Source: a virus (taxonomy: Duplodnaviria; Caudoviricetes). From it: DNA of 64,000 nt. The first letter of the stretch is position 1, and each line of letters opens with the position of its first letter. Location: IMG/VR virus record IMGVR_UViG_2834293421_000001, positions 10,290 through 74,289 of that record. The stretch is one strand, 5' to 3'. Below, piece after piece: positions 1 to 64,000 of this stretch. The translations under genes and the position numbers were made by a program. The notes beneath the pieces were generated by a model. That model did no database searches, had not been told where the DNA came from, and worked only from the letters and a program-made list of their open reading frames with translations.

Positions 1-96
1 TGAGGTGGAGATATTAAAGTAAGAGAAAAGATGCCCAATTGGAGCACCTTTAATTTAGTAGATTATTTAATTAGGTAGTTTCAATAAATAAAACTA

Positions 97-414
97 TTAA
101 GATGGATAGATGTAAATATTTCCACCACCAAGTATTACTATTCTATACTCAGGACTAATTTTAACTAAATTAAACTTTTCAGAATCAGGAGAAAATCTAA
201 TAGACTGAACTAAAACTTGATTCTCGTCAAATACTTGAAGATAAGCTCCTTCAGTTTTTGAAACATTTTGAACTATATATTTGTTATCCTCAGAAAAGTT
301 TAAATCAGCAACCTTATAGACACCTTCTTTAAATAGGTTAACTGCATAAACACTACTAGATAGGCTTAATAAAAAGCATGAAGATAATAAAAGTACAATT
401 ATTTTCTTTTTCAC
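97..414 (-). CDS. Small secreted hypothetical protein (moron)
   Basis: Signal peptide MKKKIIVLLLSSCFLLSLSSSVYA; RBS AAAGGTGGT; opposite strand to phage genes. Confidence 0.8.
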   Translation of the reverse strand: MKKKIIVLLLSSCFLLSLSSSVYAVNLFKEGVYKVADLNFSEDNKYIVQNVSKTEGAYLQVFDENQVLVQSIRFSPDSEKFNLVKISPEYRIVILGGGNIYIYPS

Positions 415-435
415 ATTAAAACCACCTTTCTAGAA

Positions 436-464
436 TAGTTTGACTCTTAAAAAAATAAATATTC
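436..464 (-). promoter_or_regulatory. sigmaG-like promoter for 97..414
   Basis: Minus strand GAATA-17 bp-CAAACTA, close to the forespore sigmaG consensus. Confidence 0.55.
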
Positions 465-522
465 GTTAACCTAAAGAGAAATAATTGACTGAATGAAAAG
501 ATAAATTTTACATTTTATATAG

Positions 523-552
523 AAAAAAGACTAGAAATTAATCTAGCCTTTA
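523..552 (-). terminator. Intrinsic terminator
   Basis: GACTAGA-aattaa-TCTAGCC hairpin with T-run on the minus strand. Confidence 0.55.
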
Positions 553-657
553 ATGATAAATGCGTTTGTACACGATGATCATACACAGAAGATAATTCTA
601 TTATATGAAGTTATAAATCAGTTATTCAAAAAAATATAAAAGATTTAGGAGGTTGAT

Positions 658-1059
658 ATGGAAGTTAATTTTACAATAGATGGGAAACCACAGGGCAAAG
701 GAAGACCAAGATTAAGTTATGGAAGGGTAAAAACACCAGAGCAAACTGTTATGTATGAAAATTATATTAAGTTATTGTATAGAGCACAGGTAAAAACATA
801 TTTTGAAGGTCCTATAAAGATAGCTATAAATTGCTTTTATCCAATAGCTAAAAGTGATAGCAAAAAGAAAAAACAGGCTAAGTTAAATGGAGAAATTAGA
901 CCCCACAATATAAAGCCTGATGCAGACAATGTTATAAAGGTAATATGCGATGCTTTAAATGAAGTTGCTTACAAAGATGATACTCAAATAGTTGAATTAA
1001 TAGCTTCTAAGTATTTTTCAGATAAGCCTAGGGTAGAGGTTACAATACAAAAAATTTAA
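658..1059 (+). CDS. rusA: RusA family Holliday junction resolvase
   Basis: GKPQGKGRPR N-terminus; KPDADNxxKxxxDALNxxxYxDDxQ motif. Confidence 0.92.
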   Translation: MEVNFTIDGKPQGKGRPRLSYGRVKTPEQTVMYENYIKLLYRAQVKTYFEGPIKIAINCFYPIAKSDSKKKKQAKLNGEIRPHNIKPDADNVIKVICDALNEVAYKDDTQIVELIASKYFSDKPRVEVTIQKI

Positions 1060-1152
1060 AGCTTACTTAAACTTAAGCAAAATTTAAGGAAATGTATGTA
1101 TAATGATTACTTGTACAATTTTAAGCATTAGAAATATGTGGAGGATGATAGT

Positions 1153-1410
1153 ATGAATGGCAAAACAAATAAAGGAATTATAAGAAATATAGACTCATTA
1201 GGAAGAGTTGTAATACCAAAAGAATTTAGAAAAATGTTAAATATAAAGGAAAATGAGCCTGTTGAAATAGTATGTGAAAATGGAGCTATTACAGTAAAAA
1301 AACATAATGATTCATGTATTTTATGTGGATCAAAAGAAGATTTAAAAAATGTAAAAAATATTTTAATATGTGAAAAATGTCTAGAGGAAATGAAAGATAT
1401 TATAAGTTAA
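1153..1410 (+). CDS. AbrB/SpoVT-family regulator with C-terminal Zn ribbon
   Basis: GIIRNIDSLGRVVIPKEFR; CILCG...CEKC; ATG at 1153 follows GGAGG. Confidence 0.9.
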   Translation: MNGKTNKGIIRNIDSLGRVVIPKEFRKMLNIKENEPVEIVCENGAITVKKHNDSCILCGSKEDLKNVKNILICEKCLEEMKDIIS

Positions 1411-1433
1411 AAGGAAATAGGAAGTGACTGCTT

Positions 1434-1937
1434 ATGGAAAAAAAAGAACTATTTAAAAAGGTAGAAGGAAGATTACATAATTATAAGTTTTTAGAAGCTC
1501 AAATAAGTAATATAGAATTAGATATAAAGAAAGAAAAACTGGAATATAGAGGTTGTGGAGCCATAAGTTATGATGAACGAACAGGTGTAACCTATAATAT
1601 TTCTAGGATTGTTGAAAAAGAGGTTATAGCTAAAGAAAAGAAAATAGCTAAGTTGATGCAAAGTAAACTAGAAAAAGAAATTGAGAAAGAGAAGATAGAA
1701 AACTCATTAAGCTGCTTAGACCATAATGAAACTAATTTCTTTAAATTATTCTATAACAGTAAAAGTAAAAATAACATGAAGTATATAAGTATAAAATTGC
1801 ACATGGATCGCAGTCATTGCTATAAAATTAGAGAGAGATTAGTTTATAAAGTTATGGGGATGTTATATCCTAATTATGAAGAATTACCATTATTCAATGA
1901 ATATGATATGAAACCCAACACTTTCACTACATTTTAA
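1434..1937 (+). CDS. ArpU/RinA-like late transcription activator
   Basis: Last early gene before packaging module; C-terminal sigma-4-like HTH (ISIKLHMDRSHCYKIR). Confidence 0.75.
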   Translation: MEKKELFKKVEGRLHNYKFLEAQISNIELDIKKEKLEYRGCGAISYDERTGVTYNISRIVEKEVIAKEKKIAKLMQSKLEKEIEKEKIENSLSCLDHNETNFFKLFYNSKSKNNMKYISIKLHMDRSHCYKIRERLVYKVMGMLYPNYEELPLFNEYDMKPNTFTTF

Positions 1938-1985
1938 CTACAAAGTGAAGATTTTTTACAAATAAAAAGGTAGTAATATAGTAGT
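1915..1985 (+). promoter_or_regulatory. Late promoter with 11-bp periodic activator repeats
   Basis: CCAACA/ACTACA/ACTACA at 1915, 1926, 1937, then TAGTAATAT -10-like element; conserved in prophage 2. Confidence 0.55.
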
Positions 1986-1986
1986 A

Positions 1987-2270
1987 TAGGAAATTGAAGA
2001 TGCTATAATTTTTTATTCCCCAATACCCCTTTTTATATAATTGCTAGGGTATAATAATTATCCTAGCAACGTGAGGATATAGTTTAAAGGCAAAATATCT
2101 AATTTAGATGATAGAAGGTTCGATTCCTTTAATTCTCACCAATATAACTTTACGGCTCTTAAGAGCACTCTGTAGCGGTATGGAGTATAAACTACTTATA
2201 TTTATTAGTTAGTAACAACAACTTATCCGTTCAAAAAAGTCAGGACTTTCTCACCTGGCTTTTTTATTTT
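1987..2270 (+). ncRNA. Structured leader/ncRNA with tRNA-like domain (2073-2141)
   Basis: Hairpins, D-arm TAGTTTAAAGGCAAAA, T-arm GAAGG-TTCGATT-CCTTT, 3' ACCA, terminator; homologous copy at 41402-41690. Confidence 0.7.
2233..2270 (+). terminator. Intrinsic terminator ending the leader RNA
   Basis: AAAAAAGTCAGG-actttctca-CCTGGCTTTTTT. Confidence 0.75.
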
Positions 2271-2288
2271 ATGTAAAATGGTGAATAT

Positions 2289-2432
2289 ATGAAAAAGTGG
2301 AAAGATGCTGATGAAGTGATTAATATGGTACATGAGTTACCGAGTGAATTGAAAGATGTTGATAGGGAAATGAGTAAGAAACCTAATTTTGATAAAATTA
2401 AGAAAAAAGAAGGAAAACCTCGATTTAAGTAG
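2289..2432 (+). CDS. Small hypothetical protein (47 aa, MKKWKDADEV...)
   Basis: Open frame read manually; GGTGA RBS; below ORF-track cutoff. Confidence 0.55.
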   Translation: MKKWKDADEVINMVHELPSELKDVDREMSKKPNFDKIKKKEGKPRFK

Positions 2433-2461
2433 AATTATATACTTGAAAGCGAGGTGATATT

Positions 2462-3025
2462 ATGGAGTGGTATGATATGTCTGAATTGAAAAGTATAAGC
2501 TATACATGCGGATTTTGTAGTTGTATAGTAGGGAATGATAGAGGGTTTTATACTTCAAGTGATATTAGTAAATTTCATCATGTAGACAAAATATATGTAT
2601 GTCCAAAGTGTGGTAAACCAACTTTTTTTGATAAAGATGGGACTCAGTATCCAGGAGTGAAGTATGGAAGCCATGTAAATAGTATAAATAAAGAAGAAGT
2701 TGAATCTTTGTATAATGAAGCTAGAAGTTGCTTTAGTATAAATTCTTTTACTTCTGTGGCTCTATGTTGCAGGAAATTACTAATGAATATAGCTGTTGAT
2801 TTAGGAGCAGATGAAAATAAAAAATTTGCATACTATGTAAATTGGCTAGATGAAAATAATTATATACTTCCTAATGCTAAAGGATGGGTTGATCAAATAA
2901 GAAAAATTGGGAATGAAGCAACACATGAAATTCATATAATAAGCAGTGAGGATGCAGAAAAATCTTTGAAGTTTATAGAAATGATATTAAAACTTGTATA
3001 TGAGTTTCCAGCTATGGTTGAATAA
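2462..3025 (+). CDS. DUF4145-like HEPN-domain protein with N-terminal Zn ribbon
   Basis: CGFC...CPKC; YNEARSCF...CRKLL; RKIGNEATH motif. Confidence 0.8.
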   Translation: MEWYDMSELKSISYTCGFCSCIVGNDRGFYTSSDISKFHHVDKIYVCPKCGKPTFFDKDGTQYPGVKYGSHVNSINKEEVESLYNEARSCFSINSFTSVALCCRKLLMNIAVDLGADENKKFAYYVNWLDENNYILPNAKGWVDQIRKIGNEATHEIHIISSEDAEKSLKFIEMILKLVYEFPAMVE

Positions 3026-3100
3026 AAAGTATTATTATTTAGAACTCTCTTGTAGAGTTCTTTTTCATTTTCCAAAACGACGAATAAGTGAGGTGGTGAT

Positions 3101-3817
3101 GTGGCTCGTGTAAGAAGTCCGAATAGAGATAAAGCATATGAGATATATAAAGAACACAATGGAAATATTGATTTAGTTAAGATTGCTAGCATTTTAGGTA
3201 TATCACCAGGGACAGTTAGGGGATGGAAGAATAAAGATAGTTGGGAGTCTCAATTAAATAGAACGTTCCATAATAATAAAGAACGTTCTAAAAAGAAAAA
3301 AGGTGGTCAGCCAGGAAATAAGAATGCTACTGGGCCTCCAGGAAATAAAAATGCTGAAAAGTTTGGCTTTTTCTCTAAGTACTTACCAGAAGAAACTTTG
3401 GATTTAATGAAAGAAATATCAGAGAAAAACCAATTAGACATACTTTGGGAGCAAATAACAATTCAATATGCAGCAATAATAAGAGCTCAACGTATTATGT
3501 ATGTTGAGAAAAAAGATGAAATGATAAAGGAACTTAAGAAGGAAGAAACTAGCGAATATGGCCAAAAGATAGAATATGAGTTCCAGTTTGCTTGGGATAG
3601 ACAAGCAACATTCTTAAATGCTCAAAGTAGAGCTATGGGAGAATTAAGGAGTTTAATTAAACAATATGAGTCTATGGTTAATGCCAATTGGAATTTAATT
3701 ACAGAAGAACAAAAAGCTAGACTAGATCTTATAAAAGCTCAAACAAATAAACTTACTGGTGATAATCAAGAAATAGAAGATACTAGTGATATAGAGAGTG
3801 AAATATATGGCAATTAA
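3101..3817 (+). CDS. Terminase small subunit
   Basis: N-terminal HTH (TVRGWKNKDSW), GGQPGNKNA repeat motif; upstream of TerL. Confidence 0.9.
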   Translation: MARVRSPNRDKAYEIYKEHNGNIDLVKIASILGISPGTVRGWKNKDSWESQLNRTFHNNKERSKKKKGGQPGNKNATGPPGNKNAEKFGFFSKYLPEETLDLMKEISEKNQLDILWEQITIQYAAIIRAQRIMYVEKKDEMIKELKKEETSEYGQKIEYEFQFAWDRQATFLNAQSRAMGELRSLIKQYESMVNANWNLITEEQKARLDLIKAQTNKLTGDNQEIEDTSDIESEIYGN

Positions 3818-5144
3818 GAAAAAGAAAACTATTAAATTTAATTTCTCAGAAAAGCATAAAGATTATATAAGAGCCTGTGCGAATAATACATATAATTTTG
3901 CAGAAGGAGCCGTAAGAGCTGGTAAAACCGTAGACAATGTATTTGCTTTTGCACATGAGTTAAAGAATACGCAGGATAGAATTCATTTAGCTACTGGATC
4001 AACAAGTGCAAATGCTAAGTTAAATATAGGTGATGCTAATGGATTTGGACTAGAGTATATATTTAGAGGTCAAAGTCATTGGGGAAAGTTTAAAGGCAAT
4101 GAATGTCTTTATATTAAAGGTCCAGGAACAAATAATAAACAAAAAATAGTTATATTTGCTGGTGGGGCAAAGGCTGATAGTTATAAAAAGATAAGGGGTA
4201 ACTCTTATGGAATGTGGATAGCAACTGAAATAAATTTACATCATGATAATACTATTAAAGAAGTATTCAACAGAACTATAGCTGCTAAGAAAAGAAAGAT
4301 ATTTTGGGACCTTAACCCTGATAATCCAAATGCACCTATATATAAAGAGTATATAGATAACTATAAGAAAAAGTATGAAGAAGGAACTTTAAAAGGTGGA
4401 TATAATTATCAACATTTTACTATAGATGATAATATTAATATTCCAGATGAAAGAAAAGAAGAGATTAAAAGTCAGTATGATAAAACATCTATATGGTATC
4501 AAAGAGACATATTAGGCAAAAGATGTATTGCAGAAGGTCTTATATATAGACAGTTTGCTAATGATACAAAGAAATATATTATCTCTAATAGAGAAATTGC
4601 CAATTTAATTAAGATTACAATAGCTGTAGACTTTGGAGGTAATAAGTCAGGTCATGCATTTGTAGCAACTGGTATTACTGCTGGATATAAAGAATTAATA
4701 ACATTAGCAAGTGAACGACACTTTGGTGATGATATAGATCCTGAAAAACTAGGTGAACTTTTTACTAACTTTGTAAAGAAAATAAATCATAAATATGGCT
4801 TTGCAGAAGTAGCTTATTGTGATAGTGCAGAGCAAGTTCTAATAAGAGGTTTAAGAAATGCAGCTATAAAAGAAGGATTAAATATAAGAGTTGCTGATGC
4901 ATGGAAAACTAGTGTTAATGACAGGATAAATGCTACTACAAAGTTAATAGCTCAAGGTAGGTTTAAGTATACTGAAGATTGTGAAACGCTTAAAGATGCT
5001 TTATGTTCAGCTATATGGAATCCGAAGGAACTTAAAAATGAAAGGCTAGACGATGGTACATCTGATATAGATACTCTAGATGCTTTTGAATATAGTTTTG
5101 AAAGAGATATAAGACGTTTATTAGATGTATTTATACAAAGGTAA
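3798..5144 (+). CDS. Terminase large subunit, PBSX family
   Basis: EGAVRAGKT Walker A, NPDNP, VDFG, YCDSA, D-x-LDA nuclease motifs. Confidence 0.95.
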   Translation: MKYMAIKKKKTIKFNFSEKHKDYIRACANNTYNFAEGAVRAGKTVDNVFAFAHELKNTQDRIHLATGSTSANAKLNIGDANGFGLEYIFRGQSHWGKFKGNECLYIKGPGTNNKQKIVIFAGGAKADSYKKIRGNSYGMWIATEINLHHDNTIKEVFNRTIAAKKRKIFWDLNPDNPNAPIYKEYIDNYKKKYEEGTLKGGYNYQHFTIDDNINIPDERKEEIKSQYDKTSIWYQRDILGKRCIAEGLIYRQFANDTKKYIISNREIANLIKITIAVDFGGNKSGHAFVATGITAGYKELITLASERHFGDDIDPEKLGELFTNFVKKINHKYGFAEVAYCDSAEQVLIRGLRNAAIKEGLNIRVADAWKTSVNDRINATTKLIAQGRFKYTEDCETLKDALCSAIWNPKELKNERLDDGTSDIDTLDAFEYSFERDIRRLLDVFIQR

Positions 5145-5421
5145 AATTTAACTATCCACTAAATATGTATTTAGGGTATAGTTGAAATGTATATTTAAGT
5201 AAAATGTTTAAATTTCAACGTTTGTTAGTGTTTTTATTAAAGGACTAAATTTATTAATCTTAAGTTAAATATAAAAATTAAATAAATAAAGTTAGACAAA
5301 ATAAATACAAATAAATTGAAATATATATTTTACTTAAATAAATAAATTAAAATATGATTTATTTAATGCAAAACTTTAATTTGTTATTTTACTAATAAAA
5401 ATTAAAAAGAGGTATTTATTT

Positions 5422-6843
5422 ATGTTCTCAAGATTAAAAAAAGTGATTAAGGGGGTGGTTTATAACATGTTAAATAGAATTGATATTTCTAAAGAATTAA
5501 ATATAGAAATTGCAATGAATGATAATATGGCCAATGCGATTAACTTATGGAGTAATATGTATAATAATAGTCCCCCTTGGATTAATGATGAAGTACTTCC
5601 ATTAGGTATTCCTGGAGCTATAGCTAATGAGTTAGCAAGACTGGCTACTATAGAATTTAAAAGTGAAATAAATAATAATGAGGGTTTAAATGAAATCTAT
5701 CAAGAGCTAATAGATGTATTAAGAATTAATACAGAATATGCATGTGCTAAAGGTGGATTAATATTTAAGCCCTATTTTAATGGGAAAAATATAGAGATAG
5801 ATCTTATTCACCAAGATAACTTCTTACCTATTTCATATAATGCTATAGGAGAAATTACAGCAGCAGTTTTTTTAGAGTATAAAATTACTGGTGATAAAAA
5901 GTATACTAGATTAGAGTATCATGATTTTAAAGAAGGTAATTATACTATAAAGAACATAGCATATGTAAAAAGTAACCTTGTAAAAGATAATAGTCTAGGA
6001 AAAAGAACTATATTGGCAAGTGTTCCAGAATGGAGTGAATTACAAGAAGAGATAACAATAAATAATATCACAAGACCTTTATTTAGTTATTTTAAGATAC
6101 CACAGGCTAATGCTATAGATGTTAATAGTCCTTTAGGTGTATCATGTTATGCTAAAGCCAGTGATTTAATAAAGGAAGCAGATAAACAATATTCTCGTAT
6201 ATTATGGGAATATGAAGCAACAGAAATAGCTATAAATGCATCTGAAAGCTTATTTGTAAGAAAAGAAGATGGTACATATGAACTCCCAAAAGGTAAAGAA
6301 AGATTATATAGAGTATTTCCTTGGGAAGACAGAGAAGGAAAAAGAAATTTAGATACATTTAGTCCCGATATAAGGGATAGTAATTTATTTAATGGACTTA
6401 ATAATATATTAAGAAAGGTTGAGTTTAACTGTGGACTTGCTTATGGGACTTTAAGTGATATTAATGATGTATCTAAGACAGCAACAGAGATAAAGACATC
6501 TAGGCAAAGAAGTTATTCAACTGTTAAAGATATACAGAAATCTCTAGAAAAAGCTCTTAAAGACTTAATAGTAAGTATGAATGATTTAGCAACTTTATAT
6601 AAGTTAAATGTAAGTTCTATAGATATAGATAAAGATGTTAGTTTTGATTGGGATGATTCACTTGTACTTGATAAAGATAGTGAATTAGAATCAATGAGAA
6701 ATGATGTTGCAGTTGGTATATTAAGACCTGAGATATATTTAGCTAAGAAATATGGAGTATCTGAAGATGAAGCATTAAAAATGATGCCTGATGTTGAAGA
6801 TAGCATAAAAACAAAATCTCCTTTTGATAATCTAGAGGAATAG
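5422..6843 (+). CDS. Portal protein (A118/SPP1-like)
   Basis: Position, size, SPLGVS and KTATEI motifs. Confidence 0.9.
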   Translation: MFSRLKKVIKGVVYNMLNRIDISKELNIEIAMNDNMANAINLWSNMYNNSPPWINDEVLPLGIPGAIANELARLATIEFKSEINNNEGLNEIYQELIDVLRINTEYACAKGGLIFKPYFNGKNIEIDLIHQDNFLPISYNAIGEITAAVFLEYKITGDKKYTRLEYHDFKEGNYTIKNIAYVKSNLVKDNSLGKRTILASVPEWSELQEEITINNITRPLFSYFKIPQANAIDVNSPLGVSCYAKASDLIKEADKQYSRILWEYEATEIAINASESLFVRKEDGTYELPKGKERLYRVFPWEDREGKRNLDTFSPDIRDSNLFNGLNNILRKVEFNCGLAYGTLSDINDVSKTATEIKTSRQRSYSTVKDIQKSLEKALKDLIVSMNDLATLYKLNVSSIDIDKDVSFDWDDSLVLDKDSELESMRNDVAVGILRPEIYLAKKYGVSEDEALKMMPDVEDSIKTKSPFDNLEE

Positions 6844-6844
6844 T

Positions 6845-8542
6845 ATGGCATTAACTCCAGAAGAATTAAAATATATACCTGAAAGTTTTATTAATTTATA
6901 TCAGGAATTAGAAGACTTTATAATCGCTGATATAGCCAGAAGGATTGCTAAGGTTGGTAATTTAACAGATAGTGCTAAGCTAGAGACTATAAGAGCAAAT
7001 GAGATAGGTATATCACTTAATCTCATAAAAGAAAAGATTAAAGAAATATCAGATATGACTGAAGAAAAGGTAAATGAAATCTTTAATGATATTAGTGTAT
7101 ATTCTATTTCAAAAGAAAATGAATTATATAGTGCTGCTGGATTAAATACTGTTAAAGTAACTGAAAATGTAGAATTGTCCAATATAATAGAATCTGCTAT
7201 CAAACAAACTTCAGGAGATCTATATAACTTAACTCAATCTATGGGATTTGCACAGAAAGTTAATGGAAAAGTAGTATATAAGCCTATAGCTAAATACTAT
7301 CATGATGCAATGGATTTAGCTGTTATGCAAATTAAATCAGGCTCAACAAGCTATAATACAGCTATTAAACAAGCTGTAAATAGATTATGTGAAAGTGGTA
7401 TAAGAAGTGTTGACTATGAAAGTGGAGTTGCAAATAGAATAGATGTTGCTGTTAGAAGAGCTGTTTTAACTGGATCTAATCAAATGTCACAAAAGTTAAC
7501 TTTAGAAGGAATGAAAGAGACTGGAAATGACTTTGTAGAAACTACAGCACATATTGGAGCAAGACCAAGTCATGCATTATGGCAAGGTAAAGTATTTTGT
7601 TATAGTGGAAATAGTAAAGAATATCCTCCTTTTATAGAAAGTACAGGCTATGGTACAGGTCCAGGACTTGGAGGATGGAACTGTAGACATAGTTTCTACC
7701 CTTTTATTCCAGGAATAAGTAAAAGAGCCTATACAGATGAAGATTTAGATAATATAGATCCCCCACCATTTACTTATAATGGTACAGAATATACTTATTA
7801 TGAAGCAAGCCAACATCAAAGACTTATTGGAAGAAATATAAGAAAAACTAAAACTAAGTTAATAGGATATAAGGCTGCGGGACTTACAGAGGAATTTACT
7901 AATACTAGTATTAAACTCAAACAACAAGAGAAGTATTATAGAGAATTTAGTAAAGCTGCTAATATACCTATAGAAAAGGATAGACTTCAAGTATATAAAT
8001 TCAATAAGAGTATATCTCAAAAGGCTGTTTGGGCATCAAATAAAACATTTGTTCAAAGTCTTAAGGAAATAGGAATACAAAATCCACCTAAAAGTGAAAA
8101 AGATTTTGAAAGATTAAAATTAACAAATCCTAGAGAATATAAACTAATGGATGGATATATTTTAGCTACTAAGAAGGGTGATATATCTGTATTAATTGGA
8201 TATGATATCTATAAGAAAATAGCTAGTGAAATTGAAGAAAAATTAATTGGAATTACTACTAAAAATGGTATAATTATAGAAGACTATGCTGTTCATTTTA
8301 TAGATAGAGTAATCGGAGGATTCGAAGAAAGTAATTATGCACAGTCTGGAAAAAGAAAAGGTGTTAAGGTCGATAGTATATTAGAAGCTTTATTAAATCC
8401 AGAATCAATTGGAGATATAGTATACAATCGAAATACAAATAAGCCAAGTATTGTATTTAAAGGTTTAAAATTAGATGTTTCTGTGAATCCTGAAACAGGA
8501 ACTTTAATTCAAACAAATCCTATAAAAGGTAAGGGGAAATAA
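6845..8542 (+). CDS. Minor capsid (MuF-like) protein with C-terminal putative toxin extension
   Basis: HxGARPSHxxWQG...NCRH core plus ~165 aa extension ending HFIDR...VSVNPETGTLIQT. Confidence 0.85.
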   Translation: MALTPEELKYIPESFINLYQELEDFIIADIARRIAKVGNLTDSAKLETIRANEIGISLNLIKEKIKEISDMTEEKVNEIFNDISVYSISKENELYSAAGLNTVKVTENVELSNIIESAIKQTSGDLYNLTQSMGFAQKVNGKVVYKPIAKYYHDAMDLAVMQIKSGSTSYNTAIKQAVNRLCESGIRSVDYESGVANRIDVAVRRAVLTGSNQMSQKLTLEGMKETGNDFVETTAHIGARPSHALWQGKVFCYSGNSKEYPPFIESTGYGTGPGLGGWNCRHSFYPFIPGISKRAYTDEDLDNIDPPPFTYNGTEYTYYEASQHQRLIGRNIRKTKTKLIGYKAAGLTEEFTNTSIKLKQQEKYYREFSKAANIPIEKDRLQVYKFNKSISQKAVWASNKTFVQSLKEIGIQNPPKSEKDFERLKLTNPREYKLMDGYILATKKGDISVLIGYDIYKKIASEIEEKLIGITTKNGIIIEDYAVHFIDRVIGGFEESNYAQSGKRKGVKVDSILEALLNPESIGDIVYNRNTNKPSIVFKGLKLDVSVNPETGTLIQTNPIKGKGK

Positions 8543-8749
8543 ATGGTTAAGTTAACAGAGAAAGAAAAAGAATTTTTAAAAGAGCATTTTCCATATAAAA
8601 AAGAACTTTTAACTACACTAGATGTTGATGACATATTGACAGAATTGAATACGCTTATTCTTGAAATTGGATTTGACGAAGAATATAGATTAACTGATAT
8701 TGGAAGAAAAGCTCAAAGAATGTATGACAACATATATAATAACAATTAA
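8543..8749 (+). CDS. Putative immunity protein for MuF toxin
   Basis: 68 aa acidic ORF starting immediately after the MuF stop. Confidence 0.55.
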   Translation: MVKLTEKEKEFLKEHFPYKKELLTTLDVDDILTELNTLILEIGFDEEYRLTDIGRKAQRMYDNIYNNN

Positions 8750-8788
8750 AAGCACTTGCTTAATTTTAATAGTAGGTGCTTTTATTTT
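8748..8788 (+). terminator. Intrinsic terminator
   Basis: AAAAGCACTTGC...GTAGGTGCTTTT. Confidence 0.7.
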
Positions 8789-8876
8789 GTATAAATTTTG
8801 AAATAGTACTGATTAGTTAGTATATTTTGGGAAAAAATGGTATAATTATATAAAATACAACTAGGGGTGATGTATA

Positions 8877-9389
8877 ATGGAAAAAATGCCAGTAGATATA
8901 CTTATAGAAGGATTAGAGGAATGGAATAAAAAAAGAAATTCAAAAAAAGCTCAAGATTATCTTACTTTATTATCGATTTTAAATGGAGATTTAGGAAATG
9001 ACTTATCAGAAATCTTTAATCCAGATGAAGGAATACAAAAACAATTAGATTTATTGAGAGCAAGAGTTATAGAACTATCTACAGAGCAAAATATTAATCA
9101 AGTTATGATTGTTGAGGGGATAGTATCTAGAATAAGTAGATATTTTAGACGTTCATATAGTGCTACTTTAAGAAATTTAATAATGTTCGAATCAATAGAT
9201 AAAAATGAAATGCCACATGCAGAACATTTAGCTGAAAAATTAAAAAATCCAGAATATCTGATTGGAATGGAGTTAGATGAAACTGAATGGGATTCAATAG
9301 TATCAAAACATTTTAATGATTTTTTATTAGGATTAATGGATACACAAAATATATTGAAAGAAATTGAAAAATTAAAAAAACAAAATTAG
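8877..9389 (+). CDS. Hypothetical protein (moron in head module)
   Basis: Own TGGTATAAT extended -10 upstream; terminator 9402-9430 downstream. Confidence 0.75.
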   Translation: MEKMPVDILIEGLEEWNKKRNSKKAQDYLTLLSILNGDLGNDLSEIFNPDEGIQKQLDLLRARVIELSTEQNINQVMIVEGIVSRISRYFRRSYSATLRNLIMFESIDKNEMPHAEHLAEKLKNPEYLIGMELDETEWDSIVSKHFNDFLLGLMDTQNILKEIEKLKKQN

Positions 9390-9467
9390 ATAAATCTCAA
9401 TAAAAAAGCCTTAGAAATAGGGCTTTTTATTATGCAAAAATTTAATTTAAGAAAGGAATGACTATAG

Positions 9468-10073
9468 ATGGCAAAGTTAAGTGAAATATTAGGAGATAAC
9501 TATAATGCGTTATCTGAGGATATAAAAAGTAAATATAAGGATATAGATTTAGTTGATAGTTCTAAATATGTTGAAAAGACTAAGTTTGATGAAGTTAAGC
9601 AAGCTAAAAAGCAACTTGAAACAGATGTTAAAGATAGAGATACACAATTAGAAACTTTAAAGAAATCAGTTGGAGATAATTCTACTTTAAAGCAGCAAAT
9701 TGAACAATTACAAAATGATAATAAAAAGAAAGATGAAGAATATCAAGCAGAGCTTAAAGATTTAAAATTAACTAACGCTATTAAGTTAGCTATAACTGAT
9801 TCAGCACAAGATATTGATTTAGTGACTGGATTAATAGATAAATCTAAGCTTATTTTATCTGAAGATGGAACGGTTACAGGCTTAGATGAACAAATAACTG
9901 GATTAAAAGAATCAAAAAGTTTCTTATTTAAATCAGAAGAATCCAATCAAAATAATACTATTCAATTTTCAAAGAGTACCAATTTAGGTAATAATGGAGC
10001 AACTACAAAGTCTCTAAGTGAGTTAATGCAAGCTAAAAATGCTAATCCAAATATGGAAATTAGCTTTAAATAA
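9468..10073 (+). CDS. Capsid scaffolding protein (GP20-like)
   Basis: Coiled-coil, GLDEQI...FLF motif; upstream of capsid. Confidence 0.88.
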   Translation: MAKLSEILGDNYNALSEDIKSKYKDIDLVDSSKYVEKTKFDEVKQAKKQLETDVKDRDTQLETLKKSVGDNSTLKQQIEQLQNDNKKKDEEYQAELKDLKLTNAIKLAITDSAQDIDLVTGLIDKSKLILSEDGTVTGLDEQITGLKESKSFLFKSEESNQNNTIQFSKSTNLGNNGATTKSLSELMQAKNANPNMEISFK

Positions 10074-10105
10074 ATATAAATAAAAAATAATAAAAGAAAG
10101 AAGGA

Positions 10106-11194
10106 ATGACAATGTCAAGTTTTAATGAAAAAATATTTAACGGTGAGGTATTTGGACAGTACATGAATACAGTACCTAACTTAAATAGAAATGAGCTTAT
10201 AAAGAGTAAAGCTATAAGACAAAGACAAGATATAGCTAATTTATTTAGTGCACAAGTAGGTGGAAACTATGCAACTATACCTATAACTGGAAGAATAGGA
10301 GGAGAAGCACAAAATTATGATGGTAAAACATCAGCAGAAACACAAAAGTTAAAAACTTTTAGTCATAGTAGAGTTGTAGTAGGAAGACAGGCTGCTTGGG
10401 TAGAAACTGACTTTAGTTATGATATAACTGGAGGTAAAGATTTCATGGAAGAAGTAGGAAAACAGGTTGCTGAATATTGGGATGAAATAGATCAAGCTAC
10501 GATACTATCAATATTAAAAGGTATTTTTAGCATGACAGGAAAAGAAAATTCAACTTTTGTAAAAGAACATACTTATGATATTACAGCAGCTAAAAATAAA
10601 GAAGAACAAGTATTTAGTGCGACTACTTTAAATACAGCAATACAAAAGGCTTTAGGAGACAATAAGGCTAAGTTTTCTATATCAATAATGCATTCAGCTG
10701 TAGCTACTAATTTAGAAAATTTAAAATTAATAGCATATATGAAATATACAGATGGTCAAGGTATAGAAAGAGATTTAACTCTAGGAACTTTAAATGGTAG
10801 GGTTGTTCTTATAGATGACAACATGCCAGTAGAGAATGTAAAAGCCAAAGGAAATGAAGGGGAACTTAATTATGAGCCGGCTTATAATAAATATACTACT
10901 TATGTATTAGGTGATGGAGCTTTTGAATATACAAATTGTGGGGCTAAAGTTCCGAATGAGATGGCTAGGGATCCTAAAACAAATGGTGGGGAAACTACTT
11001 TATATAGTAGACAAAGAAAAATATTTGCTCCTTTTGGAATATCATTCACTAAAGCATCTATGGCTAGTTTATCTCCTACAGATGCAGAGCTAGAAATGGG
11101 AGTTAATTGGGAGTTATGTAATAATACAGGAGAATCAAAAGAATATATAGAGCATAAATTAATACCTATAGCTAGAGTAATAACTAGAGGATAG
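10106..11194 (+). CDS. Major capsid protein
   Basis: FNGEVF, MHSAVA, TYVLG.GA, SPTDAEL...NW motifs. Confidence 0.9.
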   Translation: MTMSSFNEKIFNGEVFGQYMNTVPNLNRNELIKSKAIRQRQDIANLFSAQVGGNYATIPITGRIGGEAQNYDGKTSAETQKLKTFSHSRVVVGRQAAWVETDFSYDITGGKDFMEEVGKQVAEYWDEIDQATILSILKGIFSMTGKENSTFVKEHTYDITAAKNKEEQVFSATTLNTAIQKALGDNKAKFSISIMHSAVATNLENLKLIAYMKYTDGQGIERDLTLGTLNGRVVLIDDNMPVENVKAKGNEGELNYEPAYNKYTTYVLGDGAFEYTNCGAKVPNEMARDPKTNGGETTLYSRQRKIFAPFGISFTKASMASLSPTDAELEMGVNWELCNNTGESKEYIEHKLIPIARVITRG

Positions 11195-11198
11195 GATT

Positions 11199-11540
11199 AT
11201 GGATAAATATGTAGATTATAAGTTTTATAGTGAAGTCTTTGGAGGAAAATTATCTTCTAAAGACTTTTCTTTATATGAATTTAAAGCTAGAAAATTTATA
11301 GATACTATAACCTTTAATAGAATCAATGAAAATAACTTAAATGATGATATAAAAATGGCCGTATGCATAGCAATAGAAAAAACTAAAAAGTCAGATTCTG
11401 AAAGGAGCTTTAAATTAAGTGAAACAGTTGGGAAACATAGCGTTTCTTACTCAGAAAGTCTTTTAAGAAAGTTTGAATCTAGTCTTTATAAAGAAATAAG
11501 TATATATTTACCAAATGATTTACTTTATAGAGGTGTGTAA
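11199..11540 (+). CDS. Head-tail connector
   Basis: SETVGxHSVSY...LLYRG motif, position. Confidence 0.8.
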   Translation: MDKYVDYKFYSEVFGGKLSSKDFSLYEFKARKFIDTITFNRINENNLNDDIKMAVCIAIEKTKKSDSERSFKLSETVGKHSVSYSESLLRKFESSLYKEISIYLPNDLLYRGV

Positions 11541-11542
11541 GT

Positions 11543-11968
11543 ATGGCTAATATGACTTTATTTAATAGTATATATAATCCGGAGACGGAGCGTACAGAGT
11601 ATATACGAACTTATTTATATGATATTGACTGGCAAGGGGAGCAAGCTGTTACAGTAGGTGATAAAGGTTTATTAAGCGCTGATAAAATAACTTGTTTCAT
11701 ACCATTTACAGTTAATACAGAAGATAAAAAATATATCTCTCCTGGAGAATTTAATAAATTGGATATTAAAGAAGCTAATAAATTTTACACATTAAAAAAA
11801 GCTGATTTTATAGTAAAAGATATAGTTGATTTTAAACTTTCTTCATATGAAAGAGGTAAGCAATTTAAAGATTTAGAACGTCTTTATACAGTTGGAACTA
11901 TAGTAAGTGTAATAAAAAATGATTTTGGAAGTGAATACTTACAACATTGGGAAGTAGGTGCTAAGTAA
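11543..11968 (+). CDS. Head closure/adaptor protein
   Basis: Position; C-terminal HWEVG motif. Confidence 0.7.
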   Translation: MANMTLFNSIYNPETERTEYIRTYLYDIDWQGEQAVTVGDKGLLSADKITCFIPFTVNTEDKKYISPGEFNKLDIKEANKFYTLKKADFIVKDIVDFKLSSYERGKQFKDLERLYTVGTIVSVIKNDFGSEYLQHWEVGAK

Positions 11969-12327
11969 TGCCACTTAATGTTACTTTTAAGATGGATGGA
12001 ATAGAAAAGATTTTAGCTAAACGAAACCTTGAGGAAAGAGGAAAGGCCCAGGGATTTTTAACTAATGAAGTAGCTAGGATGGCTAACCCTTACGTACCAT
12101 TTAAAACAGGCGCATTAAAAGATACACAGGTAGAAATTTCAAATGGAAAAATTAAATATAAAGCTCCTTATGCTCGTAAACAGTACTACAACAACTCAGG
12201 AAATGGAAAACAAGGTACGAATAAAGGTGGTATGAGAGGTAAGCGATGGATTGAAAGAATGTGGGCAGATAAAGGTCCGGAAATTGTAAAGTCTGTTGCT
12301 TCATTTGTAGGAGGGAAAGCTAAATAA
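11968..12327 (+). CDS. Minor capsid/neck protein
   Basis: YVPFKTGAL, PYARKQYY motifs. Confidence 0.8.
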   Translation: MPLNVTFKMDGIEKILAKRNLEERGKAQGFLTNEVARMANPYVPFKTGALKDTQVEISNGKIKYKAPYARKQYYNNSGNGKQGTNKGGMRGKRWIERMWADKGPEIVKSVASFVGGKAK

Positions 12328-12756
12328 ATGACTATTATAGAGAGCATAAGAAAATTTATAAAAAAATGCCCTTTTTTAGAAGAGTTTAATGGAGCTGTAA
12401 GAATAGGAGTTGACTATTTAGATTCAGAAACAACTACATATTCTATAGAAAAAGTTCCATGTAACCCTATTATAAAAAAGTATGTTGATGGATCTAGTAA
12501 AAGACAAGAACAATTTATATTTGCAAGTAGGGAAAGTTATGGCGAAGATATATTTAATAACTTGGAAAATATTAATTTTTATGAAAAATTTGCAGAGTGG
12601 ATTGAACAAAACAACGATGAAGGTAATTTACCTATTTTAGATAATAAAGAGGCTTTATCAATAGAACTAACAAGCAATGGATATGCCTTTCAAACAGATA
12701 TTGACAAAGCTCAATATCAAATACAAATGAAATTAATTTATATGGAAGGGAAGTAG
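12328..12756 (+). CDS. Tail terminator-like protein
   Basis: Position before tail tube; YQIQ C-terminus. Confidence 0.7.
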   Translation: MTIIESIRKFIKKCPFLEEFNGAVRIGVDYLDSETTTYSIEKVPCNPIIKKYVDGSSKRQEQFIFASRESYGEDIFNNLENINFYEKFAEWIEQNNDEGNLPILDNKEALSIELTSNGYAFQTDIDKAQYQIQMKLIYMEGK

Positions 12757-12761
12757 ATAAA

Positions 12762-13247
12762 ATGGCTGTAAGAAAGAGAAAAACAGTAGCTGACTATTTA
12801 AAGGTTGGTAAGGAGTTTGTTTTTATGGGTGTAGGATTTACGGAGTTAAATGAAAGTCCAAGTGCTAAAACAAAAAGCAAACAATATATAAATGAACAAT
12901 CAGCAACAACAAGTATAACAGGATATGAAACTGAATTTGGTTTTGAAACAGACCAGATAAGAGATGAAAAAGCCATAGATTTTATATGTAACATTGGAGA
13001 ACTTCAAAAAATTGGAGCAGATGCTGAAACAGAATATATAAAGGTAGATTTAGATAAGCCTGCAAAAGCCGAGAATGGATTTAGAGCAAGAAAGTTTAAG
13101 GTAGCTGTATCTATAGACGATTTTGAAGCTAAAGACAATGAAATGAGTGCTAAAGGGAAATTACTAGGTATGGGAGACTTAGTAGTAGGAACTTTTGATA
13201 CATCTACTAAGACCTTTACAGAAGGTTTTGAAGCTAAAACAGAATAA
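12762..13247 (+). CDS. Major tail tube protein
   Basis: Position and size; MGxGFTELNExP motif. Confidence 0.8.
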   Translation: MAVRKRKTVADYLKVGKEFVFMGVGFTELNESPSAKTKSKQYINEQSATTSITGYETEFGFETDQIRDEKAIDFICNIGELQKIGADAETEYIKVDLDKPAKAENGFRARKFKVAVSIDDFEAKDNEMSAKGKLLGMGDLVVGTFDTSTKTFTEGFEAKTE

Positions 13248-13255
13248 TTAAAGGG

Positions 13256-13666
13256 GTGTATGTAATGATAAAGATTTTAGGTGAAGAGTTTGAATTAGAT
13301 ACAATGGATCTAGATGTATCTGAAACTATAGAAAAGGAAATGAAAAAAGTTCCTGAAAAACTTAACAAATTAAGCAATAATGTAACTAGGATAGAGGCTA
13401 TAAGAGAAACTGTAACTATAGTTTCAGAATGTATGGATAATATTTTAGGTAAAGGTGCAAGTGAAAGAATATTTAAGGGTAAAAGAAATCTTAAATTAGC
13501 TATGAAAGCATTTGAAGAGTTAGCTATAGGTATAAGTAAAGAAGATGAAAATGTAGAAAAAGAATTTCAACAATCTATAAATAAATATTCTTCAAATAGA
13601 GTAGCTAAAAGACACTCAAATCACCAAAATAAAAAAACTTACAATAAAAATTATAACAAAAAATAA
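13256..13666 (+). CDS. Tail assembly chaperone
   Basis: Between tube and Gp15-like gene; start may be 13266. Confidence 0.65.
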   Translation: MYVMIKILGEEFELDTMDLDVSETIEKEMKKVPEKLNKLSNNVTRIEAIRETVTIVSECMDNILGKGASERIFKGKRNLKLAMKAFEELAIGISKEDENVEKEFQQSINKYSSNRVAKRHSNHQNKKTYNKNYNKK

Positions 13667-14286
13667 TGAATATACTTATTGATTTACTACCTACAAAAGT
13701 AGAAATAGGAAAGAAGATGTACAAAATCAATTCAGATTTTCGTACATCTATTTTATTTGAATTGTTGATGTATGATGATTCTATTTCTGATGAATTTAAA
13801 TGTATTCAGGCTTTAGAGTTGTATTACCCTTCAATGCCACCAGAAAGATATTTTGAAGATGCTATACATAAAATATTATGGTTTTATAGTTGCGGCAAAG
13901 AAACTGAGAATAAAGATGAAAATACTGAAAATATCCATTCTAAGGTAGAGAGAGTATATTCTTATGAATATGATGATAGTTATATCTATAGTGCTTTTTT
14001 AAGCCAGTATAATATAGATTTACAAGATATAGACAATTTACATTGGTGGAAATTTAAAGCAATGTTTGAATCTTTAAAAGAAGATAATAAGATTTGTGAA
14101 ATAATGAAATATAGAGCATCTGATTTATCTAAAATAAAGGATAAAGAAGAAAAAGCATTTTATAAAAAGATGAAACAAGTATATAAACTTCCTGAGTATA
14201 TAGATAAAGAGCAAAAAGAAAAAGAAGATGAAATTGCTAAAATATTAATGGGGGATGGAGTATTAGACCTTGATGTACTTACTTAA
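13666..14286 (+). CDS. Gp15-like tail assembly protein
   Basis: INSDFR, YIYSAFxxQYxIDL, LHWWKF motifs. Confidence 0.85.
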   Translation: MNILIDLLPTKVEIGKKMYKINSDFRTSILFELLMYDDSISDEFKCIQALELYYPSMPPERYFEDAIHKILWFYSCGKETENKDENTENIHSKVERVYSYEYDDSYIYSAFLSQYNIDLQDIDNLHWWKFKAMFESLKEDNKICEIMKYRASDLSKIKDKEEKAFYKKMKQVYKLPEYIDKEQKEKEDEIAKILMGDGVLDLDVLT

Positions 14287-14338
14287 GAAATAGTAGGTAC
14301 TTTTTTATACCCAAATTTAAATGAAAGGAGGGTGATAT

Positions 14339-17230
14339 ATGTCAGATGGAACTATTGTAATTGATACCAGGATAGATAGTTCTGGAGCAAGAAGAGGAAC
14401 TAGAGAACTATATCAAGAAGCTAATAGATTAGCTAATGAATATAAAAGAGCTGGAATGAGTTCTTCTCAAGCTTGGAAAAGAGCTTGGAGTGAAATAGAA
14501 GGTAGTAGTAGACGAGGAACAAATGAAGTAAGAGGAAATATAAATTCTATATCATCTATTGCAAAAAAATGTGCAACTGCTCTAGGTGGCTTATTTATAT
14601 TAGATAAAGTTAAAGATTATGCTACTGAAGTTGTTAAAACTGGAATTAGTTATAATGCTATGTCAGAACAAGCACAAGTTGCATGGGCTACTATTTTAGG
14701 AAGTCAATCAAAAGCATCTCAGATGATGAAAGATATTGAAAAATATGCAGCTGAAACTCCTTTTAGTAAAATGGGAGTCGATGCAATGGCCAAACAATTA
14801 ACCAATGCTGGATTTCATGGGAAAGCACTGTTTGACCAATTAACTAAGTTTGGTAATATGGGTTCAGCTTTTGGTATACAGGAAGATAGTTTAAAAGAAA
14901 TGGTTAGACAGTATTCTCAAGTTCAACAAGCACAAGTTGCATATACTGAAGATTTAAATATACTTCAAGATAGAGGTATTCCAATATTTAAGGCATTAGC
15001 CGAAGTTATGGGAGTTCCTGTTTCACAGGTTAAAAAACTAGCTAGTGAAGGTAAGGTTACAGCTGATGTTTATAATAAAGCAATAGATAGTATCGCAAGT
15101 CATACAACTGGGGCCATGGAAAATCAATCAAAAACTTTTTCAGGTATGATGTCAACATTAGAAGATAACTTATCAATGTTAGCTGGAGCACTAGCTAAGC
15201 CTATATTTGATAAAATGAAAGAGAATTTACAAGGCTTAATGCCTAAACTAGAAGAGTTTACTACCTTAGTTGGTAAAGAAGGTATAGGAAATGCAATAAG
15301 CACTATGTTCCCACAGTTAAAACCTTTAGTAGATTTTTTTACAAGTATAGCTAATGTATTAACTACAGTTGTTATACCAGCTCTTTTAAATTTTGGGGGA
15401 TGGATAGCATCTAACATTGGACCTATTTCATTTTTAGCAACAACCATTGGTGGAGCTGTGTTAGCATTTAAAGGGTTTATGATTGTAAAAGGCATTGTTT
15501 CTGCATTTCAAGAGGCTCAATTAGCAATAGCTTTATTTTCAATGAATGCCGAAGGAGCTACTATAGCACAAGGAGCATTTAATGGAATGTTGAGTATAGG
15601 AGAAACAGTTGTTGCTTTACTTACTGGAAAAGTTACTTTAGCTGCTTTAGCACAAGAGGCTTGGAATGCTGTAATGGCAATGAACCCTATAGGTTTATTA
15701 GTTATGGCAATAGGAGCTTTAGTAGCAGCGTTTATTTATTTTTGGAATACATCTGAAAGCTTTAGAAACTTTTGGATTGGATTATGGGATGCTGTAAAGA
15801 ATGCTTGTATTACAGCCTGGAATTCAATATGTACATTTTTTACTGATACAATACCAAATGCATTTAATAGCATAATTAATTTTTTTAAATCTGATTGGAA
15901 AGAAATATTATTATTTATAGTTAATCCATTTGCTGGGGCTTTTATGTTAGCTTATAAGCACTGTGATGGTTTTAGAAATTTTATAAATAACTTAGTAAAT
16001 AATATAAAGATGTTTTTTGTAAATGGTTTTAATAATATGAAAACTTCTGTAATTAACTTTGCAACTAATGCATTACTTACAATACAAACATGGGGTACTA
16101 ATGTATGGAATTTTTTTGTAGTAACAATTCCTTCATGGATTACTAATATTTTTAATTGGTTTAATGAGTTACCATATAAAATAGGTTTTGCTTTAGGTTT
16201 TGTAGTAACTAAAATTATTATGTGGGGAGTTGGAGTTTGGAATTATTTAATGACTAATGTACCAATTTGGATTAATAATGTAGGAACATGGTTCTCAGAA
16301 CTTCCAGGTAAAATATGGACTTGGCTGTGTGATTCAATAAATAAAGTGGCTGCCTGGGGTTCTGAGATGTGGGATAAAGCTACAACTATAGCTAGTCAAT
16401 TTATTTCAGATTGTATAAATTATGTATGTCAGTTACCAGGGAAAATATGGAATTGGTTATGTATAACAATAAATAAAGTTTCTGCTTGGGGGTCTCAAAT
16501 GTGGGCTAGGGCTAAAGCTATAGCCAGTCAATTTGTTTCAGATTGTATAAACTATATATGCCAGCTACCGGGGAAAATATGGACCTGGCTTTGTAATGCT
16601 ATATCTAAAGTAGCAGCTTGGGGAAGTAACCTTTGGAATACTGGGAAAAATGCAGCTTTAAGATTAGTACATGCTGTTGTTGATACTGTTAAATCTATAC
16701 CTGGAAAGATGATTTCTATTGGTAGAAATATAGTTCATGGAGTATGGAATGGTATAACAGGAGCAGCAGGATGGTTTAAAAGTAAAATTCATGATTTTTT
16801 TGGTGGAATAGTTGATGGTGCAAAATCGGCTTTAGGAATCCATTCTCCAGCTAGAAAAATGATTCCTATAGGTAAATATACTGTAGAGGGTACTGAAGTT
16901 GGTATGTCTAAACAATTCCCAAAGATGCAAGAAAAGTTTAAAGGTAAAGTACATGGACTTGTTTCTGACATGAAAGCTAAAGTACAATATGAATCTATTT
17001 CTTTAGGAAGTTCCATTTTATCAAAGAGTAATTTTGATATTATAGAAAAAAATAATGATAAAAATAATCAATCAGATGTTTCAGGAGTTATTTCATCTTT
17101 AAATAAAACTTTAAAATCTCTTGATCCAAAGATTTACTTAGATAGTAATGAACTTCTTTACTCTAAAGCCGAATTAATAAAAAATTCTTTAGATAGTAAT
17201 GAACAAAGGAATCCTAAATTTGCATATTAA
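14339..17230 (+). CDS. Tape measure protein
   Basis: DGTIVIDT start, tape-measure domain, Trp-periodic repeats, GIHSP. Confidence 0.93.
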   Translation: MSDGTIVIDTRIDSSGARRGTRELYQEANRLANEYKRAGMSSSQAWKRAWSEIEGSSRRGTNEVRGNINSISSIAKKCATALGGLFILDKVKDYATEVVKTGISYNAMSEQAQVAWATILGSQSKASQMMKDIEKYAAETPFSKMGVDAMAKQLTNAGFHGKALFDQLTKFGNMGSAFGIQEDSLKEMVRQYSQVQQAQVAYTEDLNILQDRGIPIFKALAEVMGVPVSQVKKLASEGKVTADVYNKAIDSIASHTTGAMENQSKTFSGMMSTLEDNLSMLAGALAKPIFDKMKENLQGLMPKLEEFTTLVGKEGIGNAISTMFPQLKPLVDFFTSIANVLTTVVIPALLNFGGWIASNIGPISFLATTIGGAVLAFKGFMIVKGIVSAFQEAQLAIALFSMNAEGATIAQGAFNGMLSIGETVVALLTGKVTLAALAQEAWNAVMAMNPIGLLVMAIGALVAAFIYFWNTSESFRNFWIGLWDAVKNACITAWNSICTFFTDTIPNAFNSIINFFKSDWKEILLFIVNPFAGAFMLAYKHCDGFRNFINNLVNNIKMFFVNGFNNMKTSVINFATNALLTIQTWGTNVWNFFVVTIPSWITNIFNWFNELPYKIGFALGFVVTKIIMWGVGVWNYLMTNVPIWINNVGTWFSELPGKIWTWLCDSINKVAAWGSEMWDKATTIASQFISDCINYVCQLPGKIWNWLCITINKVSAWGSQMWARAKAIASQFVSDCINYICQLPGKIWTWLCNAISKVAAWGSNLWNTGKNAALRLVHAVVDTVKSIPGKMISIGRNIVHGVWNGITGAAGWFKSKIHDFFGGIVDGAKSALGIHSPARKMIPIGKYTVEGTEVGMSKQFPKMQEKFKGKVHGLVSDMKAKVQYESISLGSSILSKSNFDIIEKNNDKNNQSDVSGVISSLNKTLKSLDPKIYLDSNELLYSKAELIKNSLDSNEQRNPKFAY
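16298..16640 (+). repeat. ~132-bp (44 aa) tandem repeats in tape measure gene
   Basis: LPGKIWxWLC...KVxAWGS three times. Confidence 0.8.
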
Positions 17231-17247
17231 GGATTCCTTTTTAGATT

Positions 17248-17976
17248 ATGGGGGTGATACTTATTAAAGCATATATTCAAATAGATGGTATAAACTCTTT
17301 CTATAGTTTAGGATTGCATATGTATTTAATTGATATAGAAAGTATAAATGAAGATGTAGAGCATACTCCAGTAGAAGGTAGAAGTGGGACACTAACAGAA
17401 AGAAAAGGTACTTATCCAGATAGAAAGTTACATTTTGGATTTGACTTAAAACGTAGATCAAAGGAATCTCTTGAAAGCTTTTATAGTAGAATATTTGATG
17501 TTGAAGAATGGATTGATAATTCTATAGGTAAAGAATTAATTTGTTTTACAAACTGTAACTTTAAATATCTAATAAAAAGTGTTTCTAAAAAGACAGAGTC
17601 TACAATGCATATGTGTTCAATAGAAATAGAATTTGTATGTGATCCATTTAGATATTTAGCAAATGAAATACCTATAGTTTTAAATTCATCTACTAATATA
17701 TTCTACTTAGGAACAGTACCAGGAGAATGCAATATAAAAATATATGGTCAAGGTAATGTACAGCTTACTATAAACTCAAATACCATTATAATCAATAATA
17801 TTAATGATTATGTTGAGTTAGATAGTAAGCTTTTAGAGTGCACAGACAAAGATAGGTTAAGCAAAACTAGAGATATGATTGGACATTTCTCCGTATTAAC
17901 AAGAGGTGATAATAAAATTAGTTGGGTAGGTAATGTATCTAAAATTGAGATACTACCAAGGACAGCATTTAAATAG
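17248..17976 (+). CDS. Distal tail protein (Dit)
   Basis: VEGRSG, FVCDPFRY motifs; after tape measure. Confidence 0.82.
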   Translation: MGVILIKAYIQIDGINSFYSLGLHMYLIDIESINEDVEHTPVEGRSGTLTERKGTYPDRKLHFGFDLKRRSKESLESFYSRIFDVEEWIDNSIGKELICFTNCNFKYLIKSVSKKTESTMHMCSIEIEFVCDPFRYLANEIPIVLNSSTNIFYLGTVPGECNIKIYGQGNVQLTINSNTIIINNINDYVELDSKLLECTDKDRLSKTRDMIGHFSVLTRGDNKISWVGNVSKIEILPRTAFK

Positions 17977-17989
17977 GAGTATATATATT

Positions 17990-20689
17990 ATGAGTAATAA
18001 AAAAATAGTAAAAGTATGTATCTTTAATCAAAGTGCAAATCCAGATGAAGTTGTTTATTCAAATGGGGATAAGATACTTGATAATATAATAATAGAGGCT
18101 AAAACAGATGAACATCTTTTAACTGGTGAGTATTATTTAGATTTAGTTTCCCTGATAGATAAAGAAGGACTTCATGAATCTTTAATTGAGGAAGCTATTA
18201 TCAAGGTCCAGTTAGACTATGGAAATGAATATTTTAGAATAGCTAAAGTAAATAGAAGTAGTAGAGATGTAAAAGTATTTGCTAGACAAATTACAATATC
18301 TGAAATGCTTGATATGTGGATTGAGGATACTAGACCAACAGATACTAGTGGACAAGGTGCATTATCAATATTAAGACAAAAATCAATAGGTAAAAAAGAT
18401 ATACAAATCTTTTCAGATATAGAAAAGATTAATACAGCTTATTATATGAAAATGAATTTATATCAAGCTATATATGATTGTGATCAATCCTTTGTAAATA
18501 GATGGGGTGGAGAAACCTTAAGAAGAGGGTACACTGTTTCTATAAACAATAGAATAGGAGCAGATAGAGGTGTTCAAATACGTTCTAGGAAAAATCTAAC
18601 TGGATTTGAAGCTAAAACAGATATAGATAATGTATGTACTAGAATTAAGCCAACTGGATTTGATGGTATAACTATAGATGGATATATAGATAGTCCTCTT
18701 ATAAAGAAATATAGTGCGGTTAAGACAAAAGAAATTAAATATGAATCTGTAAAAGTAAGAGATGAAAAAAATCCTGATGAAGGATTTAACACACTTAAAG
18801 AGGCTCAAGAAGAACTTAAGAGATTAGCAAAATTAGAATTTACACAAAAGCATATAGATGAATTAAGAGCATCATATAAAATTAATTTTGTACAACTTGA
18901 ATACACAGAAGAATATAAAAACTATGTTCAAGCTGAAAGAGTCTATTTAGGCGATACAGTCAATGTATATGAAGAAAAACATAAAGTACATGTTAATGTT
19001 AGATGTATTAGAAAGAAATATGATGTTTTAAGACAAAGAACTATAGAAATTGAGTTATCAAATACAGATATAAGTCAAAAGTCTATAACTACTTCGGATA
19101 TATTAGCAGAGTTAAACTCTATAATAAAAGATACTAAAAATAATAACGTACAAGATATTATCCAAAGTATGATAAACTCAGGAATTAAAGACAGTTATGT
19201 GATTCCTAGACAAAATGAAATTATAGTAGCTGACAATAAGGATTTAAATTTAGCTCAAAATGTTTGTAGATTAAATAAAAATGGATTGGCTTTTTCTAAA
19301 GATGGCTACAAAGGAAAATATAGTTATGGATTTACAATAAATGGAGTTATAAACGCTAGTTTAATCGCAACTGGTATACTTAGTACAATAATGATTCAAA
19401 ATAGGGATGGAAGCTTACAAATTGATTTATCTGGTACAAATGGAGTTAAGTTTTTAAAAAATGGAATTAAAGCTGTGGAATTAGCAGGCAATATAATGAA
19501 TTTTTATGATTGGGATGGTGTAGGTAATCCAATAGGAAAGTTATTTTCTGCAAGATTATTTAATACTGAAACTCCAGGAATAACATTATCTAATACTTTA
19601 GATAGTTATTTAGGGATAGCTTATGAAAATCCTAGTGCTACAAATGGAACATTCCCATTTTATATTTTATTTGATAAATATAATAAAACAGGAAAAGCAC
19701 CATACCCAATAATGATAAGAGAAAATATGTGTATGAATGGATATAATTTAATTTTAGATAAAGATGGTTTAAATGAAATATATAGATCTACTGATGGTAA
19801 TAATTTTATAAATAAAGCAACTAATTATTGGGGAGTTGTTGGAAGTAATCTTAAATGGAAAATGAAATTAGGAAATAACAGTCTTTATTTATGTGATTTA
19901 GATACTGACAAAACATATTTTAATTCTAGTCATTATGAAACATATTTTGGAGATAATTCAGGATATAAGTATTCATCTTTTAAAAAAGGTATTTGCGAAT
20001 TATTTAATGGCCCAAAAAGATATTGTTTGATTTCAGAAAATGAAACATTTTTTGGAGATAGTTCAGGACATAAATATGCAAATTTCAAACCCGGAACAAT
20101 CACACTTTGGGATTCTAGTAGAAATGCATATTTCTTTGTATCTAATATAGGAAACTTAGTATCTAAGTTAAAGTTCATTGCAGATAATGGGATAGAAGTA
20201 AGAGGAGATTTAAAAGTTTACGGGAATAAAAACTGTATTCAAAAAACTAAAAAATATGGAGAAAGATTATTCTATAGTGTAGAGGATTGCGAAAGTTATT
20301 TAACTGATAGAAGTTTGCACTTATTAACTGTAGAAGAAGTTAAACATAATAATAAAGTTACATATGAAAGAGTAGTTCTATTAGATAATATATTTAAAGA
20401 TAGTGTTAACCTTGATTTAGATTATACAGTTGAGATAATAAAGCAAGGCTGGGGAGATTACAGAATAAAAGAACAAACAAAAGATTATTTTGTGGTGGAA
20501 TCAGATAGAAAAGATTTTACTTTTAAATATGTTGTAACAGCTAAAAGACAAGGATTTGAAGAAGAAAGAAATAAAGAAGTCTTTTTAGATGCTTTAAAAG
20601 AAAATAATTTAAATAGTGATATTATTGAAAATAAAGAGTATTGGAGATTATATACAGAAAAAGAAGGTGATAGTATTGGCAATAAATAA
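17990..20689 (+). CDS. Tail spike/Tal (phage endopeptidase-like)
   Basis: RWGGE, TRIKPxG, LGDTV motifs; likely start MSNKK at 17990 after AGGAG. Confidence 0.85.
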   Translation: MSNKKIVKVCIFNQSANPDEVVYSNGDKILDNIIIEAKTDEHLLTGEYYLDLVSLIDKEGLHESLIEEAIIKVQLDYGNEYFRIAKVNRSSRDVKVFARQITISEMLDMWIEDTRPTDTSGQGALSILRQKSIGKKDIQIFSDIEKINTAYYMKMNLYQAIYDCDQSFVNRWGGETLRRGYTVSINNRIGADRGVQIRSRKNLTGFEAKTDIDNVCTRIKPTGFDGITIDGYIDSPLIKKYSAVKTKEIKYESVKVRDEKNPDEGFNTLKEAQEELKRLAKLEFTQKHIDELRASYKINFVQLEYTEEYKNYVQAERVYLGDTVNVYEEKHKVHVNVRCIRKKYDVLRQRTIEIELSNTDISQKSITTSDILAELNSIIKDTKNNNVQDIIQSMINSGIKDSYVIPRQNEIIVADNKDLNLAQNVCRLNKNGLAFSKDGYKGKYSYGFTINGVINASLIATGILSTIMIQNRDGSLQIDLSGTNGVKFLKNGIKAVELAGNIMNFYDWDGVGNPIGKLFSARLFNTETPGITLSNTLDSYLGIAYENPSATNGTFPFYILFDKYNKTGKAPYPIMIRENMCMNGYNLILDKDGLNEIYRSTDGNNFINKATNYWGVVGSNLKWKMKLGNNSLYLCDLDTDKTYFNSSHYETYFGDNSGYKYSSFKKGICELFNGPKRYCLISENETFFGDSSGHKYANFKPGTITLWDSSRNAYFFVSNIGNLVSKLKFIADNGIEVRGDLKVYGNKNCIQKTKKYGERLFYSVEDCESYLTDRSLHLLTVEEVKHNNKVTYERVVLLDNIFKDSVNLDLDYTVEIIKQGWGDYRIKEQTKDYFVVESDRKDFTFKYVVTAKRQGFEEERNKEVFLDALKENNLNSDIIENKEYWRLYTEKEGDSIGNK

Positions 20690-23024
20690 CTTTCATTTTA
20701 AGTTAGATATAGAAAGAGAAGACCATATACCCAAATTCCGACTAAAGCAGTATGACACTGCTATTTTTTATGCAAGTCTTTATAAAAATGGGCTTCCTTA
20801 TCATTTTGAAAATGAAACAATTAAAATGTTTGTAAAGAAAGCAGATGGAACTATAGTTTATCAAGAAGATAATATAACTATTCAAGATGATGAAGTTAAA
20901 ATAAATGTAAAAAATCAAGCATTAACAAGTGCTGGATTAACTTATGCTGAATTAGAATTAAAATCATTAAGTGGTCAAGTAACAACAGCTACATTTGTAT
21001 TTGATGTAAGAGAAAAGGTAGGCTCTGATAAGGCTATAGAATCTATTACAGATATATGTACTTTAGAAAAAATTGACAAGTATGTTGGACAAGCTAAAAA
21101 AGAACTAGATAAATTTAAACAAGACCTTTCTAAATTAGAGGATTTAGTAGCAAATAAAGATAAACTAGAAGGTCAAAATACAGAAGCTAAAATTAATGTA
21201 AAGGAACTAGAAAGAGTTTTAGAGCAAGCTAATAATATAGTTGATAATGGTGGTAAAAAGGTTATAGGTAACAATATAATTTCAGAAAGCTCAAATGGTT
21301 ATATACAAGATATAAAACTAACTGGTAAAACAATACTAGTTAATAATCTAAATGAAGAAGTTGAGCCAGGAACAGCAGGAGCTACACTTAAATCCGTAGG
21401 GGATGGAGTAGACAACATAGAGATTTTAACTATTAAGGCAGATAATAATTTATTTAATCCTAATGAATGTATAAATGGGAAATATGTAGCTGATGGTGGA
21501 GTTTTAGATGTTTCATCTATTAATCCAACTGACTTTAACGTTGCTTTTATAAAAATTCCTACAGGTGATTTTTCAATAACTATAAGTGGGTTAACAAATA
21601 GTGTTGTAACTGGAAATCAATCTGCTTATATAGGATTTTATGATAAAAATAAAAATCCTATAAACTCTGCGATTTTTAATGTTAAAAATCCATTCACTAA
21701 AACATTTACTAATTCAGATCTAGGATTTATAGCTGTAACTGTTAAAAATGAAGATTTAGGCACTTTAAATGTAACTATAGGAAATGAAGTAAAACCCTAT
21801 ACAAAATATGAAGGAAGTAAAAAAAAGCTTTTATATTATGTTCCTGTACTTAAATCGTGGATGAAACCTATTCTACGAGGTGTAAACAATGGGTTAAAAG
21901 ATACAGTAGAAAGCTATAATAATAAAGTTTATTATCATAAGAAATGTATAGAATTTAATATAAATGGCAGTGAAAATTGGGTATTTGATGCTGATTTAGG
22001 GAATACAATTAGATGTTATCTAAGAAACTCAAATTTATCTCCTGGATTAGTTGTATCTGATAAATTTAATTCTATAGAAAACTATACACTTGATAATGAA
22101 CATATATATACTTCTAAAGGTATTTTATGGTTATTTCTAAATAAATCTAAAGCTACAGATTTAAATTCTTTTAAAAATTATTTTAAAGTAACTCCAACTA
22201 CTGTAGTTTGCCCAATGATTAAAGAGGAAGTTTATGAATGCTTAGATATATCAACTAGGTCTTTTAATCCTCAAACTTTATTTTCAGTAAGTAGTGGAGC
22301 AATAGATCCTCAAGTAGAATATTATATACCTTCTTCTTTTGTATCTTCGGATAGTTCAATATCTGAAAAGCTTGAAAATGTTGATGATAGTTTATTAAAG
22401 CTTATGTTTGATTTTTTAGGACATAAGCATGATTCTAGATATGAAAGAATAGATTTAGGAACTGTTAAAGATTTTAACACAGCTCTTACACCAGGCAAAT
22501 ATTGGGTAGCTGCAGATGATAAAATTCCTAATGGCCCTTATGGTGGAGGGATATGGGGTTATTTAGAAGTATCATCTACAAGTGAAACAGAAACTGCACA
22601 AACATTTACTAGCAGTATTAATGGATCAAAATTTTTTAGGCTATTAAACTTTCAAGGAAAATGGACTAATTGGTCAAAAACTCCTGTAGTAACTGATTTC
22701 GTAACAGGAAATGTAGAGGGCAAACACTATGCAATATTTCCAAACGGATTAATGATACAATGGGGTAATTTAATATTGAATTTCCCAGGAGGTTGTAATA
22801 ATACTAAAGGCTATGTTTATTTTCCAAAAACCTTCACAAGTGACTTTATATTTACTGGATCTCTAGCTAGAAATAATTGGGCTGGATATTCTGAGACTAT
22901 AGCAGTCCTTGCTGAGGATAATTCTAGTCGTGGTTTCGTTGAAGCTAGATGTATTGATAGTTCTGTATATCCGACTAGTGATAAAACCGTAACTATTAAC
23001 TGGATTGCGATAGGGAGGTATTAA
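20616..23024 (+). CDS. BppU-like baseplate/tail fibre (receptor-binding) protein
   Basis: KQYDT...KKADGT N-terminus; C-terminal knob and FPNGLMIQWG...WIAIG domain; true start likely ~20677. Confidence 0.8.
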   Translation: MILLKIKSIGDYIQKKKVIVLAINNFHFKLDIEREDHIPKFRLKQYDTAIFYASLYKNGLPYHFENETIKMFVKKADGTIVYQEDNITIQDDEVKINVKNQALTSAGLTYAELELKSLSGQVTTATFVFDVREKVGSDKAIESITDICTLEKIDKYVGQAKKELDKFKQDLSKLEDLVANKDKLEGQNTEAKINVKELERVLEQANNIVDNGGKKVIGNNIISESSNGYIQDIKLTGKTILVNNLNEEVEPGTAGATLKSVGDGVDNIEILTIKADNNLFNPNECINGKYVADGGVLDVSSINPTDFNVAFIKIPTGDFSITISGLTNSVVTGNQSAYIGFYDKNKNPINSAIFNVKNPFTKTFTNSDLGFIAVTVKNEDLGTLNVTIGNEVKPYTKYEGSKKKLLYYVPVLKSWMKPILRGVNNGLKDTVESYNNKVYYHKKCIEFNINGSENWVFDADLGNTIRCYLRNSNLSPGLVVSDKFNSIENYTLDNEHIYTSKGILWLFLNKSKATDLNSFKNYFKVTPTTVVCPMIKEEVYECLDISTRSFNPQTLFSVSSGAIDPQVEYYIPSSFVSSDSSISEKLENVDDSLLKLMFDFLGHKHDSRYERIDLGTVKDFNTALTPGKYWVAADDKIPNGPYGGGIWGYLEVSSTSETETAQTFTSSINGSKFFRLLNFQGKWTNWSKTPVVTDFVTGNVEGKHYAIFPNGLMIQWGNLILNFPGGCNNTKGYVYFPKTFTSDFIFTGSLARNNWAGYSETIAVLAEDNSSRGFVEARCIDSSVYPTSDKTVTINWIAIGRY

Positions 23025-23025
23025 A

Positions 23026-23523
23026 ATGAAAATGTATATATCATTTGATAAAGACACACTTAAAATTAAAGGGTATTATGATGATTTAAGTTCAAATATA
23101 CCTAGTCCTTATATTTTGATTAATGAAGACCTATATAAATATTTACAAGGATTAACAAGTGATTTTAAACTAAAAGAAAACTTCATGTTAAAAGAGATTT
23201 ATACAATTGAAGATAAAGATATATTTGAAATAATTCCTTTTGAGTATGAAAAACCAAAACCAACTAGAACTGATTTATTAGAAAAACAAAATGCATTTTT
23301 AATAAAAGAAAGTCTAGAAAAAGATATTCAAATTAAGGAATTAAATATAAACTTAGAACAAGCAACTTTAAAATCAATTAACAAAGATATTGAAATAAAT
23401 AATTTAAATAGTAATATGGCTCAAACAACTTTAAATTTAGTTAATAAAGATATACAAGTTAAAGATATAGAAAAAGATGTTGCTAATCTAATATTAAAAT
23501 CATTAACATTAGGAGGTAATTAA
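23026..23523 (+). CDS. Tail fibre-associated protein
   Basis: Position; C-terminal coiled-coil repeats. Confidence 0.6.
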   Translation: MKMYISFDKDTLKIKGYYDDLSSNIPSPYILINEDLYKYLQGLTSDFKLKENFMLKEIYTIEDKDIFEIIPFEYEKPKPTRTDLLEKQNAFLIKESLEKDIQIKELNINLEQATLKSINKDIEINNLNSNMAQTTLNLVNKDIQVKDIEKDVANLILKSLTLGGN

Positions 23524-23525
23524 AA

Positions 23526-23711
23526 ATGGATAAATGGTATTTTGAAATGGCAAAGAAATATTTTGATTTAAAAATATATAAGGTAGATGATGTTAGGTTA
23601 TTTGTTCAAGCTGAAAGAATAACAAAAGAACAGTTTAAAGAAATAACTGGCGAAGATTACGATAAGCCTACTAATAATTTACCGATGGTTATAACTGAAG
23701 ATAGACAATAA
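23526..23711 (+). CDS. XkdX family protein
   Basis: ITKEQFKEITGEDY motif. Confidence 0.85.
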   Translation: MDKWYFEMAKKYFDLKIYKVDDVRLFVQAERITKEQFKEITGEDYDKPTNNLPMVITEDRQ

Positions 23712-23767
23712 ATAATGAAGGACTATAAAAGATAGTTCTATTTTTATGCAATTTTTAGGAGGGTGTA

Positions 23768-24000
23768 TGAATAATGAAGTAGCAGACCATATGTTAGAAG
23801 CACATGAAAGACGTATTAATAATCATTCTGAAAGATTAGATAAATTAGAACAGAGTGATGCTAAAAGAGAAATACAAATAGATAATTTATGTAAAAGTAT
23901 AGAAGGACTTGTAAACACATTAAAATGGGGCTTTGGCTTTATATGTAGTGGTGTTATAGGTTTCTTTTTTTATGCAATACAAAATCATTTATTTAAATAA
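23768..24000 (+). CDS. XhlA-like lysis protein
   Basis: HERRINNHSERLDKLE plus C-terminal TM; ATG 23768 after GGAGG. Confidence 0.8.
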
Positions 24001-24016
24001 AAAGGAGATAAGTTAA

Positions 24017-24268
24017 ATGGAAACAATAATTAAATTTGTACCTGAGCAGTTACTGATATTAGTAGCTGCTCTTTATGTTGTAGGAATGTTTTTAAAGAAA
24101 ACACCAAAAGTAAAAGATTGGAGTATACCTTGGATTTTATTAGTTTTAGGTATTGGTTTTAGTATATCTATAATGGGATTGAATTCTACAAGTATTTTAC
24201 AAGGTATAATTTGTAGCTTTGGGGCAATAGCAACAAACCAGATTGTAAAACAAACAATTAATAAATGA
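24017..24268 (+). CDS. Holin
   Basis: Three hydrophobic helices, KDWxIP motif; before endolysin. Confidence 0.85.
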   Translation: METIIKFVPEQLLILVAALYVVGMFLKKTPKVKDWSIPWILLVLGIGFSISIMGLNSTSILQGIICSFGAIATNQIVKQTINK

Positions 24269-24374
24269 TAAAATTTTTGTAATCAAAAATAGTGTATACT
24301 AGGTTTTATTATAAAAAATAAGATATTTAAATAGCTATTTATATATAAAAAATAAATGATAGGAGGAATTAATT

Positions 24375-25316
24375 ATGAAAAAAAATATTACAGATCCAGG
24401 ACATGGAGGATATGATTCAGGGGCACCAGGAGTTCATGGATGTTTAGAAAAAGACGTAGTTTTAGATGTGGCTAATAGGGTTGCTGAATATTTAAAAAAT
24501 CAAAATATAGAGAATATAAATACTAGAACTACGGATGTATTTGTTACTTTAAATGATAGAACTAATGAAGCTAATAAATTAGGGGTAAACTCATTTGTAT
24601 CAATACACTGTAATAGTTCTGAAAATCCTAATGCACAAGGGTTAGAAACTTATTGCTATAAGTTCAAATATAGAGATTTAGCTGATGTTGTGCACTCTGA
24701 ATTAATAAAAGCAGGGCTTTACACTAAAGATAGAGGTGTAAAAGAAGGAAATTTACATGTAGTAAGAGAATCTAACATGCCTGCTTGTTTGGTTGAATTA
24801 GGATTTATAACTAATGAAGAGGACTATAATTTAATAATGAACAATAAAGATGGATTTGCTAAAGCAATAGCTAAAGGAATATGTAAGTTCAATGGAGTTA
24901 CTTGGAATGAATCCTCTGACATATTACCAAATAAAAATATTGATGTTACTTATCAAGTATATACAAATGGAAGATGGCTTCCTAATGTAACTAAAGCAAA
25001 TGATTTTGCAGGAATTTTTGGAAGCCCTATACAAGCTATATATGCTAACTTAAATCAAGGAAGTATAAGCTATAGAGTCCATACAGTAAATGGAACTTGG
25101 TTACCTTGGGTAACAGATAGAAGTGATTATGCAGGCATATATGGTAAAAATATAGATGGTTTACAAATGCAATTAATAGGATTAGATAACTATAGTGTTG
25201 AATATAGCGTATATGTAGAGGGTAGATGGCTTCCTTGGGTTATAGATTTAAATGACTATGCAGGTATATACGGTAAAGTTATAGAAGCAATACAAGTACA
25301 AGTTATTAGAAAATAA
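24375..25316 (+). CDS. Endolysin: Amidase_3 N-acetylmuramoyl-L-alanine amidase with C-terminal wall-binding repeats
   Basis: DPGHGG, E, SIHCN, LVELGFI; WLPxV...YAGIxG repeats. Confidence 0.93.
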   Translation: MKKNITDPGHGGYDSGAPGVHGCLEKDVVLDVANRVAEYLKNQNIENINTRTTDVFVTLNDRTNEANKLGVNSFVSIHCNSSENPNAQGLETYCYKFKYRDLADVVHSELIKAGLYTKDRGVKEGNLHVVRESNMPACLVELGFITNEEDYNLIMNNKDGFAKAIAKGICKFNGVTWNESSDILPNKNIDVTYQVYTNGRWLPNVTKANDFAGIFGSPIQAIYANLNQGSISYRVHTVNGTWLPWVTDRSDYAGIYGKNIDGLQMQLIGLDNYSVEYSVYVEGRWLPWVIDLNDYAGIYGKVIEAIQVQVIRK

Positions 25317-25322
25317 ATAGAT

Positions 25323-25368
25323 AAAAAAGAGTACCAAATAAAAAACTTATTTGGTACTCTTTTTTTAT
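25323..25368. terminator. Bidirectional terminator
   Basis: AAAAAAGAGTACCAAATA...TATTTGGTACTCTTTTTT between convergent genes. Confidence 0.85.
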
Positions 25369-25382
25369 TGAAATCTAGGTCC

Positions 25383-25886
25383 TTAGTGTGATGGGTGTGT
25401 CCCTATATCATTACTTACGTCCACGACATGATTATCAGATTCAGGTGTATCAAAATTATCACAAGGGATGTTTTCTTCTTGAGGAATTGTTTTTTCTAGT
25501 GATGTTTCATCATGTTTTTGAATGTTTTTATCATCCGATTGGTTTATATCTTTTTCTATATTTGTACTTTCTATAACTTTATGTTTTACTTCAGCTTGTG
25601 GTGTTTCTACAGGTTTTTTATTTTTAGAAGTTTCTGTTTTGATTTCTTCAGAATCCGTATTCTTACTATTTTCTGTTGTCTTTTCAACAATATCTTTATC
25701 TTTTTCTATTTTTTTAGAATCGTCTTTCTTAACTTCTTTTTTACTCTTTTCTTCTTTTATTACTTTTTCATGTTTAGGTTTTTCATTTTTATGTACATCT
25801 TTATTTGATGTATTGATATTACTTATAAAAAATCCAGAGCCTAAAATGACAATACTACTTAATATACCGATTAACCCTTTTTTCAT
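25383..25886 (-). CDS. Membrane-anchored/secreted low-complexity protein
   Basis: N-terminal hydrophobic helix, K/E-rich body, AGGAGG RBS. Confidence 0.75.
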   Translation of the reverse strand: MKKGLIGILSSIVILGSGFFISNINTSNKDVHKNEKPKHEKVIKEEKSKKEVKKDDSKKIEKDKDIVEKTTENSKNTDSEEIKTETSKNKKPVETPQAEVKHKVIESTNIEKDINQSDDKNIQKHDETSLEKTIPQEENIPCDNFDTPESDNHVVDVSNDIGTHPSH

Positions 25887-26473
25887 AATATCCCTCCTAT
25901 ATAATTCTATATTTATAATAACATAAATTTTTATTACAAAAAATGGAAAATATATAAATAAATTGCAATTTATCTTATTTGGTATAATTTTATAGTTAAT
26001 TTAATCTAGGGATACTTTAAGTCTTAATGTAAAAAACTATATATATTTAGTGAGGTACTGGGTACTTATATAAATTTATTAATTGAAGAAAGAAATAAAT
26101 TAAAAATAAGTAAATTTGATTTGAACTTATAACTTGAACTTTAGTAATATATTTATATATATCAAATTCATTAAATATTCATGTAAGGACAAATAAAGGC
26201 ATTGTTAAGGAGAAAGCACAGTTTTAAACTGTGACTTTTATATGATTAAAAAAAGTAGATAGTTAATGATTACTTTTTTAGTTATTTGCATATTAAAAAT
26301 ATTAATAACCATATGGATAAGTATAGAAGGATTTAGAGGAAAGAAAGGAATTAAGTATGTTAACTCTTACTATTTAGAATTAATTTAAAGTAAATAAAAA
26401 TAAGTATTAATTCAATAATTACTTCAGATAAAGAACTTAATTATCTAGTTGTTAGAAAGGAGTAATATGGTAA

Positions 26474-26745
26474 TTTACTTCGCCCCAATTGTTTGACAAA
26501 AAAATTAAAAGATGGGGAGTTTTTATATGTCAAAACATAATTGTAAGTTTAGGCTAAAAGTTGTTAAATCTTATTCAAATGGAGATGATGGATACAAGTT
26601 AATAGCAAAACAGTATGGCATTTATATATATGTACAAGATAAAAGATGAGTTAATAGTTATAAAGTATTGTGAGCAGATATCTTAAAAAGAAAAAATAAG
26701 CATAGTTCATATACTGTACAATTCAAATTAGATGCGTTTAATTGT
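26474..26745 (+). pseudogene. IS3-family (IS150-like) OrfA remnant with left IR
   Basis: From 26527 MSKHNCKFRLKVVKSYSNGDDGYKLIAKQYGI...*...*...SYTVQFKLDA with two stops; CCCCAATTGTTTGACA IR-like end upstream. Confidence 0.65.
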
Positions 26746-26894
26746 AAATGTTATGCATAAAATGCTTTTTATATTTATTAATTTAATGCCAATGAGTATT
26801 TACAAAAATATACATATACTATAGTATGATTAAAATAATATTAAATAAAAATAATATATTGATTAGGAGTTAGGTTGAGTAATATTAAAATATA

Positions 26895-26923
26895 TTGTTA
26901 ATAAATACAAAATATAGTATTAT
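26895..26923 (+). promoter_or_regulatory. sigmaA-like promoter of cargo operon
   Basis: TTGTTA-17-TATTAT. Confidence 0.5.
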
Positions 26924-26967
26924 TATTATGATAATAACATAATAGACTTTAATAAGGGGGAAACTAA

Positions 26968-27906
26968 ATGAGCAGTAGCACAACACTATATTATGCCAAG
27001 GTAAATTTAAATTCATCACATATATTTGATGTTTATGATCAGGTATGCAGTTTAGAAGATGTTTTAAAAAAATTATATAACTCTATATCTAAAGGCATAG
27101 CTCATAAAAGAGTTGACGAATATAATGGAGTTGAAACATACAGAGCTAACTACTCTTTTGAAAATATAGAGAAAAATGAAGACGAGGTATATATATATGG
27201 AACTGTAGTAAAAAAATCAGATATATATGCAAATCAAAGAGATAAAGATGATAAACCTATAAAGGTTCCTGTAGAAAATGAGGAATATATAAAATTTTAC
27301 TTTGATGTGTTGAATGAAACTATAGTATTTCATACAACAAATAGATTTGGATATATGGAGTTTATAGAGGCTATTTCTATACTTTTAAATACTAGTATAA
27401 ATAATGTATATGGAAATGAAGATGAATGTTATCACTTTGATGTTAGCTTAAAAAGATGCAATTTAAATATAGAAGATATTAAGGAGGAATTAAAGAGACT
27501 CAAGTATGTGGAAACACTAAAAATTGATATAATACCTCCAAACCCTGATCCAGATATATTAGATGAAATAAGAAAAAATGGTGAAGAGCGATTAGAATAT
27601 CTAAAAAATGGGAATGTAACATATAAGAGTACATTACTTCAATCAAAATCTTCAACAGGTATAGTTCTTGACTCAGATATTGTAAATAAAGAGTTAGATG
27701 AAGCTGTAAATTTACACTCCAAGTTAAGTAGTGAAGATGCTTTAAATAAAGGTTATATTCAAGTTGAGGCTGTGTCTAGAGAGGGAGGAACATACTCAAC
27801 TAAAGATAATCAACCTATTAAACAAGTAATAGATAAATACCATATGGAGGATTTTGAAAGTTTTGTCTCATTTTGTAAGAGAAGCATAAAAGCTTTATTC
27901 AATTAG
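26968..27906 (+). CDS. Hypothetical protein, DUF4747-like
   Basis: 312 aa soluble; FYFD...I.F and IIPPN motifs; family call tentative. Confidence 0.6.
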   Translation: MSSSTTLYYAKVNLNSSHIFDVYDQVCSLEDVLKKLYNSISKGIAHKRVDEYNGVETYRANYSFENIEKNEDEVYIYGTVVKKSDIYANQRDKDDKPIKVPVENEEYIKFYFDVLNETIVFHTTNRFGYMEFIEAISILLNTSINNVYGNEDECYHFDVSLKRCNLNIEDIKEELKRLKYVETLKIDIIPPNPDPDILDEIRKNGEERLEYLKNGNVTYKSTLLQSKSSTGIVLDSDIVNKELDEAVNLHSKLSSEDALNKGYIQVEAVSREGGTYSTKDNQPIKQVIDKYHMEDFESFVSFCKRSIKALFN

Positions 27907-27921
27907 AGGTGAAAATCAAAT

Positions 27922-28644
27922 ATGATTAAAAGATTTTTTAAGTATAATAAATTTAATGAAATTGCAAACTTAAAACTTATAGAATGTAAAATAGCATTTT
28001 TAACAACCCTTATACTTTTATTTGTTTTCTACAAGATTAAGATATATGATGAATTTAAACTATTTGAACCTGCTGTTCAAAATGTAGCAATATATATTGC
28101 AGCTGCACTAATAGGAATGTTAGGTATAATATTAGCAGGTATTGCATTTATGACATCATCATTAAACAAAGAAAATATGGAATCAATAGAGAAAATCAAT
28201 GGATCTAATTCAATAGAAAAAGTTTTAGTAAGTTTTGAATTTCTTGCTTTTTTAGTTGGAATTCAAGTTATTGAATTTTTTACAATATACATAATTCTTT
28301 TTTCAACTTTAAACTTAGTAGGTGAAATTACATTTTACGGATTAGCTGCATTGATAACGTATTTATTTACATTTACATTGTTTTATACGGTTGTGTTAGT
28401 AGGAGACTCTATACAGTTCTTTTTACTAACAAGAACTTATGATAAAATTAATGAAATGGATAAAAGTGTAGTAAGTATAGCTAATGAAGTTAAAATAGAC
28501 TTTATATTAAAAATACTTATAGAAAATTATGGGATCGAAGTTGAGGAGATAACAAGTAAGTTAATTGAACATTGTGAGAATTGTACTATTGATAAAAAAG
28601 AAGATGTTATAACCTATTTGAAAAATATGTATTTTGAAAAATAG
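27922..28644 (+). CDS. Hypothetical membrane protein (~4 TM)
   Basis: Four hydrophobic segments; 15 bp after previous gene. Confidence 0.8.
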   Translation: MIKRFFKYNKFNEIANLKLIECKIAFLTTLILLFVFYKIKIYDEFKLFEPAVQNVAIYIAAALIGMLGIILAGIAFMTSSLNKENMESIEKINGSNSIEKVLVSFEFLAFLVGIQVIEFFTIYIILFSTLNLVGEITFYGLAALITYLFTFTLFYTVVLVGDSIQFFLLTRTYDKINEMDKSVVSIANEVKIDFILKILIENYGIEVEEITSKLIEHCENCTIDKKEDVITYLKNMYFEK

Positions 28645-28670
28645 ATTTTTTATACTTAATAATAAGACAT

Positions 28671-28702
28671 AAGAAGCACTCAATACGAGTGCTTCTTTTT
28701 AT
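28671..28702 (+). terminator. Intrinsic terminator
   Basis: AAGAAGCACTC-aatac-GAGTGCTTCTTTTT. Confidence 0.8.
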
Positions 28703-28934
28703 TTATAAGATTTAAAATGTTGATTTTATTAATCTCCAATATTAAGTTAACTAGAAAGTATGTGTATAGAATTAAATTATATTTAATATATATTCTACAA
28801 TATGAACTATATTAGATATAGTTATTTTGTAGAATATAACTTTGTTTTGTGTAAGTTAATTATAATATTATAATCAATTGAACTAATAATGATAAATATG
28901 AATATTTATTGCACTTATCCTTAAATGTAAAAAA

Positions 28935-28981
28935 TAAATGTTATCATCAAACTGACTATTGAATATCGGTTCTAACATTTA
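28935..28981. other. Putative att junction of prophage 1
   Basis: TAAATGTTA (28935-43) / TAACATTTA (28973-81) inverted repeat centred on 28958, where the host frame stops. Confidence 0.6.
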
Positions 28982-29513
28982 CTTTACCATTTTGAGTACC
29001 AGTTCCTATAGTTAGACCATTTTTTTTCATAACATACTCTAATGTCATTTCAGGAACCCCACCTTTTCTACCACCTAAAACCTCTTTACCTTTTAAATCC
29101 TCAAAAGAAAAACTATCAGTATTTTCACGAGCAACTAAAAAGCTTCCATCTTTTTGAGTTAATTGCGCAAAATTTACTGCATAATTTGAATTCCCTTTAT
29201 TATATACATAAATAGATGCTTCTGGTCCCATAAGGCCTATATCTGCTTCTCCAGAAAGAAGTGCAGCCATTGTTTTATCTGCTCCCTGAGTATTTATAAG
29301 GTCTAACTCAATGCCCTCTTCCTCAAAAAAACCTTGAGTTATAGCTGCATATTGTGGAGCATAAAATACTGAATGGGTTACCTCTGCAACAGTTAGCTTA
29401 TTTAAATTTTTAGATTTAATACTTTGAGATTTAGGAGTACATCCAATGAGAAGCAAAGATAGGCTAGTAATTAAAGTTATTAATATTATTAATTTTTTTA
29501 GCAAAAAAATCAC
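28956..29513 (-). pseudogene. 5' part of ABC substrate-binding lipoprotein (YtlA/NMT1-SsuA-like), interrupted by prophage 1
   Basis: Lipobox LLIGC; VAEVTHSVFYAPQY...; only 185 aa, stops at VRTDIQ, about half normal length. Confidence 0.85.
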
Positions 29514-29534
29514 CCCTTAAAATTAAAGATAATG

Positions 29535-29563
29535 TATATTATTAAAAAATAAATTGATTGGTG
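29535..29563 (-). promoter_or_regulatory. sigmaK-like promoter of the binding-protein gene
   Basis: Minus strand CACC-16 bp-AATAATATA versus consensus mACm-16-CATAnnnTA. Confidence 0.45.
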
Positions 29564-29684
29564 ATAAAACCATTTTAGATATTTGTAAAAATACTATAGT
29601 TGTCAGGAAAATGTTTGCTTTGTGTTGATTTTGGGTATAAAAAATATAAAATAAAATTTAATATAACTTTAGGGAGGGGAAATT

Positions 29685-30497
29685 ATGAATTACAAATATC
29701 TTATATCCAATAAAAGGTCAGTAAGGAAATTTAAAAATCAAGAAATAAAAAAATCAGATTTCAGAATAATAGAAGAATATATAAATATGTCTAAAAAACT
29801 TGTACCAGAAATAAGGACTGAAATTAAAGTTTTTAATAAAGATAAATTGTATCCAAAACTTGATAAAATAGCAGGATATAATGGACATATGATAGAAGCA
29901 CCAAACTATGTAATCATTTTATCTGATACAGATAAAGGATACATAGAAAATTCAGGATATATAGGAGAAAACTTAACTCTAAAGGCCATGGACTTAGGAA
30001 TCGACTCATGTTGGGTTACCTTTAAAGAGAGTTCGCTTATAAAAGAAAAGCTTGAAATTTTATCAGATAAGGAAGTTACAGCAATTATTGCACTAGGTTA
30101 TGGAGATACTGTAAAAACTAAATCAGCTACTGGTGATTCATCTAGATTAGGTGTAGAAAAGATAGTTTATATAGATAAATGGGGAGAAAATGCAACCATA
30201 GAATTATTAGAAGAAAGAGGATTATTAGATGCATTTAGTTTTGCTAGAATGGCACCATCTACATTAAATAGACAACCTTGGAGATTTATAATTGATGGAG
30301 GCAAAGTGATTCTTGCAGTAAGAAAAGATGAATTTGCAAGTGAGTATGAAGGTAAAGTTGATGTAGGGATAGTTATGCTATACTTTTCATTAATAATTGA
30401 TACAACTATGTTTGATTTAAAATGGACTTTAGAAAACGGTAATAGAAATTATGACGTACCAACAGATTATGAAATAATAGGATATTGTAATATATAA
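29685..30497 (+). CDS. Nitroreductase family protein (host)
   Basis: KRSVRKF, LGIDSCW, APSTLNRQPWRF. Confidence 0.9.
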   Translation: MNYKYLISNKRSVRKFKNQEIKKSDFRIIEEYINMSKKLVPEIRTEIKVFNKDKLYPKLDKIAGYNGHMIEAPNYVIILSDTDKGYIENSGYIGENLTLKAMDLGIDSCWVTFKESSLIKEKLEILSDKEVTAIIALGYGDTVKTKSATGDSSRLGVEKIVYIDKWGENATIELLEERGLLDAFSFARMAPSTLNRQPWRFIIDGGKVILAVRKDEFASEYEGKVDVGIVMLYFSLIIDTTMFDLKWTLENGNRNYDVPTDYEIIGYCNI

Positions 30498-30550
30498 AAA
30501 ATAACTGAGCTCAAGCCTGTTTATAATAAACTTGAACTCAGTTATTTTGT
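30497..30550. terminator. Bidirectional terminator
   Basis: AAAATAACTGAG...CTCAGTTATTTT. Confidence 0.7.
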
Positions 30551-30564
30551 TTTTATATTAAATT

Positions 30565-31368
30565 TTATCTTTTACTTTTATAAATTTTTTCTGCTATATT
30601 TAAAAATTGATACATAATTAAAGCACAAAGGGCTAATACTATTACTCCCATCATTACTAAATCTAATTTGAAAACTTGGCCACCATAAACTATTAAGTAC
30701 CCAAGTCCATATCTAGATACTAAGAATTCACCTACTATTACGCCAACCCAAGCCATACCTATATTAATTTTAGTTAAATTTATTAAATTTCCTATGTTAG
30801 AAGGAAATATTAATTTTGTAAGAATTTGAAGTTTTGATGCTCCAAAACTTTTAAGCATTTTGACTTTTTCCTCATCAACACTTATAAAATAATTATAGGC
30901 GGATAATATAGTAACAACAACAGATATAGTAATAGCTATAACTATTATTCCATTTACACCAGCTCCAGCCCAAACTATTAAAATTGGTGCTAATGCTGTT
31001 TTAGGAAGTGCATTTAGTACAACCAAAAATGGATCAAGTATTTTAGATAATCTTTCTGACCACCAAAGCATTATAGCTACTAATATTCCAAGAATTGTAC
31101 CAACTGCTAATCCAACTATTGTCTCATAGCTAGATATTAATATATGCTTAAATAATTCTCCATTTTGAATATATTTTATAAAAAGATTGTAAATATCACT
31201 AGGTTTGCTAAATAGAAATACATCTATTATATTAAGTCTAGCAAGTAATTCCCAAAGAGCTATAAATCCAACCAATATAAATATTTGATAAAAAAAGATT
31301 AGATTCTTTTCTTTTTTTAGCGATTTTAAATATTGTTTATGACCTTGTGATACATTATTTTGTTTCAC
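30565..31368 (-). CDS. ABC transporter permease (YtlD/SsuC-like, host)
   Basis: LPKTALAP, EAA-like loop, GEFL...GLGY; GTG start 31368 after AAGGAG. Confidence 0.9.
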   Translation of the reverse strand: MKQNNVSQGHKQYLKSLKKEKNLIFFYQIFILVGFIALWELLARLNIIDVFLFSKPSDIYNLFIKYIQNGELFKHILISSYETIVGLAVGTILGILVAIMLWWSERLSKILDPFLVVLNALPKTALAPILIVWAGAGVNGIIVIAITISVVVTILSAYNYFISVDEEKVKMLKSFGASKLQILTKLIFPSNIGNLINLTKINIGMAWVGVIVGEFLVSRYGLGYLIVYGGQVFKLDLVMMGVIVLALCALIMYQFLNIAEKIYKSKR

Positions 31369-31548
31369 TAGAATCAATCTCCTTCCACAAGATATTAAAA
31401 TAGTCTTTAAAATTTTCAGCACTTCTTGATATTATAGGAGTTCTAGTTTCTGATATTTTTAAATCTATAGTATAGATACTTTTTATAGATGCAGGACGTT
31501 TGGATAAAACTGCGACCTTATCTGACATAGAAATAGCTTCAGATAAAT
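31355..31548 (-). pseudogene. 3' part of ABC ATPase (YtlC/SsuB-like), interrupted by prophage 2
   Basis: Manual translation SEAISMSDKVAVLSKRPASIK...YFNILWKEIDSSETK*, the post-H-loop tail of NitT/TauT ATPases; frame loses similarity upstream. Confidence 0.85.
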
Positions 31549-31578
31549 GTATTAAAGTTCCTATTTATCTGAAGCTAT
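31533..31578. other. att junction region of prophage 2 with perfect 16-bp inverted repeat
   Basis: ATAGCTTCAGATAAAT (31533-48), 14-bp spacer, ATTTATCTGAAGCTAT (31563-78). Confidence 0.7.
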
Positions 31579-33153
31579 AGTATTGCTTGGATTGATACCT
31601 ATTAGGTTTACTTTTATTGTGTCTGTATCAGAGTCCCATGTCATGTAATCTACTACTGTAGATAGTAACAGTCTCTTCTTATTAATATCAGAGGTATCAA
31701 TTTCTTTATTAAATTTATTTAAATTATCTATAAGCATATTTATATTAATATCAACTTGCTTATTTTCCATAGACATAGTATTTAAAGATTCTAATTGTGA
31801 TTTTAAATTAGATAAGTCATTATTTAAAGATTCTAACTTATTGATTATAAAAGTAGATGCAGAGCTTTCGGTAACCTTGGCTAATTGCATAACTAAATTA
31901 TCAATGTATGTTTCTTTTTCTTTAATTTGATTATTTATTGAGTTTATCTCAGTTTTTATATTTTTAATATTCTTAGAGTTTTCTAACTTGCTATCTTTAT
32001 AACTTGACATTATAGATTTAATACTTTTATTTTTTAATTCATCTATAACTTTAGACTCAGCCTTATCAGATCTGATATTTTTACAATCACAAGCTGATAC
32101 TCCTAAAGATTTCTTTGTTCCACATATGTAATAATAGATAGTGCCGCTTTTAGAGTTTTTATAAGTAATTCTCATATTAGAGCTACACTTAGAACATTTT
32201 AAAAGACCTGATAATAATGCCTTACTTCCAGTTCCAGCTCTAGGAGCTTTAGCCTTATTTGCATTAAGTAGCCTTTGTGCTTCAATCCATTTATCAGAAT
32301 CTATAACACCTTTATGTTTAGCAACAGCAGCTATAGGACTATCTGTATTTTTAGCATAAGTTAGGATACCATGTATATTGTCTATATCTCCCATAACATC
32401 TATATTAGACTTTCTTAGATAATCAACTACACTTTTATCAGCTTTAACATATGCTGGATTTTTTAGGATTAAAGATAAGGCACTAGGATCAAGGTTACCT
32501 CCACGAGTTCCTTTAATTCCATTCTCATACATATATTTATAAAGTTTTGAAAGTGATCTAAGCTCTAAATATTTATCAAATATCAATTTAACAATTTCTA
32601 TTGTATCTTCATCAACTTTAAGTTTATACATTTTTCTTTGGTTCATATTTTCATCATAGTAGTTAATTTGAGTACTAATAAAACCATATGGAGGCATACC
32701 TCCTAGCCATCTTCCTGTTCTAGCTAACTCATACATGTTATCTCTAACACGCTCAGCTATAGTTTCTCGTTCTAACTGAGCAAATACAGATGATATATAC
32801 ATCATAGCACGTCCCATAGGAGTACTAGTATCAAATTGTTCTTTAATTGATACGAAAGATATATTAAGCTTATTTAGATCTTCTATAAGAGTAGAGAAGT
32901 CAGAAACATTACGGGATATTCTATCTAATCTATAACATATTAAATAATCAAATTTTTTATCTTTAGCATCTTTAAGCATTTCTTTAAACTTTGGTCTATC
33001 CATAGATTTACCAGAGAAACCTTCATCTTCATATACTAAAAATTCATTAATTCCTATGTTCTTAGCATAGTCCATGCAAAGCTGTATTTGGTTTTCTATA
33101 GATTCACCCTTTCCTGTGAACTTTGATTTTCTTGAGTATATAGCAGCAACCAT
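31561..33153 (-). CDS. Large serine recombinase (integrase)
   Basis: YSRKS catalytic Ser, DEGFSG, YRLDRISR, recombinase domain, CSKC...YYYIC Zn ribbon, coiled coil. Confidence 0.96.
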   Translation of the reverse strand: MVAAIYSRKSKFTGKGESIENQIQLCMDYAKNIGINEFLVYEDEGFSGKSMDRPKFKEMLKDAKDKKFDYLICYRLDRISRNVSDFSTLIEDLNKLNISFVSIKEQFDTSTPMGRAMMYISSVFAQLERETIAERVRDNMYELARTGRWLGGMPPYGFISTQINYYDENMNQRKMYKLKVDEDTIEIVKLIFDKYLELRSLSKLYKYMYENGIKGTRGGNLDPSALSLILKNPAYVKADKSVVDYLRKSNIDVMGDIDNIHGILTYAKNTDSPIAAVAKHKGVIDSDKWIEAQRLLNANKAKAPRAGTGSKALLSGLLKCSKCSSNMRITYKNSKSGTIYYYICGTKKSLGVSACDCKNIRSDKAESKVIDELKNKSIKSIMSSYKDSKLENSKNIKNIKTEINSINNQIKEKETYIDNLVMQLAKVTESSASTFIINKLESLNNDLSNLKSQLESLNTMSMENKQVDININMLIDNLNKFNKEIDTSDINKKRLLLSTVVDYMTWDSDTDTIKVNLIGINPSNTIASDK

Positions 33154-33596
33154 AAAATAAAACCTCCTTATAAAATAATTATATCAAAATATAAGATCAA
33201 AAGAAAAGTTTGGCATAATTATATAGTAAGGTAATATTGTGTATAGTTTAGATCTTTTGCTAAAAAAATAAACTAAGGCCGATTGATGATATAGATATCG
33301 TGATTTGTTTAGATGCCAAAACGGTATTTATCATTCTTAAGGAAATATAACTAAAGGAATAGCAGTTTGTATATAGGGTAAAAATTCCAGTTAAGAAACT
33401 TATAAGATCTTATTTATATGTATAAATTTCAAATATATTACATTATATACAAAATATTACTCAAAATAATGTAATAAAATTATATACTTAATAGTATAAA
33501 TAAAGTATATCTATAAATGCAAAATACCTATGCTTTATTTATAGATATAAGTTTAACAATAAAAACATATGTCAATAATTAAAATAATATTTTTAA

Positions 33597-33618
33597 GAAC
33601 TTATGTTTGTGTTATAAT
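33597..33618 (+). promoter_or_regulatory. Extended -10 promoter with LexA (SOS) box
   Basis: GAAC-TTAT-GTTT (33597-33608) next to TGTTATAAT (33610-18). Confidence 0.5.
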
Positions 33619-33659
33619 ATAAAATATAAAATTTACTTAATAGTAAAGGAGTTGGTTTT

Positions 33660-34382
33660 ATGAGAGACGCTACAATTGCACTAATTGTAATTATAGTAGC
33701 GACTTTAGCAGGATATATTTTTAAAATTGATAACACTATATTAAATGCAATAATTGTCCTATCTCCGATAGCAGCTCCAGCAATAGCGATGTTTTATAAT
33801 ATCCCAAAAAACTATTTTAAACTATTAAGGTTTAAAAATTTAAATATTCATTACAAATATTCCATAGCATATAGAGGGTGCAATATAGAAGATGGTGGAT
33901 TTTACAGGATATACACTTGTATGTGTAAAGAATATGGTGAAAAATATATAAAAGAAATGAATACATTAGAAGGTGATGGCATTTATAAGAAGATAATAAC
34001 ACTTAACACTACCCCTGTGGAGATAGAATATAATAACTTAATGTCAAAACTTTATATTGAGATAGAAGATGAATTGAATTATAAAAATTTAATAAAAAGA
34101 ATAAGTAGAATAAATGATTGCTTAAGCCAATCTTTTAATCAAGTAGAATTTGAGAAAAGTCAAATCAATTTAAAGATTTTATTTGATAGTGAAAAATTAA
34201 TAAAAAATCCATTTGTAGAAAAATTTTTTGGGAATTTTGGAAAAAGTTGTATGTTAAATTTTGTTTATAAAACTGAAAGGGATACACAAATAGAAATAAC
34301 GAATGATAGCATAGAGTTTAGTAATAAATCTATAGATTCATTAAAAGAGGATTTAAATAAAGAGTTTAAAGTATATAAATAA
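33660..34382 (+). CDS. Hypothetical protein with two N-terminal TM helices
   Basis: AAAGGAG RBS; hydrophobic N-terminus then soluble domain. Confidence 0.8.
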   Translation: MRDATIALIVIIVATLAGYIFKIDNTILNAIIVLSPIAAPAIAMFYNIPKNYFKLLRFKNLNIHYKYSIAYRGCNIEDGGFYRIYTCMCKEYGEKYIKEMNTLEGDGIYKKIITLNTTPVEIEYNNLMSKLYIEIEDELNYKNLIKRISRINDCLSQSFNQVEFEKSQINLKILFDSEKLIKNPFVEKFFGNFGKSCMLNFVYKTERDTQIEITNDSIEFSNKSIDSLKEDLNKEFKVYK

Positions 34383-34415
34383 AAAAGTAGCCTATATAAT
34401 AGGTTACTTTTTTAT
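34381..34415. terminator. Bidirectional terminator
   Basis: AAAAAAGTAGCCTAT-ATA-ATAGGTTACTTTTTT. Confidence 0.8.
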
Positions 34416-35102
34416 TTATATGGATAAAATTTTATTGTAAATATCTTGTATTAATGGTAAGGCATCACTTGGCTCTAGTTTACTATATAAAATAACTCCA
34501 CCATCTCTTGTTAACATAATTTTATATAAAGTGTTCATGTAATTATAGGCTATAGTTACATTGGATATTGTAGCCCCTTTTGCTATGAGTTGTTGGTATT
34601 GGGAAGAGTCTTCTATTTTGTTACCTATTAAATAAAGAGCATCAATATTATTATCACCATAATCACCAAGCCAAACTCCTTGTAGACCTAGATGATTTTG
34701 ATTATCTATAATTTTAACAAAATTTACATCAATTTTATTAAATATATTATTAATATTGCTACTTGTTTTAGCGAAACTTCTATAAAAATAATTAAATATA
34801 TTTCTAGATGAAACTATTATAAATGTATTATTGATAGTATTGAAATAAGCATTTTTCTCATCTATAGATATAAAATAATCAAATATTTCATCTGAGTTAT
34901 AAGCACGTCCTTTTTGAACTTTCTTTGATTCACATATTAAGTCGTACTTTATGTGATTAGTTATATTTTGAATATCTTTTTTAAAAAACGATACAGAGGG
35001 ATCTTTTTGAATAACTTGATCTAAAGTGCATTGCACAGGAAGAGTATAGCCATCTATTAAGCTATGAAAATTATTTGTATTTAAAATGTAATAAGGATAC
35101 AT
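34416..35102 (-). CDS. Hypothetical protein
   Basis: 228 aa ORF with AAGGGAG RBS. Confidence 0.8.
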   Translation of the reverse strand: MYPYYILNTNNFHSLIDGYTLPVQCTLDQVIQKDPSVSFFKKDIQNITNHIKYDLICESKKVQKGRAYNSDEIFDYFISIDEKNAYFNTINNTFIIVSSRNIFNYFYRSFAKTSSNINNIFNKIDVNFVKIIDNQNHLGLQGVWLGDYGDNNIDALYLIGNKIEDSSQYQQLIAKGATISNVTIAYNYMNTLYKIMLTRDGGVILYSKLEPSDALPLIQDIYNKILSI

Positions 35103-35307
35103 TTTCTATCTCCCTTCATAATTATAGTGTATATTAAAATTGTCATTTAATAACTAACAATAAGTAAAACTATATATTGTAAAGAATTCCTTAAAATAAC
35201 AACAATCTAATTATATACCATAAGAATGCCATTTATCAAAGTAAAATATAAATTTTATAGATTTTTTTATTATATCTATAATTCTTAAATTATTAAACAT
35301 TACTTAT

Positions 35308-35766
35308 TCAAAACTTAAGATTTGTAAACTTATAAGAAATAAACTCTGTGGGAACAGAAAAGTATTTACTTAATTCATCAATTGTAATTAGATTATTTAC
35401 CTCCATAATATCGATAAGCATATTATCATCTATCAATAACTCCGCTGTGAATTTATTTGCTTCATTTTCATATCTATCTGTAACTGAAAATGTATAGTGC
35501 TTTAAAAAGCAAACATTAAGATCTTTATGTAAAATTGCATGACCAAGCTCATGAGAAATAACACACTTAATCTCATGTTCATCTAAATTAGAATTTAAAT
35601 GAATTATAGGAGTATTAAGTGTATTTTGAAAGAAGCCTTTAATATTGCCTAAAGGCTCATGCAAAATAGGGATGTTTAAGTAGTCACATAACTCAAATGG
35701 ATTTCTTGTTTTAAACTTAGTTACTAAATTATTTACTGTATTTTTAATGCTACTCAAATTTAACAC
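35308..35766 (-). CDS. ImmA/IrrE family metallopeptidase (anti-repressor protease)
   Basis: HELGH...ENEANKF; downstream of repressor. Confidence 0.92.
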   Translation of the reverse strand: MLNLSSIKNTVNNLVTKFKTRNPFELCDYLNIPILHEPLGNIKGFFQNTLNTPIIHLNSNLDEHEIKCVISHELGHAILHKDLNVCFLKHYTFSVTDRYENEANKFTAELLIDDNMLIDIMEVNNLITIDELSKYFSVPTEFISYKFTNLKF

Positions 35767-35769
35767 CCC

Positions 35770-36180
35770 TTATTTCTTAGACTTTTTCATAGTTTTAGCT
35801 AATTCAATTCCATTTCTAATTGCATTTCTTAAAAGAACAAGATCGTTATCATCAACTATTTGACCATTAAGCATAAGACCTTTTTGATCTAAAATTTGAC
35901 ACATAGTTTCTTCTAATAATTCTTCTACATCTTTTTCATTTTCTTTTATAACAATTAAATTATCATTAGATTTAATATCACGTACATTGGATTTGCCAAG
36001 TAAATAATCTGTTGATACATCAAAGAAATCAGATAATTTCAATATTATATCATGAGGAGGAAATCTTTCTTCCTTTTCATAAAATGATATCATTTTAGGA
36101 GTTAGTCCAATAAAGTCAGCTAACTCTTTCTGAGTTACATCTTTTTGAGCTCTAAGCTCTTTTATTCTTTTACCTATCAT
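35770..36180 (-). CDS. XRE-family repressor (ImmR/CI-like)
   Basis: HTH_3, VSTDYLLG. Confidence 0.92.
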   Translation of the reverse strand: MIGKRIKELRAQKDVTQKELADFIGLTPKMISFYEKEERFPPHDIILKLSDFFDVSTDYLLGKSNVRDIKSNDNLIVIKENEKDVEELLEETMCQILDQKGLMLNGQIVDDNDLVLLRNAIRNGIELAKTMKKSKK

Positions 36181-36228
36181 ATAAAACGACCTACTCTCTA
36201 TTCTAAAATTGGTAATGACATTAAGTAT

Positions 36229-36316
36229 GAACTAAAAGTTCTAACAATATAAATTATATCGTATAAAAACTATAAAATCTATTGACTATGTACTAAAAGT
36301 ACTGTACTATTAGTAC
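36229..36316. promoter_or_regulatory. Genetic switch: lytic promoter and palindromic operators
   Basis: TTGACT-17-TACTAT (36282-36310); GWACT-N3-AGTWC palindromes at 36229, 36290, 36304 and a fourth at 36537. Confidence 0.8.
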
Positions 36317-36346
36317 ATAAACAATTATTAAAAAGGAGAAGGGAGA

Positions 36347-36535
36347 TTGAATAAAATAAAATATTTAAGGAATATAAATAAGATGACTCAGACTCAATTA
36401 GGAGAATTATTAGGTGTAACACCAAGGTATATAGCGTTCTTAGAGAAAGGAGAGAGAACTCCATCATTAGATATAGCATTTAAAATAGCTAAAATTTTTG
36501 ATACTACAATAGAGGATATTTTTTTAAATAACTAA
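36347..36535 (+). CDS. Cro-like HTH regulator
   Basis: 62 aa HTH_3, divergent from repressor. Confidence 0.88.
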   Translation: MNKIKYLRNINKMTQTQLGELLGVTPRYIAFLEKGERTPSLDIAFKIAKIFDTTIEDIFLNN

Positions 36536-36560
36536 TGTACTAATAGTACACTTAAGAAAG

Positions 36561-37139
36561 GTGGAGCATATGAACAATCTAAAAATTTTAGATAAAAGAA
36601 AAGTTTTAGAAAAAAATATAATAACTTTTGGTGAGATAGAAACACCACTATTTTTAGCAAAGGATGTAGCGAATTGGATAGAGTATGGATTTGATAGTAA
36701 AGGAAACAGAGATGTAAGTGCTATGTTAAGAGTTGTAGATGATGAAGAAAAAGTTAAAAAAGCTAACCCAATTAATAATAGGGTAAGTTGGTTTTTAACA
36801 GAAGATGGGCTTTATGAAGTTTTAATGCAAAGTAGAAAGCCTATAGCTAAGAAGCTGAAAAAGGAAATTAAGAAGATATTAAAGCAGATACGACTTACTG
36901 GTGGGTATATTCCAATATCATCTGAAGATGATGAAAAAGTAATCTTAGAAAAAGTAGTAAAGATATTAAATAAAACTCTAGAAAGCAAAGAGATCCTTTT
37001 AAAGCAAAAAGAAGAAGAATTAGAAGTTTTAAGATTGAGAAATTATATCAAAACAATTGTAATAGCAGAACAAAGAGAAGAACTTGAAAAATCAAAAGTT
37101 ACTGTAAAGGTAGATTTGGAAGTTAGTAAATCAAGATAA
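36561..37139 (+). CDS. BRO-N domain antirepressor
   Basis: FLAKDVA, FLTEDGLYEVLMQSRKPIA, IRLTGGY. Confidence 0.9.
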   Translation: MEHMNNLKILDKRKVLEKNIITFGEIETPLFLAKDVANWIEYGFDSKGNRDVSAMLRVVDDEEKVKKANPINNRVSWFLTEDGLYEVLMQSRKPIAKKLKKEIKKILKQIRLTGGYIPISSEDDEKVILEKVVKILNKTLESKEILLKQKEEELEVLRLRNYIKTIVIAEQREELEKSKVTVKVDLEVSKSR

Positions 37140-37175
37140 ATTGCATAGGACAATTTTTAATAAACATAAAATTTA

Positions 37176-37442
37176 GTGGGGGTGGTTGCAATGGCACCAA
37201 GAAAAAGCAGAGAAATAAAAGTTGAGGTAGTTTACCCAGAAGATCCATATTGGATTGAGGAAATAGAAAGAAGAAAAGCTAAATGGATACTTGATAGACA
37301 AAGAGAAAAATATGGGGATGAAGCATTGAGTATAGCTTACCCAATATGGATTAGAACAAAGGAATTAGAAGAAACTGGTTTGAGTTATGAAGAAGCTAAA
37401 GAAATAGCGATTAAAGAATATAACGATAAACAAGGAGCTTAG
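37176..37442 (+). CDS. Phage hypothetical protein
   Basis: ORF in early operon; start likely 37191. Confidence 0.7.
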   Translation: MGVVAMAPRKSREIKVEVVYPEDPYWIEEIERRKAKWILDRQREKYGDEALSIAYPIWIRTKELEETGLSYEEAKEIAIKEYNDKQGA

Positions 37443-37481
37443 GCTCTTTGGCAATAAAAATTTGTACAAGGAGTGAGTTAA

Positions 37482-37604
37482 ATGAGTATAAAAATACTTC
37501 AAAGTTTTATGAAAAAGTATAGCTATTTAGGGCAAGAACTAGATGATAAATTTGATGAATTAAAAGCTTATAGTAAGCAAAAAGAGGACAAGCAACATTG
37601 TTAA
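37482..37604 (+). CDS. Small hypothetical protein (40 aa)
   Basis: Manual ORF MSIKILQSFM...; AAGGAG RBS. Confidence 0.55.
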   Translation: MSIKILQSFMKKYSYLGQELDDKFDELKAYSKQKEDKQHC

Positions 37605-37744
37605 ACAGAGTATTTCAAAACATTAATTTAATGAAAATAAAAAAAAGAGTCCAGGAGGACCCAAATAAAAAATTCCAATTTAATTATATATGTAGATAAA
37701 GATAACTACAAGTAAAAACTTATAAATTAGTAGATTTAAATAAA

Positions 37745-38428
37745 GTGGGGGTGAGTTTCTTGGAGTATAGCATACATGGATTTAGCCAAGAAAAAGCAAT
37801 AGAACTTGAATTAGATGATAGAGACCTATTGATATTAAAATGGTTTGTAAAATTTAAAGATAGTGAAAGAATGATATCAAAGATCATTTCAGATGATAAG
37901 TACTATTGGATTAAGTATGATGGTATAACAGAGGATATACCTATTACAAAGATGAAAAAAGATACAGTCTATAGAAGACTAAAGAAGATGTGCAAGATAG
38001 GAGTATTAAAACATAAAACAGTAAAAATAGGAGGGACATATTCTTATTATGCACTAGGTAGAAACTATAAATTATTAATAGATACTAACTATAGGACATC
38101 GGATTTAAATCCGAAGCTATCGGAAATAAATCCCGAGGGTACGGATTTAAATCCTTACGGTACGGATTTAAATCCCGAACAAAATACCCTATTACCATAT
38201 CCTAATACTATATCTATTGATAGAGTAACTAGTGTAAATTTATCCACAGATTTGAATAGTATAAAAGGTATGTATAAATTATCTGATAGTGAACTAAAAA
38301 GTATAGTTTTAGCAGTAGATATATCTGTTGAAGATGGAACAATTAAATCACCAAAAGGCAGCGAGGGATATTGGAAGTATATACATAAAATATGCAAAGA
38401 CAAGTTAAGTTCAAAAAAAGGAAATTAG
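37745..38428 (+). CDS. Replication initiator (winged-helix)
   Basis: N-terminal wHTH; internal iterons. Confidence 0.75.
   Translation: MGVSFLEYSIHGFSQEKAIELELDDRDLLILKWFVKFKDSERMISKIISDDKYYWIKYDGITEDIPITKMKKDTVYRRLKKMCKIGVLKHKTVKIGGTYSYYALGRNYKLLIDTNYRTSDLNPKLSEINPEGTDLNPYGTDLNPEQNTLLPYPNTISIDRVTSVNLSTDLNSIKGMYKLSDSELKSIVLAVDISVEDGTIKSPKGSEGYWKYIHKICKDKLSSKKGN
38099..38248. repeat. Putative origin: four 21-bp-spaced iterons plus DnaA box
   Basis: GGATTTAAATCC-type units at 38101, 38122, 38143, 38164; TTATCCACA at 38240. Confidence 0.75.
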
Positions 38429-38442
38429 GAGTGATATAAACT

Positions 38443-38574
38443 ATGGGAATAATAGAAGCAGCCAAGATTCTTAGAGACATAGCAAAGAAGATTGCCAAAG
38501 ATAGAGGTATAACAGAACAAGAAGCATGGTTAGAAGCTTTAGAGGTATTCAAAAGAGAATATAGAGTTTGGTAA
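38443..38574 (+). CDS. Small hypothetical protein (43 aa)
   Basis: Manual ORF MGIIEAAKILRD...; AGGAG RBS. Confidence 0.6.
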   Translation: MGIIEAAKILRDIAKKIAKDRGITEQEAWLEALEVFKREYRVW

Positions 38575-38647
38575 GTTTACATCTAAGATTAAGATAAAAA
38601 ATGCCTAGTAGAGATAAGGTTGTAATTTATATAAGAAAAGCGAGAAC

Positions 38648-39103
38648 TTATTGTTTCGCTTTTCCTATAATGTTTCTTAAAGTTGATGAAGAGTTATAAC
38701 CTAAAGAAAAAGAAGCAATAGAATCTATTAATCTATCTGAATCATTCTTCTCTATATAAACTCTTATATTTATTATAGAAATTTTGTAATAGTTTAATAT
38801 GGACTGCATAGCTAGAATAATATCATTATCTTCTTTAGAAAGCTTTGAAGTATGAATAGTTAAATTATTGATTAATGTTTCTATAAATCTAATGTCTTTA
38901 TTGACTTTATCTGGATCAATGCTTTTTGTAGCAACAGATTTTACTAATAAATACATATAATTATCTATTATTTCTAACTCTTTAATATATTCGTTGCTAA
39001 TGGGTGGAGGAGTTAGAGAATTAAATGCATAGGTTGTATTTATATTTATTGCAAATAGAATTAATACAATTGAAAATACAATGCTTAATTTTTTTATAAA
39101 CAT
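38648..39103 (-). CDS. Secreted hypothetical protein (moron)
   Basis: Signal peptide; ATG 39103 after AAAGGAGGTGA. Confidence 0.78.
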   Translation of the reverse strand: MFIKKLSIVFSIVLILFAININTTYAFNSLTPPPISNEYIKELEIIDNYMYLLVKSVATKSIDPDKVNKDIRFIETLINNLTIHTSKLSKEDNDIILAMQSILNYYKISIINIRVYIEKNDSDRLIDSIASFSLGYNSSSTLRNIIGKAKQ

Positions 39104-39125
39104 ATATTCACCTCCTTTATACAAC

Positions 39126-39156
39126 TATTATGTGTAGAGGAAAAATTATAAATTCA
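39126..39156 (-). promoter_or_regulatory. sigmaG-like promoter
   Basis: Minus strand TGAATT-18-CATAATA. Confidence 0.5.
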
Positions 39157-39283
39157 GGATATGTAATAAAAATTTATCTAAAATAAAAAATGGATTACTA
39201 AGAATATGTCATATTTTAAATAATAAGAAAGAAATTAGATTATTATTTATAGGTTTAAATATAAAACAAAAAATTAAATAGGG

Positions 39284-39829
39284 GTGATTAGAGTGAAATA
39301 TTCTAATTCTTGTGATTTTGATTTTACAGATAACTATCTTGCTTTATTAGCTTGCATATTAAATCCAAGTTTAAGTATAGGAAAAGCTATTAAACATATA
39401 GTACTTGATGATCCTAAAGATGATAAAGGAGGATACTATAGAAAGATTAAACCTAAACAGAATTATAATTATAAAGTTAAGGTAGTAGATGAAGTAGAAG
39501 GGAAAGAAAAGGAGTTTGATGGATTAGAGGATTGTTGTAAATTTCTAGATATGAGAAGAGCAGATATAACAACTTATATAAAGCACAATAGATTGTTTAG
39601 AAAGAGATATAGGATAAAAGCTTTAGAAACTATAAGAGAAGTTGAAAGAAAGCCGTTGATAGTTATAGACAAATTAAAAAATGAGACTATAGAGTTTGAT
39701 AGTGTTAATAAAGCATGTGATTATTTAAATGCTAGCAGAGGTAATTTAAATCAAGCAATAGAAGCTAAAAGACTTTTTAGAAAGAGATATAAACTTGAGT
39801 ATAAAATAAGGGGTGATAAAAATGAGTAA
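39284..39829 (+). CDS. Protein with two NUMOD1-like DNA-binding repeats
   Basis: Two EFD...C.FL/YL...RLFRKRY repeats. Confidence 0.65.
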   Translation: MIRVKYSNSCDFDFTDNYLALLACILNPSLSIGKAIKHIVLDDPKDDKGGYYRKIKPKQNYNYKVKVVDEVEGKEKEFDGLEDCCKFLDMRRADITTYIKHNRLFRKRYRIKALETIREVERKPLIVIDKLKNETIEFDSVNKACDYLNASRGNLNQAIEAKRLFRKRYKLEYKIRGDKNE

Positions 39830-40043
39830 ATCAACAGAGTTAAAGTATGTTGAAATAGAACGTAGTATACCCAGTGTAAAAGAAACATTCTTTAAAGCAA
39901 GTGACTACAAAACATATCCAAATTATATGGCACTGGCACAATGTATATGTGGTAAAGAGATTAATGGAAAGCTAAGGTTTCCAGAAAGTGCAGATAAAAT
40001 AATGAGTGCTTGGGGGATCAGAGGTGGAAATAAAGAGGAATAA
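39813..40043 (+). CDS. Phage hypothetical protein
   Basis: ORF; start likely 39822. Confidence 0.65.
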   Translation: MIKMSKSTELKYVEIERSIPSVKETFFKASDYKTYPNYMALAQCICGKEINGKLRFPESADKIMSAWGIRGGNKEE

Positions 40044-40566
40044 ATTTATGGATTAAAAGAAAGATAAGTTATAGGTGGTGGAAAATCTGAAAAATAGAGA
40101 CAAACTATTTATATTAATTGCTATAGTTATAGCTATTATAATTTTAATTTGTTTTAAACTATTTGCTAGTATAGGTATAAGTTGAGAACATTTTTTATTT
40201 AGAGTTAAAAAGGACTAGCTTTAACTAGTCCTTTTGGGAATTGGATATTGAGAGTTAAATTTTGAAAATAGTCTAAATAAACTGCATTTAAACTGTTAAA
40301 GGGTAAAATCTATTGATATCTTCAAATGTCAATTTTATTATTTGTCTATTTATTAAAAAATATTCAAAAACTCAGTAAATTTAAATATAAAATTTAAATT
40401 TATTATGAAAGTTTATATAAAATTTATTTTAATTAAGTAAAAATTAAGAATAAGGGTATATAATAATTAATCATATAGATATACAAGGGTTACCTTATAT
40501 GATAAATATATTTATATAGGTAGTTTTATTGATAGAAATTGTTAGAAATATGTTAGGAGTGATAGT

Positions 40567-40824
40567 ATGAATGGCAAAAATAATAAAGGCATTGTAAGAA
40601 ATATCGATTCACTAGGAAGAATCGTAATACCAAAGGAATTTAGAAGAATGTTAAATATAAATGAAAATGATCCAGTTGAAATATTATGTGAAAATGGAAC
40701 TATTAAGCTTAAAAAACATAATAATTCGTGTATTTTATGTGGATCAAAAGAAAATTTAAAAAACATCAAAAATATTTTTATATGTGAAAAATGTTTAGAG
40801 GAAATGAAAGATATTATTGATTAA
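40567..40824 (+). CDS. AbrB/SpoVT-family regulator
   Basis: Close paralogue of 1153..1410. Confidence 0.9.
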   Translation: MNGKNNKGIVRNIDSLGRIVIPKEFRRMLNINENDPVEILCENGTIKLKKHNNSCILCGSKENLKNIKNIFICEKCLEEMKDIID

Positions 40825-40848
40825 AAGAAAAACGGGAAGTGACTGCCT

Positions 40849-41352
40849 ATGGATAAAAAAGAATTATTTAAAAAAGTAGAATTAAGATTGCATAATTATA
40901 AGTTTCTAGAAGCTCAAATAAATAATATAGAATTAGATATAAAGAAAGAGAAAATGAGATATAGAGGTTGTGGAGCTATAAATTATGGTGAAAGAACAAG
41001 TGAAACTTATAATATTTCTAGAATTGTTGAAAAAGAGGTTATAGATAAAGAGAAGAAAATAGATAAATTGATGCAAAGTAAATTAGAAAAAGAAATAGAG
41101 AAAGCGAAAATAGAAAACTCATTAAGTTGCTTAGATGTTAATGAAACTAATTTCTTTGAATTATTTTATAATAGCAAAAATAAAAATAATATGAAATATA
41201 TAAGCCTTAAGCTACACATGGATCGCAGTCATTGCTACACAGTAAGAGAGCGATTAGTTTATAAAATTATGGGTATGTTGTATCCAAACTATGAAGAACT
41301 ACCATTATTTAATGAAAATAATAGCAAAGCCAACACTTTGGCTACATTTTAG
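40849..41352 (+). CDS. ArpU/RinA-like late transcription activator
   Basis: Close paralogue of 1434..1937, same length. Confidence 0.75.
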   Translation: MDKKELFKKVELRLHNYKFLEAQINNIELDIKKEKMRYRGCGAINYGERTSETYNISRIVEKEVIDKEKKIDKLMQSKLEKEIEKAKIENSLSCLDVNETNFFELFYNSKNKNNMKYISLKLHMDRSHCYTVRERLVYKIMGMLYPNYEELPLFNENNSKANTLATF

Positions 41353-41401
41353 CGACAAAGTAAAGATTTTTTATACATTCAGAGGTGGTAATATAGTAGT
41401 A

Positions 41402-41690
41402 TAGGAAATTTAAGATAACTCAATTGCTTATTTCCTAATAACTCCCTCTTTATATAATGGCTAGGGTATAAATTTACCCTAGCAACGTGAGGATATAGTT
41501 TAATGGTAAAATAGCTATTTAGAAGATAAGAGGTTCGATTCCTTTTAACCCTCACCAATATAACTTTACGGCTCTTAAGAGCACTCTGTAGCGGTATGGA
41601 GTATAAACTAGTTACATTTATTAGATTTATTAGCAACAACTTATTATGTTCAAAAAAGTCAGGACTTTCTCACCTGGCTTTTTTATTTTA
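41402..41690 (+). ncRNA. Structured leader/ncRNA with tRNA-like domain (41489-41557)
   Basis: TAGTTTAATGGTAAAA D-arm, AGAGG-TTCGATT-CCTTT T-arm, ACCA end; same hairpins and terminator as copy 1. Confidence 0.7.
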
Positions 41691-41800
41691 TATTTACTTT
41701 ATTTAAATGAGTGTGGATATACTATAAATTATGTATAATTTATAGTATAAACTATTGAACAATAGTAATATATTATCAATATTTAAGTGGGGGAGATATT

Positions 41801-42001
41801 ATGAGGAAGTGTTTAAGATGCAATGAAACTATGGTTGAAGACTACATGCTAAAAACTGAAAACTTTACAGCTCAAGCATCAGTAGTATTAGGAAAAGGAA
41901 GTGGGGTTTTTTCATCAAATAAAGGAAAGATAAAGGCTGCAGTATGCCCAAATTGTGGAGAAATTTCAATATTTTTTGATAAGCTAGATAAAATTAAATA
42001 G
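41801..42001 (+). CDS. Small Zn-ribbon protein
   Basis: CLRC...CPNCG; GGGGGAG RBS; terminator at ~42032. Confidence 0.75.
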   Translation: MRKCLRCNETMVEDYMLKTENFTAQASVVLGKGSGVFSSNKGKIKAAVCPNCGEISIFFDKLDKIK

Positions 42002-42097
42002 TGTATTCATATTAAAAGTATATGAATTTAAAGTGGACAATTAGGGTCCATTTTTTTTTATAGGTTTGTATTCAAATCAGATTTGAGGTGGTGAGAT

Positions 42098-42646
42098 ATG
42101 AACTATGTAGAACCTATTAGAAATTTAGATACATTAGAAAATATGTGCTCCTATTTAAAAAAGACAAATGAAAGAGACTACCTTCTATTTATGATGGGTA
42201 TATATACAGGTCCTAGAGTATCAGATATATTAAAGTTTAGAATATATGATGTAAAAGATAAAAGGCAAATAGTCTTAAGAGAAAAGAAAACAGGGAAACA
42301 AAAATTCATAGAGATAAACCCAATACTGAAAAGAGCAATTAAAGATTATGTAGAGGACAAGGATCCTGATGATTTTTTAATTAAATCACGTAAAAACTAC
42401 AATAGACCTATATCTAGAGAAAGAGCATATGTGATTTTAAAAGAGTTGGGAGAATTATTTGATGTTCCTTGTTTAGGAACCCATAGTATGAGAAAAACAT
42501 GGGGATACCATTACTATAAACAAACTAAAGATATAGCATTACTTCAGAAGATATTTAACCATTCATCTCCAGCTGTAACCTTACATTATATAGGTATAGA
42601 CCAAGACAGAATGAATAAAGCTTATACTAGCTTTAGATATTTTTAA
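42098..42646 (+). CDS. Stand-alone tyrosine recombinase (catalytic domain only)
   Basis: TGPRVSD, EKKT, HSMRK, NHSS, catalytic Y in LHYIG. Confidence 0.9.
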   Translation: MNYVEPIRNLDTLENMCSYLKKTNERDYLLFMMGIYTGPRVSDILKFRIYDVKDKRQIVLREKKTGKQKFIEINPILKRAIKDYVEDKDPDDFLIKSRKNYNRPISRERAYVILKELGELFDVPCLGTHSMRKTWGYHYYKQTKDIALLQKIFNHSSPAVTLHYIGIDQDRMNKAYTSFRYF

Positions 42647-42855
42647 TTTAATTTTATCTAGAATATAACATAAAAAGAGAATGTTATATTGGTTTATTTT
42701 ATTTAGAAAAAATAACGATTGAAATCATTGGAAATACTAAGTCTACAGTGGGTATATAAGTTGATAAAATGTATATAACACACTATTAGATATGTTATGT
42801 TCATAAGGTAGGGTTTATAAATAACTTGAAAGTATGATAAATTATAGAAAAATTT

Positions 42856-42885
42856 GTATATTACTAAAGCTTAAGGGAAATTATA
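42856..42885 (+). promoter_or_regulatory. sigmaF/sigmaG-like promoter of Mn catalase
   Basis: GTATA-15-GGAAATTATA. Confidence 0.45.
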
Positions 42886-42916
42886 ATTACTAATTATAAT
42901 TTTGGAGGTATAGCTG

Positions 42917-43597
42917 ATGTTTAAACACGATAAAAAATTGTTTAGAGAAGTAAAAGTAGAAAGACCAAACCCTCAATATGCAGTTTTAATGCAAGAACAA
43001 TTAGGAGGGGCAAATGGAGAGCTAAAAGCAGCAATGCAATATTTATCTCAAAGTTTTAGAATAAAAGATAAAGAGATAAAAGATTTATTTCTAGATATAG
43101 CAGCGGAAGAACTTAGCCATATGGAAATGGTTGCTCAAACAATAAATTTATTAAATGGACATGATGTTGACTACCAAGCAGTTGATTCTGGAGAAATAGA
43201 AACTCATGTACTAAGTGGATTATCACCATTTTTAATAAACTCTTCAGGAGCACCTTGGACTGCTGATTATGTTACTGTAACAGGAGACTTAGTTGCAGAT
43301 CTATTATCAAATATAGCATCAGAGCAAAGAGCAAAAGTTGTATATGAATACTTATATAGACAAATTGAAGATAAATACGTAAGAGAAACAATAGACTTCT
43401 TACTTAACAGAGAAGAAGCTCATAATGCTTTATTTAGAGAGGCATTAAATAAGATTAAAGATACAGGTTCAAATAGAGATTTTGGAGTTACTGAAGACTC
43501 TAAATTATACTTTGACTTATCTAGTCCGGGACCTAACAATCATAATACAAAGATGGATATTAACCCACCTTCTTTCAATGAACCAATAAAAAAATAG
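42917..43597 (+). CDS. Manganese catalase family protein
   Basis: GGANGELKAAMQY, EELSHME, REEAH. Confidence 0.93.
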   Translation: MFKHDKKLFREVKVERPNPQYAVLMQEQLGGANGELKAAMQYLSQSFRIKDKEIKDLFLDIAAEELSHMEMVAQTINLLNGHDVDYQAVDSGEIETHVLSGLSPFLINSSGAPWTADYVTVTGDLVADLLSNIASEQRAKVVYEYLYRQIEDKYVRETIDFLLNREEAHNALFREALNKIKDTGSNRDFGVTEDSKLYFDLSSPGPNNHNTKMDINPPSFNEPIKK

Positions 43598-43715
43598 TAA
43601 ATAAAAAAGAACTCTTTAAAAGGGTTCTTTTTTATTTTGTAGGAGTAAATGATTTAGATGATGATATGAAACAAAGTATTGTTTAAATTGAAAATTGATA
43701 AATGAGGAATTAGAT

Positions 43716-44129
43716 ATGCTAAAGAAGTTTTGTAGATGTGGGAAAATTATTCCCCAAGAAATTTCTATGTGCTCTGAATGTGAAGCTAAATTTAATAATA
43801 GACAACAGAAAGTATATAAGGATTATAGAAAGCGAAGAGTAGACTTTAAAGAACAGAAGTTTTATTGCAATAAAGAATGGAAGTTTACTAGAGACTCTGT
43901 AAGACAAAGAGATGATGGTATATGTAAGTTATGTGATGATAACTTAAGTGATGTAGTACATCATATAGAGACTTTAAAAGATTGCTGGAGCAAGAGATTA
44001 AATATGAATAACCTTATATGTTTATGAGATAGGTGTCATAAGAAGGTACATAGAATGTACGATAAAGGAGAAGTATCTAAAATTAAGATGCAAAATGAAC
44101 TAAAAGAATTGATAAAAGAAAATTATTAA
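43716..44129 (+). pseudogene. Terminase-associated HNH endonuclease with in-frame TGA
   Basis: CKLC...HH...NLICL*DRCHKKVH; TGA 44025-27 replaces conserved Cys; frame continues to 44129. Confidence 0.8.
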
Positions 44130-44210
44130 AGGATAGGGGGGGAGTCAAAAAGTTTTTGGCTTTTGACGTAAGTCCACGGTTGCAGTTTTTTTGCGCGGAA
44201 ACTCCCTAAA
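44130..44210. other. Probable cos region
   Basis: GC-rich island (G-run, CCACGGTTGC, GCGCGGAAACTCCC) between HNH and TerS. Confidence 0.55.
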
Positions 44211-44315
44211 TAAAATTTTTTTGGACAGAGCAGAGATAGCTATGATTTAGAATTTATCTAAATTATAGCTATTTTAAATTTTGTAAAAATTAAAAAAAAA
44301 TAAGGAGGTGATAAT

Positions 44316-44771
44316 ATGGCTAGACCTAGGCAACCTGTTTCTCTACTTCAAGCTAAAGGCAAAAAACATTTAACAAAAGCTGAAATAGAAGAAAGAAAAT
44401 CTCAAGAACTAAAAGTTAATTCAGATAATGTTAAAGCTCCTGTTTTTCTTAATGAAAGTTTAGTTGATGAATTTAATAAGTTTGTACAAGAAATGAATAG
44501 ATTTGAAATTTTAGATAACACAGACTCGGATGCAGTAGGAAGATATACTTACTACAAAAATGAATTTGCTAGAATTGCTAAAAAGCTTTCTAAAACAGGT
44601 CCAGATAATAAAAAATATGATGATTATCTAAAAAAGCTAAGTAATATAAGTAAAGAAATAAATATTTTAGAAGTAAGATTTGGTATTACACCTGGGAATA
44701 GATGCAAATTAGTTATCCCTACTCAAAAAGAAGATAAACCTCCAAATAAATTTTCTAAATTTATGAAATAA
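44316..44771 (+). CDS. Terminase small subunit, P27 family
   Basis: MARPRQP, GITPxxR motif. Confidence 0.88.
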   Translation: MARPRQPVSLLQAKGKKHLTKAEIEERKSQELKVNSDNVKAPVFLNESLVDEFNKFVQEMNRFEILDNTDSDAVGRYTYYKNEFARIAKKLSKTGPDNKKYDDYLKKLSNISKEINILEVRFGITPGNRCKLVIPTQKEDKPPNKFSKFMK

Positions 44772-44779
44772 GGGGGTGG

Positions 44780-46510
44780 TTGTATGTGAATATAGACAGG
44801 GTTACTAGATATGCTTTAGATGTAGTTGAAGGAAGAGAAATAGCTGGTAAAAATGTTATTTTAGCCTGTAAAAGACATTTAGAGGATTTAGAAAAGTCAA
44901 AATTAGCACCTTATATTTATGAATTTGATGCAGTTTTAGCTTTAGAATCAATAGAGTTCTTTGAAAGTCTAAGGTTTACAGATGGAGAAATAGCTGGGCA
45001 AGAGGTTGAGTTATTTGGATTCCAAGATTTTATAATAGGATCATTGTTTGGTTGGGTTTCAAAAGAAACTGGATATAGAAGATTTAGAAAAAGTTATGTA
45101 CAACTTGCTAGAAAGAATGCGAAATCTCTTTTAAATAGTGGTTTAGCTATTAAATTATCAGCTTTTGATAACTATCCAAACGCTCAAGTTTATTGTACTG
45201 CTACAAAAATGAAACAAGCTAGGATAGTTTGGGAGCAAGCCAGTAAATTTATAAATGCAGAATCAGATTTAAAAGAATTATTTAAGATAAAAGACCATGA
45301 TGCAATTATAGAATCTCTATATAGTGGCGGTAAAATAATGGCACTAGGAAGAGATACAGGAACTATAGATGGTTTTGATCCTCATGGCGGTATCATCGAT
45401 GAATATCACAGTCATAGAACCAATCAAATGGTTAAACTCCTTGAAGATGGTTCTGTTAACCAAGCTGAATCTTTAATTAGTATTATAACTACGGCAGGGT
45501 TTAATTTAAATGGACCGTGTTATAAAGAATGGGAATACTGTAAAAGTGTTTTAGAAGGAATAGTAAGCAATGATGAATACTTTATATACATAGCACAAAT
45601 GGATGAAGATGATGATATTTGGAATCCAGAAAACTGGTGTAAGGCCAATCCATTAGTTGCAAAACTACCCAAAGGATTAGAAAATTTAAAGAGATTTGCA
45701 AAAGAAGCAATGCAAAAAGGTGGAGAAGATCTAAGAAATTTCCTAACTAAATCTTTAAATATATGGTATGAGTTTTCAGACGACCAATACATAGGACCAG
45801 AAAAATGGGCAAAGTGTAAATCTAAAAAGACATTAGAAGATTTTAGAGGACAAAAATGTTATGTAGGTTTAGATTTAAGTTCTGGAGGAGACTTAACTTC
45901 ATTAGCTTTAATATTTGTATATTATGTTGAAGGAGTTAAAAAGTATTTTATACATTCACATTCATTTATTCCTAAAAACAGAGTTGAGGAACATATAAAA
46001 AGTGATAATGTACCTTATGATGTTTGGATAAAAGCTAAACTTCTGACAGTTACAGAAACTCTTGGAGGAATAAAAACAGACTATAAATATATAATTGCAT
46101 ATTTAAAGTCTTTAATTGAAGAATATGACTTGAAAATTGAACAGTTAGGCTACGATCCACATAATGCAGATGCATTTTTAAGTGATTTAGAAGAATTAGG
46201 GTGCGATTGTATAGAAATATATCAATCACCTAAATGGCTAAATGATGCTACGGAAGATTTTAAATTAGAAGTAGAGGCTGGAAATGTTGAATACAATGAG
46301 GAAAATGAACTTTTAGCATGGTCAGTTGTAAATGCAAAAACAGTTTCTAATTCAAGTGGAGAAATTAAGATAGATAAAGATAGAAGAAATAAAAGAATAG
46401 ATCCAGTAGACTCTGTTATAGATGCATATAAACTAGCATTTAAAGAAGAAAGATTGTCTGATATTAATGAAACAGTTGATAAATACTTTGACATAATGGG
46501 ATGGAATTAG
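44780..46510 (+). CDS. Terminase large subunit (Terminase_1)
   Basis: RKNAKS, IIDEYH, GLDLS, RIDP. Confidence 0.95.
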   Translation: MYVNIDRVTRYALDVVEGREIAGKNVILACKRHLEDLEKSKLAPYIYEFDAVLALESIEFFESLRFTDGEIAGQEVELFGFQDFIIGSLFGWVSKETGYRRFRKSYVQLARKNAKSLLNSGLAIKLSAFDNYPNAQVYCTATKMKQARIVWEQASKFINAESDLKELFKIKDHDAIIESLYSGGKIMALGRDTGTIDGFDPHGGIIDEYHSHRTNQMVKLLEDGSVNQAESLISIITTAGFNLNGPCYKEWEYCKSVLEGIVSNDEYFIYIAQMDEDDDIWNPENWCKANPLVAKLPKGLENLKRFAKEAMQKGGEDLRNFLTKSLNIWYEFSDDQYIGPEKWAKCKSKKTLEDFRGQKCYVGLDLSSGGDLTSLALIFVYYVEGVKKYFIHSHSFIPKNRVEEHIKSDNVPYDVWIKAKLLTVTETLGGIKTDYKYIIAYLKSLIEEYDLKIEQLGYDPHNADAFLSDLEELGCDCIEIYQSPKWLNDATEDFKLEVEAGNVEYNEENELLAWSVVNAKTVSNSSGEIKIDKDRRNKRIDPVDSVIDAYKLAFKEERLSDINETVDKYFDIMGWN

Positions 46511-46519
46511 AAGGGAGGT

Positions 46520-47788
46520 GTGAAAGTGAACCTTATAAAAAATTTAAAGAATCTTATATTACCTAAACCACAAACTGTTGATATGAGAAGTGAAAAGTTA
46601 TTAGAGTGGCTAGGTATAACAACTAGAAATAAAAATATCTTAAGTGAAGTTACTTATTTTACTTGCTTAAAAATGTTATCTGAGACATTAGGTAAAATGC
46701 CTATTAAAATGTATCAAGAAACGGAAAAAGGTGTAATAAGAGCAGCACCAAATAAAGCATATAATTTATTAAAGGTTAGACCTAACCCTTATATGACACC
46801 CTCTATATTTTGGGCAACTGTAGAAAATAATAGAAATCACTTTGGAAATGCTTATGTTTATATAAGAAAAGAATTTAAGCGTGAAAAATATGGAGCTACA
46901 TATGAAATAAAAGATTTATGGATTATGCCAAGTAATGATGTACAAGTTATTATGGACAATAAAGGAATCTTTGGAATTAAGGATGCACTTTGGTATATCT
47001 ATACTGATAGATACACAGGCGAACAATTTGTATTTAAAAATGAAGAAGTACTACACTTTAAAACCTCATTTACATTCGATGGTATATCAGGAGAGCCAGT
47101 TAGTAAAATTTTAAAATATACCCTTGAGGGTGGAGTTGAAAGTCAAAATTTCATTAATAACCTTTATAAAACAGGACTTACTGCAAAAGCTACATTGGAA
47201 TATACAGGAGATTTAGATAAGTCAAAAGAAGATAAATTAATAGAAGGTATTTCAAGGTTTGCTAATGGATCTCAAAATGCAGGTAAAATAATTCCTATTC
47301 CTCTTGGGATGAAAATAACACCTTTAAATATAAAGCTAACAGATAGTCAATTTTATGAATTAAAGAAATTTTCATCACTTCAAATAGCAGGAGCATTTGG
47401 AATAAAGCCAAACCAAATAAATAACTATGAAAAATCTAGTTATTCAAGTGGAGAAATGCAACAACTTAGCTTTTATGTAGATACAGAGCAATTTATATTA
47501 AAACAATATGAAGAGGAAATCTGCTATAAATTATTAAGTGATGAAGAGAAAAATGAAAATAAGTATTATAAATTCAATGAAAAAGCTATTTTACGAACAG
47601 ATGCAAAAACACAGGCTGAGTGTTTAACATCCTTTGTAAATAATGCTATATATACTCCAAATGATGCTAGAGCAATTTTAGATATGCCAGCAAAAGAAGG
47701 TGGAGATGTATTAGTTTGTAATGGTAACTATATACCTATAACAAAAGTAGGAAAGCAATATGGGGAAGGAGGCGAAAACAGTGAGTAA
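46520..47788 (+). CDS. Portal protein, HK97 family
   Basis: RPNPYMT, GNAY, TPNDAR. Confidence 0.93.
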   Translation: MKVNLIKNLKNLILPKPQTVDMRSEKLLEWLGITTRNKNILSEVTYFTCLKMLSETLGKMPIKMYQETEKGVIRAAPNKAYNLLKVRPNPYMTPSIFWATVENNRNHFGNAYVYIRKEFKREKYGATYEIKDLWIMPSNDVQVIMDNKGIFGIKDALWYIYTDRYTGEQFVFKNEEVLHFKTSFTFDGISGEPVSKILKYTLEGGVESQNFINNLYKTGLTAKATLEYTGDLDKSKEDKLIEGISRFANGSQNAGKIIPIPLGMKITPLNIKLTDSQFYELKKFSSLQIAGAFGIKPNQINNYEKSSYSSGEMQQLSFYVDTEQFILKQYEEEICYKLLSDEEKNENKYYKFNEKAILRTDAKTQAECLTSFVNNAIYTPNDARAILDMPAKEGGDVLVCNGNYIPITKVGKQYGEGGENSE

Positions 47789-48626
47789 AATATTAAATTT
47801 ACAAAATAAAGATACCAAAACTGGAGAATTAAAAAATGTTGGTAAGATAGAAATAAAAAATCAAACAGAAGAAAAAGCAGAACTTTATTTCTATGGTGAT
47901 ATAGTTTCAGATAGTTGGAGTAGTTGGTGGGCAGATGAAGATAAATGCCCTCAAGATGTAAGTGACTTCCTGAAGGAACTAGAGAATTCACAAAATGTAG
48001 ATATATATATCAACTCTGGCGGTGGATCTGTATTTGGTGGAATAGCAATTTATAGTATGTTAAAAAGACATAAAGGTAAAAAGACTGTTCATGTTGATGG
48101 ATTAGCAGCAAGTATAGCTAGTGTAATAGCACTTGCAGGAGATAAAGTTATAATACCTAAGTATGCTAACTTTATGATTCATAACCCTTTAACATTTTTA
48201 TTTGGAGGATATAACGCTAAAGATTTAAATGAGATTGTGGGAGCTTTAGAAAGTTGTAAGGAAAGTATATTAAATATATATATGGACCATGCAAAAGAAG
48301 GAGTAACAAGAGAAGAAATTTCAGAACTCATGAATCAAGAAACATGGTTTACTGGTGAAAAAGCTGCAGAATACTTTAATATTGATGTAGAAGAAGAATT
48401 CGAAGCAGTTGCATGTTCATCTAACTTTTTTGATAAATATAAAAATACTCCTAAAAACCTATTTGAAGAAAATAAAAAAAGTGATGAAAATCAAAAATTG
48501 GATATAGAAGAAATTGCAAATAAAGTACTTTTACATCTACAAAATCAAAAAGAAGATGATAAAAAAGTAGAAAATACAATTGAAAAAGAAAAAGAAGATA
48601 TATTGAAGGATTTAGATTTATACTAA
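47781..48626 (+). CDS. ClpP-type prohead protease
   Basis: INSGGG, GLAASIAS, MIHNP, ETWF; likely GTG start 47781. Confidence 0.92.
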   Translation: MSKILNLQNKDTKTGELKNVGKIEIKNQTEEKAELYFYGDIVSDSWSSWWADEDKCPQDVSDFLKELENSQNVDIYINSGGGSVFGGIAIYSMLKRHKGKKTVHVDGLAASIASVIALAGDKVIIPKYANFMIHNPLTFLFGGYNAKDLNEIVGALESCKESILNIYMDHAKEGVTREEISELMNQETWFTGEKAAEYFNIDVEEEFEAVACSSNFFDKYKNTPKNLFEENKKSDENQKLDIEEIANKVLLHLQNQKEDDKKVENTIEKEKEDILKDLDLY

Positions 48627-48678
48627 GTCTTTTTTTATTGCCAAAATCCAAAAATACATAGAAAAGTGAGGAATAAAA

Positions 48679-49848
48679 ATGTCAAAAGAATTATTAGAAT
48701 TAATGAATAAGATAAAAGCTCAAAAAGAATTAGTAAAGAATTTAGTTAATGAAAATAAAATAGATGAAGCAAAAGTAGCTAAAGAGGAATTAAAAAATTT
48801 AAGTGATAAATTTGACCTTCTTTATGATTTAGAAGCTGAAGCAGATGAAGCTGCTAAAGAAAATATAAAAAATAAAGCTAAAAAAACAGAAATATCAAAT
48901 TCTAAAAAAGAATCAAATGCTTTTGTAAATGCAATAAAAGCCAGATTAACAGAAAGTAATATAAGTGATGAAGATAAAACTATATTAAATCAAATGAGCG
49001 AAGGAAGTCCTGCTGATGGAGGATTAACTGTTCCTAAAGATATGAGAACAGAAATAAAAGAACTTAGAAGAGGTGAAGATTCATTAGAAGAATTAGTAAA
49101 TGTTGAGCCAGTAACAACTTTAAGTGGATCTAGAGTTATAGAAGTAAGTGCAGAAGAAACTCCATTTGACAATATAGATGAAGCAGCAGATTTTCCGGAT
49201 GTAGAAACACCTAAATTTAAAAATATAGAATATAAAGTTAAGAAAAAAGGTGGAACGTTAAAAGTAACTAGGGAGTTAATTCAAGACTCATCAGAAAATA
49301 TAAAAGCATATTTAAAAAGATGGATTGCTAAAAAATCTAAAGTTACAAGAAACTTTTTAATATTAAAGAAAGCTGATGAAATGACAAAGGGAAAAGAAAA
49401 AGATGTTGCTACTTTAGATGATTTAAAAGATATATTTAATGTATCTCTTGACCCAGCTATAGCTTTAACTTCCAAAGTTATAACTAATCAAGATGGATAT
49501 AATTTTCTTGATAAATTAAAAGATTCAGATGGAAAGTATATACTTCAACCAGACCCAACACAACCAACAAGAAAACTATTATTTGGGACTTACCCAATTA
49601 GAAAACTTTCTAATAAAACATTAAAAACAACTGAAAATAAAGCTCCTATATATTGTGGAGATTTTAAAGAAGCTATAACTTTATTTGATAGAGAAACTCT
49701 TTCTGTAGAAATGAATACTCAAGGAGATTCTTATTGGAATAAAGATTTAGCAGGAATAAAAGTAAGAGAAAGATTAGATATAAATGATGTAGATTCAGAA
49801 GCTATAGTAAAAGGAGTTATAACTATAACATCAGGAAAAGCTAAATAA
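48679..49848 (+). CDS. Major capsid protein, HK97 family
   Basis: Coiled-coil delta domain, DGGLTVP, KDSDGKYIL, GDFK. Confidence 0.93.
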   Translation: MSKELLELMNKIKAQKELVKNLVNENKIDEAKVAKEELKNLSDKFDLLYDLEAEADEAAKENIKNKAKKTEISNSKKESNAFVNAIKARLTESNISDEDKTILNQMSEGSPADGGLTVPKDMRTEIKELRRGEDSLEELVNVEPVTTLSGSRVIEVSAEETPFDNIDEAADFPDVETPKFKNIEYKVKKKGGTLKVTRELIQDSSENIKAYLKRWIAKKSKVTRNFLILKKADEMTKGKEKDVATLDDLKDIFNVSLDPAIALTSKVITNQDGYNFLDKLKDSDGKYILQPDPTQPTRKLLFGTYPIRKLSNKTLKTTENKAPIYCGDFKEAITLFDRETLSVEMNTQGDSYWNKDLAGIKVRERLDINDVDSEAIVKGVITITSGKAK

Positions 49849-49982
49849 GTAAAAAATATATTTTAGACTAATAATACGTTGAAATTACAAGGTATTATTA
49901 GTCTATTAAAGTTTTTGAAACACCTTAGAATCGATTTAAATAGGTCGTTTTTTTAGCTATTTTTTAAGAAATGAGGGATTAA

Positions 49983-50258
49983 ATGATTCTAACTTTAGAA
50001 GAAGCTAAAAAGTTCTTAAAAGTAGATTTTGATGATGATGATGATGAAATTCAAGACTGTATAGAAGCAGCTGAGGAATATCTTAAAGATGCTACTGGAA
50101 AAGAATTTACTAGTGAAAATAAAAGAGCTAAAAGATATTGTAAAATATTAGTCAATGAATGGTACAAAGATAAAGGATTAATGGAAGAAGAAAAAAGGCA
50201 AAAAAGAGTGAGATTTTCACTACAAACTATCATGACTCAGTTAAAGTATGGTGATTAA
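49983..50258 (+). CDS. Head-tail connector (gp6-like)
   Basis: LEEAKKFLKVD...AAEEY. Confidence 0.88.
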   Translation: MILTLEEAKKFLKVDFDDDDDEIQDCIEAAEEYLKDATGKEFTSENKRAKRYCKILVNEWYKDKGLMEEEKRQKRVRFSLQTIMTQLKYGD

Positions 50259-50606
50259 ATGGCTGAATGTAGATTAACAGAAAGAATAAAAATAGAAAAA
50301 TTATCAGATTCAAATGAAACTAATGAAAATGGATTTGATGAAGAGGTTTGGAAGGAACACTATAAATGTTGGAGTGGCTATAAAAGAGTATCTGGAAAAG
50401 AATATATAGCTGCTAAAGCAAATAATAGTGAAAATATAGTTACATTTACAGTTAGATACTGTAAAAAAGTAAAAGAGTTACTAGATCCAGGAGCAAGTAA
50501 AATATTTAGAATAGAATATAAAGGTTTTTATTATGATATTTTAGATGTTTTAGACTTTGAAAATAGGCATGAATTTGTAGATATTAAAGCTAAAATAAAT
50601 TGTTAG
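50259..50606 (+). CDS. Head closure protein
   Basis: Position; FTVRY, YDI motifs. Confidence 0.85.
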   Translation: MAECRLTERIKIEKLSDSNETNENGFDEEVWKEHYKCWSGYKRVSGKEYIAAKANNSENIVTFTVRYCKKVKELLDPGASKIFRIEYKGFYYDILDVLDFENRHEFVDIKAKINC

Positions 50607-50657
50607 ATTTCCAATTATTACCTTTTAAGTTATAATATAGCTTGGAGGTGTTATGAC

Positions 50658-51455
50658 ATGAAAAAAACATTAATTTTAATGTTATCATTAATTTCAATAT
50701 TTATTTTAGTTGGTTGTAATAAAAAAATAACTACAGATGGTGAAAAAGTTACATCAGAAGATTTAGTAAAATCTATTAAAAAAGTGCATAATATAGAAAA
50801 TATAACTTTTTCAACATATTTAGAGCAATTATCTATTGAAATAAACTATAAAGATACTAATGCTAAAAATATAAGTAAAGAATTTAAAGAAAATGTTAAG
50901 AAAATTATAAATGATAATAAAAACTTAATATTAGATTATAAAGAAATAAAAAAAATAAAATTTATTCCTCTAATGGATAAGGATAACCTATTTTGTAGCG
51001 ATGTGTATAAAGTTGAAAATAATAAAATCTCTATGTACTTAGATGATGTTAATGAAGAAAGTATTCAACACGGGCTTGATGTCCTAAGCGGGAAAATTAA
51101 ATCAAATACTGAAAATACAACCCCTATTGAAAATAATAATACTAATGATGGTTCTGTTTCTGTTCCTCAAAGTGGAGAATTTAAGCCAGAGACATTAATA
51201 AATGACCTTAATATAGGAAATACAGGGTTAGAAAATTCTATTTTTGAAGTTAAAGAAAATAAAGGTAAAAAGGTAATATCAGTTGATTTACTTTATAAAA
51301 AAGATGCTTTAGTTAAAGGAATTGTTACAAAGATACAATTTTTACTTGAAAGAGCATTTAAAGATAGTGGATATGATATAGATTTATGTATATCTCAAAA
51401 ACATCCGATGGATTTATATAGATGTAAATATGTAGATGGTTCTTGGAGTGAATAA
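50658..51455 (+). CDS. Lipoprotein moron
   Basis: Lipobox LVGC; own TATAAT upstream, terminator 51458-51494. Confidence 0.8.
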   Translation: MKKTLILMLSLISIFILVGCNKKITTDGEKVTSEDLVKSIKKVHNIENITFSTYLEQLSIEINYKDTNAKNISKEFKENVKKIINDNKNLILDYKEIKKIKFIPLMDKDNLFCSDVYKVENNKISMYLDDVNEESIQHGLDVLSGKIKSNTENTTPIENNNTNDGSVSVPQSGEFKPETLINDLNIGNTGLENSIFEVKENKGKKVISVDLLYKKDALVKGIVTKIQFLLERAFKDSGYDIDLCISQKHPMDLYRCKYVDGSWSE

Positions 51456-51505
51456 AATAAAAGGTATAAGCCTAAAGCTTATGCCTTTTTTATTTGGAGG
51501 TGTAT

Positions 51506-51868
51506 ATGTCAAGTACTATAGAACTTGAGGGATATGAAGAGTTTGAAGAATATGTAAAAAATATGGCTTTAGATACAGTTATAAAAAGGCAAGCCGTAAG
51601 GTCAGGTATAAAAGTAATTGGAGAAGGGTTAGAAAATGATACTCCAGTAGGACCAACAGGAGAACTTGCTGAAATTAAAATATCTGTTAAAGAAAATGCC
51701 CTAGCAACAGAAGGAACTGCAAAAAGTAAAGCCTTCTATGATATATTTCAAGAGTATGGTACAAGTGAACAAAAGGCTCATGTAGGCTATTTTGATAGAA
51801 GTGTTGAAGAAAACACAGAGGAAGCTATTTCAAAAGTAGCTCAAACGATATTTAGAAAGATGGGGTGA
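51506..51868 (+). CDS. HK97 gp10-like tail completion protein
   Basis: TPVxxTGEL, FQEYGT; ATG after GGAGG. Confidence 0.85.
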   Translation: MSSTIELEGYEEFEEYVKNMALDTVIKRQAVRSGIKVIGEGLENDTPVGPTGELAEIKISVKENALATEGTAKSKAFYDIFQEYGTSEQKAHVGYFDRSVEENTEEAISKVAQTIFRKMG

Positions 51869-51872
51869 TATT

Positions 51873-52256
51873 TTGGAAAGTAATATAAAAATAGATGCCT
51901 CGATTATAAAAAAGAAATTAAAAGAAGTTTTAAGTGATAAAGATATACTAGATTTAACAAGTGATAAAAAAGTATATTTTATTCATGCTAATAGTCCTAA
52001 ACCTCCATATATAGAGTATCAAGTTATTAGATCTAGAGGAAGTGAATATAGTGAAGGTAAAATAGACTATTTAAATCACTTAGTTCAAATTGATATTTTT
52101 AGTTTAGGAGATTATACAAACTTAGAAACAGTTATAGTTAATAAATTTATTAAAGCTGGATTTGAATACAATCCAGGAAGTCCAGATTTATATGAAGAAA
52201 AAACAGGATTATATCATAAACCTTTAAGATTTAACATTGATTTACCAACTAGCTAA
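51873..52256 (+). CDS. Tail terminator protein
   Basis: PYIEY, VQIDIFS, DLYE...YH. Confidence 0.8.
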   Translation: MESNIKIDASIIKKKLKEVLSDKDILDLTSDKKVYFIHANSPKPPYIEYQVIRSRGSEYSEGKIDYLNHLVQIDIFSLGDYTNLETVIVNKFIKAGFEYNPGSPDLYEEKTGLYHKPLRFNIDLPTS

Positions 52257-52300
52257 TCTAAGCTAGTTTTTTTATTTATAAAAGAAAGGGATGAAAGAAA

Positions 52301-52906
52301 ATGGCAGCACAAAGAATATTACCAGTTGTAAACGTAAGTAAGTTATATGTAGCTCACTTAAAAACTGAAACTGATGAGAGTATAACTTTTGATACTCCTA
52401 GATACTTAGAAGGTATTAAGCAAATAGGAATAAAACCAAAACAAAATAGTGATCCATATTATCATGAAGGAAGAAAAGTTTTAGAGGAACAAACTTTACA
52501 GGATGTAAAGGTAACTTTAAATATAACAGATTTATCAGATGCAGATGAATGTTATGTTATGGGGCATAAGTTAGCTAAAACAGGTGGAGTAATAAAAAAT
52601 GATAATGATATAGCTCCAACACTTGCTATTTTATATAAAGCAGAGAAGTCTCAAGGAATAGATAAATATGGAATACTATTCGCTGGAACATTTGGACTAT
52701 CCGATGAAGATTTAAAAGATAAGGAAGGTAAAGCAAACTTCCAAGCTAAGAAAATAGAGGCTAGTTTTAGACCTTTAATAAATGGATTATGGCAATACAA
52801 TGTATGTAGTGACTCACCTAACGTAACACCAGAGTTCTTAAAGAATTTCTTTAAACAAGTTACTGTACCTGAAGAAAAAACAGATGTAGTTAGTTCTGAA
52901 CATTAA
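52301..52906 (+). CDS. Major tail protein (phi13-like)
   Basis: Position, size, motifs. Confidence 0.85.
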   Translation: MAAQRILPVVNVSKLYVAHLKTETDESITFDTPRYLEGIKQIGIKPKQNSDPYYHEGRKVLEEQTLQDVKVTLNITDLSDADECYVMGHKLAKTGGVIKNDNDIAPTLAILYKAEKSQGIDKYGILFAGTFGLSDEDLKDKEGKANFQAKKIEASFRPLINGLWQYNVCSDSPNVTPEFLKNFFKQVTVPEEKTDVVSSEH

Positions 52907-52931
52907 TATAAATAATAGGGAGTGAATTTAA

Positions 52932-53297
52932 ATGAAAAGAAAATTTAAAATAGGAAATGAAAACTTAGATTTTGAAATGACAAATAAGACTATATTTGAT
53001 ATAGATGAAAGATTTGATAACTTTGGAGATGTAATAAATGGGGTTATGTACGGTAAAAACTTATATAATAATGCTTTAAAAGTTATGATATGTTCTTGTA
53101 CATCAAAAAGAGTTGATAAGGATGGGAATGAAAACCCATTAACTATAGATGAATTAAAAGAAAAATTAACTCCAAATCAAGTTATAGATGAAATAATACC
53201 CTTTGCAACAGATTTATATTTTGATTACAGAGGGGTTAAAACATCTGATACTACTACTGATGAAGATAAATCAGAAGATGAAAGTAAAAAAAAATAG
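52932..53297 (+). CDS. Tail assembly chaperone (gpG-like)
   Basis: Ends in A9 slippery run before TAG. Confidence 0.8.
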   Translation: MKRKFKIGNENLDFEMTNKTIFDIDERFDNFGDVINGVMYGKNLYNNALKVMICSCTSKRVDKDGNENPLTIDELKEKLTPNQVIDEIIPFATDLYFDYRGVKTSDTTTDEDKSEDESKKK

Positions 53298-53512
53298 ATT
53301 TTAGTGAAAAGCCATTTGATATAAATAGGCTTTTTTTTATTGCAAAAACAAAACTAAATTTCACAAGACAAGAGTTCTTCGATAGCACATTCAAAGAAAT
53401 TGTTATGTTAATCGGAGAACTCAATAAAGAACATGAAGAGCAATCTCAACCAGTTTCAGATGATGGATATGTTGAAAAAGTTGTGAGTATAGATGAAGTA
53501 CCTTTCCTATAG
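53286..53512 (+). CDS. -1 frameshift extension (gpGT-like)
   Basis: -1 frame open for 72 codons (IDFSEKPFDINRLFF...DEVPFL*), hairpin AAAAGCC...GGCTTTT downstream. Confidence 0.75.
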
Positions 53513-53530
53513 AAAGAGAAAGGAGTGTAA

Positions 53531-56500
53531 ATGAGTGATACAGAAAAACGAATAACCGCAAAGATGATACTTGATGATTCTGGATATTCCAGTACATTAA
53601 AAGGTATAAATTCAGAAATTAAAAATAATAAGAGTGAATTAAAAGCAGCTCAAAGTGGTTTAGAGGCATTTGGTAAATCTACAGAAGGTGTAAATAGAGT
53701 TCAAAGCTCATTACAAAAACAATTAGATTTACAAAATAAGAAGCTAGAAACTTATAAAAAAAGTGTTAAAGATGCTACTGAAACATTACAAGGCAATATA
53801 CATAAAAGAGATGAATTAGCAAAGTCTCTTTCGAAGGCTGAAAAAGCACATGAAAATGCTATAAAAAATTATGGTAAAGAAAGTAAGGAAGCTAAAGAAA
53901 CTGAAAAAGCCTTAGAAGAATTACAAAAAGAACATGATAAGCTAGATAGAACTGTAGAAAATAATGCTAAGACATTACAAAACTATGAAACTCAAATGAA
54001 TAAAGCAGAGGAAGAAGTAAATAAAGCTCAATCTGCAGTAAATAAATTCAATAGAGAAGTTGAAAATACTCATGGTGTAGGTAATGCATCTAAAAAGCTT
54101 GAAGATTTAGGAAATAACTTTAAAAAAGTAGGTAGTAAAGCTCAAGAGATAGGTGGAAAACTTACTACTCATGTTAGTTTACCTTTAACTGGAATAGGGG
54201 TAGCCGCCGCTCATGTAGGTATGGAATACGAAGCTCAAATGGATAAAGTAGCAGCTATTTCTGGTGCTACTGGAGATGACCTTAAAAAGTTAGAAAATAA
54301 GGCTCAAGAAATGGGAGCTAAAACTAAATTTAGTGCTGCGGAAGCAGGAGAAGGTATGGAGTATATGGCAATGGCTGGTTGGAAAACTGGTGATATGCTC
54401 GAAGGTATAGAACCTATACTAAATTTAGCAATTGCTTCTGGAGAAGAATTAGGGTCTACTTCTGATATTGTAACGGATGCATTAACAGGATTCGGATTAA
54501 AAGCTAAAGATGCTGGTATGTTTAGTGATGTATTAGCAGCTGCTTCATCTAATGCCAATACTAATGTTGGTATGATGGGAGAAACTTTTAAATATGCCGC
54601 TCCTGTAGCTGGTGCTTTAGGATATAGTGTTCAAGATACTTCTTTAGCTATAGGATTAATGGCTAATAGTGGTATTAAAGCAAGTCAAGCTGGTACTGCA
54701 CTTAGAGCAGGATTAACTAACTTAGTAAAGCCTACAGATAGTATGGCCGAAATGATGGAGAAGTATGGAATATCTGTAGAAAATAGTGATGGTAAGATGA
54801 AAAGATTTAGAGAAGTAATGTCTGACCTTAGAGAAAAAATGGGTGGTTTAGATGAAGCTACTCAAGCTAGTGCCGTTGCAACTATCTTTGGGAAGGAGGC
54901 CATGTCTGGATGGCTTTCAATTATAAATGCTAGTGAAGGAGATTTTAATAAATTAGCAAATGCTATAGACAACAGTGAAGGTGCTACTGCTAAAATGGCT
55001 AAAACTATGAGTGAAAATGCAAAGGGTAGTTTAGCAGAAATGAGAAGTGCTCTAGAAGGTGCAGCAATAAAAACTTTCCAAGCATTAGCTCCAGCTATAA
55101 CAAGTGTTGCTAGAGATATTACTAAATTAGCAAATAGCTTTACTAATTTAAGTCCTCATACTCAGGAATTTATAGTTAAAGTAGGAATGGCTGCTATTGC
55201 AATGGGACCTGTAACTAGTGGCTTAGGTCATGTAACAAGTGGGATAGGTGGCTTAATTGGAACTGTTGGAAAGTTTAAAGCATTAAAAGCAGCTGCTACG
55301 TTTAAAGATTTCTCAAAGATATTATTAGGACTTGCTCCAGCAGCAGAAACTGCAGGAGTTGGATTAGCAGGAGCAGAGGTTGCGGCTGGAGGATTTGGTG
55401 CTGCCGTTATAGGTTCTTTAGGACCAATTGCATTAGGTGTAGCTGCAGTAGCTGGAGTTGGATATGCAGGATACAAAGTTGCTGAACACTTAAATAAAAG
55501 TGCAACACCTGCATTAGATTTATTTGCAGATAAAGTTGAAGTTTCAAGAGATAAGTTTGGAAACTATGCACAAGCTACAGAAAAAGATGTAATTAAAATA
55601 TCTAAAGCAACAAAAGATAATGTTAAGTCATACTTAGAGTTAGATAAAAAAGCTAGTGAGTCTATGATGAATTTAAGAATGAACTCAGATAAATTCTCAA
55701 AAGAAGCAAAAGATACTGTGGTTAAAAACTTTACAGAAATGAGCAAAAAATCTAGTAGTCTATCGAAGGATCAAAGAGAAAAAATGACTGTAGATTTTAA
55801 AAAATTAGTTTCTGATACTGGAGTTTTAACTAGTAAGAATAAAGATGAAATAATAAAACAATATACTTCAATGGTTAATGGTACTAAAGGTTTAACTCAA
55901 AAACAAAAGGACCAAACTATAAAAGACTTTACAGACACATTAAATAAAAGTGTAGGATTATCAAAGAAACAATCTCAAGAAATGCAAAAAGTTTATACAG
56001 ACATGGCTACTAAAATTAAATCTGGTATAGATAAAAAAAGAGATGCAGAGTTAAAAAGTCAAAAAGATTTCTTCGCTAAATCAAATGCTCTTTCATCTAA
56101 AGAAGAAGCTCAAATTATAAAAGATACAGAAACGCATTGGAATGATAAAAAATCTAAAATAGATAAATATCAAAAACAAATAAATGACATTATTAAAAAG
56201 GCATCTGAAGAACATAGACAAATTACTGATAAAGAAGCGAAGTCTATAGATGAAATACAAAAGAAAATGAAAGAAGATGCAGTTAAAACTTTATCTGACA
56301 ATGAAGTTGAAGCTAAAGTTATACTTGAAAGAATGAAAGGTAATGATGAACATATAACTGCTGAAATGGCTTCTAATCATATAAAAGAATTAAATAGAGC
56401 TAGAGATAAAGCTATAGAAGCTGCTAATAGTGAGTGTGACAAAAGAATAGCTGAAATAATTAGAATGAGGGATGAAAGTAAAGTAATTAGTTCAGATCAA

Positions 56501-57055
56501 GCAGACAAACTTATTGCTGATGCTAAAAGGCAAAGAGACGATACTGTAAATGCAGCTAAGGAAACAAGAGATAAAGCAGTTAAAGAAATAACTTCTATGA
56601 ACTCAAAAATTACCAAAGATGTAGATACTACAACTGGTAAAGTTAAAAGTAAATGGGATAAATTAAAAGATGCATGGAATAGTGGATGGGGAAGTCTAGT
56701 TAAAAACTTCTTTGTAAATACATTCTTCCAAAGTCATGGTAAAAAGCCTGGAGAACACTGGACAGGTACATCACACTTTGAAGGTGGTTTAACATATCTT
56801 CATGAAAGAGGATATGAGTTATATGATTTACCTTCTGGAACTAAGGTATATAATCATGAATCAAGTGAGCAAATGGTTTTAGAAACTGCAAGACAAACTG
56901 CTCAAGGGGTTATAAATTCTATGATGAAAAATAAAGGTGATTCTGATGGAAATATTATAATACCTATTAGTATTGCAGGGGAAGAAATAGATAGAGTTGT
57001 AGTTCCAAGAGTTTCAAATAGACTTGCTTTAAATACAATGAGAAGAAGGAGGTAA
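53531..57055 (+). CDS. Tape measure protein (TP901 family)
   Basis: TKFSAxEA...MAMAGW core; coiled coils. Confidence 0.93.
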   Translation: MSDTEKRITAKMILDDSGYSSTLKGINSEIKNNKSELKAAQSGLEAFGKSTEGVNRVQSSLQKQLDLQNKKLETYKKSVKDATETLQGNIHKRDELAKSLSKAEKAHENAIKNYGKESKEAKETEKALEELQKEHDKLDRTVENNAKTLQNYETQMNKAEEEVNKAQSAVNKFNREVENTHGVGNASKKLEDLGNNFKKVGSKAQEIGGKLTTHVSLPLTGIGVAAAHVGMEYEAQMDKVAAISGATGDDLKKLENKAQEMGAKTKFSAAEAGEGMEYMAMAGWKTGDMLEGIEPILNLAIASGEELGSTSDIVTDALTGFGLKAKDAGMFSDVLAAASSNANTNVGMMGETFKYAAPVAGALGYSVQDTSLAIGLMANSGIKASQAGTALRAGLTNLVKPTDSMAEMMEKYGISVENSDGKMKRFREVMSDLREKMGGLDEATQASAVATIFGKEAMSGWLSIINASEGDFNKLANAIDNSEGATAKMAKTMSENAKGSLAEMRSALEGAAIKTFQALAPAITSVARDITKLANSFTNLSPHTQEFIVKVGMAAIAMGPVTSGLGHVTSGIGGLIGTVGKFKALKAAATFKDFSKILLGLAPAAETAGVGLAGAEVAAGGFGAAVIGSLGPIALGVAAVAGVGYAGYKVAEHLNKSATPALDLFADKVEVSRDKFGNYAQATEKDVIKISKATKDNVKSYLELDKKASESMMNLRMNSDKFSKEAKDTVVKNFTEMSKKSSSLSKDQREKMTVDFKKLVSDTGVLTSKNKDEIIKQYTSMVNGTKGLTQKQKDQTIKDFTDTLNKSVGLSKKQSQEMQKVYTDMATKIKSGIDKKRDAELKSQKDFFAKSNALSSKEEAQIIKDTETHWNDKKSKIDKYQKQINDIIKKASEEHRQITDKEAKSIDEIQKKMKEDAVKTLSDNEVEAKVILERMKGNDEHITAEMASNHIKELNRARDKAIEAANSECDKRIAEIIRMRDESKVISSDQADKLIADAKRQRDDTVNAAKETRDKAVKEITSMNSKITKDVDTTTGKVKSKWDKLKDAWNSGWGSLVKNFFVNTFFQSHGKKPGEHWTGTSHFEGGLTYLHERGYELYDLPSGTKVYNHESSEQMVLETARQTAQGVINSMMKNKGDSDGNIIIPISIAGEEIDRVVVPRVSNRLALNTMRRRR

Positions 57056-57058
57056 CAA

Positions 57059-57763
57059 ATGCTTGTAAACAATATAAATATAGAAAAGTTTAATGCTAGA
57101 GTTTTAGAAGTTAATATTCAAAACTCTAGCATTAATAATTTAAAAGACTTTGAAGGAAAAAACACATTGTTACCTCTTTTCTTTGATTCTAAAGTAGAGT
57201 TAAATTTAATTACTGTTACTCTTTTAGTAAACTCTTTAGATAAAAGACAGTATTATTTAGACAAAAGTAACTTATTAAGCAATATGGTAAAACCATTTGA
57301 AGTTTATTTTAAAGATAGAAACTTAAGATTTAAATGTATTTTAAATGGAAACTCAGATCAACCCAGTTTGAGGCAAATTAGAGGAAGATTACAATTAAGT
57401 TTTATAGGTTATAACATAGAAAATGAAGTAACTGAAACTATTACAAATGGAGTTTCAAGTAAAAATATAAACTGTCAAGGTAATACAAAAGTACCTGTAA
57501 TTTTAGAAATAACTCCTACTATAGATATGGTTGATTTAAAAATAACTGGATTAAGCGAAGATCCTTTTATTGTAAAGAACTTAAAGGGCAATAAAACTAT
57601 AGTTATAAATGGAATAGAGGGAACTGTTACACAAGATGGTATCAATAAATTTGATGATACTGATATGTGGGAGTTTCCTTTTTTAGTTCCGGGAGATAAT
57701 TTGATCACATTAAGTAAGAACACTTGCAATATAAAAATTAAATACAATCCAAGATTTATATAG
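57059..57763 (+). CDS. Distal tail protein
   Basis: Position; FPFLxPGxN motif. Confidence 0.8.
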   Translation: MLVNNINIEKFNARVLEVNIQNSSINNLKDFEGKNTLLPLFFDSKVELNLITVTLLVNSLDKRQYYLDKSNLLSNMVKPFEVYFKDRNLRFKCILNGNSDQPSLRQIRGRLQLSFIGYNIENEVTETITNGVSSKNINCQGNTKVPVILEITPTIDMVDLKITGLSEDPFIVKNLKGNKTIVINGIEGTVTQDGINKFDDTDMWEFPFLVPGDNLITLSKNTCNIKIKYNPRFI

Positions 57764-57768
57764 AAAGG

Positions 57769-58008
57769 ATGATACAAATGTTAAATACAAATAAAACAAT
57801 AAATATATCTGGAACATCATCAATAGATGGACAAGTAGTTGTTTATATGAGTGCTAGTTTAAGTACAGATGGAACTACTCAAGAAAACTTAAGCAAAACT
57901 GTACAAAATCAAGAAGCCTACAATAAAAATAAAGAAGCTATAAGAAAAGATATGAGAGACTTTGAAGATTTAGTATATGCAGAACAGGACAAGTTAGAAG
58001 CTAAGTAA
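57769..58008 (+). CDS. Phage hypothetical protein
   Basis: ORF with RBS in tail module. Confidence 0.7.
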   Translation: MIQMLNTNKTINISGTSSIDGQVVVYMSASLSTDGTTQENLSKTVQNQEAYNKNKEAIRKDMRDFEDLVYAEQDKLEAK

Positions 58009-58037
58009 AAATATATTTTAAAAGGGAGAGAAGTATT

Positions 58038-58433
58038 ATGAAATTACCATTAAGAAAATTAGTAAATGGATCACCACAATTAAGTAATATAGCATATAAA
58101 CAAGGCTTACCTTGTAAATTATCTTATGCTCTAGCTAAAAATATAAAGAAGATAGAAAGTGAGTTACAAATATATAACTCTGAAAGAGAAAAAATAATAG
58201 AAAAATACTGTGTTAAAGATGAAGATGGAAAATTGAAATTAAATAAAGATAATACATATGACATTAAAGAAGAATTTATAGATGTATGCAATAAAGAAAT
58301 AAATTCACTTTTAGATATAGAAGTTGATATAGATATTCATAAATTTAATATAAATGATTTATATAACAGTAATTGCGATATGTCTCCAGCAGAATTAATG
58401 GTTATAGACTATATGATAGATGAAGAAGAGTAA
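58038..58433 (+). CDS. Phage hypothetical protein (DUF1617-like)
   Basis: LPxKLSYAxxKN motif. Confidence 0.6.
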   Translation: MKLPLRKLVNGSPQLSNIAYKQGLPCKLSYALAKNIKKIESELQIYNSEREKIIEKYCVKDEDGKLKLNKDNTYDIKEEFIDVCNKEINSLLDIEVDIDIHKFNINDLYNSNCDMSPAELMVIDYMIDEEE

Positions 58434-58473
58434 TTGATTAGTTGAATTTAGTAAGAAAGGAGGGGAGCCTCTT

Positions 58474-61400
58474 TTGATACATTTACATGATAAAAACAAG
58501 AAAAAAATAGCTGGTTTAATAGATTATAAAGATTTATTTATAGAAAGTGAGTTGCATAGTGGAGAAAAGACACTCTGTTTTTATTATCCTAAAAAGGCAA
58601 ATTACTATTTTGATATAGTGGAAGAGTGCTATATAAGGACCAAAGAAAATGAATATATAGTTAAAGAAAGAATTGTCCAAAGTGAATATACTGAATTTAA
58701 ATGTATTTTAAATTTAGAGGATATAGAAGGTAAGCCTTTTTCAAAGTTTGAAAGTAAAGAACAAACAATTAATAAAGCCTTAGCTCTTGCTTTAGCTGGT
58801 ACTGGTTGGGTTGTAGGTAAGTGCGATTTAAAGAAAAAGAGAACTGTTAGAATGACTAACTGCTCTAGTTTGGAAATCGTACAAGAAATTAAAAAAATAT
58901 ATAGATGTGATATAGTTTTTAACACTCTATCTAAAACCATAGATGTATATGAACACCTAGGAGAAGACAAAGGAACTTACTTTATAGATTCTTTAAATCT
59001 AAAATCTTTATCTATTCAAGGTAGTTCTTATGGTTACTTTACAAGATTAATTCCTATCGGAAAAGATGATTTAAAGATTACTGATATAAATGATAAAAAA
59101 GAATACGTAGAAAACTATCAGTATTCTAATAAAATTAAAACTGCATATTGGATAGATGATAGGTATACCGTTAAAGAGCATCTTAAAGATGATGCTCTAG
59201 CCAAATTAAATGAAATATCAAAACCCTTTAGATCTTATTCTGCTGCAATTTTAAATTTAGCAAAACTTAATGATAAATATAAAAATATTTTGGATTATAA
59301 GTTAGGAGATACAATAACTCTTATATCTAAAGAAGATAAATTTAAAGATAAACAAAGAATAGTTAAAATAATAGAGTTTCCAGATAAACATGATAAAGAT
59401 AGTGTAGAACTTGCTAATACTACCTTATGCTTTGAAGATATTCAAACGCAGTTTCAAGAAGCAGCTGACACAGTAGAAAATATAACTACTGATAATGGAA
59501 CTGTAAAGGGTTCTACTATAGATGGTATAGAGACAAGTCAAATAAAAGATTTCTACAAAGAAGTTATAGAAGCTACAAACATTAAAGCTATAAATGCAAA
59601 AATAATTAATTTAGAAGCTCAAGATGTTACTATATCTGGCCAATTAACTGCGGTTAACGCTCAAATAGGAAGCCTTACAACTAATGTTGCTACTATAGAT
59701 AAATTAGTTGTAAAACATGATGCGTCTATAACTAATTTAAATGCAAATAAAGCCAGTATAACAGATTTAAATGCAACAAATGCAACTATACAAGTATTAG
59801 AAGCTAATGTCGGTAATATACGAACTCTTGTAAATGGAAATTTATCTAGTGAAAATATACAGGTAAGCGGTATTACTGGGGATAGGTTAAATATGAAAAC
59901 TATATTTGTTGATGATGCAAATATAGTTAGTATAAATGCATCTAAAATTAATGCAGGAGAAATAAGCACTAACAAAGTAAAAATTAAATCTGATGATGGT
60001 GGAATTGAAATTATAGGAACTACTTTACAATTTAAGGATAAAAGTAATAAAGTTAGAATCCAAATGGGAAAAGACACTAAAGATAATTTTAATTTTATTA
60101 TTAGAGGTGAAGATGGACAAAGTGTATTAATAGATCATACTGGAGTAAAAGAAAAAGCTATAGCTGATGATTTGATAAAATCTAATATGATTGCTGGTAA
60201 TTCAGTAGGAGAAAAACAAATAGATTACTCTAGTTTCTCAGAAGGATTTAATAAAGATACAAATACACATACATTAAAAGCAACAAAAATTAAATTAAAT
60301 AGTCAGAATCAAACTTTAGATGTTGCTTTTAATCAGTTAAAAACACAAGCAGATGAAAATAAAACCACAACTGAAAGTAATAGTACAACTATAGGTGTTA
60401 TGCAAGGTCAAATTAATACTGCTATAAATAATACTAAAATAATTAAAGATGGTAAAACAGTCTTACTTAAAGATGATTATAACCGAACTATAGAGACGAT
60501 AGATTCTCTTAAATCTACTATAGGAAGTCATACAACTAAAATTAATGAACAAACTGGAAAAATTAATAATGTTGAAACTAAAGTAAATATAGTTGAAAGA
60601 GATTTAAATGGTATAACTCAAAAAGTTAGTAATACAGAAATTAGTATAACTTCATTAAATGATAAAGTTAACAACATACAAATAGGAGATAGAAACTTAT
60701 TATTAAACTCAGCTATAAAAATAAATACATCGAGCTATTATATGGCTGCATATGACTTTGGATATGAAAAACCTAAACATGATGAAGTGGTAACCCTAGT
60801 AATTAAAGGTGAGCTTAATTCTAAAAAAGAAGCTTTTGGTATTTTTAATACTGATAGTAATAGCAACTATGTAACTTTAATAACCCATAAAGATATAAAT
60901 TCAGATGGACTATATATTAAAACATTTAAATGGTTAACTAAGTTTGGTAATATAGAAAAAACCAATTTAGGTTTATTGATATATGCAATTAGCTCAAATA
61001 TTACTGCCCCTTCATCTATAGATTGGATCAAATTAGTTAGTGGTAATAAAACATCAAATAACTGGAATCCAGCTCCTGAAGATTATCAAAATGAAATAAC
61101 TACTACTAATAATAAGTTAGCAAGTATAGAAACTAATTTATCTAGCATAACCAGTAGAGTCAGTTCTGTGGAAACAACTAATGCTAATATAAATGGACAA
61201 GTGTCTAATTTAAGTACAAGAATGAATGTTGCAGAGCAAAAGATAACAGATGCTTATATAATAAGTACTGTAAGTTCTCAATTTTATAAAAAAGGAGAAA
61301 CTGATTCAAAGTATGCTAGTAAATCTCAAATCACTCAATTAGATAATAAAATAAGTTTAAAAATTGATGTGGATGGTGTTATATCTAGTATAAATCAAAC

Positions 61401-62478
61401 TTCAGAATCAATTAAAATAAAAGCATCTAAGATAGATATAGCTGGAGCTACCACAATAGGTAATGCCGTAAATGGTAGATATGTAGAAATCCAAAATGAA
61501 ACATTTAGAGTTAAGAATGGAAACACAGCTTGTATACACTTAGGTTACAGAACTTGGCAAGGATATACGGGAGTTCCCGAGTTTTTAATGGGGCATGATG
61601 GTTTTATTTACTCTGAACAACAAGGAGCTCCATACTCTGGAACATACTTTGGAATGAGTACTTTTGGCAATGATAAGAATCCAGAAAAGACTAAACCTTA
61701 CCATAGTATTTATTATCGTTCAAGAACTCGTGCGGATGAAACTCAATTAAATTTTTATGAAGATGGTAGAACTAGAATAAAAAGCATGGGAGAGTTTTCG
61801 CTTATAGCTGATAAAAATACATGGATTCAAGCAAGTAAATCCGGTTTAGTATTCAAAAATGGTTTTCAATCTTTTTCAGATGCTAAGATAGACGGGAATT
61901 TAGTTCTGAATAAAAATATCCTAACGAATGGACAAATTTACACAAAAGACTTAAAACAAGGATTTGGTATAGAACAATATTGGGGTAAAGATGAATATAT
62001 GCTTAGGAAGATGACTATAAACCCCATGGACCTTGGATATGATACTCCAGAAAGCCGATTTAGAACTATATATGCTTCTAATGGAATTATAAATACTTCA
62101 GATGCACGATTGAAGAAAAATATAAAGCCTATACAAGATGTGAATATAGTTCCTTATAATTTTCCTGTGCTTGTTCAGTTACCACCAAGTGAAGTACTTA
62201 CCAAAATTGATTATTATAACTTTGTAAAAGAAATGCCTTTCTATACTTATGATTATATATCTGCTGATGACTCAAACAGATCACTTCACAATGTTGGATT
62301 TATAGCGCAAGATATAGCAAAACATCCAGTAGGTAAAGAATTTATTTTTAAGGACAAAGCAAATATGTATCAATACAACGAAAAAAGTTATGTAGGAGTT
62401 TTAGGAGTAGCATTACAAAAAGCTATTTATGAAATAGAAAAATTAAAATTAAAAATACAACAATTAAAAGCTAGTTAA
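58474..62478 (+). CDS. Tail spike/fibre with endopeptidase-like N-terminus and C-terminal intramolecular chaperone (S74)
   Basis: TRLIPIGKD, LGDT, GDRNLL...WNPAPED module, SDARLKKNI...GFIAQD. Confidence 0.88.
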   Translation: MIHLHDKNKKKIAGLIDYKDLFIESELHSGEKTLCFYYPKKANYYFDIVEECYIRTKENEYIVKERIVQSEYTEFKCILNLEDIEGKPFSKFESKEQTINKALALALAGTGWVVGKCDLKKKRTVRMTNCSSLEIVQEIKKIYRCDIVFNTLSKTIDVYEHLGEDKGTYFIDSLNLKSLSIQGSSYGYFTRLIPIGKDDLKITDINDKKEYVENYQYSNKIKTAYWIDDRYTVKEHLKDDALAKLNEISKPFRSYSAAILNLAKLNDKYKNILDYKLGDTITLISKEDKFKDKQRIVKIIEFPDKHDKDSVELANTTLCFEDIQTQFQEAADTVENITTDNGTVKGSTIDGIETSQIKDFYKEVIEATNIKAINAKIINLEAQDVTISGQLTAVNAQIGSLTTNVATIDKLVVKHDASITNLNANKASITDLNATNATIQVLEANVGNIRTLVNGNLSSENIQVSGITGDRLNMKTIFVDDANIVSINASKINAGEISTNKVKIKSDDGGIEIIGTTLQFKDKSNKVRIQMGKDTKDNFNFIIRGEDGQSVLIDHTGVKEKAIADDLIKSNMIAGNSVGEKQIDYSSFSEGFNKDTNTHTLKATKIKLNSQNQTLDVAFNQLKTQADENKTTTESNSTTIGVMQGQINTAINNTKIIKDGKTVLLKDDYNRTIETIDSLKSTIGSHTTKINEQTGKINNVETKVNIVERDLNGITQKVSNTEISITSLNDKVNNIQIGDRNLLLNSAIKINTSSYYMAAYDFGYEKPKHDEVVTLVIKGELNSKKEAFGIFNTDSNSNYVTLITHKDINSDGLYIKTFKWLTKFGNIEKTNLGLLIYAISSNITAPSSIDWIKLVSGNKTSNNWNPAPEDYQNEITTTNNKLASIETNLSSITSRVSSVETTNANINGQVSNLSTRMNVAEQKITDAYIISTVSSQFYKKGETDSKYASKSQITQLDNKISLKIDVDGVISSINQTSESIKIKASKIDIAGATTIGNAVNGRYVEIQNETFRVKNGNTACIHLGYRTWQGYTGVPEFLMGHDGFIYSEQQGAPYSGTYFGMSTFGNDKNPEKTKPYHSIYYRSRTRADETQLNFYEDGRTRIKSMGEFSLIADKNTWIQASKSGLVFKNGFQSFSDAKIDGNLVLNKNILTNGQIYTKDLKQGFGIEQYWGKDEYMLRKMTINPMDLGYDTPESRFRTIYASNGIINTSDARLKKNIKPIQDVNIVPYNFPVLVQLPPSEVLTKIDYYNFVKEMPFYTYDYISADDSNRSLHNVGFIAQDIAKHPVGKEFIFKDKANMYQYNEKSYVGVLGVALQKAIYEIEKLKLKIQQLKAS

Positions 62479-62511
62479 TTTTAACTTTTTATATAAAATT
62501 TAGGAGGATAT

Positions 62512-62808
62512 ATGAATATAGAGATTACTTTATTCTGTACTATAGCTGGTGCCATGTTAGGCTATATGAGCTATAAAAAGAAAAATGAAAAAGACATAGA
62601 AAATGATGCATCTCAAAAAACTGTAGTTGCTACAAAGTTAGATTATATAAGTAAAGGAGTTGATGACATAAGGCTTGATATAAAAGCTCAAGATACAAAA
62701 ATAAACACTGTTGTAGAAAGACTTATAAAGGTAGAGGAGAGTACAAAATCAGCACACCATAGGTTAGATTCATTAAAAATAAAAGGAGATGGTTTAAATG
62801 AAAAATAG
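62512..62808 (+). CDS. Lysis-associated membrane protein
   Basis: N-terminal TM; VEESTKSAHHRLD. Confidence 0.75.
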   Translation: MNIEITLFCTIAGAMLGYMSYKKKNEKDIENDASQKTVVATKLDYISKGVDDIRLDIKAQDTKINTVVERLIKVEESTKSAHHRLDSLKIKGDGLNEK

Positions 62809-63016
62809 AATAAAAAATCCATATTTTTGGCTAGGATTGGGTGGTGTTATATTTAGTGCCGCTGGAGTAGATTTTAAGACTTTAACAAGTTGGAATCTTT
62901 TAGGTAATGCCTTATTAGATATATTAGCTAATCCAGTTGCAGTTGTTGCTGTTGCAGCTGCAGTTATAGGTGTAGTTGTAGATCCATCTACAAAAGGATT
63001 AAAAGATAATAAATAA
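62798..63016 (+). CDS. Holin (phi LC3-like)
   Basis: RIKNPYFW...VVDPSTKGLKD. Confidence 0.88.
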   Translation: MKNRIKNPYFWLGLGGVIFSAAGVDFKTLTSWNLLGNALLDILANPVAVVAVAAAVIGVVVDPSTKGLKDNK

Positions 63017-63112
63017 GAAAAACTAAATTAATAAAAGGCAGTAAATTAGACTCATTGAAGTCTTTTTTTATTGCCTTTTTAAATATAAAAATAAATTTTT
63101 GGAGGTATTGAA

Positions 63113-64000
63113 ATGTTAAATATAAAAAGAAAAATAAGTCCATATAACCACTATGAAGGAAATAACGTAGAATATATTGTAATTCATTATACTGGTAACA
63201 TAAACGATACTGCAAAAAATAATGCTGATTATTTTTATGGAGGTAATAGAAATGCATCAGCCCATTACTTTGTAGATGATAATGAAATATATCAAGTAGT
63301 AGAAGATTATAACGGTGCTTGGCATTGTGGAGATGGTCATAATAGATATGAAATAAATAATAGAAATTCTATAGCCATAGAAATGTGTGGAACTGATAAC
63401 GGAAGAATATCAGAAAAAACAGTAGAAAATACTTTAGAATTAACAAAACTCATTATGAAAAAATATGGTATAGATACAGATCACGTTGTAAGACACTATG
63501 ACGCCTCTAGAAAAGATTGTCCATCTGCTTTTCATGATAACAATTGGGCTAGATGGTGGAATTTTAAAAATAGATTGTCAGATGGTTCAATAAACTCATC
63601 AACTAATTCAATAACTAAAAATATTGATGTAACGTATCAAGTTCATGCAAAAGGAAAATGGCTACCTAATGTAACTAATTTAAATGACTATGCAGGTATC
63701 TTTGGGAAACCAATACAAGCAATATACGTTAGTTTAAATGAAGGTAGTATAAGATACAGAGTTCATACTATAGATGGTAAATGGTTGCCTTGGGTTACTG
63801 ATAGACAAGATTATGCTGGTATATTAAGTAAAAATATAGATGGTTTAGAAATGCAATTAGTAGGATTAGATAATTATAGCGTTCAATATAGAGCATATGT
63901 AGGGAGTAGATGGCTACCTTGGGTTACTGATTTAACTGATTACGCTGGTATATATGGTAAACCTATAGAAGGAATACAAGTGCAAGTTATAAGAAAATAA
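63113..64000 (+). CDS. Endolysin: Amidase_2 with C-terminal wall-binding repeats
   Basis: IVIHYT, SAHYFVD, AWHCG, RHYD...KDCP. Confidence 0.93.
   Translation: MLNIKRKISPYNHYEGNNVEYIVIHYTGNINDTAKNNADYFYGGNRNASAHYFVDDNEIYQVVEDYNGAWHCGDGHNRYEINNRNSIAIEMCGTDNGRISEKTVENTLELTKLIMKKYGIDTDHVVRHYDASRKDCPSAFHDNNWARWWNFKNRLSDGSINSSTNSITKNIDVTYQVHAKGKWLPNVTNLNDYAGIFGKPIQAIYVSLNEGSIRYRVHTIDGKWLPWVTDRQDYAGILSKNIDGLEMQLVGLDNYSVQYRAYVGSRWLPWVTDLTDYAGIYGKPIEGIQVQVIRK

Follow-up and report, generated by a model that had tools for sequence, protein, structure and literature searches.

Two 69-nt elements, one in each of two prophages within a 64,000-nt stretch of viral DNA (the window, analysed at its full length), can be traced securely by sequence comparison to a phage tRNA-Glu(UUC) gene, and comparison of the loci places this gene at one fixed leader site between a RinA-like activator gene and the packaging genes. 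Neither copy can decode, because the anticodon loop is deleted, by 6 nt in copy 1 and by all 7 nt in copy 2. We propose that the tRNA-Glu derivative, though unable to decode, may persist as a handle through which RNase P and 3'-end processing act on a conserved leader RNA, a reading to which we give a probability of somewhat under one half (roughly 0.45) and which we hold more firmly for copy 1, since copy 2 looks partly eroded.

Two tRNA-like elements without an anticodon loop

The elements and the genes around them are as follows.

1434..1937, + strand: late-activator gene of prophage 1, 167 aa, RinA/ArpU-superfamily-like (phrog_36, E 2.6e-27)
2073..2141, + strand: copy 1, the 'type 1' tRNA-Glu-derived element (RF00005, 42 bits; ends ACCA)
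2289..2432, + strand: first ORF after the leader, 47 aa (from the ORF list)
3101..5144, + strand: small and large terminase genes of prophage 1 (PF10668, E 2.2e-15; PF03237, PF04466)
40849..41352, + strand: late-activator gene of prophage 2 (phrog_36, E 1.1e-24)
41489..41557, + strand: copy 2, the 'type 2' element, with no anticodon loop (RF00005, 32.7 bits; ends ACCA)

The two prophages are distinct, with a portal of the SPP1 type in prophage 1 versus a portal and capsid of the HK97 type in prophage 2. Prophage 1 has, at 3.1-25.3 kb, a small terminase of the PF10668 type, the large terminase, its portal, a tape-measure protein and an amidase. Prophage 2 begins with a serine recombinase gene (31561-33153) and has small and large terminases that differ from those of prophage 1, and host-like nitroreductase and ABC-permease genes lie between the two prophages at 29.7-31.4 kb. 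In both, the element stands directly after the late-activator gene, as the first-pass annotation had stated. For that gene, which it described as ArpU-like, RinA/ArpU-superfamily-like is the better name; the prophage 1 protein has a weak match of 14.3 bits to ArpU. This protein also scores 27.7 bits against TIGR01636 (RinA), under the cutoff of 31.9, and matches no Pfam family at E 0.01; the annotation of phrog_36 is 'transcriptional regulator'. The two activator genes are identical at 439/504 nt (87%). The 47-aa ORF found no family match in the Pfam and PHROG searches, and several relatives have a similar MKKWKDA... start.

The letters of both elements agree with the earlier description. A search of the whole window against Rfam at gathering scores returned two matches in total, both to the tRNA family RF00005 and both above its gathering cutoff of 29 bits: 2073-2138 in copy 1 (42.0 bits, E 1.6e-5) and 41489-41553 in copy 2 (32.7 bits, E 0.0057). 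Local searches with the same model gave E 1e-7 for copy 1 and 3.5e-5 for copy 2, and for the elements no Rfam family other than tRNA reached threshold, the best other match having E 0.34. In the RF00005 alignments the acceptor, the D arm with its GG and the T arm (GGUUCGAUUCC) are in register in both copies. In copy 1, six of the seven anticodon-loop positions are absent between the strands of an intact 5-bp stem (UCUAA/UUAGA), and in copy 2 nine central positions of the model are reduced to 2 nt, so that the arm reads GCTAT followed directly by TTAGA and has no anticodon loop. The canonical anticodon arm of a 5-bp stem and a 7-nt loop is thus lacking from both. ARAGORN, for which a pseudo or undetermined call had been anticipated, called no tRNA gene and no tmRNA in the whole window.

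These results bear out the tRNA hallmarks that had been claimed for both elements, and also the claim that they are tRNA-like and non-decoding. A chance resemblance to tRNA is excluded by the Rfam scores and by the existence of homologous real tRNAs, and a decoding tRNA with an odd arm is excluded by a loop of only 0-3 nt. A tRNA half left by integration can likewise be rejected, since both elements sit inside their prophages and no other T-arm copy occurs in the window: the T-arm pattern has six matches in the window and is exact in the two elements only.

Pairing in copy 1 extends to 6/7 positions of the acceptor (with an A7.A66 mismatch and one G.U) and to 5/5 of the T stem. Copy 2 has 5/7 acceptor pairs (mismatches A5.C68 and A7.A66) and 5/5 in the T stem, with a single additional T where the T stem passes into the acceptor strand. 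The substitutions in the T stem preserve pairing, as had been noted, with GAAGG in one copy and AGAGG in the other each fitting CCTTT. The elbow is present in both (G18 G19 in the D loop, TTCGATT as the T loop), and the D stem pairs in 100% of cells in an alignment of the element family. Both copies also have T at position -1, G1-C72 and a 3' ACCA, and their acceptor and T arm form a stack of 6+5 bp in copy 1 and 5+5 bp in copy 2 (4+7 in the minimum-energy fold); the sequence features of an RNase P-type tRNA-like element (stack, U-1, G1-C72, RCCA) are therefore found in each. The claim that the anticodon region is the most variable part did not survive the comparison of the copies, as the 3' acceptor strand (8/10 identical) and the remnant of the anticodon arm (13/16) are equally variable.

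A conserved leader around the element

The leaders of the two prophages share one order of parts. A promoter-like site is followed by hairpin 1, an AATA-CCCC-TATAAT block, hairpin 2, ACGT and the element, and 3' of the element come a two-hairpin trailer, a spacer and a terminator-like hairpin with a T-tract, the last ending ~20 nt before the first ORF.

1955..1982, + strand: putative promoter P1 of prophage 1, TTTACA-16-TATAGT (10/12 in a consensus scan; presumed function)
1989..2019, + strand: hairpin 1 (in the minimum-energy and centroid folds of 1988-2275)
2036..2041, + strand: 'box A', TATAAT (read from the sequence)
2041..2069, + strand: hairpin 2 of prophage 1, TTGCTAGG...CCTAGCAA, then CGT before G1 (in the fold of 1988-2275)
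2155..2192, + strand: trailer, consisting of hairpin GCTCTT/AAGAGC, hairpin ACTCTGTA-GCGG-TATGGAGT and ATAAAC (both hairpins in the fold)
2233..2269, + strand: terminator-like hairpin of prophage 1 (A-tract, GTCAGG, 9-nt loop, CCTGGC, T-tract)
41370..41397, + strand: putative promoter P1 of prophage 2, TTTATA-16-TATAGT (9/12 in the consensus scan)
41460..41483, + strand: hairpin 2 of prophage 2, GCTAGGGTA...TACCCTAGC (from the sequence and from co-variation with copy 1 and relatives)
41583..41608, + strand: trailer hairpin motif of prophage 2 (pattern match; identical to copy 1)
41652..41688, + strand: terminator-like hairpin of prophage 2 (identical to copy 1)

The leader as a whole (1988-2275) folds better than shuffled versions of itself (z -2.81). 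The number of promoter-consensus sites in the region is not above that in shuffles; at P1, a GGTGnTAATATAGTAGTATAGG block is conserved across loci. The site of hairpin 1 has a different sequence in relatives and is there also able to form a hairpin, and the arms of hairpin 2 co-vary among relatives (GCTAGGGTA/TACCCTAGC, ACCAGGG/CCCTGGT, CCAGGTA/TACCTGG). Box A, which was not reported by the promoter scan because it has no -35 match, is a possible second promoter for the tRNA module, and together with the AATA-CCCC block it is kept in all relatives that bear the module. The best-conserved parts of the leader between the two copies are the trailer, with 54/55 positions identical over 2142-2196, and the terminator, with 38/38. 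The terminator hairpin is a 12-bp stem in both the minimum-energy and the centroid fold, and the terminator scan missed it because the scan admits loops of 3-8 nt and the loop here has 9 nt. A T-box-like pairing of the ACCA end with the trailer was considered and rejected, as co-variation between the discriminator (A, T or G) and the motif is not seen.

RNA-library contigs from four runs cover the element, two of the runs having type 1 and the other two the 73-nt type; being contigs, they show presence and not transcript ends. In one run, a contig reaching from the element to the terminator (2062-2243) has a depth of 72.6 versus 17.6 for the upstream contig, a difference that shared repeats may inflate, and in another run a single contig spans gene and element. 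The contig starts at 2062-2065 were rejected as a transcription start: they fall in the hairpin-2 palindrome and at unitig overlaps and are therefore probably assembly breaks. Parts of 2305-3056 have no RNA-contig cover, which is uninformative.

A position of the element at the head of the late transcript is plausible, although a predicted intrinsic terminator lies between it and the first late ORF. One reading of the element is a 5' cap for the late mRNA. RNase P would cut at G1, the CCA would block RNase Z, as an encoded CCA does in Bacillus, and on read-through of the terminator the paired body would stay at the 5' end and shield the late transcript from 5'-to-3' exonuclease. We consider this very improbable. 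The element does precede the late genes, the collapsed forms still have CCA, and read-through would be needed anyway, since the first late ORF follows so shortly after the terminator; against this, a strong and fully conserved terminator and ~90 nt of trailer stand between the element and the ORFs, and the forms without CCA would be cut off.

Homologous leaders and the tRNA-Glu gene

A protein-guided scan yielded 34 viral loci, and the element is present in 29 of them, as the 73/74-nt form (19 loci), as the copy 1 type (six), as the copy 2 type (three) or in decayed form (one). The 73/74-nt form is 4-5 nt longer than copy 2; the 73-nt version, the commoner of the two, and copy 2 differ by 4 nt. 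Searching with the trailer motif turned up 43 viral, 5 genome and 7 metagenome stretches, and also 6/112 Peptostreptococcaceae genomes, in collections that appear to be without public C. difficile genomes. The named genomes with the motif are Paraclostridium, Romboutsia and an Anaerovoracaceae MAG, and activator homologues in named C. difficile phages are 50-59% identical. The hosts of the temperate phages with this leader are Peptostreptococcaceae.

Other searches added little. Comparison of 1940-2280 by blastn with a phage collection that may omit near relatives gave no match, and a scan of viral contigs with the collapsed anticodon region returned the known type-1 loci and unrelated coding matches only. 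A pattern of D arm and T arm matched more than 115 viral contigs and was too unspecific, because such a D arm is common in AT-rich phage tRNAs. We found no description of this element in the literature covered, outside of which lie the supplements of C. difficile transcriptome studies; a passage in one preprint mentions a single prophage sRNA, without details (10.1101/2020.08.10.244764).

At the element's site in 15 loci, ARAGORN called tRNA-Glu(ttc) in ten and 'tRNA-Ser(tga)' in one, gave an undetermined tRNA with a 6-nt loop in two and called nothing in two, where a 75-nt insert replaces the arm. The counterparts in relatives lie between hairpin 2 with its ACGT and the trailer motif and have alignable sequence, and alleles A, C, D and E have (A/T)(C)(G/A)T directly before G1. 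Counted as distinct tRNA-body sequences, there are 30 variants. Apart from those with a 7-nt loop, they comprise two with a 6-nt loop, four with the 6-nt loss of the copy 1 type (the metagenomic locus L085 included), nine of the 73/74-nt type, which is 3 nt short, two of the copy 2 type, short by a further 4 nt, and two insert forms (46 or 75 nt), for which the tRNA model still gives 42 bits. The elements are not a mimic that arose de novo, as tRNA-Glu(UUC) is intact at the same site in relatives.

The first-pass annotation had reasoned that a normal 7-nt loop in most homologues would mark the two elements as decaying tRNA genes. This came out in part: 11/30 variants have a 7-nt loop, nine with UUC and two with another triplet (UGA, UGG). 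The elements may be neutral relics of a phage tRNA-Glu(UUC) gene, in decay since its inactivation. Such a relic would persist only through its position in a conserved, recombining leader, where selection would act on the promoter region, trailer hairpins and terminator. We regard this as the main rival reading and give it a substantial share of our credence, below that of the processing handle. Gene loss is the simplest history, because a UUC tRNA survives in nine of the 30 variants. Between the copies, trailer and terminator are identical to 98-100%, and the folding energies of the elements are ordinary when set against shuffles (z -0.34 for copy 1, -1.37 for copy 2), the minimum-energy fold of copy 1 not being the cloverleaf. 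Moreover, two leaders (L064 and L083) have kept trailer and terminator and have no tRNA module, which makes the module dispensable.

What speaks against neutral decay is the distribution of the damage. The anticodon arm is lesioned in 21/30 variants through at least four separate events, which include a 1-nt loss, the triplets UGA and UGG, losses of 3, 6 and 7 nt and the inserts of 46 and 75 nt, whereas the D-loop GG and the TTCRAnn T loop are kept in all 30. The non-decoding allele-A forms and the insert forms retain acceptor pairing of 7/7 and T-stem pairing of 5/5, and of the 15 collapsed variants 14 still end in ACCA and all 15 have the elbow nucleotides, so that the claim that elbow and CCA are kept holds, for the elbow in the relatives and for CCA in the collapsed forms. 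In an alignment of 27 sequences, 91.8% of cells pair on the cloverleaf versus 43-60% with slid partners, and the T stem co-varies (CG/GU/AU/UA; GC/AU).

The locus L085 is informative in this respect. It has the exact collapsed arm of copy 1 in a leader resembling the one in Paraclostridium tenue, where the tRNA-Glu is intact, and its element scores 47 bits on RF00005. It differs at 11 positions from a type-1 element (L005), and each of the five stem changes among these maintains or improves pairing, one change being double (A50-U64 to U50-A64) and the others leading from G49.U65 to A-U, from G4.U69 to G-C and from G10.U25 to G-C. Copy 1 has two further differences from L005, in the D loop.

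Polymorphism within the leaders points the same way. Across 21 leaders of the 73/74-nt type, 9/73 sites are variable in the element versus 43/144 in the two adjacent spacers (p = 0.004), and across eight type-1 leaders 3/69 versus 19/137 (p = 0.053), the spacers used as baseline being mosaic, which may inflate their diversity. Third codon positions were unusable as a neutral baseline in the 73/74-nt group: they varied less than the first and second positions, which points to mosaic upstream genes. In a truly decayed prophage (L035), where the activator gene and hairpin 2 are broken, the motif has decayed and the terminator is destroyed, the damage to the element does reach invariant positions, with 2 nt missing from the acceptor strand and G18 changed.

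The copy 2 lineage (11 variants) fits a relic better. Its acceptor has 4-5/7 pairs, with A5.C68, and there are one or two extra T. By reading of the sequences, pairs or the CCA are broken by ~3-4 substitutions in stems or in the CCA (T6 to C or G, T63 to C, C74 to T) and two improve pairing, so that pairs are broken about as often as improved; one loop site varies between T, C and A. In one collapsed variant TCA replaces CCA, and the A7.A66 mismatch is common to all 15. Lesions are also not confined to the anticodon arm, since UUC allele B has a T stem of 3/5 pairs. Between copy 1 and copy 2, 60/68 positions of the element are identical (with 2 gaps), not significantly more than the 136/168 at third codon positions in the activator gene (p = 0.25). 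The claim that the element is under selection is thus favoured by the clustering of lesions in one arm, the pair-keeping changes in L085 and the low polymorphism relative to spacers, and it stays unproven in the face of the p = 0.25 comparison and of an acceptor stem that is eroding in copy 2.

Further evidence against a relic comes from minihelices, which suggest selection for the upper half of the tRNA. Seven distinct relatives have only an acceptor/T-arm minihelix at the element's site (GCAAGT, a 9-nt bulge, TGTTGG-TGCAACT-CCAACA, ACTTGC). Hairpins 1 and 2 recur in phiC2 and phiCD505, in the leader that follows the homologous activator gene, and after them come two tRNA-like pieces, the second of which starts with a hairpin with a D-loop-like CTTGGTAA loop, followed by ACCAT and a minihelix (GCARGT, bulge, TCTARG-TTCGATT-CYTRGA, ACYTGC), with the terminator next; in phiCD27 a minihelix piece of the phiC2 type lies further downstream. 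A scan for this type matched 101 viral stretches, 80 of which were returned as loci, giving 44 distinct sequences in which 99% of cells pair versus 37-55% with slid partners and in which one pair splits into AU (25) and GC (17). U(-1) and G1-C72 are present in every module class, and the insert and minihelix forms have no encoded CCA.

Possible roles of the module and comparison with known systems

For the processing handle that we favour, the parts needed would be those that the tRNA body has kept, namely the acceptor/T-arm stack, the elbow of D and T loops, U at -1, G1-C72 and the encoded ACCA. The element would be transcribed within a leader RNA of ~200-280 nt, starting at P1 and/or box A and ending at the intrinsic terminator. 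RNase P would then cut between T2072 and G2073 in copy 1, and between T41488 and G41489 in copy 2, and trimming of the 3' side would stop at the encoded CCA. In this way the 5' leader would be parted from the highly conserved trailer, and each of the two would have a defined end.

A broader idea, which we think doubtful, is that the late leaders of temperate phages of the C. difficile group need a 'body-only' tRNA mimic that works through the tRNA-handling machinery of the host. On this reading a complete tRNA-Glu, an anticodon-less tRNA, a tRNA with an insert of 46-75 nt and a bare minihelix are alternative occupants of one slot, and the anticodon would have been lost repeatedly because decoding is useless or costly. 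The module could gate or time late expression via RNase P or via CCA-dependent processing, or it could act as a decoy for defences that attack the elbow or the CCA tail of tRNAs.

A decoy or sponge would be a processed, uncharged, anticodon-less body that absorbs factors of the host or of a rival prophage which recognise the elbow or the CCA end; candidate targets are nucleases or transferases that act on tRNA tails. An anticodon nuclease as the target is excluded by the missing loop. The near-constant ACCA and the universal elbow of the collapsed variants would suit such a role, as would an anticodon that is dispensable or drifts to UGA and UGG, and tRNA-attacking immune systems, as well as phage tRNAs acting against them, are reported in print (PMC10264068, PMC11555353, PMC12851939), tRNA-tail cleavage being the subject of the last. 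We nevertheless judge it unlikely: no target factor was identified in the window or the loci, nothing indicates an abundance above that of host tRNAs, and CCA is not encoded in the insert and minihelix forms.

Should the body prove to be kept for its shape, the element would be a clear case in a bacterial virus of a tRNA gene converted to an RNA signal that does not decode, the stages of which (full tRNA, loop-less tRNA, minihelix) can still be seen side by side in related phages. Late-gene control by phages in an important gut-pathogen lineage would then be linked to the tRNA-processing enzymes of the host, and it would be a caution that prophage genes called 'pseudo-tRNA' may include functional elements. 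In the case of mere decay, the element is a useful marker of a mosaic leader module and suggests repeated gain and loss of one tRNA-Glu gene in these phages.

The closest known counterparts are the phage tRNA-Glu(UUC) genes, to whose ARAGORN-called alleles the element is homologous by sequence and position. It is AT-rich like them and shares the D-loop GG, the TTCGAnn T loop and the encoded CCA; unlike them it has no 7-nt anticodon loop and has an imperfect acceptor (6/7 and 5/7). Among RNAs that RNase P treats as tRNA-like are the tRNA-like domain of tmRNA and the precursors of the C4 RNA of phages P1 and P7 and of the CI RNA of P4, and the 'tRNA punctuation' of mitochondria is tRNA-like RNase P processing too. 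The element resembles such substrates in its acceptor/T-arm stack, U(-1), G1-C72 and RCCA within a longer predicted transcript, and an acceptor/T-arm minihelix in that relatives reduce the module to just this, but it has no sequence or Rfam relation to tmRNA or the other families and derives from a complete tRNA gene. Armless mitochondrial tRNAs have lost the D or T arm and kept the anticodon. Like these, the element is truncated and keeps part of the L shape; unlike them, it keeps the D and T arms and loses the anticodon. Phage tRNAs reported to escape anticodon nucleases (PMC10264068) likewise concentrate change in the anticodon loop and keep the body, yet those tRNAs still decode, whereas removal or replacement of the loop in the present element ends decoding.

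Trailer hairpins and terminator of the late leaders

The most conserved part of the leader, the non-coding stretch between the late-activator gene and the packaging genes, comprises the trailer hairpins with their motif ACTCTGTAGnGGTAnnGAGTATAAAC and the terminator, conserved at 98-100% between the two copies in the window. Both are present also in related leaders that lack any tRNA module (L064 and L083). Possible roles are those of a signal for processive antitermination or attenuation, of a small RNA, or of a site for the activator.

Window 2155-2269 and 41571-41688: trailer hairpins and terminator
Window 1138-1410, + strand: 90-aa gene directly 5' of the activator, matching phage 'antitoxin' families (phrog_4681, E 1.7e-24)
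L035 2990-3600: decayed prophage remnant

In the L035 remnant the activator gene is broken and hairpin 2, the trailer motif and the terminator are degraded; the tRNA-like element has an acceptor strand short by 2 nt and has lost G18.

Altered anticodon arms and separate tRNA-like pieces

Two otherwise intact tRNAs of allele A, one of the alleles of the module, carry the anticodon loops TTTGAAT (UGA, in L069) and TTTGGAT (UGG, in L209) as opposed to CTTTCAT (UUC); the triplet drifts while the tRNA body is still fully paired. Elsewhere the anticodon arm is replaced altogether, by inserts of 75 nt in L028/L029/L066/L084 and 46 nt in L090, whose first ~20 nt are common and only two substitutions apart; the acceptor stems of these bodies are perfect and the 3' end is CTA, not CCA. 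The inserts are below the size of a group I intron.

The late leaders of phiC2-like Clostridioides difficile phages contain, in order, a hairpin whose CTTGGTAA loop resembles a D loop, ACCAT, an acceptor/T-arm minihelix whose loop is TTCGATT, and a terminator. Across an alignment of 44 distinct sequences (A2), 99% of cells are paired and one pair co-varies; the piece had no match among Rfam families.

phiC2 (L092) 4073-4150 and phiCD505 (L094) 2194-2267: minihelix piece
phiC2 3935-3987 and phiCD505 2034-2086: second possible three-way tRNA-like piece

The second, putative piece lies in these leaders as well and reads, in order, GAACA, a small hairpin GCGT-GAGG-ACGC, GTTAG-TTCAATT-CTAAC and TGTTC.

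Cargo genes 3' of the leaders

Window 2462-3025, + strand: 187-aa gene, second after leader 1 (DUF4145, PF13643, E 3e-12; phrog_1305)
Window 41801-43597, + strand: morons after leader 2, whose products are a zinc-ribbon protein (66 aa), a short tyrosine recombinase (182 aa) and a Mn-catalase-like protein

The moron set 3' of leader 2 differs from that of leader 1, and all three of its genes lie upstream of terS at 44316. The region 3' of the leader terminator looks like a hot spot of cargo exchange. Host-like nitroreductase and ABC-permease genes part the two prophages, and the first gene of prophage 2, on the minus strand, encodes a serine recombinase of 530 aa (both within window 29685-33153).

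The 187-aa gene is a moron of prophage 1, placed between the late leader and terS. Its product carries an N-terminal zinc ribbon and the DUF4145 domain, which is the domain arrangement of RAZR, a portal-sensing HEPN RNase of anti-phage defence that cuts mRNA, tRNA and rRNA (PMC13017515).
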